Positions 1-64,000 of a stretch of DNA of 64,000 nucleotides are shown here, piece by piece. The DNA lies in NCBI RefSeq assembly GCF_902713615.1, contig NC_052152.1, positions 166,406,712-166,470,711 of the forward strand, in the 5' to 3' direction. Source of the DNA: Scyliorhinus canicula (taxonomy: Eukaryota). A program made the position numbers and the translations under genes. A model generated the notes under the pieces. That model worked only from the letters and a program-made list of their open reading frames with translations, searched no databases and was not told the DNA's origin. Positions within the stretch are counted from its first letter, which is position 1; each line of letters starts with the position of its first letter.

Positions 1-12600: not shown

Positions 12601-14829
12601 GGGGGGCGGGGGGGGGGGGGGGGGGGGGGGGGTGGGGGGGGGGGGGGGCGATTATAATTACACCTTCGGGACAAAGTACCACCTTGGTACCCAGTGGAGC
12701 TTTCGTGGGGTGGTGATGTTAAGGAACCTGGTCGGGTTCTTTGACTTGGTGGAAGTCTGGCAGACTCTCCACCCTGACTCCAGCCTTTCACTTTTGTGAG
12801 GCCTGGGGTCAGAGCGTCCAGAATAGACCACCTTTTCATTTCAAGGCGTACCTGCCCCATGTCCGGACGGCCTGTGCAGCAGGTACTGTGCTCGGACCAC
12901 CGTCTGGTGTGGGCGGGCCTCACCCTGTCTTGCGCTCAGTCGCGGTACGCGTACTTGCATTTTAGCAACCTGCTGCTGTAGGACGAGCGGTTCCTGGGCT
13001 TGTTTCGTCACTTCTGGACCAGCTGGAAAAGGAAGCGGGGAGGCTTCCCCTCCTTAAGGCTATGATGGGATGTGGGCAAGACACACGTGTGGAACTTCTG
13101 TCAGGGGTATGCGAGGGGGTCGGCAAAAAGGCGGAAATCTAGGGTCAAGGAGTTGGAGAAGGAGGTGATGGACCCGGAGTCACCTCTCGGTCAGCCCAAT
13201 GAGGACCTGGCCCTGCGGCTGGTATACAGACAGAAGGTCACGCTGTGGGACCTGCAACTTGTTGGGTTCTGGGGCGCGTATGTGAGGTTGTGGATCCAGA
13301 TCCTCAGGGACATGGATTGCTGCTCCCCCTTCTTCTACTCGCTGGTAAAAAGACGCGGGGTCCGTCTCCAGCTCCTTATGCTGCTGGCCGACAATGGTTC
13401 CCTCGCTTTGGATCCGGAGGAGGTCAGGACCCAAATTCGAAGTTTCGACAGTGCCCTATTCTCTCCGGATCTATCCAGCCAGGATGCTTGCAGAGTTTTG
13501 TGGGCGGACCTGCCACAGGTCAGCCCAGAGGGCGAGGGGAGGCTTGAAACCCCTATAAGCCTGGGGGAGCTGACCGGCGCCCTCGACAGCCTGCCCAGGG
13601 CTGGATGGGTTGACCATGGAGTTCTTCGGGGTGTTCTGGGACGTCCTGGGGAGTGACTATGCGGGGCTCCTGAAGAAAGTATCGCAACCGGGAAATGCCC
13701 CTCTCATGGCGCAGAGCCACCATTACCCTGATGCCAAAGAGGGAGGATCTCTGCCATCTTAAAAAATTGTCATCCGGTCTCCCTCCTCAGCATGGATTAC
13801 AAGATTTTCGCCACGGTGATGTGTTTGCGCCTGGCAGTGTGCTGGACCACCTAATCCACCCTGACCAGTCCAACACAGTCCCGGGTCACACGATCCACGA
13901 CAACATCCATCTGGTCCGGGACCAGGTCCATCATTCCCAGAGGGTTGGTATGCCGAGCGTCTTCCTGTCCCTTGATCAGGAGAAGGCAATCAGGGTGGAT
14001 CACGAATATTTATTCGGGCCTCTGCAAGCATTCGGGTTCGGGACACAATTGTTTGCCTGGTTCCGACTTCTGTGTACTGCCGCAGAGTGTCTCGTTAAGG
14101 TTAATGAGTCCATGACGGCACCCCTTTGTTTTGGGAGAGGAGTGCATCAGGGCTGCCCCTTTTCTGGCCAATGCTATTCTATTTGCGGGGAGCCTTTCCT
14201 GCGCTTCCTACAGAGGAGGTTGTTGGGACTGCTTCTGCGCGGGCTGGGTATTGGGGTGATCCACTTGGCTTACGCTGATGACGTACTCCTCATGTTCACT
14301 GACCCTGCTGACATGAGAGAGTGCCAGGCTGTGTACTCTGACGCGTCTTCTGCCAGGAACAACCGGGCCAAGTTTTCCGGACACCTGGTCAGTCCGTGGA
14401 AAATGGACCCCCTCCCAGAGCTCAGGCCTTTCACCTGGTGCAGGACAAGCCTCTTCTACTTGGCAGTCCATCTCTGCTGGGCTGAAGACTCCTGGCCGGC
14501 TAACTGGCAGGGGTTGGAGACCAAGGTCGCCGCTTGCTTGAGACGCTGGACAGGACTTCTCCAAGTGCTGTCTTACAGGGGTCGGGTTCTTGTCATAAAC
14601 CAGCTGGTAGCTTCTATGTTGTGGTACCAGCTGGTCACTTTGACCCTTCCCCCAACGTTGTGACAAAGCTCCAGAGAATGCTTGTAAAGTTCTTCTGGGT
14701 CAAGAGACTGCACTGGGTCACCACTGAGGTTCTGAGTCTCCCGCTTAGGTAGGGCAACCAGTCACTAGTGCTTCCACCTTCAGACCCTGCAGGATACATT
14801 TACATTGTGCCCTGGCAAATAATTTCTTC

Positions 14830-15010
14830 AACCAAAAGAGAAAATGCTGTAAAGTCTCAGCATCCGCCAGCATCTGTAGGGACAGAAAACAGCTAACGTT
14901 TGGACTTCAGGTGACCCTTTGTCAAAGCTCAGATGCTGCCAGACCTGCTGAGATGTTCCAGCATTTTCAGTTTTTCTTTCAGATTCCAGCATCAGCAGTA
15001 AATTGCTTTT
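14830..15010. repeat. Short inverted-repeat element inside Tx1 ORF2
   Basis: AAAATGCTG...CAGCATCTG / AGATGCTG...CAGCATTTT arms; related arms at ~33940-34015 and ~36150-36285. Confidence 0.55.
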
Positions 15011-15913
15011 ATGACGCATTTCTTCCGCCAGGTGCACAGCTTGAATTATGACAAGCAGCTCCTGTTGATAGATCTGCAGTGTCTTCATTACCCTCCGCAG
15101 GCACTGCCTGTCTTTTACCAGTCCCTGCTCAAAGTCTGGAACATGGTCACCTCGCACCGCAGCTCCCCCCCTCCCCCCATCAGGAGTAATGGCTGTCGTC
15201 AGGGAGCCGCTGCTCAGGAATCTGTACCTTCACCAATACCATTTTGAATGGCTGGCGGAGGAGCGAGCTGTGGCTGCTGGCCCGGCTGCTGCTGCACATC
15301 CTTCACCTCGTCCATTGACCAGACATGCCTTGTTGTCGTCTGGTGGCGGAGGTCCCCACCGGAGGTCCCCCTATGGAGGAGTCCACCCCCTGAATCTTGG
15401 GGACCTGGGGTGGAGGGTGTTGCATGCAGCAGTGCCGTACAGTCACTGATTGCACAGATTCACAGACACCCAAGAAGCCTGCCATTCCTGCGGCCTTGCG
15501 GCATCCGTGGACCATGCCTCTGTTTTAGGCTGCACTCCCTTTTTAGTTTTGTGACCAATCTTTTGCTGGAGTTTTGTTTGCATTTCAGCCAAACACTCCT
15601 GATCTTTGGGCACCCAGTGTGGAGAGGGGCAGGGAAGGCGGAGGATCTCCTCATGAACCTGCTCCTGGGCCTGGCGAAGCACGGCATTTATAGGTCCAGT
15701 CTGTGGTGACCGAGGGGGTCGTCTGGCCAGACTGTCTGCCCCTCTTCCGCGGCTACATTCGCTGCCAGGTGTCCCTAAAAAGTTTGCATGTAGTGTCTAC
15801 GGGCACCATCGAGACCTTCCGTGCCTGGTGGGCATCACAGGGGTTGGGGTGCTTTACTGACCTCTTTAACTACACTCTTATTTGATGTTTATAAGTTTCC
15901 GTGGATCTTTGTT

Positions 15914-16260
15914 ATAGAACATAGAACATAGAACAGTACAGCACAGAACAGGCCCTTCGGCCCTCGATGTTGTGCCGAGCATTGATCACCCTACTCAAAC
16001 CCAGGTATCCACCCTATACCCGTAACCCAACAACCCCCCCTTAACCTTACTTTAGGACACTACGGGCAATTTAGCATGGCCAATCCACCTAACCCGCACA
16101 TCTTTGGACTGTGGGAGGAAACCGGAGCACCCGGAGGAAACCCACGCACACACGGGGAGGACGTGCAGACTCCGCACAGACAGTGACCCAGCCGGGAACC
16201 GAACCTGGGACCCTGGAGCTGTGAAGCATTTATGCTAACCACCATGCTACCGTGCTGCCC
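15914..16260 (-). mobile_element. Full-length HE1 SINE in Tx1 3' UTR
   Basis: (ATAGAAC)n tail to GTGCTGCCC head; nearly identical to 52126-52468. Confidence 0.9.
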
Positions 16261-16365
16261 TTTCGGGCATGTTCGGGCAGTGCCCCTAGCAGGAGCGGCC
16301 CTTTTTTGCTGCGTCCCTAAGTTTGTTTCCTTTCTTCTATTTTGTTGTTGGACCTGAAAAGAGTA

Positions 16366-16525
16366 GCCAATCCACTTAACCCGCACATCTTTGGACTGTG
16401 GGGGGGAAACAGGAGCACCCGGAGGAAACCCACGCAGAAACGTACAAACTCCATTCGGAACAGTCACCCAATTTCGGAATCAAACCCTGACTCTGTGAGG
16501 CAGCAGTGCTAGCCACTGTGCCACC
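16366..16525 (-). mobile_element. HE1 SINE 5' half (split by Tx1)
   Basis: GCCAATCCACTTAACCCGCACATCTTTGGAC... continues the 9500-9621 fragment. Confidence 0.8.
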
Positions 16526-16839
16526 TGACAATGAAACAGAAAGGATGATTTTTAAAATGTATTGATCTGTATTGCTACACAGCGCAGAGCATATAGGCGT
16601 GGTATTAAAAACAAGAACATCAGACAATACATAAATCACACAATATTTCTAATAAGTCTTCTAAAAGTCACTGCGTTTTCCGCATTCACAGAAAAACTGC
16701 ACCGTAGGTATTCCACGATTCTGAGACTAAATGGCTGCACACGGGTCGGACTCTTTACTGACGCAACAGTGGGAGCCAGGGATACGTGTGAGAGGAATCC
16801 TTTCATTGCAATAGTGAGCTCGACTTTTGTCTCTGAGTG

Positions 16840-17114
16840 AGCTGGTGTCCGGGCGGGCTTTGTTCACCAGCCACACGGGTGTTACTCCCCTGTCCTCCTG
16901 GACAGCGTGTGCGTGCAGAAGTCACCGATAGTCACTGGGCTGGCGGGCGGAGCCAAGGCGGGACCGAAGTCTGTAAATGGACAGAGGCGACAGGAAGTTG
17001 GGCTGTTGGTCGCCCAGAAAGAAGAGAGGAGCAGCCAAGTAGAGAGAGCGCGTCTCTGCGAAGCCATCAAACTCACTGGGACGCGGGCGGAGTGAAACAA
17101 AAAAGTGATCCGAC
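16840..17114 (+). promoter_or_regulatory. CpG-rich TATA-less ADA promoter / 5' UTR
   Basis: GC boxes GGGCGG at ~16945 and ~17085, ETS-like CAGGAAGT at 16991, raised CpG directly upstream of the ATG. Confidence 0.65.
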
Positions 17115-17162
17115 ATGGCACACAACTCAACAAATAATAAACAGATATTCAACAAAGCCAGG
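17115..17162 (+). CDS. ADA: ADA exon 1, MAHNSTNNKQIFNKAR
   Basis: GACATGG start context, AGG|GTAAG phase-0 donor; FNKAR aligns to human FDKPK. Confidence 0.88.
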
Positions 17163-18074
17163 GTAAGAATCGTTAGCAAGCAGTGACGACTGCTTGTCAT
17201 GATTAATGCTGTAATCTCCTATTACCCTCCCCTTGTTGCTGCAAAGCGCGTTACTTTAACATAAAGTAAGACCATGGTTACCGAGACTGTTATGTCTGAA
17301 ATGAATATTTGGGTCGGTTGTGTGAATGTGTTTGGTAACGTTTGTGATTATTAGGGAGTCTGTGGGTTTACTGTCTCACTCGTCTTTTAGCCGGGGGATG
17401 AGTATTGAGTTGAATGGCAGAGGAGCAATTTGGCTGTTATTCTAAACTTGTAGTCCCTGTCCGATTTTCAGCGGGAGATGTTAATAGAAGATTTAAGACT
17501 TCGATGTAACTGCAACAGGGGGAATTGTGTCCCAGCATGGTTTCAGAAACTTTCACAATGGGTGCTATTCTGCCAGTTTAGATTTCTGTTCGCCACCGTT
17601 AATATCGTTAGTGGTGGTGGGTTGAGAATAATGCTTTTAGATCGCAAATGCTGCTCTTGAATTGGAAACCAACCTTTTTTTCAAATCTCACCATAAATTT
17701 CTTCCTGCCTGTCCAGTAGAGAGGATAACACTTGGGCGTTCGTGCTGAGAATTCCCCTTCCAACAGTTACAATTGAATTGTTCTATTAATCCCAGGTTCA
17801 CTTCAAAAAAATTGATCCTTAAACAAATGCCTCTTATTTTCCAGAGATGGTTGACTCTGGGGTTATCCGGTATTAGGCAACCGGCATTGCAAACCAAAAA
17901 TTACAGAATTCAGTCATTGCATCTTATTTAATCCTGTCATATCCTGTTCCACGCCTTTATTTTGGCACAATTTTTCAGCTCCTCTTCAGAATGATAATGT
18001 GAAATTTATCTAAGCCGGATTTAGATCGGGATTTTACGGTCAGCTGTTGCTTTTAGCTGCCGAACACGTGAGCC

Positions 18075-18096
18075 AGAGAGAGAGAGAGAGAGAGAG
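18075..18096 (+). repeat. (GA)n microsatellite
   Basis: About 11 AG units. Confidence 0.85.
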
Positions 18097-18649
18097 TGTG
18101 AGTGGAGAGCAGTGTTTGCTTCACTTGTTGCAGGTAAGCGTCCAGCACTATTGATGATTGGGAGCTGCTCCAATTGGGACAGGAGTCATGCTCCCTCCCT
18201 GAACAGTTTGCAACCTGCATTTCAAGTGGTCAAAGCACTTGCCAACGTTGAGGGGGTGGAGGGGGGAGTAGCAAGACCTCCCAACTGCCAGGGTACTCAA
18301 AAAAAAAAACACTTTTTCCAATAATCTTTTAAAGAAAGAGTAATTACGAAAAGGCACTAAAAAAAAAGAAATATCCCAATGGTTTTTACACTGCACCCCC
18401 CACAAGTATATTGCTATTCTTATTCCTGCAGGTTTTGAAACATCCTTGAGGGTCAATTATGCTACCTCAGTGGGAAAGTGCAGGCATCTGGAATTCACCC
18501 TCTGATTTACTTTATAACAATCAAAATGATAGTTAGATCTTAGCTTTATTGTCACACATAGGCTTACATTAACACTGCAAGGAAGTTATGAGCCAAAGTT
18601 TGAGGGAGAAGCTTTGTCCATAATTTTGATGGGGAGGGGCATAATGATA

Positions 18650-18820
18650 ATAATAATCACTTTTATTGTCACAAGTAGGCTTCAATGAAGTTACTGCAAA
18701 AAGCTCCTAGTCGCCACATTCCGCGCCAGTTCGGGGAGGCCGGTATGGGAATCTAACCCGTGCTGCTGCCTTGTTCTGCATTACAAGCCAGCTGTTTAGC
18801 CCACTGTGCTACACCAGCAC
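18650..18820 (-). mobile_element. Short tRNA-derived SINE
   Basis: Reverse complement of the family at 27967 and 51200. Confidence 0.8.
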
Positions 18821-19713
18821 CTTAATGGTTGAGGTGCTGATGTTATTTATGTAGGTCTGGTGAGCTGAGGGAGTGGGGAACACATGGGTGTCACAATGCA
18901 CCTCTCCGGGTTGAGGTCTTCTAATGTTGAGCCATCCCTGACACACTCACGAGTATGATTGGGGGTAGAGAGTTTACGGTTGCTGTTTCTGGTGATCCCA
19001 AGGTAACAGCCGGCGAGATTATTTTTGTGGGGCTCGGAGCAACACATGCTCCACAAAGTAAATTGCAAACGTATCTTCTGTAAAACTGGTCAGACTGTAC
19101 ATAGTGCACCCTCTGCCCATCTCTGATCTAAAAATGGCAATGCAATTCTAGGATTTGTATTAAAATGGACCAAGCAACCGATGATTTGGAAAGCCAGCAC
19201 TGGGCCTCTTTCAAGATGTCATCAGCCTCTTTTTTTTTGGTGTTAATTGAATGGGATGACAAACAATTCCATCTTGAGGCTATTGCCAACTGTTCATGAT
19301 ATGTGATACAAGTGAAAATCGACATCCTAATGTCTGTTGGATTTCTGGTGATGCATAGAGATCGATAGGTGTAGGGGTGTCTTGGGTGTGAGAGGTGTTC
19401 TTCCCACTGGGTATCAATAGGGTCTGCTGATGAGAATCTCTGCAGCAATAGCGAAAGGTTCCAAAGGAGGTCAATTCCAGCAACATGCTATGAGGCCGAG
19501 CTGTAATATAGGATACACACGATGACCAGGGCTTGTTTCGGACAGGAGTGAGATTAACTTAAAACGGCCCTGATTTCTCACCTCACCAACGGTGAGACAG
19601 AAAAAAGTTTTGATTTTTGATTACCCCCCACCCCTCCCCTTTGAAGGCCATTTTCCCCATTCCTTCAGCTTTGGAGTGATCCAGTCCTCTTATTAATAAA
19701 CCCCTCAGCAAAT

Positions 19714-20312
19714 TGTTATGGGCCAGGGTTTAGAGAACCCCAAAGTGTGTCATGGAGTTCACCTGACCCACAACTTTTAATAGATTGTGGTATGGGGAGC
19801 ACACGACCCACTCTACAAGTTTGGTACAGCAGAAATGGAAATGTAATTTTTAAAGCAAAGCAATGTTTATTCTATGAACTCAAGTTAAGCTTTTTGAAAC
19901 ATACAGTGAAGATCTTAGCAACCATCAATTCAAATACAACCCCCAAAGAATACAACAATAAGTAATCCTTAATAACTTCCCAAACAACATCCAGAAGACA
20001 GAAGAAACACATTTTAACAGAAGCACATCAGGTTTACTTTCACTACTGAAAACATTTCTAATTCTGAATTCACCAAATAATCAAAGATAGTCGTTTGATG
20101 GCAGAGAGAAGATAGTACACCTGCATGGTCTGGTTTCAGCTCCAACACTGAAAACAAAACTAAAACACACCCTGCACCAAACAGCCTAAAAAGAAAGTAA
20201 AAAGCTGACAGACAGCCCAGCTCCACCCACACTCTGACATCACTGATAAACATCCATTTCTAGAAGGTACATTTCTTAAACACCCATTTCTTAAAGGTAC
20301 TCTCGCATGACA
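19714..20312 (-). repeat. 3' LTR of the Gmr1-like element
   Basis: TG/CA termini, adjacent PPT, homology to 29231-29559. Confidence 0.9.
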
Positions 20313-23300
20313 CCTCCCCCCCCCCGCAAAAAAATAAACCATCAACTTCAAGATGGTTTCATTTTTCACCTTTTCACCATTCGTTAAGAAATGCACACAG
20401 TAAATATACTTTTTTGTTTAAAAAACAACACCTGAAAACAGATATAATAATATAGTCCATTTTTGTTCTTTTTCCTCCAACTGAAATTGCTTCCATTCAT
20501 CACATTCGTGACAAAGCATCGGCTATCACATTTTCCCGTCCTGCCACATGTACTATTTTTAAATAAAATGGCTGTAACACTAAACTCCAGCGAAACAGCC
20601 TTGCATTGTTTTTCCAGAATCGCTCCAAAACGTCAACGGATTATGATCCGTAAATATAACGGTGTCAGACGGATTGCTGGTCACATGAATGTGAAAATGT
20701 TGCAAAGCCAGCACCAAACTCCAAAGTCTCCTTCTCAATCGTGAAATACTTTTTCTGGTGAGAATTCAATTTCTTTGAAAAATAACCAATAGGCTGCTCT
20801 AGCCCTTCGTCGTTGTCTTGTAGAAGCACCGCACCTACACCCACATCACTCGCATCAACCACCACTTTGAATGGTTTTGTATAATTTAGGATGGCTAACA
20901 GAGGAGCAGTGGTTAACACAGCCTTCAGGCCATCAAATGCCTGTTGACACTCCGCTCTCCACTGGAATTTGTTACGCTTCTTGAGCAAGTCCATCAGTGG
21001 AATGACCACACTGCTAAAATGTGGTACAAATTTCCGGTAATATTCACTCATACCAACAAATCGCATTATTTCCCGTCGTGTCGAGTCGAGGGTATCAGAA
21101 ACTCCCCAATAACTTTTGTTTTCACATCCCGTGGGACCATTTGACCCTGTCCGATTGTATGGCCAAGGAAAGTGACTTGGGCCTTTCCAAATTCACTTTT
21201 GACTAGGTTTATCACCCAACCCGCCTCCTGAAGTCGATCGAATAACTCCATCAGATGTTTCAAATGTTCTTTCCATGTCTGGCTGAAAATTACCAGATCG
21301 TCGATGTATACCGCACAATTGGGTAATCCTGAAACAACTTTGTTAGTTAACTGTTGAAATGTGGCTGGTGCGTCTTTCATGCCAAATGGCATAACTTTGA
21401 ATTGGTATATACCAGCTGGAGTCACAAAAGCTGAAATCTCCTTTGCCCTTTCGGATAAAGGTACCTGCCAGTAACCTTTAAGTAAATCCAATTTAGAAAT
21501 AAAAGCTGATTGTCCCACTTTCTCAAGGCAATCCTCCAAACGTGGGATAAGATAAGAGTCCGTTCTTGGAACAGCATTAACCTTTCTATAGTCCACACAA
21601 CTGTTGGGTACCGTCTGGTTTTGGTACCATCACTATGGGTGAGCTCCATTGGCTGCAACCCACTTCAATTATGCCATTTTTAAGCATATTCTCAATCTCT
21701 TTGGTAGCCTGTGCCAATTTTAAAGGGTTCAGTCTATATGGGTGTTGTTTGATTGGAACAGCCTTTCCCACATCTACAAAATGTATAGCCATTTTAGTAC
21801 TTCCCAATTTATCTCCACAAACTTGCCCATGTGATATCAATAACTCTTTCAGGTCAGTTCATTTTCCTCTGGAAGGTAACTCAACAATGTATCCCAATTT
21901 TTATGAACATCCTCGTTTTCCAATTTAATTTGAGGTATCTCAAATTCACAGTCATCTGGATTTGGTTCGTCACTTTGAGTTAGAATCATTAAAACCCGCT
22001 CCTTTTTCTCTCCTTCCCTTTCAAATTACCTTTTAAGCATTTTCACATGACATACTCGGTGAGTCTTCCTTCTATCTGGTTTTTTTACCACATAATTCAC
22101 CTCACTTAATTTCCTTTCAATCTGATAAGGTCCACAAAACCTAGCTTTTAAAGGTTCACCTACCACTGGTAACAATACTAAAACTTTATCTCCAATGGCA
22201 AAACAACGAACTTTGGGTTTCTTGTCTGCGACCCGTTTCATCACATTTTGTGCAAATTTTAAATGTTGCCTAGCCAATTCACTTGCTCTTTTTAATCGTT
22301 CCCTACAATTTGACACATAATCCAATAATGTAACTTCCGATTTCTCACTCACCAATTTTTCTTTAATCAATTTAAGTGGTCCCCTTACCTCATGACCAAA
22401 AATTAGGTTGACTCATTAGGTGCATCCCTAATAGCAAACAGTACGAATGGAATTCCTTTATCCCAATCCTCTGGATAATCGTGACAATAAGCCCTCAACA
22501 TTGTCTTTAATGTCTGATGCCACCTTTCTAATGCTCCCTGCGATTCTGGATGGTACGCAGTTGATTTAAATTGTTTTATTCCTAGCTATCTACAAATCCT
22601 TTGAATAACCTTGAGGTAAAATTTAATCCTTGATCTGATTGTATTTCTGTGGGTAGTCCATATCTAGTAAAGAATTTAAGTAACTCCTCCACAATCTTTT
22701 TAGCTGTAATATTACGTACTGGAATGGCCTCTGGAAACCTAGTAGACACATCCATTATAGTCAAAAGATATTGATTCCCACTTTTCGTTTTCGGAAGCGG
22801 TCCTACGCAATCAATTAGGACTTTTGTAAAAGGTTCCTCAAATGCTGGAATGGGTATTAAGGGCGCTGCTTTTTATCACTGCTTGAAGTTTCCCTATCAC
22901 TTGACATGTGTGACATGATTCACAAAATTTAACTACATCTTTATGTAGTCCAGGCCAATAAAAATTATTTTGGATTTTAGCTTGAGTTTTCCTCCCACTG
23001 GTACCTCATGTGCAACCCGCAACAGCTCCTTTCTATATCCTACCAGCAATACTACTTAATGAACTTCTGTCCACTTTTCATCCGCCTGCTCATGTAAAGA
23101 TCTCCATTTTCTCATCAAGACATCACTTTTACGGTAATCACACTCTGGTATACATTCAGATTCCTCTTCCATACATGCTTTCTGATACATCCATTTTATT
23201 TCTATATCTTTCTGTTGTAACTCCACCAGTTTTTCTGAACTAAAAATATCTGCTTCATCCTCCACCTGTTCTTGTTATTTTTCAACCATCGGATCAAAAA

Positions 23301-25205
23301 TTGTTTCTGATAATTGCACTTCAACTTCATCTTCACTCTTTGATTTCTCCTCTTGTCTTAACCTGTGACTTTGCAACCTTGTTACTATGCAATGCGGAAA
23401 AATCCCAGGATATTTGTCCTTCAACACTTCAGTTGTCTGATTTTCCACTGGCTTATCAACCACAATAGGCAACACTCCCACCTGCGATCCAGCTATATAA
23501 TTACCCAAGATAAACTAGTCCTGGACAAGATAGTTTCTCTATTACTCCTACTACCACTTCACCACTCTTCACTGGACTTTCCAACCTGACCTTATATAAT
23601 TGAACACTACTCTGCTCACCCTGAATTCCACATATTACCACCTTTTCTCGCAACATTCTTCCCAAACTACATAACTCCTCATCTCTTACCATTAAATATT
23701 GACCAGCTCCCGTATCTCTTAAAATTGGGACTTCTTTACCTGCTCCTCCTGATACACGTGAGTAAAATTTACCCACACAAGTAAATTCTTTAAAGACATC
23801 TGGCACCTTCTTATCAATCATCTCTTGATCAGGCTATACAATCTTTTGCACATCCTTTGCTTCACTTGGGCTTTCCTTTACCACTTCAACAAACCCCACT
23901 GTCTCATCCTGTTTTACCACATCAGCCTTCCCAGTGCTTTTCTTCAACCACCAACACTGTGACTTTACATGGCCTAGTTTGTTACAGTGAAAATATTTGA
24001 AACATTTCATGTCTCTTTTTCATGCACCGTGGCTGGCTCTGCTGCACAGAAGGGCGGGAAAACGACTGGCAGGGCTATAGTCATAGGGGATTAAATCGTA
24101 AGGGGAATAGACAGACGTTTCTGTGGTCGAATACGAGACACCCGAATGGTATGTTGCCTCCCGGGTGCACGGGTCAGGGTGTCTCAGATCGGCTGCAGGA
24201 CATACTGAAGGGGGAGGGTGAACAGCCAGTTGTCGTAGAGCATATAGGCACCAACAATATAGGTAAAAAACGGGATGAGGTCCTACAATCAGAATTTAGG
24301 GAGTTAGGAGATAAATTTAAAAAGTAGGACCTCAAAGGTAGCAATCTCAGGATTGCGACCAGTGCCACGAGACAGTCAGAGTAGAAATTCAAGAATAGTC
24401 AGAGTAGAATACGTGGCTTGAGAGATGGTGCAGGAGAGAGGGGTTCAGATTTGTGGGACATTGGAACCGGTTCTGGGGGCGGTGGGACCATTACAAATTG
24501 GATGGTCTACACCTGGGCAGGACTGGGACTGGAACCAATGTCCTAGGGGGTGTTTTTGCTAACACCGTTGGGGAGGTTTTAAACTAATGTGGCAGGGGGA
24601 TGGGAACCAGATTAGGAAGTTAGAGGGACAAGTGGTCTGAGGTGCATTTGTTTTAATGCAAGAAGTGTAGCAGGTAAGGCAGACGAATTTAGGGCTTGGA
24701 TTAGTACCTGGGAATATGGTGTTATTGGTATTACTGAGACTTGGTTGAGGGAAGGGCAAGACTGGCAACTGAATATCCCAGGGTACAGATGCTTCAGGAG
24801 GGATAGAAAGGGAGGTAAAAGGGGTGGAGGAGTTGCATTACTAGTCAGAGATGATATCACAGCTGTGATTAAGGAGGGCATGATGGAGGATTCGAGCACT
24901 GAGGCAATATGGATAGAGCTAAGAAATAGGAAGGGTGCAGTAACATTGTTGTGACTTTACTACAGGCCTCCCAAAAGCGAGCGTGACGTAGAGGTACAAA
25001 TATGTATACAGATTAGAGAACAATGTAGGAGCAATAGGTGGTCGTGATGGGAGATTTTTACTTCCCCAACATTGAATGGGACTCATGTAGTGTTGGAGGT
25101 GTAGATGGAGCAGAATTTGTAAGGAGCATCCAGGAGAGTTTTTTAGAGCAGTATGTAAATAGGCAAACTCGGGAAGGGGCCATACTGGACCTGGTATTGG
25201 GGAAT

Positions 25206-27013
25206 GGGGATGGGACAATTGGGCGCGGCCGTTTTGGCACGGCCGTTTGGGCGCCATGGGACAATTGGGCGCAGCCAATTTGGCACGGCCGTTTGGGCGC
25301 TGACGACAGAAATTCTTGTATTCAGAAAACTATTGTATTTGTTGTTGAAACATTCAATTTACTATTTTGAACTGTCAGTTGTGTCAATTTCAGCGGCCGG
25401 CTCACTTTGATCCGGAGAGGGAAGCTGCTCTCACTGAAGCAATCAGCCGGCCGCTGAAATTGACAGTGCCCACTGATTGGAGGGAGAGAGCAGCCGGCAG
25501 TGTCAATTTCAGCGGCCGGCTGATTGCTTCAGTGAGAGAGCAGCTTCCCTCTCCGGATCAAAGTGAGCTGGCTGCTGAAATTGACACTGCCGGCTGCTTC
25601 CTCCCTCCAATCAGAAACATTAAAACTTAAAACTTGGATTGGAGGGAGAGAGCAGCGGGCAGTGTCAATTTCAGCGGCCGGCTCACTTTGATCCGGAGAG
25701 GGAAGCTGCGCTCTCACTGAAACAATCAGCCGGCCGCTGAAATTGACACTGCCGAGGGGGGGGCGGGTGTTGGGGGGGAGAAGAGGGGGGGCGGGTGTTG
25801 GGGGGGAGAAGAGGGGGGGCGGGTGTTGGGGGGGAGAGGAGGGGGGGCGGGTGTTGGGGGGAGAGGAGGGGGGCGGGTGTTGGGGGGGAGAGGAGGGGGG
25901 CGGGTGTTGGGGGGGAGAGGAGGGGGGGCGGGTGTTGGGGGGGGAGAGGAGGGGGGCGGGTGTTGGGGGGGGAGAGGAGGGGGGCGGGTGTTGGGGGGGA
26001 GAGGAGGGGGGCGGGTGTTGGGGGGGAGAGGAGGGGGGCGGGTGTTGGGGGGGGAGAGGAGGGGGGCGGGTGTTGGGGGGGAGAGGAGGGGGGGCGGGTG
26101 TTGGGGGGGGAGAGGAGGGGGCGGGTGTTGGGGGGGAGAGGAGGGGGGCGGGTGTTGGGGGGGGAGAGGAGGGGGGCGGGTGTGGGGGGGAGAGGAGGGG
26201 GGCGGGTGTTGGGGGGGAGAGGAGGGGGCGGGTATTGAGGGGGGCGGGTGTTGGGGGGGAGAGGAGGGGCGGGTGTTGAGGGGGGCGGGTGTTGGGGGGG
26301 AGAGGAGGGGGGCGGGTGTTGGGGGGGGAGAGGAGGGGGGCGGGTGTGGGGGAGACCCCCCTGGGGGTGTGGGGGAGCGAGAGTGGACCTGCGGGTGTTG
26401 GGGGAGAGAGGAGGGCCCTGCGGGTGTTGGTGGAGAGAGGGGGGCCCTGCGGGTGTTGGGGGGGCAGAGGAGGGGGGCGGGTGTTGGGGGGGGGGGAGGT
26501 GAGGGGGGCGGGTGTGGGGGAGACCCCCCTGTGGGTGTGGGGGAGAGCCCCTGGGGGTGTGGGGGAGAGAGGGTCTGACCTCTCCCCCCGCCCCCCGCCC
26601 CCCCATGACTCACAATGGGAAGCGCATGCATAGATTTTTAAATAAATTTAAAACCCCCATCATGGATATCCGCGGCTCGGTTACTTTGCATTGGTATTCA
26701 CCAAGGAGAGGGACATGACGGATGTTGAGGCTAGGGATGGATGTTTAAATACTCTAGGTCATGTCGGCATAAGGAAGGGGGTGGCTGTCTTGGACCCCAA
26801 CACCCGCGTTATAAAGGGGGACTACTGTATCATGTATGAGTAAGAACACTGGTTTTTAAACAAAATGTAACAAAGTTTGTGCGACTACTAAATTTGATGA
26901 ACACACCTCCCTCATGTTGACGCCAAAACGTCCGGCGCCAAAACAGCCGGCGCCAAAACGGTTGGCGCCAAAACGGCCGCGCCCAAATGGCTGCGCCAAA
27001 ACGTACCTAACCC
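25206..27013. mobile_element. Non-autonomous Mutator-like DNA transposon with repetitive imperfect TIRs
   Basis: 9-bp TSD TTGGGGAAT (25197-25205 / 27014-27022), GGG...CCC termini, inverted arrays of ~15-bp GGCGCCAAAAC-type units. Confidence 0.8.
25755..26530 (+). repeat. G-rich minisatellite, ~27-bp unit G5-7CGGGTGTTG6-8AGAGGA
   Basis: More than 20 tandem units visible. Confidence 0.92.
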
Positions 27014-27966
27014 TTGGGGAATGATCCCGGCCAGGTGGTTGAAGTTTCAGTTGGTGATTACTTTGGGAATAGCGATCACAATTCCGTAAGTTTTAGAATA
27101 CTCATGGACAAAGACGAGAGTGGTCCTAAAGGAAGAGCGCTAAATTGGTGAAAGGCCGAGTATAACAAAATTCGGCAGGAGCTAGGGAATGTGGATTGGG
27201 AGCAACTGTTTAAGGGTAAATCCACATTTGAAATGTGGGAGTCTTTTAAAGAAAGGTTGATTAGAGTGCAGGACAGACATGTCCCTGTGAAAATGAGAGA
27301 TAGAAATGGCAAGATTGGGGAACCATGGGTGATGGGTGGAATTGTGAGACTAGCTAAGATGAAAAAGGAAGCATACATAAGTTCGAGGCGACTCAAAACT
27401 GATGAAGCTTTGGAGGAATATCGGGAAAGTAGGACAAATCTCAAACGCGCAATGAAGAGGGCTAAAAGGAGTCATGAAATATCTTTGGCTAACAGGGTTA
27501 AGGAAAATTCCAAAGCCTTTTATTCGTATATAAGGAGCAAGAGGGTGACTAGAGAAAGGATTGGTCCACTCAAATACAAAATTTATGCGTGGAGTCAGAG
27601 GAAATGAGTGAGATTCTTAATGAGTACTTTGCATTGGTATTCACCAAGGAGAGGGACATGACGGATGTTGAGGCTAGGGATGGATGTTTAAATACTCTAG
27701 GTCATGTCGGCATAAGGAAGGGGGAGGTTTTGGGTATTCTAAGGCATTAAGGTGGGCAAGTCCCCAGGATCGGATGGGATCTATCCCAGGTTACTGAGAG
27801 AAACGAGAGACTAAATAGCTGGGGCCTTAACAGATATCGCTGCAGTATCCTTGCACACGGGTGAGGTCCCAGAGGACTGGAGAATTGCTAATGTTGTCCC
27901 TTTGTTTAAGAAGGGTAGCAGGATAATCCAGGGAATTATAGACCTGTGAGCTTGACGTCAGTGGTA

Positions 27967-28146
27967 GGCTGGTTTAGCCCACTCGGCTAAATTGCTGGCT
28001 TTTAAAGCAGATCAAGCAGGCCAGCAGCACGGTTCGATTCCCGTACCAGCCTCCCCGGACAGGCGCCGGAATGTGGCGACTAGGGGCTTTTCACAGTAAC
28101 TTCATTGAAGCCTACTCGTGACAATAAGCGATTTTCATTTCATTTC
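27967..28146 (+). mobile_element. Short tRNA-derived SINE in CR1 RT
   Basis: Box B GGTTCGATTCCC, shared tail, (CATTT)n end; CR1 resumes afterwards. Confidence 0.85.
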
Positions 28147-29889
28147 AAACTGTTGGAGAAGATACTGAGGGATAGGATCTATTCACATTTGGAAGAAAAT
28201 AGACTTATCAGTGATAGGCAGCATGGTTTTGTGCAGGGAAGGTCATGCCTTACAAACCTAATAGAATTGTTTGAGGAAGTGACAAAGTTAATTGATGAGG
28301 GAAGGGCTGTAGATGTCATATACATGGACTTCAGTAAGGCGTTTGATAAACTTTCCCATGGCAGGTTGATGGAAAAAGTGAAGTCGTATGGGGATCAGGG
28401 TGTACTAGCTAGAAGGATAAAGAACTGGCTGAGCAACAGGAGACAGAGAGTAGTGGTGGAAGGGAGTGTCTCAAAATGGAGAAAGATGACTAGTGGTGTT
28501 CCACAGGGATCTGTGCTCGGACCACTTTTGTTTGTGATATACATAAATGATCTGGACGAAGGTATAGGTGGTCTGATGAGCAAGTTTGCAGATGATACTA
28601 AGATTGGTGGAGTTGCAGATAGCAAGGAGGACTTTCAGAGAATACAGCAAAATGTAGATAGATTGGAGAGTCGGGCAGAGAAATGGCAGATGGAGTTCAA
28701 TCCAGGCAAATGCGAGGTGATGCATTTTGGAAGATCCAATTCAAGAGCGGACTTTATGTTCAATAGAAGAGTCCTGGGGAAAATTGATGTACAAAGAGAT
28801 CTGGGAGTTCAGGTCCATTGTACCCTGAAGGTGGCAACGCAGGTTGATAGAGTGGTCAAGAAGGCATACAGCATGCTTGCCTTCATCGGACGGGGTATTG
28901 AGTACAAGAGTCGGCAGGTCATGTTCCAGTTGTATAGGACTTTGGTTAGGCCACATTTGGAATACTGCGTGTAGTTCTGGTCACCGTATTACCAGAAGGA
29001 TGTGGATGCTTTAGAGAGGGTGCAGAGGAGATTCATCAGGGTGTTGCCTGGTCTGGAGGGTGCTAGCTATGAAGAAAGGTTGAGTAGATTAGGATTGTTT
29101 TAGTTGGAAAGACGGAGGTTGAGTGGGGAACCTGATTGAGGTCTACAAAATTATGAGAGGTATGGACAGGGTGGATAGCAACAAGCTTTTTCCAAGAGTG
29201 GGGGTGTCAATTACAAGGGGTCACGATTTCAATAACTTCCCAAACAACATCCAGTAGACAGAAGAAACACCTTTTAACTGAAGCACATCAGGTTTACATT
29301 CACTACTGAAAACATTTATAATTCTGAATTCACCAAATGATCAAGAGATAGTCTTTTGATGGTAGAGAGAACAACAGTACACCTGCTTGGTCTGGCTTCA
29401 GCTCCAACAGAAAATGAAACTTAAACATACCCTGCAGCAAACAGCATAAAACGAAAGTAAAAGCTGACGCCGCCCGGCTCCACCCATACTCTGACATCAC
29501 TGATAAATACCCATTCTAGAAGGTACATTTCTTAATCATCCATTTCGTAAAGGTACTCTTTGGGGTCAGTTATGTGATAGGATGGTTTTAGGTCAAGCTA
29601 TTCAGCTGACTAGGTCCCTGGTTAAAGCCCACTGTGTTTGGTGCAGGCAGAGAGCTCTGCCTTTGTCCATAACTGGTTGGTGTTGATGTCTTGTCCACCT
29701 TGCTTTGTTGGTTTGTTTACACAGTGCAAGGAATGTTAGCTGATGTGGTTCTACTATGTCCATTTTTAAACAGCTCAGAAACATCCAGAATTTCCATCAT
29801 GTCATCATGACGGCTATTCTATCAGTTCAGCCTATTGTCCATTTCGAAAAAAATTATAAAGAAGCCAGGTTGACACACACAAGAATATC

Positions 29890-30195
29890 TGGGTGGCACA
29901 GTGGCTAGCACCGTTGCTTCACAGTGCCAGGGACCCGGGCTCGATTCCCGGCTTGGGTCACTGTCTGTGCGGAGTCTGCACGTTCGCCTCGTGTTTGTGT
30001 GGGTTTCCTCCGGGTGCTCCGGTTTCCTCCCACAAGTCCTGAAATACGTGTTTGTTAGGTGAATTGGACATTCTGAATTGTCCCTCTGTGTACCCGAACA
30101 GGCGCCGGAATGTGGCGACTAGGGGATTTTCACAGTACCTTCATTGCCGTGTTAACGTAAGCCTACTTGTGACACTAGTAAAGATTATTATTATA
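29890..30195 (+). mobile_element. SINE with HE1-like head and alternative tail
   Basis: Same architecture as 9064-9376. Confidence 0.82.
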
Positions 30196-30606
30196 TCTAT
30201 ATATCCTTTCATGGCATCTAATCATGACAGATTAGTAAATTAGGCTCCTGTCTGTTACTTTCTGCTGAGCATTACACCACCTATGATCCCAGCACGCCCG
30301 AGCCTCCCTTCATTCTCCCGACCTAATGGAAATTCTTGTAGTCTAGTACATTGTAAAATAAATGTTCCTGTAAACTAGAAAGAATAGAATACAATTATTA
30401 TTAGCCAGTTCACTGATCCAGATAATTGCAGAACATTAGGAACAATTAACTTTTAGCACTTTAGGATTAACGTATATTATCTTTGCACTTGTTACACATT
30501 TGTAATTTGTTATGAGTTATTTATTTATGATCTATGAAGCTGTCACGCAAGTCTTCATGTGGCCTTTTAAAAATTAACAAATGCAATGAGCAGGGAAGCA
30601 CACTTT

Positions 30607-32605
30607 GGGCGCAATTCTCGTGAAAGATTGCGAAGTGTGGTAACAAGCGGGAATTGCTCAGTCCGGCAACATTATTCAACATTAGTTGGCCCACTCAACG
30701 AGGCCTCACAAACTTCTCGCTGCAAATCAAAGCCCGGCAGCTTATTCGCCAGGATCGCACTCATTAGCCTCCCACTAACAAGGTCAAGCAGCACTTAAAC
30801 AGCTCTTGCTCAGCCAACCCCAGTCAGCCCACAACAATGGCGCTGAGAAGATCAGCCCCAGATTCGGTGAGCTCCTGGATGCGGTGGAGATCTGGAGGGA
30901 TGTCGTGTCCCTACGAGGGTCCCGGAGGGCGAGCCACAGGGCAGCCAGTACTGTCTGGGACAAGGTGGCAGCGGCTGTACGTTCTGGGAGCATGACCAGG
31001 AGGATTGGCCTCCAGTGATGTAAAGAGGTCAATGACCTACACCGGGCAGCACGGGTGAGTAGACACCAAAGCCCACCCTCCCGAGACCTTTCCGCCCACA
31101 TGTGAGCATCCAATCCTCCCTTNNNNNNNNNNNNNNNNNNNNNNNNNNNNNNNNNNNNNNNNNNNNNNNNNNNNNNNNNNNNNNNNNNNNNNNNNNNNNN
31201 NNNNNNNNNNNNNNNNNNNNNNNNNNNNNNNNNNNNNNNNNNNNNNNNNNNNNNNNNNNNNNNNNNNNNNNNNNNNNNNNNNNNNNNNNTCCTTCAATCA
31301 CACTCCTAGGACCCAGCTGGGTCCCAGCCTGATGCTGAGCCGCTGGAAGTGGGTTACCCTGAGCTGATGGAGACAATAGGATGTGGCCGGGACATTCCGA
31401 GGGAGATGTCAGCATCACTCCAGCACCCCAAGAGGCGATGGGCGCAGGAGATGCCGCCAGCAATGCGTGGCACTGAGGCTAACTTTGCTGGGGTGGCAAC
31501 CGCAGTGCAGAGCTGGTGCACGATGTCAGGCACCATGAGTGAAGGTGTACAAGGCATCATGCAGTCGGTGATGTCTACGGCTGAGGGTCTCGGCAGAATG
31601 CCCGACTCACTGGGGGATGTGACCTACTACAGGCTGACCTTGATGAGGTTCTGCGGGACATGTCCCGTTCTGAGATGGGAATGGCTGAGGTGCTGCAGAG
31701 CTTGTCCCAGTCACTGGTGGATATTGTTGTGACGCTGCAGAGCATGTCCCGATTACTGAGGAGCACCAACGAGGGCGTTGATACACTGGTGCAGATATCG
31801 ATGGGCCACCAGGGCTGGCAGAACCAAATGATGCAGGGGCAACCAAGGTTCAAACCATTTGCCCGTCCGTCCCATGGTGAACCCAGGGCCTCTGGGCACA
31901 GTGGCAGGAGGGGCACGGGGTGCCAACTGGAACTGTCCCGTGGAGTGGCGATGGTGCCACCAGCTCCCTTGAGTTCCAACCCTCTGATGAGGCTGTGTGT
32001 CAAGGTCAGCACTCGTGACTGGATGGCACAGCTGTGCATGTGTTGCCAAAAGTTCTCCGGCCCTAGAGCCCCCAGAGGACGTCCGCCAAGAGCATCGAAG
32101 GCCACGGGATGAGGTAAGCAGCTGGCTCCCTCCATGTCAGAGGTGCATCCTGGGGACACACCTAGACTTGGCGGCAGAGCTAGGAAGGTGAAGCTCGTTG
32201 AGGATCACAGAGCACCGGGGGAGGGGGGGTAGAGGAGGATCACTAAGGGCACCGGTGGAGGGGCAAGAGGCCGCGAGGGGAGAGAGTGGAGGGTAAGTAG
32301 GGGGTGGCAGGGGTGAGGGGGCAGACTATCAGGCGATCCTTGAGCAAAACCAGTATCATGCCACTGTCACAGTCTTCCACAATGTGGGCTGACCTCCGAA
32401 CCCATGGCCAATCTCGACAGGCATTCAGGTAGTGATTATTGATTTCTCGCCACGCTACGGCAAGATCCCGATTTCGCAAGGGAGCCGGCCAATTGCATCG
32501 CAAACTGTTTGGCACCTGACATGGTTCTCGTTTTTGGCCTCTCCCGCTATTCACTGGCCTTGTTTCTCTTGAGCGAGTGCACAACAAGGTTGGAGAATTG
32601 CACCC
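30607..32605 (+). mobile_element. Non-autonomous PIF/Harbinger transposon with decayed Myb/SANT gene
   Basis: TIRs GGGCGCAATTCTC / GAGAATTGCACCC, 3-bp TSD TTT; ELLDAVEIWRDVV...WDKVAAAV; contains N-gap 31123-31289. Confidence 0.85.
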
Positions 32606-32729
32606 TTTGTTTTTTTAAATATATTAATGGTTTGACATGCATAGCTGTGACTAGTTAAATATTCCATATTTAGACTAATTAGATCAGAGTCATATTTCTC
32701 ACAAAATTATCTTCTGTCTTCTGTTATAG

Positions 32730-32791
32730 GTGGAACTTCACCTTCATCTTGACGGGGCTATAAAACCTGAGACAATTTTATACTTTGGCAA
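32730..32791 (+). CDS. ADA: ADA exon 2, VELHLHLDGAIKPETILYFG(K)
   Basis: TAG acceptor, GTAAGT donor, 62 nt; residues equivalent to His15/His17/Asp19. Confidence 0.97.
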
Positions 32792-35700
32792 GTAAGTTGT
32801 TCACCAGATTGTAAAATCAAAGCAACCTGTTCATATTTGTCACATGGGATGAAATAAGTCTCGACGTGGTGGATTCTTGTTTAACTCATTGAGAAAGGGT
32901 TNNNNNNNNNNNNNNNNNNNNNNNNNNNNNNNNNNNNNNNNNNNNNNNNNNNNNNNNNNNNNNNNNNNNNNNNNNNNNNNNNNNNNNNNNNNNNNNNNNN
33001 NNNNNNNNNNNNNNNNNNNNNNNNNNNNNNNNNNNNNNNNNNNNNNNNNNNNNNNNNNNNNNNNNNNNNNNNNNNNNNNNNNNNNNNNGCACCAGCTTTT
33101 AGTATTGTGTCGACACAGACAATTCACTTGCATTCCTTTGCTTCTCCATGGGTTGTAGTCTCTCGCTAAGGAAATATTCCAATTTGCCTTTCTCTGATTC
33201 CACGTGGAACATCATTTTCTTTTGCTTTTCTGACTTTCTTGTCTATTTATCCTTGCCATCTATCCGTGCCATTTTGTAACTTTCTTGTCCCATCTCTTCA
33301 ATTAATGTGCCTCTTAACGGTGCACTTTACAATCTTGGAGCACAGCATAGTAATCAGCATAGAACCCTGGGCGGTACCACAGTCACAACATGCCAATGAG
33401 AAAAAAGTTTCCTTTAACCCCAATCTATGTGTCCTACTTTCAACTAATTACAGACCCGTGCAATCTTGCTTGTTCTTATTTTACAATTTCTCTTTTACAG
33501 AGCCTCATCAAATGACTTCTGGAAGTTCATACAGACAATATTTGTACACACTTCCTAATTCACCATGTCTCAAAAAAGCAACTGAAATAGTCAAACGTTT
33601 TTGCGGGAGGCCATTTAGCGCATCCTTCTTATTTAATCACTTGTTAAAAATTGGATGTGAACTACAGGAGATGCTATTGATTGTGCCAGCTTCGTGTGCA
33701 TGCCATCATGGATGGATGAAAGGATATGTAGAATGATGCACCCAAGACTGAACACATAGTCATTGCGGCAGCAACCACACATTTCCATTAGGTCAAATCA
33801 CTTCAGGGCAAACTCATTGAAGGTGATAGATATATAAATGATTATTTGTTTCTTCAAATTGCTTCAATTGTGCACCACGCAGAAACTGTAGGTAGCCCTG
33901 TAGAAGGATCATGCAGAACACGGAGAAGGATCATGTAGATTTGAAAAGTTAACTCTGTTTCTCTCCACAAATGCTGCCAGATTGCTGAGTTTATCTAGCA
34001 TTTTCTGTTTTTATTATGCAGAATATCCAGCTACCTGAAGGTGGATTTTCTGTTTGATATTGTTCACATGCACATGTAAATAGGCATGTATGTGCCTGCA
34101 TAAAGGTAATATGCAAAGCTACTGAAGCTCAAAGATTAAATAACATTATTTCAAAGTATCTTGGCCTTGTTTGCAAATCTTAATCTCTATTTTTTTAAGA
34201 TTCCTTCCTGTTTATTTCTTTTGTTCTCATTTATTTCATTTTAATATTTTTGTCTGTGGATGTGCCTTTAAGCAGAAGAGTGCTTGCCAGGACAGTGTGT
34301 TCCTAGGTTTTGTATTTTGGAGAGGAGAAACCAGACTCTTGGGTGCCAAGTGAATCTTAGCAATCGTTTTTTGGAGGAAGTTGGTACGATTGGCTAATTG
34401 ACCAGCAGTGGGTTGGCCAGAGGCAGTGTTCTGCCTGACAACAGTTAGGTTTGTGTGTGCGTGTCTGTGTGTAGCTGGAGCAACCAAGGGACTGGGCTTG
34501 GGCACCAGGGGGAAACCTGTCGACTTTGAGCAAGCATGCTAAATTTTAGTTTCATAAAGGGCAATCAATTTAATTAACAGCAATGTTACAGTTCTAGAGA
34601 ATAGAGCAAGCAAGATCAAACAGAGTTTCCACAGAGCAAAAGCTTTTCTTGCTTTGAAATTGTTTGCTGAGCATGCTTTTGTAAAGGAAGGATTAGGAAC
34701 AGATAAAAGGCATGCGAATTGTATGGCGGATTTCAGAAAACTACAGGTAGAATAAAGAGGGGAAATGTAGACAGGACTATGTATGTTTGTAGCTCAACAA
34801 TGGCCGGTAAGTTAAATACAAAGGAGAAAAAAGCAACTTAATCTGACCAGTTCAATGAGGGCTTTTAAAAAGCATTTTTAGCATCATTGCAGATCTTCAC
34901 AACTCTGACTGCCTATTTCATATGGGTGAATATATGAGCCAAGGAGTGTGGAGGTCAAATTTCGGGAAGCATGTTCTCCAATTGCAAAGTAAACATGTTT
35001 AATACTAGGACGAATGAACGGAATCAAATGAGATAGGCATAGGTTACTGTGGATAGATTTTAAAGTGGCTCACAAAATAGTGGGAGCAGGAGGAAATAAT
35101 ATAACAAAATATGATGTTACACTAAATGGGTGAAGTGTTTTTGGATTGGTTAAATTCCAAGTGATTAGGTTTTGTATTGATATTGGGTGAAGATTTGGTC
35201 TGGTTTTCATGAACAGGATGGTTCAATGTCAGGAAAATTAACTCTTTAAAAAAAATTCTTGTCAGGCAAGGGGTTGCCACTTGAAGCAAGATTTTTGAAT
35301 GTCCTGAATAATTTATTAAAATGTTATTCCTGGAATGTTGATGTCACGGGCACGCCAGTATTTATTGCCTCGTCCCGGTTGCCCTTGAAAAGGTGGTGGT
35401 GAAGGTACACACACAGTTTCAAGTTTAAAAGACTGCAGTGCAAGTCTCTACTGAACTGATGTAGAATGCCTGCTTACAGAGGGAGTGATGATGGCAAGCC
35501 ACATAGGGCATGTAGCATTGTTGGATTTCAAAACCCAAACATTCCCATTTTCATGATTATGTGTCACTGTGTTCCCCACTATATACCAACTATTCTCGCG
35601 TATCAACCATTTGTTGTACTATTCAGTCTCTGCACCTGCATTGCATAATCTGTCCAGGCCCCTAAATGGTATGCATGGGCACTGTCATTGGCTGTTCATT

Positions 35701-36403
35701 GAGGTGATGTTCCTTGTCCAGAGAGTTTTGTTCCCATGGATCTTGTTGCTGTGGTAACTGTTGTTTGTCCATTGTCATTATTGGGGACTGGAGGATCTCT
35801 GGGATTGATGGTAGTCTGCACTCCGTACACCTGGTTACCACAAGCCAAATTGGACATGTTGTACTGTTGCACTTCAAAAACACACACACCCACAGTGCTG
35901 TTAGGGAGGGAGTTCCAGCATTTGTATTAGCTTTCCTAATTATTTGCAATGCTAACCTTTTGTGATTCATTCACTAGCAACAATGAAGGAAAAGTGATAT
36001 ATTCCCAAGTCTCAATGTTGTGAGACCTGGATGGGAACTTCCAGTAGGTGGTGTTCCCATGCGTGTGCTGATCTTGTCCTTTTTAGATGGCAGCGGTCAC
36101 GTGTTTGGAAGGTGCAGTTTCACAAGTCTTGGTGATTTCCTGAATAGACCGATAAAAGCAAAATAATGCAGATGCTGGAAATCTGAAATAAAAATAGAAA
36201 ATGCTGGAAAAACTCAGGAGGTCTGGCAGCATCTTTGAAGAGAGAAACCGAGTAAACGTTAAGTTCACATGACTCTTTTTCAGAGGCTACTCCTGATGAC
36301 CTTTCACCCCCTTGTTTATCAAGAATCTATCCACCACTGCCTGGAAAACACTCAAAACACTCTGTTTCCACTGCCTTTTGAGGAAGGGAGTTCGAAAGAC
36401 CAT

Positions 36404-37081
36404 GGGCGGGATTCCCCCGTACCCGGCGGGGTGGGGGGACCCGGTGGGACAGAGAGGCATGATCCACTCCGACATCGGCCCGCCCCGAAGGTGCGGAATC
36501 CTCCGTACCTTCAGGGGCTAGGCCGGCGCCGGAGTGGTTTGTGCCCCGCCGGCTGGCGTTGAAGGCCTTTGGCGCTGCGCCAACCTGGGCCGAAGGGACT
36601 CCGCCGGCCGGCGAGTGTCCGCGCATGCGCGGGAGCATCAGCGGCTGCTGACATCATCCCCGCGCATGCGCCGGGGTGGGTTCACCTACACGTCGGCCAT
36701 CGCAGAGGCTGACACGGCAGACACGTAGGAAAAGAGTGCCCCCATGGCACAGGCCCACCCGTGGATCGGTGGGCCCCGATCGCGGGCCAGGCCATTGTGG
36801 TGGAACCCCCTGGGGCCAGATTTCCCCGCGCACCCCCCCAGGACCCCGGAGCCTGATATACGCCGGCGGCACTGGCAAAGAAACAGCGGGACTTCGGTCC
36901 ATCGTGGGTTGGAGAATCGCCGGGGGGGGGGGGGGCGCGCTGCGAGTGGCCACCGACCGGCGCGGCGCAATTCCTGCCCCCGGCGAATCTCCGGCGGCGG
37001 AGAATTCAGTGGACGGCAGGGGCGGGATTCACCCCCCCCCGGCGATTCTCCGACCTGGCGGGGGGTCAGAGAATCCCGCCC
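36404..37081. mobile_element. GC-rich Harbinger-type MITE
   Basis: TIRs GGGCGGGATTC / GAATCCCGCCC, 3-bp TSD CAT. Confidence 0.85.
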
Positions 37082-37482
37082 CATATCCTCAGAGAAAACA
37101 TGTCCACACCTCTGTCTTAAATGAGTGACCTTGTTTTTTTAGGCAGAGACCCCTTAGTTCTAGATTCTCTCACAAGAGAAAATATCCTCTCCACAGCCAA
37201 CATGTCAGAACCCCTAAGGGTCTTCTTAAGTCAAGTCACCTCTTATTTTTCTAAATCCAGCAACACAGCCCTTGCCTCTCCAACCCTTCTTTGTAAGACA
37301 ACCTGACATTAGTTCAGTAAACCTTCTCCAAACTGTCTCTAAAGTATTTACATCCTTCCTTAAATAAGGAGACTGATGCTGTACACCGTACGCTGGATGT
37401 GGTCTAATCAGTGTCTTGAACAACTGAAATATAAGCTCCTTACTTTTATATCTGATTTCCCTTGCAATAAACAATAGCATTT

Positions 37483-37855
37483 ACATAGAATTACATAGAT
37501 TACATAGAATTTACAGTGCAGAAGGAGGCCATTCGGCCCATCGAGTCTGCACCGGCTCTTGGAAAGAGCACCCTACCCCCTATCCAAGGTCAACACCTCC
37601 ACCCTATCCCCATTACCCAGTAACCCCACCCAACACTAAGGGCAATTTTGGATACTAAGGGCAATTTATCATGGCCAATCCACCTAACCCGCACATCTTT
37701 GGACTGTGGGAGGAAACCGGAGCACCCGGAGGAAACCCACGCACACACGGGGACAACGTGCAGACGCCACACAGACAGTGACCCAAGCCGGAATCGAACC
37801 TGGGACCCTGGAGCTGTGAAACGATTGTGCTAACCACAAGGCTACTGTGCTGCCC
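37483..37855 (-). mobile_element. HE1 SINE
   Basis: (TACATAGAA)-type tail through GTGCTGCCC head. Confidence 0.9.
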
Positions 37856-38934
37856 CTAATTACTAATTACCTAATTTCCTAATTACTTGCAATGCTATCC
37901 TTCTGTGATTCATTCACTAGGACATCCAGATCACTCTGTACCATGGATTTCTGCAATCTTTCTTTTTGTTTTATTCTTCCTGCCAAAATGGACAATTTCA
38001 CATTATGCTCCATTTGCCACATCTTTGCCCATTTGCTTATCTATTTCCCTTATAGCCGTTTTGTGTTCTTTTCACAACTTACATTTTACCTATCTTTGTA
38101 GCATTAGCAAACTTAGCAATCAAACCTGTGGTCCCTTCACCTAAGTCATATAAATTGTAAAAGGCTGAGGCCCAAGTACACCACCTGGTACACAGCTAAC
38201 CAGTAAAATATCCATTGATGGCTGCCCTCTGTTTCCTGTCAGCTAACCAAACATGCCAATACATTCCCTGACACCATGCGCTTTTATTTTCTGAAATAAC
38301 ATTTGATGTGGCACATTATCAAATCAAATCATTGAACATGCATAGCTTCCACAGCCCTTGGGAGGAGAGAATTCCAAAGATTCACCAACCTATGAGTGAA
38401 GAAATTCCTCCTCAACTCAGTTGTAAATGGCCTTTCGCTTGTTCTGAGACTGCCCCCTGGTTCTAGACTCACCAGCCAGGGGACATAGTCTATCTACATT
38501 AACCCTGCCACACCCTGTTACAATATGTTATGTTTTGATGAGATCACCTCTTATTCTTTGAAACTCGGGAGTTTGCAGGCCCAGTTTCCCCAATTTCTGC
38601 TTATAAGACAGTCCTGTAATCCCAGCGGTTAGTTTAGTGAACATCTGTGGCACTCCCTCGTATTATTCTGCAATGCCTCTGATATCTTTCCTTGAATGAA
38701 AAAAGCAAAATTGTACACAATACTCTAGGTGCAATCTCACCAAGGCTCTACACAATTGCAGCAAGACATCTTTCCTCCTGGGTGCTTGTATTTAAAGCCT
38801 TATGCCTCGTGTGGAAAAAGGCCAACATGCCGTTTACCTTCCCGATTGCTTGCTGCATCTGCATACCAGCTCATGGACAAGAACATGCAGGTCCCATTGG
38901 ACATCAACACTTCCCAACCTTTATATTTAGGTTC

Positions 38935-39235
38935 TACATTGAGTTTGCTTTTATTATAACTTGCACGGGTCCGTGGGGTAGGGCTGATTTTGCACGGGTC
39001 TATGGGGTAGGGCTCATTAATGACCCCGTGGATCTTGCTGAATACACGCTCCCCCAATGAGGGGGCTGGGGACCCTTAACAATACTTGCCTTTGTATGAA
39101 TAGAGTTGGCTAGTAAGGCACTGATGAAAGAAGACCCAATAGGGAACTACTGGAGCTGTATATAATAGTTATTGTAAAATAAAGTACGTTTTTGTTTCGA
39201 CCTACTCAGTGTGGACTCTGTTGTCCTTGCAAAAG
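38935..39235 (+). repeat. Probable solo LTR fragment
   Basis: Tandem TTGCACGGGTC..TGGGGTAGGGCT repeat, TATA-like motif, AATAAA at ~39178. Confidence 0.4.
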
Positions 39236-39810
39236 CTTCCTTAACTATTCTGGCCACCTCCCCCTTCCTCTTTTGATCAAGCTTTTGCATGTCTTCCCAT
39301 ATATGCTGCCCTTTGGCTCACAGCCTATTTGGCTCTCGGTCTATTTTAGTCTAGTTATACCCTAAGTTAGTCTATATAAATTCAAGTAGCTATTGTTTAC
39401 CTTTGCATATTTTTATAGAATGTAGTTTTAACTTGCACACTGGTTTCCAACTTTATTGATCACATATCTAAAAATGGTCCCATGCAATTGTGAGTGTACC
39501 ATGTTGCTGTACGTTCTTATAACCAGATTATTCACATTTCTCCCCACCCACCTATCAAAGAAAACAGACCTCTTGACGCTGAGAGATTTCACCAGCGAGG
39601 AGACACTCCCTGGAAACTCCCATGCTTGTTCCCGTATGTTTTATTAGCTTTTTGTATGTAATTTGTTGGACTTTTTTTCTTCATGGTCTGCATCAAATGG
39701 CATGCTTCACATCAATCTATACCATTCATAATGATTATGACCATGATGGAACTAACTATCTGTGATCACTTGGAGGACTTATCGTAATTGCCTTTTTTTC
39801 TTATTTTTAG

Positions 39811-39933
39811 AAAACGAGGGATCAGATTACCAGCAGACACTGTGGAAGGGCTTATGAGCTACATTGGATATGACGAACCCCGTAGCCTCACTCAGTTTCT
39901 GGAAATATTTAACTATTACATGCCAGCCATTGC
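39811..39933 (+). CDS. ADA: ADA exon 3, [40 protein letters not shown](A)
   Basis: Pyrimidine tract plus TAG, GTAAGT donor, 123 nt, phase 2-2. Confidence 0.97.
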
Positions 39934-40649
39934 GTAAGTGAAGTTGACGTTTTGCTGTTTCAGTCCTTTTACTGAAACCAAGATTTGCTTTTGACTATCC
40001 AAATTTACAAGGCATATATTGGGTTTGATCCCGGGAAATATCACAAGTGCTTTTAGCACGGGGCAACTACAACTCCAGGCTGGCAAACAGTCCAGTTCTT
40101 CTCAATGAGCCTGGGATACTTTAACCTCCAGACCTTCTGTTTAGAGCCAGTAATTCTCCTGTTTAAACCTGGCAGGTGGAAGTGGGGTAACAAGCAGGCT
40201 GCCAGCTGTCAGAAAAGAACTGTTCCTTGGTCTCCGCTAAGTGGTTAGTAGTCAAGAGAGCAACACAGTTGGGAAGCGGGCTGGAAGCTTGGGCATGCGA
40301 AGCAAGATTTCTTTGTTTCAAGAAAAAGTAAGAAAATACATGTCTTTTCAAGCCCAGATTTCCCCTGCCACCAGATTGGCCTGGAGTGAAAGCCAAGTTG
40401 GCTTCCCTGTCGAGGTCTGTGGTTAAAATTGCACCAGAGCACCAGTGATGGAGCCTGAAGGAAAGACACAATGCTTTCTGGCCGGGGCCCTCCTCACCTA
40501 CTCAGGAGGAGGTTAAAATCCAAATGTGTGCGAAGGCTGTGTGTTAAAGTTAAAGCATGCTGCTACTTTAGCCTGGTTAGGTAATCTGCACTTGAGTTTG
40601 AAAAGGGTGAGGGTGACAGAATATTGCAGAGGCAATCTATGAAAAGGCT

Positions 40650-42305
40650 TCGGAAAGCAAGTTCCAGAACACAGAAGAGATGACCAACAGTTTACTGTTG
40701 ATGATAGAGCAAAAGATGCACATTAGGCTGGAATTGTGTAAGACAAGGCTGAAGCATGTGCAACCATCTTCAGCCAGAAATACTGAGTGAATGATCCATC
40801 TCTGGCTTCTCCCAAGGTTACCAGCATCGCAGAAGCCAGTCTTCAGCAATTTTTGAGGTCAAGAAATGGTTGAAGGCACTGGACACTGCAAAGGTTGTGG
40901 GTCCTGACAACGTTCTGGCAATAGTACTGAAGAATTGGTGTGCCAGAATTAGCTGCACTGCTGGCTAAGCTGTTCTAGTACAGTTACAATGTTGGCATCT
41001 ACCCAGTAATGTGGAAAATTGCCCAGGTGTGTCCTGTGTTTTTAAAAAAAAAAGGGACAAATGCAACCCAGCTTAATTATTGGCCCATCTGTCTACTCTT
41101 GATCATCGGTAAATTTATGGAAGAGGTCGTCGATAGTGCTATCAAACAGCACTTATTAAGCAATAACCTGCTTACAGATTCTCAGTGTGGGTTCCACTAG
41201 TGTTACTCAGGTTTTGACCTCATTATAGCCTTCGTCCAAACACTCGCAAAAGAGCTGAACATCAGTAAGGGGAGAGTGACCAGGGGCCATATAAAAGCTG
41301 GAGGTGGGATTGGATTTCTTCCCTAATTTGAGTCATACCCAACAGCAAGGAAGATTGTTGTGGTTGTTGGAGGTCAATGAATTCAGTTGCAGGACATTGA
41401 CTTGCTTGAGGGTAGTGTCCTTGGCTCAACCACCTTCGGCTGTTTCATCAATGATCATTCTTCCATCATAAAGTCAGAAGTGAGGCTGTTTGCTGACGAC
41501 TGCACAATGTTTCAGCACCACTCATGATTCCTCAATTACTAAAGCAGTCCATGTTTTTCAAGACCAGCAAAACATTTGCACCACACAATTGCCAAGCAAT
41601 GATCATATCCAACAAGAGAAAATCTAACCATTTCCCCTTGTCATTCAATGGCATTATCTTTGCTGAATCTCCCTCTATCAACATCCTGGGGGCTACTGTT
41701 GACCAGAAACTGATCTTGACCAGCCATAGAAATACAATGGCGACAAGAGCAGATCAGAGGCTGGGAATTCAGTGGCGAGTAACCCGCTCCTGACTCCCCA
41801 AAGCCTGGCCTGTCTACAATTTATCAGGTGTGAGTCAGGAGTGTGGTGGAACATTCTCCACTTGCTTTGATGAGTCCAGCTCCAACAACATCCAAGAAAC
41901 TTGACACCATGCAAGGCAAAGCAGCTGCTTGGTTGGCATCCCATCCACCAGCCTCCACTATAGTCGCACAGAGGCAGCAGTATTTACCATCTACAAGATT
42001 GCAGCAAACCACCAAGGCTCCATTGACAGCACCATCCAAACCTGCAACCAAACATTCTGCAAATGCATGAGAACACCACCATGTGCAATTTCCCTACAAG
42101 CTACAAATCATCCTGACTTCGAATGATACCATCGTTCCTTCACTGTCACTGAGTCAAAAGCCGAGAACTCCCTCCCTAACAGCACAGTGGATGCACCTGG
42201 ACCACATGGACTGCGGCAGTTCAAGAAGGCAGAATACCACCTTCTTGAGGACAATTAGAAATGGGCAGTAAATGCTGGTCTAGCGAGTGATGCACACATC
42301 CTGTG
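40650..42305 (+). mobile_element. Decayed CR1/L2-group LINE (RT and 3' end)
   Basis: WKIAQVCPV, NYWPICLL, LFADD; 3' end ATGGGCAGTAAATGCTGG shared with 57410-59470. Confidence 0.8.
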
Positions 42306-42769
42306 GAAGTGTCTGGGAAGGCAAATTCATTTGTGGCTTTTAAAGTACAAATTGCTCCAAACCAAGGTATAGCTTTTGCTTGTCAGTGGCTTGATGTTGG
42401 ACAGCAGAGTCTGAGGACAGCAGAGAACAGAGGCTGGTTGCAAGACCTTTGTAAATAACGGGATGAAATCTTGGAGCAACACATGCTACCGTGTGGACTG
42501 GGGAGGAGAAGCCTGTGCAGGTGACTATTCTGACGGGGGAGTGTTGTGTGTGTGGGGGGGGGGAGGGTTTCTGGCGAGTCAACCAAACTTGCCTTGTGGA
42601 TGCGCCCTTGTACTCCGTGGTTTCGCATTGTTTGGGGGCCGTCCAAGATGGCCGTGATCATCGTACTCGCCATATGGCTGCGCCCCTGGGCTCCAGGGTT
42701 TCCCTTTGTCGAGGGGCCAACCAAGATGGCTGCAATCATTGTGTAGCCATGTGCATGCACCCCTGCACT

Positions 42770-44120
42770 TCGGGGTTTACCTTCAAAACGGCTGTTTTCA
42801 GTGTCCTTGTTTCCATTGTCGCCATGTGTGATCTGTCATAGCTAGCCTTCTGCAACCCCCCCTTTCCCCATGCCCCTGCAGACTCTTTTTTTTCTCTTCC
42901 CCCCCCCCCCCCCTCCCCATTATTTTCCCTTCACTTGGTGATTTCTCCCCCCAGCTGCCAGGCACTCTCTCCCTGTTGGGTGTTGTGCCACAGGCTCACC
43001 CACTAGTGTGATGCTCACCCCTCCCCCCGGGATCGATCCACACCTTCCCCCGAACCATTGAGTTTCTCTTTCTCTCTCTTACACCCCACCCCCCGCCCGC
43101 CTCATCCTCATCCCATCTACGTCCTACTGCTCTCACCCCCACCTTTCTGAGTCTCATCATCAGATCAATGATGAGGCAGATCAGTCCCCTGCAAATAGTC
43201 TCTCCTTTATTTTTTGACCACTGAGACTAGAAAGTCTGGTTCACTGTTGGTGTTGTTGCCTTCCCAGCCCGTGCTTGTACACAGATTCATCTGCTTCTGC
43301 CGGTGCGGTGAAATAATGCTCTCTACCCTGGAAAGTCACCCAGAGTTTGGCGGGGTACAGCATCCCAAACCGCCCATTGTTCTTGTAAAGGGCCACTTTG
43401 GCTGTGTTAAATTCCACCTGGCACCTGGCCAAGTTTGCCCTAACGTCCTGGTACATTGTCGAATTTCTCTCCTATTTACAGGATCGTGTGAGTCTTTTCC
43501 CGGTCTTACTACAGGTGCAGATTCGCAATGATGTCCCATTGCTGCTTCCTGGCTTTGGGCTTTGGCCGAGTGACCTGTGGGTCCTGTCCACTTCTAGGGG
43601 CTTGGGGAAGCTTTCCCCTCCATCTGGCATCTGTGTCACGTACTCTTAAGGATTTCTGCCCTTTGGTACCCTCCAATGCAGCCCACAATGCGGGTTCTCG
43701 ATTTTCCCCCTTAGAATCCTTCGCGTTGCCACCAACCTTGCCATCTCTGTCTCCAGTGAGGCAATCCATTCGTTCTGGTAATCTTGAGCTCTCTGATCAT
43801 CGCCTCCTGTGTCTCGAGACACTGCTCCGTCTTTTCCAGCGCTGGTTGAAGGGGGACCTGCGTCTCTGCTACTGCCACTTTCACCGTCACCATCCTTTCG
43901 AATTTAATTGCATCTTTGAGCACTTGGAACTCCTGTATTTGGAGGTCCCTCCATTCATTTATTAGGGGGTAGCCCAGCATATGTTCTGGTGGCCCATCCC
44001 GTTCAGGTCGCCCTCGTGTTCGCCATCGTCTCAATCTTCCTTGAGGACTGAAAAGAGAGAGGGCAATGGGGAGACAACCAGTGACAGGTGCTATCCAAAT
44101 GCAAGTTATTCTTTTCATAA
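42770..44120 (-). mobile_element. L1 ORF1 region remnant
   Basis: YQDVRANLARCQVEFNTAKVALYKNNGRFGMLYPAKLWVTF, typical of the L1 ORF1p C-terminus. Confidence 0.75.
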
Positions 44121-44649
44121 GTTATGCATTTAGTCAATGTGCAAAAAGCCTAGTTCCACAAGCACCGAGACTGAATTTTCACTCCCAAAACCACGAACCT
44201 AATTTGGGAAAAGTAGTGCAGATTTTCATGGTGGTACGGTAGGGTGGGTTGTGGGGAGAGGGGGAAGGGGTTGGGGGTTGGCGAGTTGGGTGCCTGGAGT
44301 TGGGCCCACTTTCCTCAGAAAGAGTCTGGAGCCAGCCACGGGTACTGCGCCAGGCTATTTTAAAAGTCCTGTGTGGTGCTCTGGGATTTTGTGTGGAGTT
44401 TTCTGCTCCCTCCAACAGTGGGCATCTGCCAACAGCGGACATCGTGACCGACAGGGACACTATAAATTTTCCTTGATTCTAAAATTAGTTTGAAATTTTG
44501 TTCCTCCACTTTGGCAGTTTAAGATTTCCCCTGATCTATGTTGAGAACCACATTGCATTTATTTACAACTATTGAATGCTTATTAAAAGGCTGACTGGTT
44601 GGGATTAGTTTCCCCACCAAATTAAGTGCCCTCCCAGTGGATAGTTAGA

Positions 44650-46690
44650 ATGGTCAGTTTTATGACTGGATAATTGGCATGCGCCAGGCAAGCTTCACCT
44701 CTTCTATGACTTTGAGCTCCATGGATGTTGCTTTCACCTTGGGCACTTTGCATAAACTCACGAGTGCCATTCGTAAAGCAATGGCCTGTGATCCGTGACA
44801 ATAAAGAAATGGCGGCCAAATACGACCGCCAGACCTTCCTTCTCTATTTGGGAATATTTTCTCCCAGCCATGGCCAGCCTCTGGGAGGCAAAAGCATTCA
44901 TGGCCATCGCTCATCCGATGAGACAGGACTGCCCCAATCCCATGTGGCGAAGCATCGCATGTAATGTACGGTAGTTTTGAAGGGTTGAAATAGGGGTCAA
45001 CACCCCTGAAGAGCACAACCATCGTTTCACCTTCTTAATGGGCCTTGCTCCATTCCCATGGCTGGTGCTTCTTGAGGAGCAAGTGTAAGGGGGGGCCAGG
45101 ACAGTTGCCAGATTTGGAATGAATCGGCCAGAGCAATTTACTAGTCCAAGGAAAGAGAAAAACTTAGTGGCATCTCGCAGGGTGAGGGACGTTTTGATGG
45201 GTCTCACTTTCTCGTCGACCGGGTGCAGGTCTTCCCTGAACACTTGATACCCTAGGTACACTATTTCCTTCATGTGAAACACTCACTTCAGGTGGACCCC
45301 ATGTTCCGAAAACGTTTCAACACCACCTCGAGGTTTTGCAAATGTTCTTGGTCCTGTGACCCCTATGACCAGAACATTGCGTAAGTAAATCGCAACATGT
45401 GGCAAACCGCGCAGGATGTTCTCCATAACGCGCTGGAAAACTGCACATGCTGAGGATACTCTGAACGGAAGCCGGGTATACTCAGTCCCTGTGTGTATGG
45501 ATTGTGACATACTGCCGTGATGATTTATCGAGCTCCAGCTCGGGATAACCCTTGCTCATGTCCAATTCTGTAAATGTACAGCCACCAGTCAAAGTTGCAT
45601 ACAGATTTTCGATGCATGGTAAAGGATAATGGTCCAACTTCGAAGCCGTGTTCACTGTCAATATATAGTCTCCGCAGCGGCGGACTGTCTTATCTGGCTT
45701 CATTACGAGGACCAAAGGCGCCGCCCACTCGGCGAAGCATACAAGCTTAATGATGCCGAACTCTAAAAGCTTCTCCATCAAAGCATAGGGAACCGAGCGT
45801 TTGGTCCGTGCCGTGGGGATATCACGTGAGGGCTGATCCTCTGAAACATTCACCTCCGTCCCTTGTATCTCTTGGACTCTTGTGTTCCATGCTTTTCCGA
45901 GTCAAGGAAATCTGCAGTGCCTGCTGAAAGGTCAGGAAGATTTTGGCCAAAGGTATTTTCTGCGTTTCCAAACTCTTTGTACTGTTTACACCGCAGACCA
46001 AATAATCATGGTGCACATCGGATAATGCAGTTTCATACTCTCAAAACTCACTTCCGTAGCTGTGATATGAACTCGGTGCCGGACACACCGAGGGTCCATC
46101 TCCGCTGTATTGCATGATCACTAACGGAGTCGGGTTAAAGTGTTGTGCTGCAAGTTCCATGAATATGTTGAACGATTGTGTATCTGCTGCCACCTGGTAT
46201 GTGAGACTCTGGATCACCGCGAACGTGTGCCATCAACGGTTTGACTGTCTGGCTGTTCATTCTCTATGAAGCTGTTAGTCCAGAAGAAGTAACGCATTTG
46301 TTCTGCATACTGGTTCCAGCATTCAACACTGGCGCCAACTGCATCTAACCATCCAAACCGAGATATGGCGATGCCAGTAAATCCAAACCTGGGTCCAGGA
46401 AATCGGGGAGGTGGTTTAGCCGAGTAGGTCGCAGCATGAACAGCGAGTCAGTTTACTCTTCATCGCCACTTTAATAAGGACACGGGAAGTCCACACCGAG
46501 CAAAATAAAGAAAGTTTTATTTACAACACAATATAGATCCCTATTGGGCTCCTCACTGGCGGTGCCCTACAGGCGGACCTTTTACACAAAGGTAAATAGA
46601 GATCCCCCGTCCCTAGCATGGGAGCTTGTACTCCGCAAGGACCCGGGGAAGATCATTATTCCCGCCCTGTGCGCGCCATCACATTGTGAC
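44650..46690 (-). mobile_element. Decayed Gypsy element (5' LTR, PBS, gag, RT, RH)
   Basis: PBS TGGCGATGAAGAG at 46456-46468; WAAPLV...RRCGDY; RLPFRVSSACAVFQ; CDASPHGIGAVLSH. Confidence 0.82.
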
Positions 46691-47539
46691 GGGGTCAGGG
46701 TTGGCTCTGACTAAAGAAAACCGGTGTGTGGGATCGTGATAGGGTCCAGGGAAACTGATGGACGAAAGCAGCCCTTCTTTAATACTACACTGTGACAACC
46801 GAGTTTAAATACTTGACTCCTGGAATGGAACTCCAACTCTGCATCTGGCCTAGAGGCAAGACCCTACCAATTGACCAAGCTAATATTATGTGCCAGTTGT
46901 CGAGCTATCAGCACCAGTATGTTGCTTTTAAAAGGAAGGTTGTGTCATTTTGATGTGACTGGTGTCCTATGACTCAAAAATGTGTCTTAATTAGCACAGT
47001 GAGAGGCCAACATGAGAAAGGAAATGTAGTATATAGTGGCATTTTCAAATGAAGGGGAATTATGTTCAAATATATAATTGGGTTTTGTTTCTGAAACAGT
47101 ATTCTGCTCCTAATAGTTTGTTTAATGGTAGTTCAAAACATTAGCAGAGTCCATCTACTTCATTCCATTATAAATACCTGGCATTCGAGGGCCGAAGGGA
47201 TTTCTTAATCTGTGTTGGCACATGTGAATAACAAAGCACATGAAAACCTACTGATGTACTCCTCACATAGTCCTCTATGTCGTTCATATACATGACGAAT
47301 AATAGGGGACTCAGCACAGATCAAGTTTAAATTGTGCCATGTTTTGGTAGCTATAATTAAAATGCTCCCTCACTACCACATCAATCTCTGTCTGGCTTCA
47401 TTCCTCAGAATTGGGTGAGTCCAGCACGGCACTGTCCCTTGTTGGACCCTCTACATATTGACCTCCTAGGTTCTCCTGTATACATGTTAAGAAATCCACT
47501 CCATTTAAGCCCTTAACTCCTATGCCTATCCCAATTGAT

Positions 47540-47664
47540 TTACCTGAGGAAGGAGCTGTGCTCAGAAAGCTAGTGATTTGAAACAAACCTGTTGGACTTT
47601 AACCTGGTGTTGTAAGGCTTCTTACTGTGCTCACCCCAGTCCGACGCCGTCATCACCACATCTT
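47540..47664 (+). mobile_element. Short Penelope terminal fragment with hammerhead-like core
   Basis: 13-bp TSD TATCCCAATTGAT (47527-47539 / 47665-47677); homologous to 62997-63120. Confidence 0.8.
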
Positions 47665-47915
47665 TATCCCAATTGATGTTGTGAAAGTTTAAATTACGTA
47701 ATATAATTATCCTATTATTGTTTTTACACACCTCCGCACATATTTGCTCCTCAATTTTTTGCTGACTACCTGGGAGGCCTGTAATAAACACCTAGCAATG
47801 TGGCTGCCCCTTTTTTTATTCCTAAGTTCTACCCACAAAGCTTCATTTTGATGCTCCCTCCCAGACACAATTTCTCCTTTCTGCAGTAACTGACTCCTTA
47901 ACTAATAATGTGATG

Positions 47916-50126
47916 TGATAATGATGCCGGCAGCAGAAGGAGAGGCGGAGATTGTGGTGGCATTGCATGCGGAGAAGGCCTTTGACAGGGTTGAGTGGGG
48001 GTACTTGTGGGAGGTGTTGGAGAGGTTCGGGTTTGGGGTGGGGTTTCTTAAATGGGTGAGGTTGCTGTACGAGGCCCCGATGGCGAGTGTAGCGACAAAT
48101 GGGAGGAGGTCCGAGTACTTGAGGCTCCACCGTGGGACGAGGCAGGGGTGCCCCCTGTCCCCCTTGCTTTTTGCGTTGGCAATTGAGCCTCTTGCCATGG
48201 CTCTCAGGGAGTCGGGGAGGTGGAGGGGTTTGGTGTGAGGTGGGGAGGAGCACCGAGTGTCGCTGTATGCAGACGACTTGCTGCTGTATGTAGCAGACCC
48301 GGTGGGGGGAATGCCGGAGGTGATGGAGATTCTTGCTGAGTTTGGGAGTTTCTTGGGCTATAAATTGGACCTGGGCAAGAGTGAGCTGTTTGTTGTACAC
48401 CCGTGAGATCAGGAGGAGGGAATTGGTAGGCTCCCGTTAAGGAGGACAGTGAGGAGTTTTAGGTACCTGGGGGTTCAGGTGGCTAGGAGCTGGGGGACTC
48501 TGCACAAGCTTAATTTTACTAGGTTGGTGGAGCAGATGGAGGAGGAATTTAAAAGGTGGGACATGCTGCCGTTGTCGTTGGCGGGTAGAGTACAGTCTGT
48601 TAAAATGACAGTGCTCCCGAGGTTTTTGTTTTTGTTTCAGTGCCTCCCCATTTTCATTCCGAGGGCCTTTTTTAGGAGGGTGAACAGCAGCATTCTTGGA
48701 TTTGTTTTGGCGCACGGGACTCCGAGGGTAAGGAGGGTCTTTTTGGAGCGGGGCAGGGATAGAGGGGGGCTGGCGCTACCCAACCTCTCTGGGTAGTATT
48801 GGGCAGCTAACGTCTCGATGGTACGTAAGTGGGTAATGGATGGGGAGGGGGCAGCATGGAAACGGATGGAGATGGTATCCTGTGGAGGCACGAGCCTGAA
48901 GGCACTGATAACGGCGCCATTGCCGCTCCCTCCAACGAGGTACACTACTACCCTCAAAATGTGGGGGCAGTGGAGGCGACACGGGGGAAGTGGGGGGCTC
49001 GGTGGAGGCCCCGCTGCAGGGGAACCACCGGTTTGTCCCAGGGAACATAGATGGCGGGTTCCTGGGGTGGCACAGGCGGGCATTAGGAAGTTGGGAGACC
49101 TGTTCATTGACGGGAGGTTTGCGAGCCTGGGTGAACTGGAGGAGAAGTTTGAGCTCGCCCCGGGGAATATGTTCAGGTACCTTCAGGTCAAGGCGTTTGC
49201 TAGGCAGCAGGTGGAGGGTTCCCTTCGCTGCCCCCCGGGGGGTAAGGGTGCTTTCGAGGGTGTGGGTCGGGGATGGGAAGGTGTCTGACATCTACCAGGT
49301 GATGCAGGAGGTGGAGGAGGCATCGGTAGAGGAGCTGAAGGATAAGTGGGAGGGGACATGGGCGGACGCCCTGGAGAGGGTGAACTTCTCTTCTTCATGT
49401 GCGAGGCTTAGCCTCATCCAGTTCAAGGTGCTGCACCGGGCCCACACATCCGGGTCTTGGATGAGTAGGTTCTTTGGGGGTGAAGACAGGTGTGTCAGGT
49501 GTTCGGGGAGTCCAGCGAACCATGCCCATATGTTCTGGGCATGCCCGGCACTGGAGGAGTTCTGGAAGGGGGTGGCGAGGACGGTGTCGAGGGTGGTAGG
49601 ATCCAGGGCCAAGCCAGGCTGGGGACTCACGATTTTAGGGGTTGGGGTGGAGCCGGGAATGCAGGAGGCGAAAGAGGCCGATGTTTTGGCCTTTGCGTCC
49701 CTAGTAGCCCGGCGGAGGATCTTGCTGCAGTGGAAAGATGCGAGACCTCCGAGCGTGGAGACCTGGATCAATGACATGGCGGGATTCATTAAGCTGGAGA
49801 GGGTCAAATTCGCCCTAAGGGGGTCGGTACAAGGGTTCTTTAGGAGATGGCAGCCTTTCCTCGACTTTCTGGCTCAACTATAAGGAACTAGGTCAACAGC
49901 AGCAACCCGGGGGGGGGGGGGTGGGGTCTTAGGGGGATAGTGTTTAAGTTAATTTGCTTATTGTTAATTTATTTTGTTGTTTATTGGGTTTGGGGGGGGT
50001 GGGGGGGTTTGTTATATGCGTTGTTACAGGTGCCGGGGGGGGGGGGTGTTTATTATTGTTACTGTTATTATTGTTCTGTTGATAAATATTTTTCAAAAAA
50101 TTCCAATAAAAATTATTTAAAAAAAA
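47916..50126 (+). mobile_element. 5'-truncated L1 LINE
   Basis: AEKAFDRVEW, RQGCPLSPLLF, LYADD, Cys-rich CVRC..H..C; AATAAA plus A tail; ~16-bp TSD AACTAATAATGTGATG. Confidence 0.93.
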
Positions 50127-51199
50127 AACTAATAATGTGATGCCTCCTCCTCTTTTAACCCCTCCCATGTCTTGCCTGAAGATTCTATATCACGGAATGT
50201 TGAGCTGCCAATCCTGTCCCTCCTTTAACCATGTCTCTGTGATGGCTACTATATGTGCCAATCCTCACCCTTAACTCGTCCATTTTAATTGTAATACTCC
50301 TGGCATTAAAGTGGAGGCCATCCAGCCTTGCCATACTCCCTTGAAACGTAATGCAGCTGTACTCCGTCTGATTTGATTGCTTTACTGTATTATGCTGTGT
50401 CCATATTCCGCTAACAGTCCTGTGTCCCCTCCCCGTGATGAATTATTTTAAACTCCTTCTAACAGCACAAGCAAACCCTCCCGCAAGGATGTTAGTCCTG
50501 CTCGAGTTCAGATGTAGACCTCCAGGGTCTCCAGAAACAGTCCCAGCGATCCAGGAATCTAAAGCTCTCCCAAATGTACAATATCTATCACAGTTCCAGC
50601 TTAGCCCAACTAACTTACCAGAGTTTAAATCTGGGAGCCTCCCAGTCTGGTTTGTCAAACCATTTTGTGCATTGCGCGCAATCTTCCTGACAGGAAGATG
50701 TTTTCACAAGGATTCTTCTCGTCACTCCCTTCAAATTCTACTGCACGCTCATAAGGGATTTAAAATGTGCTCTTCCATGTTCTGCATTTAGTTTGAAGAT
50801 TTTCAATTTAGTTCCATTTTATTCTAACCATGGTTAACTTTAAATCGAAGCATGATTGCTGTTGCCAAGTGATTCCTGTTTCTACTTGTGTTGCAAAATA
50901 TGACCTTTCAGTGCTAAATATACTCTTTGATGCTAATAACTGTCCAATAGCTCAGAGGTGAAGTCTCTGGCTGAAGTTTCCGGAGACCCTGTGTCTTCTA
51001 CTCAGCTGGAATTTAACCAGGTATCTGTGATTTTTTGGAACATTGATTTGGTTTAATTTAATTTGGGCTGTTTAGCTGCAAATTTCTGCTGAGCTATTTA
51101 CTGTGTGCAAAGCCCTGCTGGTGGCGCATGATCATAACCTCCATCTTTACATTTCAGAATAGGGGTCCAAACTTTCCTACCTTGGGTTTGCTAGTCTAA

Positions 51200-51472
51200 G
51201 GGCTGGTTTAGCTCAGTGGGCTAAATAGCTGGCTTGTAATGCAGAACAATGCCGACCGCGGCAGGACTCGAACCTGCAACCTTCTGATATCATTACTAAG
51301 ATTCACCGAAGTCAGATGCCTTATCCATTAGGCCACGTGACCACCGGCTTGCAGAACAATGCCAGCAGCACGAATTCAATTCTCCCCGAACAGGCGCCGG
51401 AATGTGGCGACTAGGGGCTTTTCACAGTAACTTCATTGAAGCCTACTTGTGACATTAAGCGATTATTATTAC
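51200..51472 (+). mobile_element. Short tRNA-derived SINE interrupted by a tRNA copy
   Basis: GGGCTGGTTTAGCTCAGTGG head, shared tail, (ATT)n end. Confidence 0.85.
51253..51342 (-). tRNA. tRNA-Arg(TCG) pseudogene with 17-nt intron
   Basis: GGTCACGTGGCCTAATGGATAAGGCATCTGACTTCGG[TGAATCTTAGTAATGAT]ATCAGAAGGTTGCAGGTTCGAGTCCTGCCGCGGTCG; 73 nt plus an intron after position 37; A5-C68 acceptor-stem mismatch. Confidence 0.9.
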
Positions 51473-52125
51473 TATATTCGCTGATCTTGGCAAGACCCTA
51501 AGAAAATACTATAGGAGACGATCAGCCAATGTTTCTAATTCCGATTCCGATATTGCAAACGCTTTGAAAGTATTGTGTATGGGCACTGAGTCAGGACAAT
51601 ATTGGACTTGGTTTTAATAATCATTATGATTGAATAGCCTAAAGGCAATTGTTGTTAAGGACCAGGTTAAATAATGACCAATTGGTGAGCTGCTGCATGT
51701 GGGACTGTACTAGTACGTTCTTGAGGAAAGTTGGAAATGGAAAGAAGAGAAGTACATCAATTAATGGTATTTCTGCCACTTTTGTGCTGCTAGTGAGGGA
51801 GACAATCAATGCTAGAATGGCAGCATTTTTCCTGTGATTCTCCAGCCCACCTTTTGTGTGAACATGGCTCCCCAGTGGGAGCCTAGGATTGCAGAATTAA
51901 CCCTAGCTCTAAAGAGTCAAGGGCAAATTGCCAAGAGGGTGAAGCTACCTTTCACATAATATTGTACGAATACCAACTGCTTTTTATAAAACTAATATTT
52001 TGGGATGCCTAAAATGCATTTGCATGGAGGCCTGATGCCTGTTCCAGGTAACAGTTTGCATGTCTGTATAATCTGTGCAAGATGTGTAAAAGACTGACCT
52101 GTCAGCAGTTTAGGCCTATACTCTG

Positions 52126-52468
52126 TAGAACATAGAACAGTACAGCACAGAACAGGCCCTTCGGCCCTCAATGTTGTGCCGAGCAATGATCACCCTTCTC
52201 AAACCCACGTATCCACCCTATACCCGTAACCCAACAACCCCCCCTTAACCTTACTTTTATTAGGACACTACGGGCAATTTAGCATGGCCAATCCACCTAA
52301 CCCGCACATCTTTGGACTGTGGGAGGAAACCGGAGCACCCGGAGGAAACCCACGCACACAGGGGGAGGACGTGCAGACTCCACACAGACAGTGACCCAGC
52401 CGGGAATCGAACCTGGGACCCTGGAGCTGTGAAGCATTTATGCTAACCACCATGCTACCCTGCTGCCC
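52126..52468 (-). mobile_element. HE1 SINE
   Basis: Nearly identical to 15914-16260. Confidence 0.9.
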
Positions 52469-52865
52469 CGAGTTTAGAAGAATGAGGGGAGATCAAATTG
52501 AGGTAAATAAGTTGATAAAGTAAATGTGGAGCGGATGCTTCCTCTTGTGGGGCATTCTGGAAGAGACGTCATAGTCACAGGATAAGAGGTAGCAAATTCA
52601 AAACACAAATGAGGAGAAACGACTTCACCCAACGGGTTGTGAATCTGTGGAATTCGTTATCCTTGAGTGTGGTGGATGCTGGGACAGTGAGTAAATTTAA
52701 GGAGGAGTTAGACCGATATTTAATTAGTAATGGGGTGAAGGGTTACAGAGAATGGACAGAACGGTTGAGTTGAGGCCACGATGAGATCAGCCATGATCGT
52801 ATTGAACAGTGGAACAGACTTGAGAGGCTAAATTGTCTACTTCTGCTCCTACTTCTTATGTTCCA
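52469..52865 (+). mobile_element. CR1 3' end fragment
   Basis: RRMRGDQIEVNKL...FTQRVVNLWN; CTCCTACTTCTTATGTTC end. Confidence 0.75.
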
Positions 52866-53036
52866 TGAAATAATTATTCTGCCTAATTCTACCTTCCAGC
52901 TTTTGGTTTGTAGTCCTGTAGGTAACAGCACCTCAAGCACAAATCTGGTGTTCTTGATTAATAAGGAGATTTCTTAATTAATAAGGGAATCAGTGGTTAA
53001 GGGGAATAGGCAGGAGAATGGGGATGCGGCACATAT

Positions 53037-53227
53037 GAAATGAAAAAATGAAATGAAAATCGCTTATTGTCACGAATAGGCTTCAATGAAGTTACTGTGA
53101 AAAGCCCCTAGTTGCCACATTCCGGCGCCTGTCCGGGGAGGCTGGTACGGGAATCGAACTGTGCTGCTGGCCTGCTTGGTCTGCTTTAAAAGCCAGCGAT
53201 TTAGCCCAGTAAACGAAACCAGCCCCT
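53037..53227 (-). mobile_element. Short tRNA-derived SINE within a CR1 tail
   Basis: Reverse complement of 27967-28146 with (AAATG)n. Confidence 0.85.
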
Positions 53228-54961
53228 GATCGAATTGTGGAGCAGAATCGATGTGCCGAATGGCCTAATTCTGCTCCCATATCTTATGGTCAATGAATAG
53301 AGGCTCCAATGATCTTATGATCTGAGCAATTCCTTTTTTCTTATTTATCTATCCACAGAATGTGGGTATTCCTGACGAGGCCAATACGTGTTATCCATCC
53401 TTAATTGTTCTTGGGAAGTTGGTGGTGAGCTGCCACTCTGAACCATTGCAGTTTCTATGGTGAAAATACCAATAGCCTGTACTCCAAAGTAGGAGTGTTC
53501 TTTTTCACTGGACTTCTGCTGTCAAAGACACATAAATTTTTTATCGCTTAACACTTCACTGATGCTCTGGTTTTTAGTCTTGTAGGACAAAGACGCCCTT
53601 CATGGCAGGTTGTTGAAAAAACTACACAACATATTTTACCTGTAGCTATTTTTACAGTTGAAGCTACTGGTGGACACACTTGCAATGCAGCACTGAGTAT
53701 TCTCTGGGCATAATTTTCTCTATGACGATTTAGTAAAAGGAATATCAATGGAGGGGGAGTCAAACATGTATGTTTGTCTCATAGAACCTCCATTCGGGTT
53801 AATCATCATATTGCCTGTATACAGATTTGGTACTTGTATTTGGCTGTATTATGGCCAATCAAAAGGCATTGACTAACATTAAGACCTCAAAAAACACCTT
53901 TATACGCTCCAAAATGTAACTAGAAGTGCTTTGACAAGTGATGCAGTGGTTATCTGGGCTTGTATGCCTGGGATACAGATAGCCAGGTTTCCCTGCAGCT
54001 AAACAATCCTTCTACCCTGCACAGTTTAGGAGTGAGAACGTATTGCTGTACAAAGATGAAATCCTTGAAACCTGACAGTGTGGCTCTTCAGCTGATTTTT
54101 GAACAAATTGCATCCAGACAGGCAGACTATCAAAAGCTGAAGCCCAATTTACATAAGTTTGTTGCATTTGGGATGTGGATACCACTGGCCAGACCAACAT
54201 TTGTTGTCTATCCCTAATTGAGCTTCAGAAAGTTGTGGCGACTGTTTGTGTTTAATGAGTTCAACTGATGATTGGTGGAAGGGGCTCTGCTGCAGAAGAC
54301 ACTGAAATAGTCACATTGTGTGGTTAGATGGTCACACAGCACTACACTGTGATCAAGTCAGGGATTTATCACTTCCCTGAAAGCTTCCCCACCACTGAGG
54401 TCAGAACAAGGTGTAACATTATAAACTCTCTAGTCCTCTGGAACCACCTCCATGTTTAAGGATGGTTGGAAGATTATGGCAAGTATCCCTACATTTTTCA
54501 TGCATGATTCCCTCTGCATCCCTGGATGAAACCCACCTGATTCTAGTGACTTATCAACTACAACTAGCCTTTCTAATACCCCCCATCTTTGTGCATTTCT
54601 AGCCCATCCAGTATCTCAAACATGTCACTATGGCTGAGACAGCATCCTTATCCGAGGTAAAGAGAGATGGACATTACTCTTTTAGCTCCTCAATTATGTC
54701 TTCTGCTTCCATGTCCTTTTTGATATCTAGTGGATGTCATTCCTCCTCTCAGTACATTTTTTATGCTTTGTGTGCTTATAAAATACTTCAGATTCTTGTG
54801 CTAAGCCCCGGAAAGGCTGTTCTTGATCACATTTATTGCTCCATATCTGCTGCTGTGCCAGATGAACTTATTTGTTCCATGATACACCAATCTTGCCTCC
54901 ATGTGCTACTCTCGGTCTGAAAATAACCATTAATTTTTATTTTTTTTCTTGCTGCATGTAG

Positions 54962-55105
54962 TGGAGACCGAGAAGCTTTGAAAAGAATAGCTTATGAGCT
55001 TGTGCAAATGAAAGCAAGAGAAGGTATTATATATTTCGAAGCAAGATACAGCCCTCATCTTTTTGCCAACTCCAATGTTATTCCCATTCCTTGGAACCAA
55101 AACCC
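54962..55105 (+). CDS. ADA: ADA exon 4, [47 protein letters not shown](P)
   Basis: T-rich tract plus TAG, GTAAGT donor, 144 nt; ADA ExRYSPH motif. Confidence 0.97.
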
Positions 55106-56059
55106 GTAAGTAATCAAAACACATTATCTGAAAATGTCTTGGTAGTAATGTTATTTCAGTACTTTGACAACACTGCTCAACAGTTTTCATTTTCAAATTA
55201 TTATTATTGGTTCAACTGCAAAAGGCTCTTTTGTACTGTAATAAATTACTGACTTAAGTTGAGAGAATGTATTTTTTTATAATTCCTATGACCTCCTATA
55301 CCAAGATGAGATCAGAAAGAGGAGCAACCCCTGCCCAGTACAGGTGAAAGGTCACTGTGAAAGTGCCTACCCTGAATATCAGCAAGTATTTTCGAATACT
55401 GGAATGTCTTGTGCATAGATTACTGGCATCTTTTTATACGGTTGATATGGTGCTATCCCTTTATTTTGGAGGTTCAGGCAATGGTATAAATATGACCAGG
55501 AAGGCTTTGAGCAACGATTGTAAGTGAATATATAACTGTTTGTTTACATGGGACAATGTATTGCTGGGAATGGCTCAGTCGTCCAGCTGGTTGGTTTCAA
55601 AAATACATGCCTCTAATTTATCCACTCGTTTAAAGACCCACTCCATTCTCCCTGAATTGTTCCCCGCAGTATTTGCTAACAATCCTTTTCTGGCAATCTG
55701 TCCATACACTACATTCTGCATAATGTAGTTAAATATAAACAGTCTGCATTATCCCTCTTCTGCGCTTGAGCTGGGACCCCTGATTCTAGGATTGAAGGCA
55801 TTCTCAAACATGGCTTTGGTGTTCAGTCTATCTAATCTCTTAAAGGTCTTGAATTCTTGAGCAATACATCTGTATTTTCTTTCCTTTGGAGTAAACAATC
55901 CATGGCTCTCGGATATTCGATGTTTCCTCGTCACTAAGACACCTAAAACTAGGTATCTCCCTGCAAACCTGGTCTGCAAATATGCTTTTCCTCAGTCTTC
56001 TTTGTAGTCCAGCAATCCACATACTAGCACATTGTACAAAATCTGTCCCCTCCTAAGAT

Positions 56060-56860
56060 TTTTGCTCTAAGCTTTGTACAGCAACAGGTAAGGGATGTGC
56101 TGTGGGTTTGAATGCATTACAGGCAGACATAGACAACAAAATTCATAATCGCCTTCAATGTGCCAGTTCAACCTTTGGCTGATTGAAAAGCAGATTTGAG
56201 GACCAAAATCTTGACCATGAGACTCAAGGTCAAGGTTTGCTGGGTAGCAATGAGCTCCAAAGCTCCTATATACTTGGAGACTCGGAAACTTGCAGCAGGC
56301 ACCTCAAAGCACTGGAGAAGTACCGCTAGTGATATTCTCACAAGATCCTCCAAATCCTGTGCCAAGAAAAATGATCCAACAGCAGCATTCTCTCCCACGT
56401 CAACTTGCCCAGCATAGAGGTGCTAATCATGCAAAACCAGCCCCTCTGGGTATGCCATTCATATGCCTGACACCAGATTCCTGGAGCAACTGCTCCACTT
56501 GGAACTTAGTCATGGGAGGAGACTCCCAGGAGGACAGAAGAAACACGTTGGGGATGTTCTCAAAGCATCACTGAAGAGCTCAAATATCTCTGCTGACACA
56601 GGTGTGATTCTGGCTGGTGACTAGCCAAAATGGAGAAGGCTCATCAGGAAAGGGACTAAACACATTGTGAGGCTTCAGGAGTGCGCAAGAAATAAAGTTG
56701 AGGCTTCGGAGGGAGCGCACAAACCTTCAGTCGTTACATCTATCAAAACACCACCTGCTCTGAATGTGGTGGAGTCGGCATGTCGTACATTGAGCTAATC
56801 AGCCATCTCTGAACCCATTGAACCAAAGTAGAAGTCAGTCATCCTCAATCCTGAACCAAG
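56060..56860 (+). mobile_element. Decayed RTE-clade LINE 3' fragment
   Basis: RHLKALEKY...KILQI-type segment and terminal C2H2-like remnant (CSECG...SHL*TH). Confidence 0.6.
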
Positions 56861-58109
56861 AGGCACCAGTAATCCAGATCTCCCTCCTGTCTTGACCTAC
56901 AGCTCCGAGCTACATTGTTGATATTGTCTCTACTTACTTAATTTTCCTCGTATTTGTTGATGATAAATTACACATATTTTTCTTTGGCAGACATCTTTGT
57001 GTGTAATTAGTTTGCTCTTCCCTCTTAGGAGCCTCAAAACTGGAACTTTTATTGTTCACTATTTCTTCAAAAGAAAACCAGTAAAGTTGCTGCGCGCAAC
57101 TTCTCCATAAATTCACACTGACTCCCTGTTTGATAACATCAATGTAGGTGTTTCATTAGTACCTCTGCCTCATAGTATTTACTCACAACTGACAGAACAC
57201 TGACTGGCAAATAGTTTCTTGGGTCAATCTGTGATAAAAGTTGAGAAGTTTTCCATGCTATAATAGTTCCATGGTTTTGGCACATAAAGGTTTCAGATAA
57301 GGAATCTTGTAAAGATTAGTTCTTGTGACACATGACTGCTTTGAATCAAGAGAAATATCATGTGGCCATTAGCCATGTGCTTTGATACTTGCAATCCTTT
57401 AGACAATTAAACAACTCACTGGAGGAGGAGGCTCCACAAATATCCCCATCTTCAGTGATGGAGGATCCCAACACATATGTGCAAAGGACAAGCTGAGGCA
57501 GTCACACCAATCTTCAGCCAGAAGTGCCGGGTGGATGATTCAACTCTGTCTCCTCCGGAGGTACCCAGCATCATAGATGTCCGTCTTCAGCCAATACGAT
57601 TCACTCCACGTGATATCAAGAAACAGCTGAAGGCACTGGATACTGCAACGGTTATGGGCCCTGACAATATTCCGGAATTAGTACTGAGGACTTATGCTCC
57701 AGACCCTGCTGCACCCCTAGCCAAGCTGTTCCAATAGAGCTAAAACATTGGCATCCACCCAACAATGTGGAAAATTTCCCAGGTATGTCCTGTACACAAA
57801 CAGAACAAATGCAACCCAGCCACATACCGCCCTATCAGTCTGCTGTCCATCATCGGCAAAGTGATGGAAGGAGTCATCAACAGTGCTGTCAGGTGAAGCT
57901 CACGGAGATGCTCAGTTTGAGTCCCGCCAGGGTCACTCAGCTCCTGACCTCATTCAGTCCTGGTTCAAGCATGGACAAAAGAGCTGAATGCCAGAGGTGA
58001 GGTGGGAATGACCGCCCTTAACATCAAAGCAGCATTTGACCGAGTATGGCATTAAGGAGCCCAGTTAAACCTGAGTCAATGGGAATCGTGGGTGAAAACT
58101 CTCCACTCG

Positions 58110-58341
58110 TATCTTTTTTTTAAAATAAATTTAGAGTACCCAATTCATTTTTTCCAATTAAGGGGCAATTTAGCGTGGCCAATCCACCTAGCCTGCACAT
58201 CTTTGGGTTGTGGGGGCGAAACCCACGCAAACATGGGGAGAATGTGCAAACTCCACACGGACATTGACCCAGAGCCAGGATCGAACCTGGGACCTCGGCG
58301 CCATGAGGCTGCAGGGCTAATCCACTGCGCCACCGTGCTGC
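58110..58341 (-). mobile_element. HE1-like SINE, short variant
   Basis: Reverse complement of the 5943-6160 type. Confidence 0.85.
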
Positions 58342-58747
58342 GCATTGGAGTCATATCTGGCACAAAGGAAGATAGTTGTGGTGGTTGGAGGTCAATTATC
58401 TCAGCTCCAGGACATCACTGCAAGAGTTCTTCAGGGTAGTGTCCCAGGCCCAATCATCATCATCTGCTCCATCAATTATCTCCCTTCCATCATAAGGTCA
58501 GAAATGGGAATGTTTGCGGAGGGAGATGTTCACATATGACTGCACATATGACTGCACAATGTTCAGCAGCACAAGTCAGGAGTGTAATGAAATGCTCTCC
58601 TCTTGCCTGGATGAGTGCAGCACCAACAACACGAAAGAAACTCGACACCATCCAGGACAAAGCAACCCGCTTGATCGCTCCCCTTTCCACAAAAATTTTA
58701 ACACTCTACCACCGACGAGCAGTGGCAGCCATGTGTACCATCTATAA

Positions 58748-59127
58748 CAGGGGTGGGCAAACTACGGCCCGCGGGCTGCATGCGGCCCGCCAAAGGTCTT
58801 TATGCGGCCCACCAAGTCATTAAAAAAAAAAAAATTTCTAATTTTTAAAAAAAAAATTTTTATTATTTTTTTTAAGGTTAATGGGGGGGAGCTGTTGGGT
58901 TACTTACTGGTATAGGGTGGATACGTTGACTTGAGTAGGGTGATCATTGCTCGGCACAACGTCGAGGGCCGAAGGGCCTGTTCTGTGCTGTACTGTTCTA
59001 TGTTCTATATGAGGCGCCCAGAATCATAACCGGGTGAAGTAATTATTTTACTTAATATACTATGCGGCCCTTTAAAATTGTGAATTTCTGAATGTGGCCC
59101 TTGCACGGAAAAGTTTGCCCACCCCTG
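58748..59127. mobile_element. Non-autonomous hAT MITE
   Basis: Perfect 16-bp TIR CAGGGGTGGGCAAACT, 8-bp TSD ATCTATAA, GCGGCCC subterminal repeats. Confidence 0.93.
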
Positions 59128-60339
59128 ATCTATAAGATGCAGTGCAGTAACTCACAAAGGTTCCGTAGACAGCACCTTCCACACCCACGCCCGCTACGAT
59201 CTAGAAGGACAAGAGCAGCAGATACCTCGGAACCCCACCACCTGGAGGTTCTCCTCCAGTCACTTGCCACCCTGACTTGGAAAAATATCGCCTTTCTTTC
59301 ATTGTCGCTGGGACAAATCCTGTAACTCCCTCTCTAACAGCACTATCGGCGTACCTACAACTCTGGGACTGCAGTGGTTCAAGAAGGCAACTCACCACCA
59401 CTTTTTGAAGGGCAATTGGGGATGGGCAATAAATGCTGGCCGAACCTGCGAGGGCCACATCCCATAAATTAATTTTTTAAAAGGCCAAGGCCATTGTGAT
59501 CCAAAATACTATTGATAACATGACAATTTGACTGTTACAGCCAGAGTGTCTATCTGAAAAAGAGATTTAATGTTTATCCAATGAAGTTACAAGCAACAGC
59601 ATGTATGAGTGTATTTTCTCCTGACAATTTGTTACAAGTCCTGAGTGTCATAGGCTGTTCAGCGCCATGTAAATTATATTAAAAAACCATCTTGAATAGT
59701 GGTGTTAATTGAAACTTATGTGCAGATTGGAGATATGAGTCAAACCTTTTGGACAGGGTCAGTGATTAACCTATGCTGCTTTGATGGGCATCTCCATTAC
59801 CAGAAGTATTTTGTGTTGTCATATTCGGTATTGCAGACATCAATTAGCCTGAAGCTAACATTCTGTGGTAATGTTTCACCACATCAGAAATGAACATCTA
59901 CCTTCAATGATCAATTTTAAGTTTGAAATAGCTTAAGAAAATTATCTTTGGTTTTGATTTTGCTAAGAGTGTACATTTGCTGTTTTTGAGGACGCCATTG
60001 GAGAATTTGCAGAGCACATTTATGAGAAGGGTACCAGAGATGAGGTACTTCAGTTATATGGAGAGACTAGAAAAGCTGGAGTTATTCACATTGTAGAATA
60101 GAGGGGATTAAGTTGAGGTCTAATTGAGGTGTTCAAAATCGGAGGCTTTTAATATAATATAATATAATAGATGGGGGGGCAAGCGGTTTCCACTGGCTGG
60201 CAGGCCAATAACCAGAGGGGACTCGTTTCAGAGGTGGTGAATGGGAAGAGGCATTTTTTAAATTCAGCGAGTGACAACTTGTACTGGGGTACCTGAAAGG
60301 AGGGTGGTGGTGGTTTATTGAATAATACAGTCACATGCC

Positions 60340-60530
60340 ACACAGTCACACAGGACTTGAATGGTGCTGAAAAGATAGACACCTTGCTGAAGCTTTTCAC
60401 CTTGCACTCATCAGACCCAAGAATGCTAAATTTCAAATGATCGCAACAATCTGCATCATGTGAGAAAGGAGTGCTGATTGTTTGGCAATTTGACTGACTG
60501 GCTGAGGCAATACCATGGGAAAAGGAACAA
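60340..60530 (-). repeat. Probable Penelope-related repeat with decayed hammerhead core
   Basis: Minus strand reads CTGATGA-GTGCAAGGT-GAAA-AGCT-TC. Confidence 0.5.
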
Positions 60531-60540
60531 GAAACTCTTG

Positions 60541-62285
60541 GGTCGCAATTCTCCTGAATAAAATCAGAGTGCTGTTACCAGTGAACGCCCCCTGCAGCTC
60601 TGATTATCCAGCCAAGAGGATGGCTGCAAGAAGAGCTGTCTCAAGATTCCTAGATGCAGACCTTGACTGCATGTTGGATTCCGTGAAGGAGAGGCTCGCC
60701 ACCCTATTCAGAGGGTTGGCAGAAGACTACCAGCCAGCTCCATGAACTGTGCCTGGGAAGAGGTGGCAGAGGCTGAGTGCCAGCAGCCTCACCTGGAGGA
60801 CTGGCATCCAATGCTGGAAGAAGATGAATAACCTACTTTGAGCTGCAAGGGGGAGCACCCACCTGCCTGCCCCTGCATCACTCCCATCCCCAAACCCTGG
60901 TATCTCACCATTAACCCCCTCAATGCCACCACACAGGGCTCCCAGCACCCAGCCTCCCAGCATCTTCCTCAGAACCCCCCTCCCCACAACAATCCCTTTC
61001 ACAAATCCTCCTTGGCTAGGTGCAATGCCCACACATGTCACATGCTACCAATCCCCAATATCCGCCAGTGGCTGCTTCACGATGTCCCTGCAGGAGAGGA
61101 TAGCCCACAGCAGGAGGAATGAGGAAAAAATGGGCAGGAGGATGCCTGAGTCTTGACTCCCTATGAGGAGAGGGCAATAGACATCGCAGGGGGGGGGGGG
61201 GGGGGGGGCAGATTGAGAAGTGGCAGATAGAAAGGTCTGCTTGGCCAAAGAATTAAGAGTCTAATGCAACTTCATCCAGATGACTAGTCTCAAGTGCGTC
61301 TCTCATCTCCCACACCCGTATTATTCTTAAAGGCTGACCCCGTGTCCTTTGTCTTCCAGGATATATGACAGATGCACAAAAACAAAGGACACATGATGAT
61401 AGATACACAATGTAAATACATAGACATAGATATTGGATGAAGCATACGGAGTGCAGTGCTGCACAGTTGAGAAGATGTGTGGATAGATCAGTACAGACCA
61501 CAAGAGAGCCATTCAGGAATCTGGTAGTAGTGGGGAAGAAGCTGTTTTTGAATCCGTTAATGCGTATGTGTGTTCTCATACTTTTGTATCTTCTGCCTGA
61601 TGGAAGAGGTTGGAAGAGAGAATTCTTTCTCCCCCACCAGCCAACCTCTCATCCTCGGGTGACCCTCAAAGGCTCCGGTTATTTCAGAGTGTCCAGGATG
61701 TAAGTGTCATGCACATTCCCAGGAGAGCCTTCACAGGTGCATGATGGTCACCCAGTTGTCGCAGACAATCTGAATGTTTTGGGAGTGGAACCCATTACTG
61801 TTGATGAAGGGCAGCCTCTTGTCGAGATGGTGCTCCAAGGGTGACATGGGTGCTATCAATTTGCCCCAGGACCTAGAGCATGGCGAGAAACTTGCCCGGG
61901 CATTGTGATGAGCCTGGTCCAGGTGAAAGGTGATGTAGTTTAATGCCCAGGGCATCTGTCACATCCCGGTTGCACCTGTGCGCTGTTATCTGTGAAACCC
62001 TGCACAGGGCCCCACTCAAGCCTTGTAAGGAGCTTGAGGCAAAAAGATTCAGGGCAGCCGTGACCTTCATGGCTACTGGGAGCAGGTGCTCTCCTCTTCC
62101 TCTTGGCACCAGGTCTGCAAAGACTTGGCACCGACGCCGCAATATCTCCCTGTGTAATCAGAGTCTTCAGAGGCACATGTCATCTAACAGCTCATTAAAA
62201 GACCAGTGTATCCTGTAGAGACCCGACAATAGCGCTGTCTTCTTTTCCCCTCCTTGGCCTGATGGGCATCCTGGTTTTTAGCCTC
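60541..62285. mobile_element. Relic two-gene Harbinger transposon (Myb/SANT on +, transposase on -)
   Basis: TIR-like GGTCGCAATTCTCC; MAARRAVSRFLDADLDCMLDSV; HARBI1-like LPVAMKVTAALNLFASSS and FINSNGFHSQNIQIVCD. Confidence 0.78.
61340..61622 (-). mobile_element. Rex1/L2-type LINE 3' end
   Basis: GFKNSFFPTTTRFLN C-terminal motif followed by a UTR. Confidence 0.65.
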
Positions 62286-62287
62286 TC

Positions 62288-62622
62288 TTAGAATCATAGA
62301 ATTTACAGTGCAGAAGGAGGCCATTCGGCCAAGTGAGTCTGCACTGGCTCTTGGAAAGAGCACCCTACTTAAGCCCACACCTCAATACTATCCCCTTAAT
62401 CTAGTAACCCCATCTCAGCTTTTTGGACACGAAGGGCAATTTATCATGGCCAGTCCACCTAACCTGCACATCTTTGGACTGTGGGAGGAAACCGGAACAT
62501 CCGGAGGAAACCCACGCAGACACTGGGAGAACATGCTGACTCCACACAGACAGTGACCCAAGCCAGGAATTGAACCGGGGACCCTGGAGCTGTGAAGCAA
62601 CAGTGCTAACCATTGTGCTGGC
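62288..62622 (-). mobile_element. HE1 SINE
   Basis: Same subfamily as 37483-37855. Confidence 0.88.
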
Positions 62623-62624
62623 CC

Positions 62625-63120
62625 CAGAGGAAGGCCGCCTTGGAGAACGCTTACCCGGAGATCAGAGTGTAAGCGTTCTCCAAGACGGCCTTCAGGACGT
62701 GCGACAATGCAGAATCGCCAAACAGAAACTTATAGCCAAGTTCCGCACACATGATTGCGGCCTCAACCGGGACCTGGGATTCATGTCGCATTACATTCAT
62801 CCCCCAGCATCTGGTCTGGGCTTCCGAAATCCTACCAACCATCCTGGCTTGAGACAATTCACACCTCTTTAACCTGGGGTTACCCCTATCTCTGGATCTG
62901 TAAAGACTTGATTACCTGCAAATGCTCGCTTTTTAAGCATTGTCTGGCACCTTTGAATTTATCTATATATATGTTTCTGGAACATACCTCTTCATTCACC
63001 TGAGGAAGGAGCAGTGCTCCGAAAGCTGGTGTTTGAAACAAACCTGTTGGACTTTAATAACCTGGTGTTGTAAGACTTCTTACTGTGCTCACCCAGTCCA
63101 ACGCCGGCATCTCCACATCA
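62625..63120 (+). mobile_element. Penelope-like element 3' fragment (GIY-YIG C-terminus and pseudo-LTR)
   Basis: QKLIAKFRTHDCGLNRDLGFMSHY; hammerhead-like core at 63000-63031. Confidence 0.85.
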
Positions 63121-63129
63121 TATTTTAAT

Positions 63130-63728
63130 AGAGCCTGGGAATTGAGTTAAAGTAATTGTGAGCAGTTTGCATAGCAATCAAGCCAAAGAAAACTTGCGAG
63201 GTTGGGGTAAAATCTTGGACTGGATTCTGTGTTAAAAGTGGAGCGGAAGCTTTGTTTTAAAGTATCATTTGGAAAACCTGGCCTGGATTTTGGAATGCAG
63301 TCATGAGAGGAGATTTCAAAGTGTGTTTTTAGGAGTGGAGTTTGGAAACTCTTACGTGGTAACACTCTGGGCGGATTCTAAGAGAAAACCACAGAGACTA
63401 ACTTGAGTTCAGAGCAGAATGTCTTTTTCAGCACAGTGCACTTGAAAGGGACTTTTTGTGTTAATGAGACTCATTGTGGTTTGAGATGTATTTTGCAATC
63501 CATGTTATTCTTTAAATCTGTGTATTTGTTAAGCTAAAGGTTGTATTATAATCCAATTTTTTTATCTTTAATAAAAAACATTTTCCTCGTTGTCAAAGCT
63601 CATTCATGGTCCTGTGACTGTTCCTCCACGTTTTATTTTTAAAAAGTAGTATAAATTCCAGTCTTTTGAGCCAGGATTCCATTCTGGGATCATCCTGTCC
63701 AGTTATGACATCAACTGGGATCGTAACA
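63130..63728 (+). repeat. Probable LTR fragment
   Basis: AATAAA at ~63570, terminal hairpin CCAGTT..AACTGG and GTAACA end. Confidence 0.45.
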
Positions 63729-64000
63729 CAATTAGTTCATACAAGCACCTCTGAAGTACCTTGGGACATTTTTCTATATTTAAATGACACAAAAATCCCT
63801 GAAACCGATCAGTGTACAGCACCTATCGTCAGTCATATTTGACCGTTGCCTGTTTAATCTCCAAGGGGTTTGGGATGAGTTACTGGAAGTTTGAGGTGGA
63901 AATCCCCTACCTTGAACCTTGAACCTCAGTAAACAGAGCAAGCAATTGGGTATCTCCTCAACCTCAACCAATCAGATTGTGAAACAAACAGCACAAGGTC

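What the first reader, a model, noticed from the sequence alone, without database searches (positions are those of the whole stretch)
26682..26781. MULE carries an exact 100-bp copy of its own flanking host DNA
Seen: 26682-26781 is identical over 100 of 100 bp to 27625-27724, CR1 sequence ~610 bp outside the element's right end, in the same orientation. Identity to this decayed local CR1 copy suggests capture in situ after insertion. Known: Pack-MULE capture in plants is attributed to gap repair with ectopic templates. Inference: a snapshot of Pack-MULE-like acquisition from the adjacent flank in a vertebrate.
Basis: partly seen in the sequence, partly recalled or inferred. Interest (0 to 1): 0.75.

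Follow-up and report, generated by a model that had tools for sequence, protein, structure and literature searches.

The report
Transposon patched with neighbouring LINE DNA
A short jumping gene sitting inside a dead LINE in a shark-type genome has had 5 of its own bases replaced by a 94-base copy of the LINE DNA lying 943 bases away, a clean single-locus example of a repair-by-copying process already documented in animal transposons.

Summary
In detail: 26682-26781 equals 27625-27724 at 100 of 100 bases, and the flanks on both sides are unrelated.

- **The host element.** It is an 1807-bp element with no transposase (25207-27013). It has a 10-bp target-site duplication, imperfect inverted ends of about 100 nt, a palindrome and a G-rich minisatellite. 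It sits in a decayed LINE that encodes an endonuclease and a reverse transcriptase.
- **Other family copies lack the piece.** Contigs from two samples of the species and from a relative read ...GGTTAC-AACGC-GGGTGGCTG... at this site.
- **What was actually gained.** The novelty is 94 bp (26685-26778) replacing AACGC. It is bounded by 3-bp microhomologies (TAC and GGG; chance of both about 0.006). The breakpoint lies in the 5' arm of a 10-bp hairpin.
- **The donor is the local LINE.** The piece carries two letters where the local LINE differs from its family: T at 27635 (family C, 96-99.6%) and T at 27705 (family A, 60-99%).

So the copy was made at this locus, after insertion, by microhomology-guided template switching during repair or replication.

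Three things remain open: read support for this particular junction, any role for a transposase, and MULE identity beyond the 10-bp duplication. Capture from nearby DNA with microhomology is already described for animal TIR elements, vertebrates included (PMC8277862). This is a new member of a known kind, of modest interest.

The parts
25197..25206 (.). Left copy of the 10-bp target-site duplication, TTGGGGAATG
   Evidence: Read directly. Paralogous LINE copies read ...CTGGACCTGGTA followed by a single TTGGGGAATG and then ATCCC (table 7, loose ends before 27014).
25207..27013 (.). Non-autonomous TIR element, 1807 bp, MULE-like by TSD length. High-copy and young family.
   Evidence: TSD and ends. 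No coding ORF apart from repeat-derived ones. A family contig of 123 nt at depth 130 is identical to 26828-26950 (table 8).
25207..25305 (+). Left terminal inverted repeat region built from reiterated 14-15-nt motifs
   Evidence: Alignment A1. Motif CGCCAAAACGGCCG occurs 3 times on the minus strand here against 0.22 expected in the whole window. TRF rows.
25381..25754 (.). Palindromic block, including 118-nt arms 25495-25612 and 25637-25754 that are 94% complementary
   Evidence: the repeat finder I1-I7 and I9.
25754..26520 (.). G-rich minisatellite, 28-nt unit, about 28 copies
   Evidence: TRF; the repeat finder D1.
26682..26684 (+). Left microhomology TAC, shared by the unmodified element and the LINE source (27625-27627)
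   Evidence: joint 26684->26779 with AACGC between; (observed microhomology 3).
26685..26778 (+). 94-bp templated insert copied from LINE 27628-27721. It replaces AACGC of the family form.
   Evidence: Identity. Absence from family contigs of X1, X5 and X9, tables 5 and 5c.
26779..26781 (+). Right microhomology GGG, shared by the element and the LINE source (27722-27724)
26779..26810 (+). Remainder of the element's internal hairpin. The family form has AACGCGGGTG, a 17-nt loop, then CACCCGCGTT (3' arm at 26801-26810). The insert destroys the first 5 nt of the 5' arm.
   Evidence: DNA fold of the family form against this copy.
26915..27013 (-). Right terminal inverted repeat region with four copies of the 14-15-nt motif
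   Evidence: 15-nt period, 26921-27003.
27014..27023 (.). Right copy of the 10-bp target-site duplication
   Evidence: table 7.
27625..27724 (+). Donor stretch in the flanking LINE, between the endonuclease and the reverse transcriptase. It carries the private letters T27635 and T27705.
   Evidence: In one search, table 3, the family reads C at 27635 in 96-99.6% of depth in all four runs, and A at 27705 in 60-99%..
24020..29232 (+). Decayed, 3'-truncated LINE of the CR1/L2 type (subclass not tested). It is interrupted by the TIR element and by a SINE.
   Evidence: Pfam: Exo_endo_phos and Exo_endo_phos_2 (both weak, below the curated cut-off) and RVT_1 at 2.4e-28. Stops and frameshifts. At least 26 positions in 27014-27960 where over 90% of family depth differs from the local copy. 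3' end.
27967..28145 (+). tRNA-derived SINE inserted in the LINE. A bystander that shows the age of the LINE copy.
   Evidence: 94% identical to 53046-53224 on the minus strand, plus other copies. The sequence shows the LINE reading frame resuming after it.

Best explanation
After a non-autonomous, MULE-like TIR element inserted into an old LINE copy, a DNA strand being synthesised across the element came off its template at an internal hairpin. This could have happened while repairing a break or gap, or at a stalled fork. The strand re-annealed through 3 bases (TAC) to the same-orientation LINE flank 943 bp away, copied 94 bases, came off again, and re-annealed through 3 bases (GGG) to the element 5 bases beyond where it had left. 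The result is a 94-bp templated ('filler') patch that replaces AACGC. It is the same process as the cis 'gap-filling' route that produces single-copy Pack-TIR or Pack-MULE-like elements. Shown here: the duplicate, its absence from other family copies, the local origin of the donor, the direction LINE to element, and the microhomologies and hairpin position. Inferred: the template-switch mechanism itself, and whether the trigger was transposase excision or a spontaneous break or stall. The patch has no expected function.
For: (1) The exact 100/100 duplicate, with only two copies in the window. (2) Family contigs skip the piece. The joint 26684->26779 with AACGC between has depth 758 (3 contigs) in X1, 1906 (4 contigs) in X5 (a second sample) and 45 (1 contig) in X9 (a related organism). 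The variants GCAACGC and ATGCAACGC are also seen (tables 5, 5c and 7). (3) The donor is the local LINE copy. The local T at 27635 stands against C in 97.4, 97.0, 99.6 and 96.3% of family depth. The local T at 27705 stands against A in 78, 69, 60 and 99%. The piece has the local letter at both positions. Other LINE copies differ from the local one by about 6-16% (table 8). (4) The direction is LINE to element. Organism C has the LINE stretch in abundance but shows no depth on element-specific bins (table 2). (5) There are 3 bp of microhomology at each junction. The simulated chance of at least 3 bp at both is 0.006. (6) The breakpoint falls in the 5' arm of a 10-bp-stem hairpin of the family form. 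About 160 bp away is a 767-bp G-rich minisatellite, and further on a palindrome with 118-nt arms. (7) The donor is retained, so the event was copying and not cut-and-paste. (8) The pattern matches the published one: 56.9% of animal Pack-TIRs lie under 15 kb from the parental copy, most under 5 kb, and 67.6% have microhomology, median 2 bp (PMC8277862).
Against: A consensus or assembly error is therefore not formally excluded. Look-ups for ORFs crossing the junctions found no independent contig. It was not tested whether other copies carrying the piece exist elsewhere in the genome. Only 2 private donor letters fall within the 100 bp, and 36 further rows of differences were not displayed. A 943-bp jump is long for typical polymerase-theta templated insertions, although it is ordinary for gap-repair fillers.
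Confidence: 0.8

Rival explanations
1. Assembly or polishing artefact: the 94 bp were written into the consensus by the assembler and are not in the animal's DNA.
For: Perfect identity over 100 bp in a repeat-dense region. No junction-spanning read evidence was obtained (output truncated; blank).
Against: The patch has proper element sequence on both sides. It replaces exactly 5 bp, is bounded by only 3-bp microhomologies, and sits at a hairpin arm. That is the signature of polymerase template switching. Overlap- or k-mer-based software needs long shared words to join sequences. The patch also carries the local LINE's private letters and not the abundant family majority. The assembly crosses a 767-bp minisatellite and 118-nt palindrome arms without a gap, which points to long-read support.
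Confidence: 0.07
2. The capture is real but did not happen at this exact site. The element acquired the LINE piece while sitting elsewhere near this LINE copy and then hopped locally, or it belongs to a mobilised multi-copy subfamily that carries the piece (a true multicopy Pack element).
For: DNA transposons often reinsert nearby (general knowledge). The presence of the junctions at other loci was not tested. The family is young and high-copy (table 8: a contig at depth 130 with 0 differences).
Against: It needs an extra step. The joints listed in both samples of the species and in the relative all lack the piece. Published single-copy cis captures are the rule, and they are explained without transposition (PMC8277862).
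Confidence: 0.08
3. The element family has always carried a LINE-derived segment. Identity to the neighbouring LINE would then be coincidence, or the result of later gene conversion between the two.
For: None beyond the a priori possibility. TEs often contain fragments of other TEs.
Against: Family copies have the 5 bases AACGC at this position, with no LINE segment for conversion to act on (tables 5 and 5c). A random LINE copy would share both private letters with probability under about 1% and would differ at roughly 6-16 positions in 100.
Confidence: 0.02

Closest known systems
Single-copy Pack-TIRs formed by cis gap-filling in animals (Tan et al. 2021, Nat Commun 12:4280; PMC8277862)
   Same: A TIR element gains an internal copy of nearby DNA. 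The parental copy is retained within a few kb on the same chromosome, there are short microhomologies at the breakpoints, and the result is single-copy. Vertebrates are included: frog 25, alligator 38, zebrafish 8, about 33 in human.
   Different: That survey defined Pack-TIRs as carrying non-TE sequence and excluded parental copies with TEs in the flanks. Here the captured DNA is itself part of a dead LINE. The donor is only 612 bp outside the element, in the very repeat the element landed in. The piece (94 bp) is shorter than their median of 224 bp. The host is a cartilaginous fish and the element is MULE-like.
Pack-MULEs of plants (rice, maize, Arabidopsis)
   Same: A non-autonomous Mutator-like element with long TIRs and a 9-10-bp TSD carries foreign DNA. 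This is thought to arise by gap repair with template switching (as summarised in PMC8277862).
   Different: Pack-MULEs carry host gene fragments, are usually captured in trans from unlinked loci, and are often multicopy after transposition. Here the captured DNA is a non-genic LINE fragment, taken in cis, with no evidence of later movement.
Filler DNA from abortive or interrupted gap repair at Ac/Ds, MuDR and P elements
   Same: The internal breakpoint has a short templated filler copied from sequence close by, bounded by microhomology. P-element gap filling shows the same distance-dependent cis bias (cited as ref. 21 in PMC8277862).
   Different: The classical cases usually accompany large internal deletions that turn autonomous elements into defective ones. 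Here only 5 bp were lost.
Microhomology-mediated template switching in replication or repair (FoSTeS/MMBIR; polymerase-theta templated insertions)
   Same: Two switches guided by 3-bp microhomology, a nearby template in the same orientation, and a breakpoint at secondary-structure-prone DNA. Tan et al. draw the same parallel.
   Different: These are general genome processes that do not need a transposon. Typical polymerase-theta inserts are shorter and copied from closer by (my own knowledge). Nothing here tells the pathways apart.

Membership tests
Mutator-like element (MULE/MuDR superfamily) | Target-site duplication of 8-11 bp (PMC6446971) | tested here: met
   A 10-bp TTGGGGAATG lies on both sides. 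Paralogous LINE copies show a single copy at the empty site (table 7). Chapaev was considered and rejected: it has a 3-4-bp TSD and CAC...GTG termini (PMC4079192).
Mutator-like element (MULE/MuDR superfamily) | Long terminal inverted repeats, often tens to hundreds of bp | tested here: inconclusive
   The ends align over about 98 columns with many mismatches. They are made of inverted arrays of a 14-15-nt motif. The best ungapped core is 23 nt at 96% (I8). This is compatible with a MULE but is not diagnostic.
Mutator-like element (MULE/MuDR superfamily) | MURA-type DDE transposase, or termini shared with an autonomous MULE of the same genome | not testable with these tools
   The element has no coding ORF. 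Other windows of this genome cannot be read. Earlier scan notes report FLYWCH-MULEs in this genome, but their ends were not available, and a look-up by sequence was blank.
Pack-MULE (strict sense) | The internal region carries a fragment of a host (non-TE) gene | tested here: not met
   The captured 94 bp are part of a decayed LINE, from the region between the endonuclease and the RT.
Pack-MULE (strict sense) | The element carrying the captured piece has transposed (copies with distinct TSDs) | not tested
   Only family forms without the piece were listed. No genome-wide count of the junctions was possible.
Single-copy cis Pack-TIR / gap-filling capture (PMC8277862) | TIR element sequence on both sides of an internal foreign segment whose parental copy is identifiable | tested here: met
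   Element sequence on both sides matches family contigs. The parental copy is at 27625-27724.
Single-copy cis Pack-TIR / gap-filling capture (PMC8277862) | The unmodified element lacks the segment | tested here: met
   Joints that skip the segment occur in X1, X5 and X9, with AACGC in its place (tables 5 and 5c).
Single-copy cis Pack-TIR / gap-filling capture (PMC8277862) | Parental copy nearby in cis, with microhomology at the breakpoints | tested here: met
   943 bp away in the same orientation. 3 bp at each breakpoint, joint chance 0.006.
Single-copy cis Pack-TIR / gap-filling capture (PMC8277862) | The captured sequence is non-TE (the survey's operational definition) | tested here: not met
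   The captured sequence is LINE-derived. It works like a Pack-TIR but would be filtered out by that pipeline.

The most novel reading that the evidence does not exclude
The element family is currently mobile in the shark germline, and this patch was laid down during repair of a transposase-made excision gap. The locus would then be a caught-in-the-act first step of Pack-MULE formation by a genuine Mutator-superfamily element in a vertebrate. The internal hairpin would be a recurrent capture hotspot, so that many family copies carry different pieces of their own flanks.
Probability: 0.12. Interest if true: 0.6.

Novelty: new member of a known kind. Interest (0 to 1): 0.32.

Why it matters
This is an unusually legible single-locus record of how a cut-and-paste transposon picks up foreign DNA. 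The donor, the copy, the unmodified family form, both microhomologies and the hairpin at the breakpoint can all be read together, and no later mutations blur them. It adds a cartilaginous fish and a MULE-like family to the animals in which cis gap-filling capture is seen. It also suggests a testable idea: that an internal hairpin beside G-rich and palindromic repeats is the fragile point. It does not reveal a new mechanism, and the captured LINE fragment has no expected function.

Tried and rejected
1. I looked for other copies of the element or of the LINE stretch inside the window (blastn). There were none, so a family comparison within the window was impossible.
2. I looked up ORFs that cross the left (26512-26715) and right (26691-26840) junctions in the public gene-position index, to find an independent contig. 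Nothing was on record, and this is uninformative.
3. I searched the scan's earlier notes by sequence of the left end.
4. I considered Chapaev/CMC, from a mistaken memory of a 10-bp TSD. I rejected it after reading that Chapaev has a 3-4-bp TSD and CAC/GTG ends.
5. I considered a family-borne LINE fragment with gene conversion. I rejected it because family copies have AACGC at that position and no LINE segment.
6. I considered the direction element to LINE. I rejected it because the LINE family holds the stretch in an organism with no depth on element-specific sequence.
The left half is therefore unchecked against reads.
8. I did not run the large protein searches. No protein question was at stake.

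Full report
**Observation.** The stretch 26682-26781 is identical at 100 of 100 bases to 27625-27724. The two copies have the same orientation and lie 943 bases apart start to start. Similarity ends abruptly on both sides. No third copy exists in the window.

**Setting.**
- The piece lies in an 1807-bp element (25207-27013) flanked by a perfect 10-bp duplication, TTGGGGAATG (25197-25206 and 27014-27023).
- Contigs from paralogous LINE copies read straight through, with a single TTGGGGAATG preceded by ...CTGGACCTGGTA (table 7). The duplication is therefore a true target-site duplication.
- The two ends align as imperfect inverted repeats of about 100 nt. They are built from a 14-15-nt motif, CGCCAAAACGGCCG, present 4 times at the right end and 3 times inverted at the left. 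The whole window would be expected to hold 0.22 by chance.
- Inside the element are a palindromic block with 118-nt arms that are 94% complementary, a 28-nt G-rich minisatellite of about 28 units at 25754-26520, and a unique part that holds the piece.
- There is no coding ORF other than those read through the repeats.
- The host sequence is a decayed, 3'-truncated LINE (about 24020-29232, + strand). It has weak endonuclease matches, below the curated Pfam cut-off, and a clear RVT_1 match at 2.4e-28. It has stops and frameshifts and a SINE inserted at 27967-28145. I did not test whether it is CR1 or L2 proper.

**What other copies of the element look like.** I laid Logan contigs on 26530-27960 at 85% or more likeness. 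The runs were two samples of organism A (X1, X5), a related organism B (X9) and organism C (X10).
- The best-supported joints all skip the piece. The joint 26684->26779 with the letters AACGC in between has summed depth 758 (3 contigs) in X1, 1906 (4 contigs) in X5 and 45 (1 contig) in X9.
- Minor variants read GCAACGC or ATGCAACGC.
- The family form is therefore ...GGTTAC-AACGC-GGGTGGCTG....
- In the window's copy, 94 bp (26685-26778) stand in place of AACGC.
- The three bases on each side of the 94 bp (TAC and GGG) belong both to the element and to the LINE. This is why the identity measures 100 bp.
- A family contig of 123 nt at depth 130 matches 26828-26950 without a difference. The family is abundant and this copy is young.
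- Organism C shows no depth on element-specific bins, while the LINE is abundant there. The stretch is therefore native to the LINE, and the direction of copying is LINE to element.

**Which LINE copy was the donor.**
- At 27635 the local copy has T. Of the family depth, 97.4, 97.0, 99.6 and 96.3% reads C in the four runs.
- At 27705 the local copy has T, against A in 78, 69, 60 and 99% (table 3).
- The piece has the local letter at both corresponding positions, 26692 and 26762.
- Other LINE copies laid on this region differ from the local one by roughly 6-16% (table 8).
- Across 27014-27960 the local copy departs from over 90% of family depth at 26 or more positions. This is a lower bound, because 36 rows were not displayed.

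Together with the 612-bp distance from the element's end and the shared orientation, this identifies the adjacent LINE copy as the template. Zero differences in 100 bp means the copying is much younger than the LINE insertion.

**Junction anatomy.**
- Each junction has 3 bp of microhomology. In a simulation with random breakpoints in the element and random 94-bp donors in the flank, 3 bp or more at both junctions occurred in 0.6% of trials.
- In the family form, AACGCGGGTG pairs with CACCCGCGTT (26801-26810) across a 17-nt loop.
- The patch replaces the first five bases of the 5' arm of this hairpin.
- About 160 bp to the left is the G-rich minisatellite, and beyond it the large palindrome.

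**Mechanism (inferred).** A nascent strand dissociated at the hairpin. It re-annealed by TAC to the LINE flank 943 bp away, was extended by 94 nt, dissociated again, and re-annealed by GGG to the element. This is synthesis-dependent repair or fork restart with two microhomology-guided template switches. The sequence cannot say whether the initiating lesion was a transposase excision gap repaired from the sister chromatid, or a spontaneous break or stall at the hairpin. Tan et al. argue that most single-copy captures in animals are transposition-independent (PMC8277862). The hairpin position fits that view. I lean that way, at about 60:40.

**Comparison with what is known.**
- Tan et al. 2021 found 370 Pack-TIRs in 55 of 100 animal genomes.
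- 56.9% of them lie within 15 kb of the parental copy, mostly under 5 kb.
- Microhomology of 1-36 bp (median 2) occurs at one or both breakpoints in 67.6%.

The present case has all of these features. It differs in that the captured DNA is itself TE-derived, which their pipeline excluded. It also differs in the host lineage, and in that the element is MULE-like.

- A 10-bp TSD falls in the 8-11-bp range given for MULEs (PMC6446971).
- The Chapaev group has a 3-4-bp TSD and CAC...GTG termini, so the TSD and termini here rule it out (PMC4079192).
- No transposase or autonomous partner was examined, so membership of the superfamily remains a good guess.
- It is not a Pack-MULE in the strict sense: there is no host gene fragment and no evidence of movement after capture.
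- Earlier notes of this scan report FLYWCH-MULEs and a Pack-MULE-like element with a cadherin exon in the same genome. I did not test them, and I treat them as context only.

**Limits.**
- The runs are k-mer contigs, which could not span a 100-bp exact repeat in any case.
- An assembly artefact therefore cannot be formally excluded. The 5-bp replacement, the 3-bp microhomologies, the hairpin position and the private donor letters make it unlikely (about 7%).
- It is also untested whether the modified element exists at other loci.
- The N stretches at 31123-31289 and 32902-33088 were left alone.

**Verdict.** It is a clean new example of a known process, not a new kind of event. Interest is modest.

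Noticed in passing
window 19971-20303 and 29231-29559: Direct repeats of about 335 nt, 89% alike, 9.26 kb apart. They bracket a minus-strand LTR-retroelement pol remnant (ORFs at 22026-23821, integrase-like by eye) and the whole LINE. The LINE's 3' truncation point abuts the second repeat. They may be the two LTRs of an older element into which the LINE inserted.
   Followed up: no
window 25495-25754: A near-perfect palindrome inside the TIR element: 118-nt arms, 94% complementary, 24 nt apart, with nested shorter inverted repeats from 25381. This is unusual internal architecture for a non-autonomous element.
   Followed up: no
window 25754-26520: A 28-nt G-rich minisatellite (about 28 units, runs of 5-8 G) inside the element. 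It is probably G-quadruplex-prone, and it reads through as long spurious proline/glycine-rich ORFs on both strands.
   Followed up: no
window 26578-27009 (element-specific bins): The element family is abundant in organism A (two samples) and present in organism B. It gives no depth in organism C, where the LINE is very abundant. The family is therefore lineage-restricted and young, or was recently acquired (table 2).
   Followed up: partly
window 27967-28145: A tRNA-derived SINE inserted cleanly into the LINE's reverse-transcriptase region, 94% identical to a copy at 53046-53224 on the minus strand. Several more diverged copies are in the window.
   Followed up: no
window 27740 and 27919-27920: Many family LINE contigs have 2 extra bases after 27740 and 1 extra base after 27919 or 27920 relative to the local copy. 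These are local frameshifting deletions and further signs that this LINE copy is decayed (table 4).
   Followed up: no

What the first reader, a model, noticed from the sequence alone, without database searches (positions are those of the whole stretch)
51240..51363. Retro-copy of an unspliced, intron-containing pre-tRNA-Arg(UCG)
Seen: a 14-bp TSD TGCAGAACAATGCC (51240-51253 / 51350-51363) brackets a tRNA-Arg(TCG) with a 17-nt intron at the canonical 37/38 site and a 7-nt 5' extension (AGCCGGT). There is no CCA, poly(A) or oligo-T terminator, and the discriminator base overlaps the TSD. It sits antisense inside a SINE's own tRNA-like head. Known: human intron-bearing tRNAs are mainly Tyr-GTA, Ile-TAT, Leu-CAA and Arg-TCT, not Arg-TCG. 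Inference: this lineage has intron-containing Arg-TCG genes, and a leader-bearing precursor was captured as a tailless retropseudogene, fossilising a processing intermediate.
Basis: partly seen in the sequence, partly recalled or inferred. Interest (0 to 1): 0.72.

Follow-up and report, generated by a model that had tools for sequence, protein, structure and literature searches.

The report
Retro-copied unspliced arginine tRNA precursor
A 96-base DNA copy of an unprocessed arginine tRNA transcript, still carrying its short leader and a 17-base piece at the usual tRNA-intron site, was pasted into an older mobile element of this shark-type genome; it is a clean example of a known kind of event, and it hints that arginine (UCG) tRNA genes carry introns in this lineage.

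Summary
A tRNA (Rfam RF00005, 52.6 bits, E 5e-10) lies on the minus strand at 51253-51342. It is bracketed by an exact 14-bp direct repeat at 51240-51253 and 51350-51363. Deleting the insert and one repeat copy restores a continuous SINE that aligns through the junction with three sister copies, so this is a clean insertion with a target-site duplication. Deleting 17 nt (51289-51305) leaves a 73-nt cloverleaf with anticodon UCG and 20 of 21 stem pairs.

Seven extra bases precede position 1. There is no CCA, A-tail, T-run or gene flank. The best reading is target-primed reverse transcription of a leader- and intron-bearing pre-tRNA-Arg(UCG), a "tailless retropseudogene"-like event.

Three things were not shown:
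- that the source genes carry this intron; only unchecked scan notes on other pieces of this genome say so
- that the intron is spliced
- that the template was a true 3'-trimmed intermediate rather than an internally primed primary transcript

The scan has already noted similar intron-bearing Arg(TCG) and Pro genes and pre-tRNA retro-copies elsewhere in this genome. Verdict: a new member of a known kind, of moderate interest.

The parts
51240..51253 (.). Left copy of the 14-bp target-site duplication (TGCAGAACAATGCC). Its last base, C51253, may instead be the complement of the tRNA discriminator G73.
   Evidence: Exact match to 51350-51363. Sister SINE copies carry this segment only once.
51254..51288 (-). 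3' exon of the tRNA-Arg(UCG) copy (positions 38-72): anticodon-stem 3' strand, variable loop, T arm with an intact B box (GGTTCGAGTCC), and acceptor 3' strand.
Evidence: Rfam alignment and stem check.
51289..51305 (-). 17-nt intron-like insert (TGAATCTTAGTAATGAT in tRNA sense) between positions 37 and 38.
   Evidence: Rfam shows 20 nt where the model has 3. Removing it gives a 73-nt cloverleaf. C32 can pair with G(-3), but the helix is weak.
51306..51342 (-). 5' exon (positions 1-37): acceptor 5' strand GGTCACG, D arm with an A box, anticodon-stem 5' strand, and loop CUUCGG with anticodon UCG.
51343..51349 (-). 7-nt 5' extension AGCCGGT, read as the 5' leader of the primary Pol III transcript (it starts with a purine).
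   Evidence: The sequence lies between the right duplication copy and tRNA position 1. The leader reading is an inference.
51350..51363 (.). Right copy of the 14-bp target-site duplication.
51201..51475 (+). Host: an older tRNA-headed SINE with a (ATT)n-like tail, interrupted in its head by the insert.
   Evidence: With 51254-51363 removed, it aligns end to end (73-75% identity) with copies at 18630-18830(-), 27945-28160(+) and 53030-53245(-). ARAGORN calls the heads of two of those sister copies tRNA-like.

Best explanation
A nuclear pre-tRNA-Arg(UCG) was reverse-transcribed at a staggered chromosomal break in the head of an older SINE. The transcript still had a 7-nt 5' leader and a 17-nt intron at 37/38, and its usable 3' end lay at or next to the discriminator base.

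Proposed steps (all inferred from the product):
1. The plus strand was nicked after C51253, and that 3' end primed cDNA synthesis from the RNA's last base(s). At least the G73:C pair could have provided 1 nt of pairing.
2. Synthesis ran to the 5' end of the transcript.
3. The second strand was cut 14 nt away, and fill-in produced the 14-bp duplication.

The result is a dead, tailless retro-copy. It has an acceptor-stem mismatch and no terminator.

Shown: the insertion, the duplication, the transcript-shaped boundaries, the tRNA fold and the position of the extra 17 nt. Inferred: the RNA intermediate, which reverse transcriptase acted (a resident non-LTR element is likeliest), and that the 17 nt is a genuine intron of the source gene family.
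For: - The duplication is an exact 14/14 repeat that directly abuts the unit, and it is unique of its kind in the window.
- The empty site can be reconstructed and is continuous in three sister SINE copies.
- The unit begins 7 nt upstream of position 1 with a purine and ends at position 72/73. No upstream or downstream gene flank was copied, and the first T4 run is 355 nt away.
- It is the only Rfam-level RNA in the 64 kb, so it is not part of a tRNA gene cluster.
- The extra 17 nt lies exactly at 37/38, one site among about 72, in a copy that also kept its leader. That is what an unspliced precursor would give.
- The antisense orientation in the SINE rules out a reverse-transcriptase template jump from SINE RNA onto a tRNA; that would put the tRNA in the SINE's sense (sequence logic).
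- Non-LTR reverse-transcriptase fragments are present in the window.
- Retro-copies of unprocessed tRNAs without A-tails, with duplications and target complementarity, are a described class (PMC5322556).
- Unchecked scan notes report intron-bearing Arg(TCG) genes and other pre-tRNA retro-copies in this same genome.
Against:
- The nick site AATGCC/AGCAGC is unlike the TT/WAAAA consensus of L1-made tailless copies.
- Only 1 nt of target-RNA complementarity is demonstrable.
- The sister SINE copies in the window show no obvious long duplications (by eye only), so the enzyme may differ from the one that moves the SINEs.
- The anticodon-intron helix of this copy is weak.
- Three differences from a perfect acceptor stem cluster in positions 2-5 and are unexplained.
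Confidence: 0.75

Rival explanations
1. A retro-copy of an intronless tRNA-Arg(UCG) precursor or tRNA that later acquired a private 17-bp insertion, or into which the reverse transcriptase added foreign bases, in the anticodon loop. On this reading the lineage has no Arg-UCG intron.
For: - Only one copy could be inspected.
- The 17 nt forms only a weak anticodon-intron helix.
- No paper reporting Arg-TCG introns in vertebrates was found.
- The scan notes mention a 16-nt, not a 17-nt, intron.
Against: - The insert lies exactly between positions 37 and 38, and removing it restores a perfect 7-nt loop and 5-bp stem. By chance that is about 1 site in 72.
- The copy also keeps a 5' leader, so the template was a precursor.
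- Three independent first-reader notes report inserts at the same site in Arg(TCG) genes of this genome (unchecked).
Confidence: 0.08
2. DNA-level event: a fragment of a tRNA-Arg gene, or a free cDNA, was captured during repair of a staggered double-strand break. No retrotransposon endonuclease or target-primed reverse transcription was involved.
For: - There is no A-tail and no L1-type target motif.
- An earlier follow-up in this genome judged another repeat-flanked cassette to be local DNA copying (s1-246653).
Against: - The fragment ends coincide, within about 1 nt, with the expected RNA ends: a purine start 7 nt upstream, and position 72/73 at the other end. Random DNA breakage would not give this.
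- No promoter-upstream sequence or terminator was carried along.
- A 14-bp duplication is typical of staggered-nick retroposition.
Confidence: 0.08
3. A relocated but still working tRNA-Arg(UCG) gene. The retro-copy kept its internal A and B boxes and is transcribed and spliced at the new site.
For: The A box (TGGCCTAATGG) and B box (GGTTCGAGTCC) are intact, and the Rfam score is 52.6 bits.
Against: - The acceptor stem has an A5xC68 mismatch plus two G.U pairs.
- There is no T4 terminator for 355 nt.
- It is a lone copy inside a SINE.
- No RNA evidence could be obtained.
Confidence: 0.05

Closest known systems
Tailless retropseudogenes of tRNAs and other small RNAs (Schmitz et al. 2004; Noll et al. 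2015, PMC5322556)
   Same: - A small Pol III RNA, here an unprocessed tRNA, copied into DNA without an oligo(A) tail.
- A perfect flanking target-site duplication within the 8-30 nt range.
- The junction possibly shares base(s) with the RNA's 3' end.
- A nuclear precursor served as the template.
   Different: - Those copies are typically truncated at internal loops; this one runs to position 72/73.
- Their target consensus TT/WAAAAWW and 2-18 nt of complementarity are not seen here (AATGCC/AGCAGC, 1 nt).
- They were tied to the relaxed L1 of therians and the anole, and were not found in the other vertebrates tested. This genome is shark-type, and the enzyme is unknown.
Canonical eukaryotic tRNA introns (in human Tyr-GTA, Ile-TAT, Leu-CAA, Arg-TCT), cut by TSEN
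   Same: - Position 37/38.
- A length of 17 nt, within the usual 15-30 nt (PMC10485636).
- C32 can pair with the intron base 3 nt before the 3' splice site, leaving a 3-nt bulge.
   Different: - The isoacceptor is Arg-UCG, which is not among the usually spliced vertebrate families.
- From my memory of the human sequences, the body resembles Arg-TCG rather than the intron-bearing Arg-TCT. That argues against a simple anticodon switch.
- The anticodon-intron helix is weak in this copy.
- Splicing is untested.
Lineage-specific gain or loss of tRNA introns in yeasts (Yoshihisa 2014, PMC4090602)
   Same: An isodecoder carries an intron in one lineage but not in its relatives. All genes of an isodecoder tend to share the intron state.
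   Different: That pattern is documented for fungi. For a vertebrate Arg-UCG family it rests here on one retro-copy plus unchecked notes.
tRNA-derived SINEs
   Same: A tRNA-related sequence dispersed by retroposition and flanked by a duplication.
   Different: It has no LINE-derived body or tail, occurs once in the window, and has a body close to a real tRNA. It is a one-off retropseudogene, not a SINE family.

Membership tests
tRNA (Rfam RF00005), Arg-UCG isoacceptor | Cloverleaf fold scoring above the family threshold | tested here: met
   52.6 bits against a gathering score of 29, model positions 1-71 of 71. 20 of 21 stem pairs.
tRNA (Rfam RF00005), Arg-UCG isoacceptor | Anticodon UCG at 34-36 in a 7-nt loop, with U33 and a purine at 37 | tested here: met
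   The loop is CUUCGG|A once the 17 nt is removed. ARAGORN's Glu(ttc) call uses a frame starting 1 nt earlier.
Working tRNA gene | Fully paired acceptor stem and a nearby oligo-T Pol III terminator | tested here: not met
   A5xC68 is a mismatch. The first T4 run is 355 nt downstream.
Canonical eukaryotic tRNA intron | Located between positions 37 and 38 | tested here: met
Canonical eukaryotic tRNA intron | Anticodon-intron (A-I) base pair: position 32 pairs with the intron base at -3, and the 3' splice site lies in a 3-nt bulge | tested here: inconclusive
   C32 and G(-3) could pair. The lowest-energy local fold uses another register (U34-A, C35-G, G36-U; -5.8 kcal/mol). The copy may also have mutated.
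Canonical eukaryotic tRNA intron | Present in the functional genes and removed from the RNA | not testable with these tools
Only unchecked notes s1-203743, s1-203762 and s1-233987 bear on this.
Tailless retropseudogene (Schmitz 2004 / Noll 2015) | RNA-derived insert without an oligo(A) tail, flanked by a target-site duplication | tested here: met
Tailless retropseudogene (Schmitz 2004 / Noll 2015) | 3' truncation at an internal single-stranded region of the RNA | tested here: not met
   The copy extends to position 72/73. It ends in the single-stranded 3' terminus, not in an internal loop.
Tailless retropseudogene (Schmitz 2004 / Noll 2015) | Target site complementary to the last 2-18 nt of the copied RNA | tested here: inconclusive
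   Only 1 nt (G73/C51253) is shared for certain. More would be shared if the source trailer begins GCATT, which is unknown.
Tailless retropseudogene (Schmitz 2004 / Noll 2015) | L1-type nick-site consensus TT/WAAAA and dependence on a relaxed L1 | tested here: not met
   The nick context is AATGCC/AGCAGC. The reverse-transcriptase fragments in the window resemble L1 ORF2p only weakly (E about 1e-7). Dependence itself is not testable.
tRNA-derived SINE | Multi-copy family with a LINE-related 3' part | tested here: not met
   There is a single copy in 64 kb and no body or tail beyond the tRNA. The genome-wide copy number is not testable.

The most novel reading that the evidence does not exclude
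Sharks splice a wider set of tRNA families than other vertebrates, including Arg-UCG and Pro. They also have a reverse-transcription machinery, not the therian-type L1, that repeatedly pastes tailless nuclear Pol III precursors into the genome with 12-14-bp duplications. Such retro-copies would then be dated fossils of the leader, intron and end-processing state of ancient pre-tRNAs.
Probability: 0.3. Interest if true: 0.55.

Novelty: new member of a known kind. Interest (0 to 1): 0.36.

Why it matters
A leader- and intron-bearing retro-copy shows, without any RNA data, that a gene of this form was transcribed in the germ line. It therefore supports a lineage-specific Arg-UCG tRNA intron in a cartilaginous fish. 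That would add a vertebrate case to the intron gain-and-loss pattern known from yeasts.

It also suggests that tailless retroposition of nuclear small-RNA precursors is not confined to therian mammals and the anole, and that it may use an enzyme with a different target preference. A single dead copy has no functional consequence by itself.

Tried and rejected
- **Read laying.** I asked for 50950-51650 on two DNA runs of the species, one of a related species and one RNA run. The aim was to look for an orthologous empty site, paralogous Arg-TCG copies and spliced reads. I then sent no letters of 51252-51288 to any search tool and worked beside them.
- **The look-up of sequencing runs on the insert alone.** Only 2 of the 6 sampled words were held, by unrelated coded organisms. 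This was uninformative.
- **Metagenome scan.** A 25-mer from the anticodon loop plus intron (51289-51313) gave 0 hits.
- **The search of earlier findings by sequence.** Blank.
- **Unconstrained RNA fold of the precursor.** The fold is not a cloverleaf, and the z-score is 0.04. It is uninformative because of the damaged acceptor stem.
- **Literature.** I found no paper on Arg-TCG introns or shark tRNA introns. Schmitz et al. 2004 is not held.
- **Template-jump chimera with the SINE RNA.** Rejected because of the antisense orientation.
- **DNA transposon.** Rejected. The only terminal inverted repeat is the acceptor stem, and a 14-bp duplication is atypical for one.
- **ARAGORN's Glu(ttc) call.** Rejected as a frame starting 1 nt earlier.

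Full report
**Observation**

The plus strand reads ...GGCTTGTAA-TGCAGAACAATGCC-[96 nt]-TGCAGAACAATGCC-AGCAGCAC.... The 14-mer occurs exactly twice in the window with no mismatch. A script listing all exact direct repeats of 14 nt or more with 40-400 nt spacing found this to be the only isolated one. All others lie in tandem-repeat blocks at about 11.1, 16.1 and 25.2-26.4 kb.

On the minus strand the 96 nt contain a full-length tRNA by Infernal/Rfam: RF00005, 51253-51342, 52.6 bits against a gathering score of 29, E 5e-10. It has 20 nt where the model has three loop positions.

I dissected the unit:
- leader AGCCGGT, 51343-51349
- 5' exon of 37 nt, 51306-51342
- 17 nt, TGAATCTTAGTAATGAT, 51289-51305
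- 3' exon plus discriminator, 51253-51288

Without the 17 nt the sequence is a 73-nt cloverleaf. All D, anticodon and T stem pairs are intact. The loop is CUUCGGA, giving anticodon UCG with U33 and G37. The acceptor stem has one mismatch (A5xC68) and two wobbles (G2.U71, U3.G70). ARAGORN's label Glu(ttc) comes from a frame that starts one base earlier; the stem geometry and the Infernal alignment favour UCG. A20 and C35, known arginine identity elements (textbook knowledge), are present.

**It is an insertion into a pre-existing SINE**

The flanks belong to a tRNA-headed SINE. Its core, GGAATGTGGCGACTAGGGGCTTTTCACAGTAAC, occurs six times in the window. When 51254-51363 is removed, the host aligns without a break through the junction with three sister copies of the same head type: 18630-18830(-), 27945-28160(+) and 53030-53245(-). 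Each sister copy carries the target segment once, for example GGCTTGTAATGCAGAAC-AAGGCAGCAGCAC. So the 14-mer is a true target-site duplication, and the SINE is older than the insert. The insert is antisense to the SINE.

**What the boundaries say**

- The unit starts with a purine 7 nt before tRNA position 1. That is the usual place for a Pol III start (general knowledge).
- It ends at position 72, or at 73 if G51253 is counted as the discriminator rather than as duplication.
- Nothing of a donor gene's upstream region or terminator came along, and the first T4 run in tRNA sense is 355 nt away.
- No other Rfam family reaches threshold anywhere else in the 64 kb, so this is not a member of a tRNA gene array.
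- No second copy of the D-arm motif exists in the window.

Transcript-shaped ends plus a staggered-cut duplication are the signature of retroposition by target-primed reverse transcription. The cDNA strand is the plus strand, so the priming nick lay after C51253 (5'-AATGCC/AGCAGC-3').

The antisense orientation excludes the alternative of a reverse transcriptase jumping from SINE RNA onto a tRNA. That would place the tRNA in the SINE's sense and would not duplicate internal SINE sequence.

**The 17 nt**

They sit exactly at the one site where eukaryotic tRNA introns occur, and their length is in the usual range (PMC10485636). The copy also kept its leader, so its template was a precursor; an unspliced intron is therefore the economical reading.

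Structure gives only weak help. C32 could pair with the intron base at -3 (G), leaving the standard 3-nt bulge AU|A. However, the best constrained fold uses U34-A, C35-G and G36-U, at only -5.8 kcal/mol for the arm.

I could not look at any other Arg-TCG gene of this genome. The scan's own index lists three first-reader notes of Arg(TCG) genes with an insert at 37/38, one of them quoted as 16 nt, on other pieces of the same genome. It also lists many notes and follow-ups on intron-bearing tRNA-Pro genes, some of them retro-copied from unspliced RNA, and a note of a tailless retro-copy of a tRNA-Ile precursor fragment. These are unchecked leads. They agree with the intron reading but do not prove it.

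**Was it a processing intermediate?**

The product has a leader and an intron but no trailer and no CCA. The end falling within one base of the RNase Z site speaks for this.

The model published for tailless retropseudogenes is internal priming, where the nicked target pairs with the RNA (PMC5322556). A primary transcript whose trailer began GCAUU would give the same product. Only 1 nt of shared sequence is certain. This point stays open.

**Which enzyme?**

This is unknown.
- The nick context is not the TT/WAAAA of L1-made tailless copies.
- Two RVT_1 fragments lie in the window (13695-14663 and 28105-28974). They resemble L1 ORF2p, R2 and group II reverse transcriptases only weakly (E about 1e-7), so they are non-LTR but of undetermined clade.
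- By eye, the sister SINE copies show no obvious long duplications, so the enzyme may differ from the one that moves the SINEs.
- Notes elsewhere in this genome mention ribozyme-bearing and Penelope-like retro-insertions with 12-13-bp duplications. A Penelope-like reverse transcriptase is a speculative alternative.
- In the small-spotted catshark, LINEs make up 34% of the genome and most of the recently active elements, and about a third of the genome in other sharks and the little skate (PMC11979771). The species here is coded, and I infer "shark-type" only from earlier follow-ups.

**Age and state**

Zero differences in 14 duplicated positions bounds the divergence only loosely: the 95% upper bound is about 0.21 between the two copies. 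The copy is best regarded as dead, given the acceptor mismatch, the missing terminator and its lone position inside a SINE, although its A and B boxes are intact. The cluster of three departures from a perfect stem at positions 2, 3 and 5 is unexplained. They could be post-insertion transitions, features of the source gene, or copying errors at the template's 5' end.

**Comparison with what is known**

Retro-copies of processed and unprocessed tRNAs without A-tails and with duplications were described in mammals. They were later found by the thousand in therians and in the anole, but not in platypus or chicken; the anole was the only non-mammalian vertebrate with them (PMC5322556). The present case works like those, but it fails or leaves open three of their defining features: internal truncation, the L1 target motif and 2-18 nt of complementarity. 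I therefore do not file it as an L1-type member.

Lineage-specific tRNA intron gain and loss is documented in yeasts (PMC4090602). In the held library I found no report of an Arg-TCG intron in a vertebrate or of shark tRNA introns. I could not consult GtRNAdb.

From my memory of the human sequences, the body resembles Arg-TCG rather than the intron-bearing Arg-TCT, which would argue against a simple anticodon switch. This was not tested.

**Limits**

After that I sent none of those letters to any search tool. The remaining Rfam scans stopped at 51239 and restarted at 51364, and the metagenome pattern came from 51289-51313 (no hit). Paralogues, orthologues, population state and expression were therefore not examined.

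**Verdict**

This is a new member of a known kind, a tailless pre-tRNA retro-copy, in an unusual lineage and from an isoacceptor not known to be spliced in vertebrates. The scan has already noted the same theme elsewhere in this genome.

Noticed in passing
window 9085-9375(+), 29905-30195(+) versus 18630-18830(-), 27945-28160(+), 51201-51475(+), 53030-53245(-): Two SINE families share a nearly identical core and tail (CCCGAACAGGCGCCGGAATGTGGCGACTAGGGGCTTTTCACAGTAACTTCATTG...GTGACAATAA) but have different tRNA-like heads. The first family also has a longer body and a 12-nt insert after CATTG. This looks like head swapping on a common LINE-recognised module.
   Followed up: partly
window 51375-51385: The host SINE lacks about 11 nt of the T-arm-like segment that its sister copies keep (GGTTCGATTCCCGTACCAGCC versus GAATTCAATTC).
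   Followed up: no
window 25200-26400: A block of G-rich tandem repeats (units such as GGTGTTGGGGGGGAGAGGAGGGGGGCGG, with spacings of about 27, 54 and 81 nt). Beside it are inverted and direct repeats of GTGTCAATTTCAGCGGCCGGCT. Long ORFs on both strands here have no Pfam match. Another first-reader note places a MULE at 26682-26781.
   Followed up: no
window 13695-14663(+) and 28105-28974(+): Two reverse-transcriptase (RVT_1) ORF fragments of non-LTR type. The second starts directly after the SINE copy at 27966-28150.
   Followed up: partly
window 16090-16148 and about 287 nt downstream: Two adjacent exact direct repeats of 25-26 nt, 287-288 nt apart. This is probably two neighbouring copies of one repeat family.
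   Followed up: no
window 27966-28055(+), 53136-53225(-): ARAGORN calls tRNA-Phe(aaa) of 90 nt at two sites. These are the tRNA-like heads of SINE copies, not tRNA genes, and Rfam finds nothing there at gathering score.
   Followed up: yes
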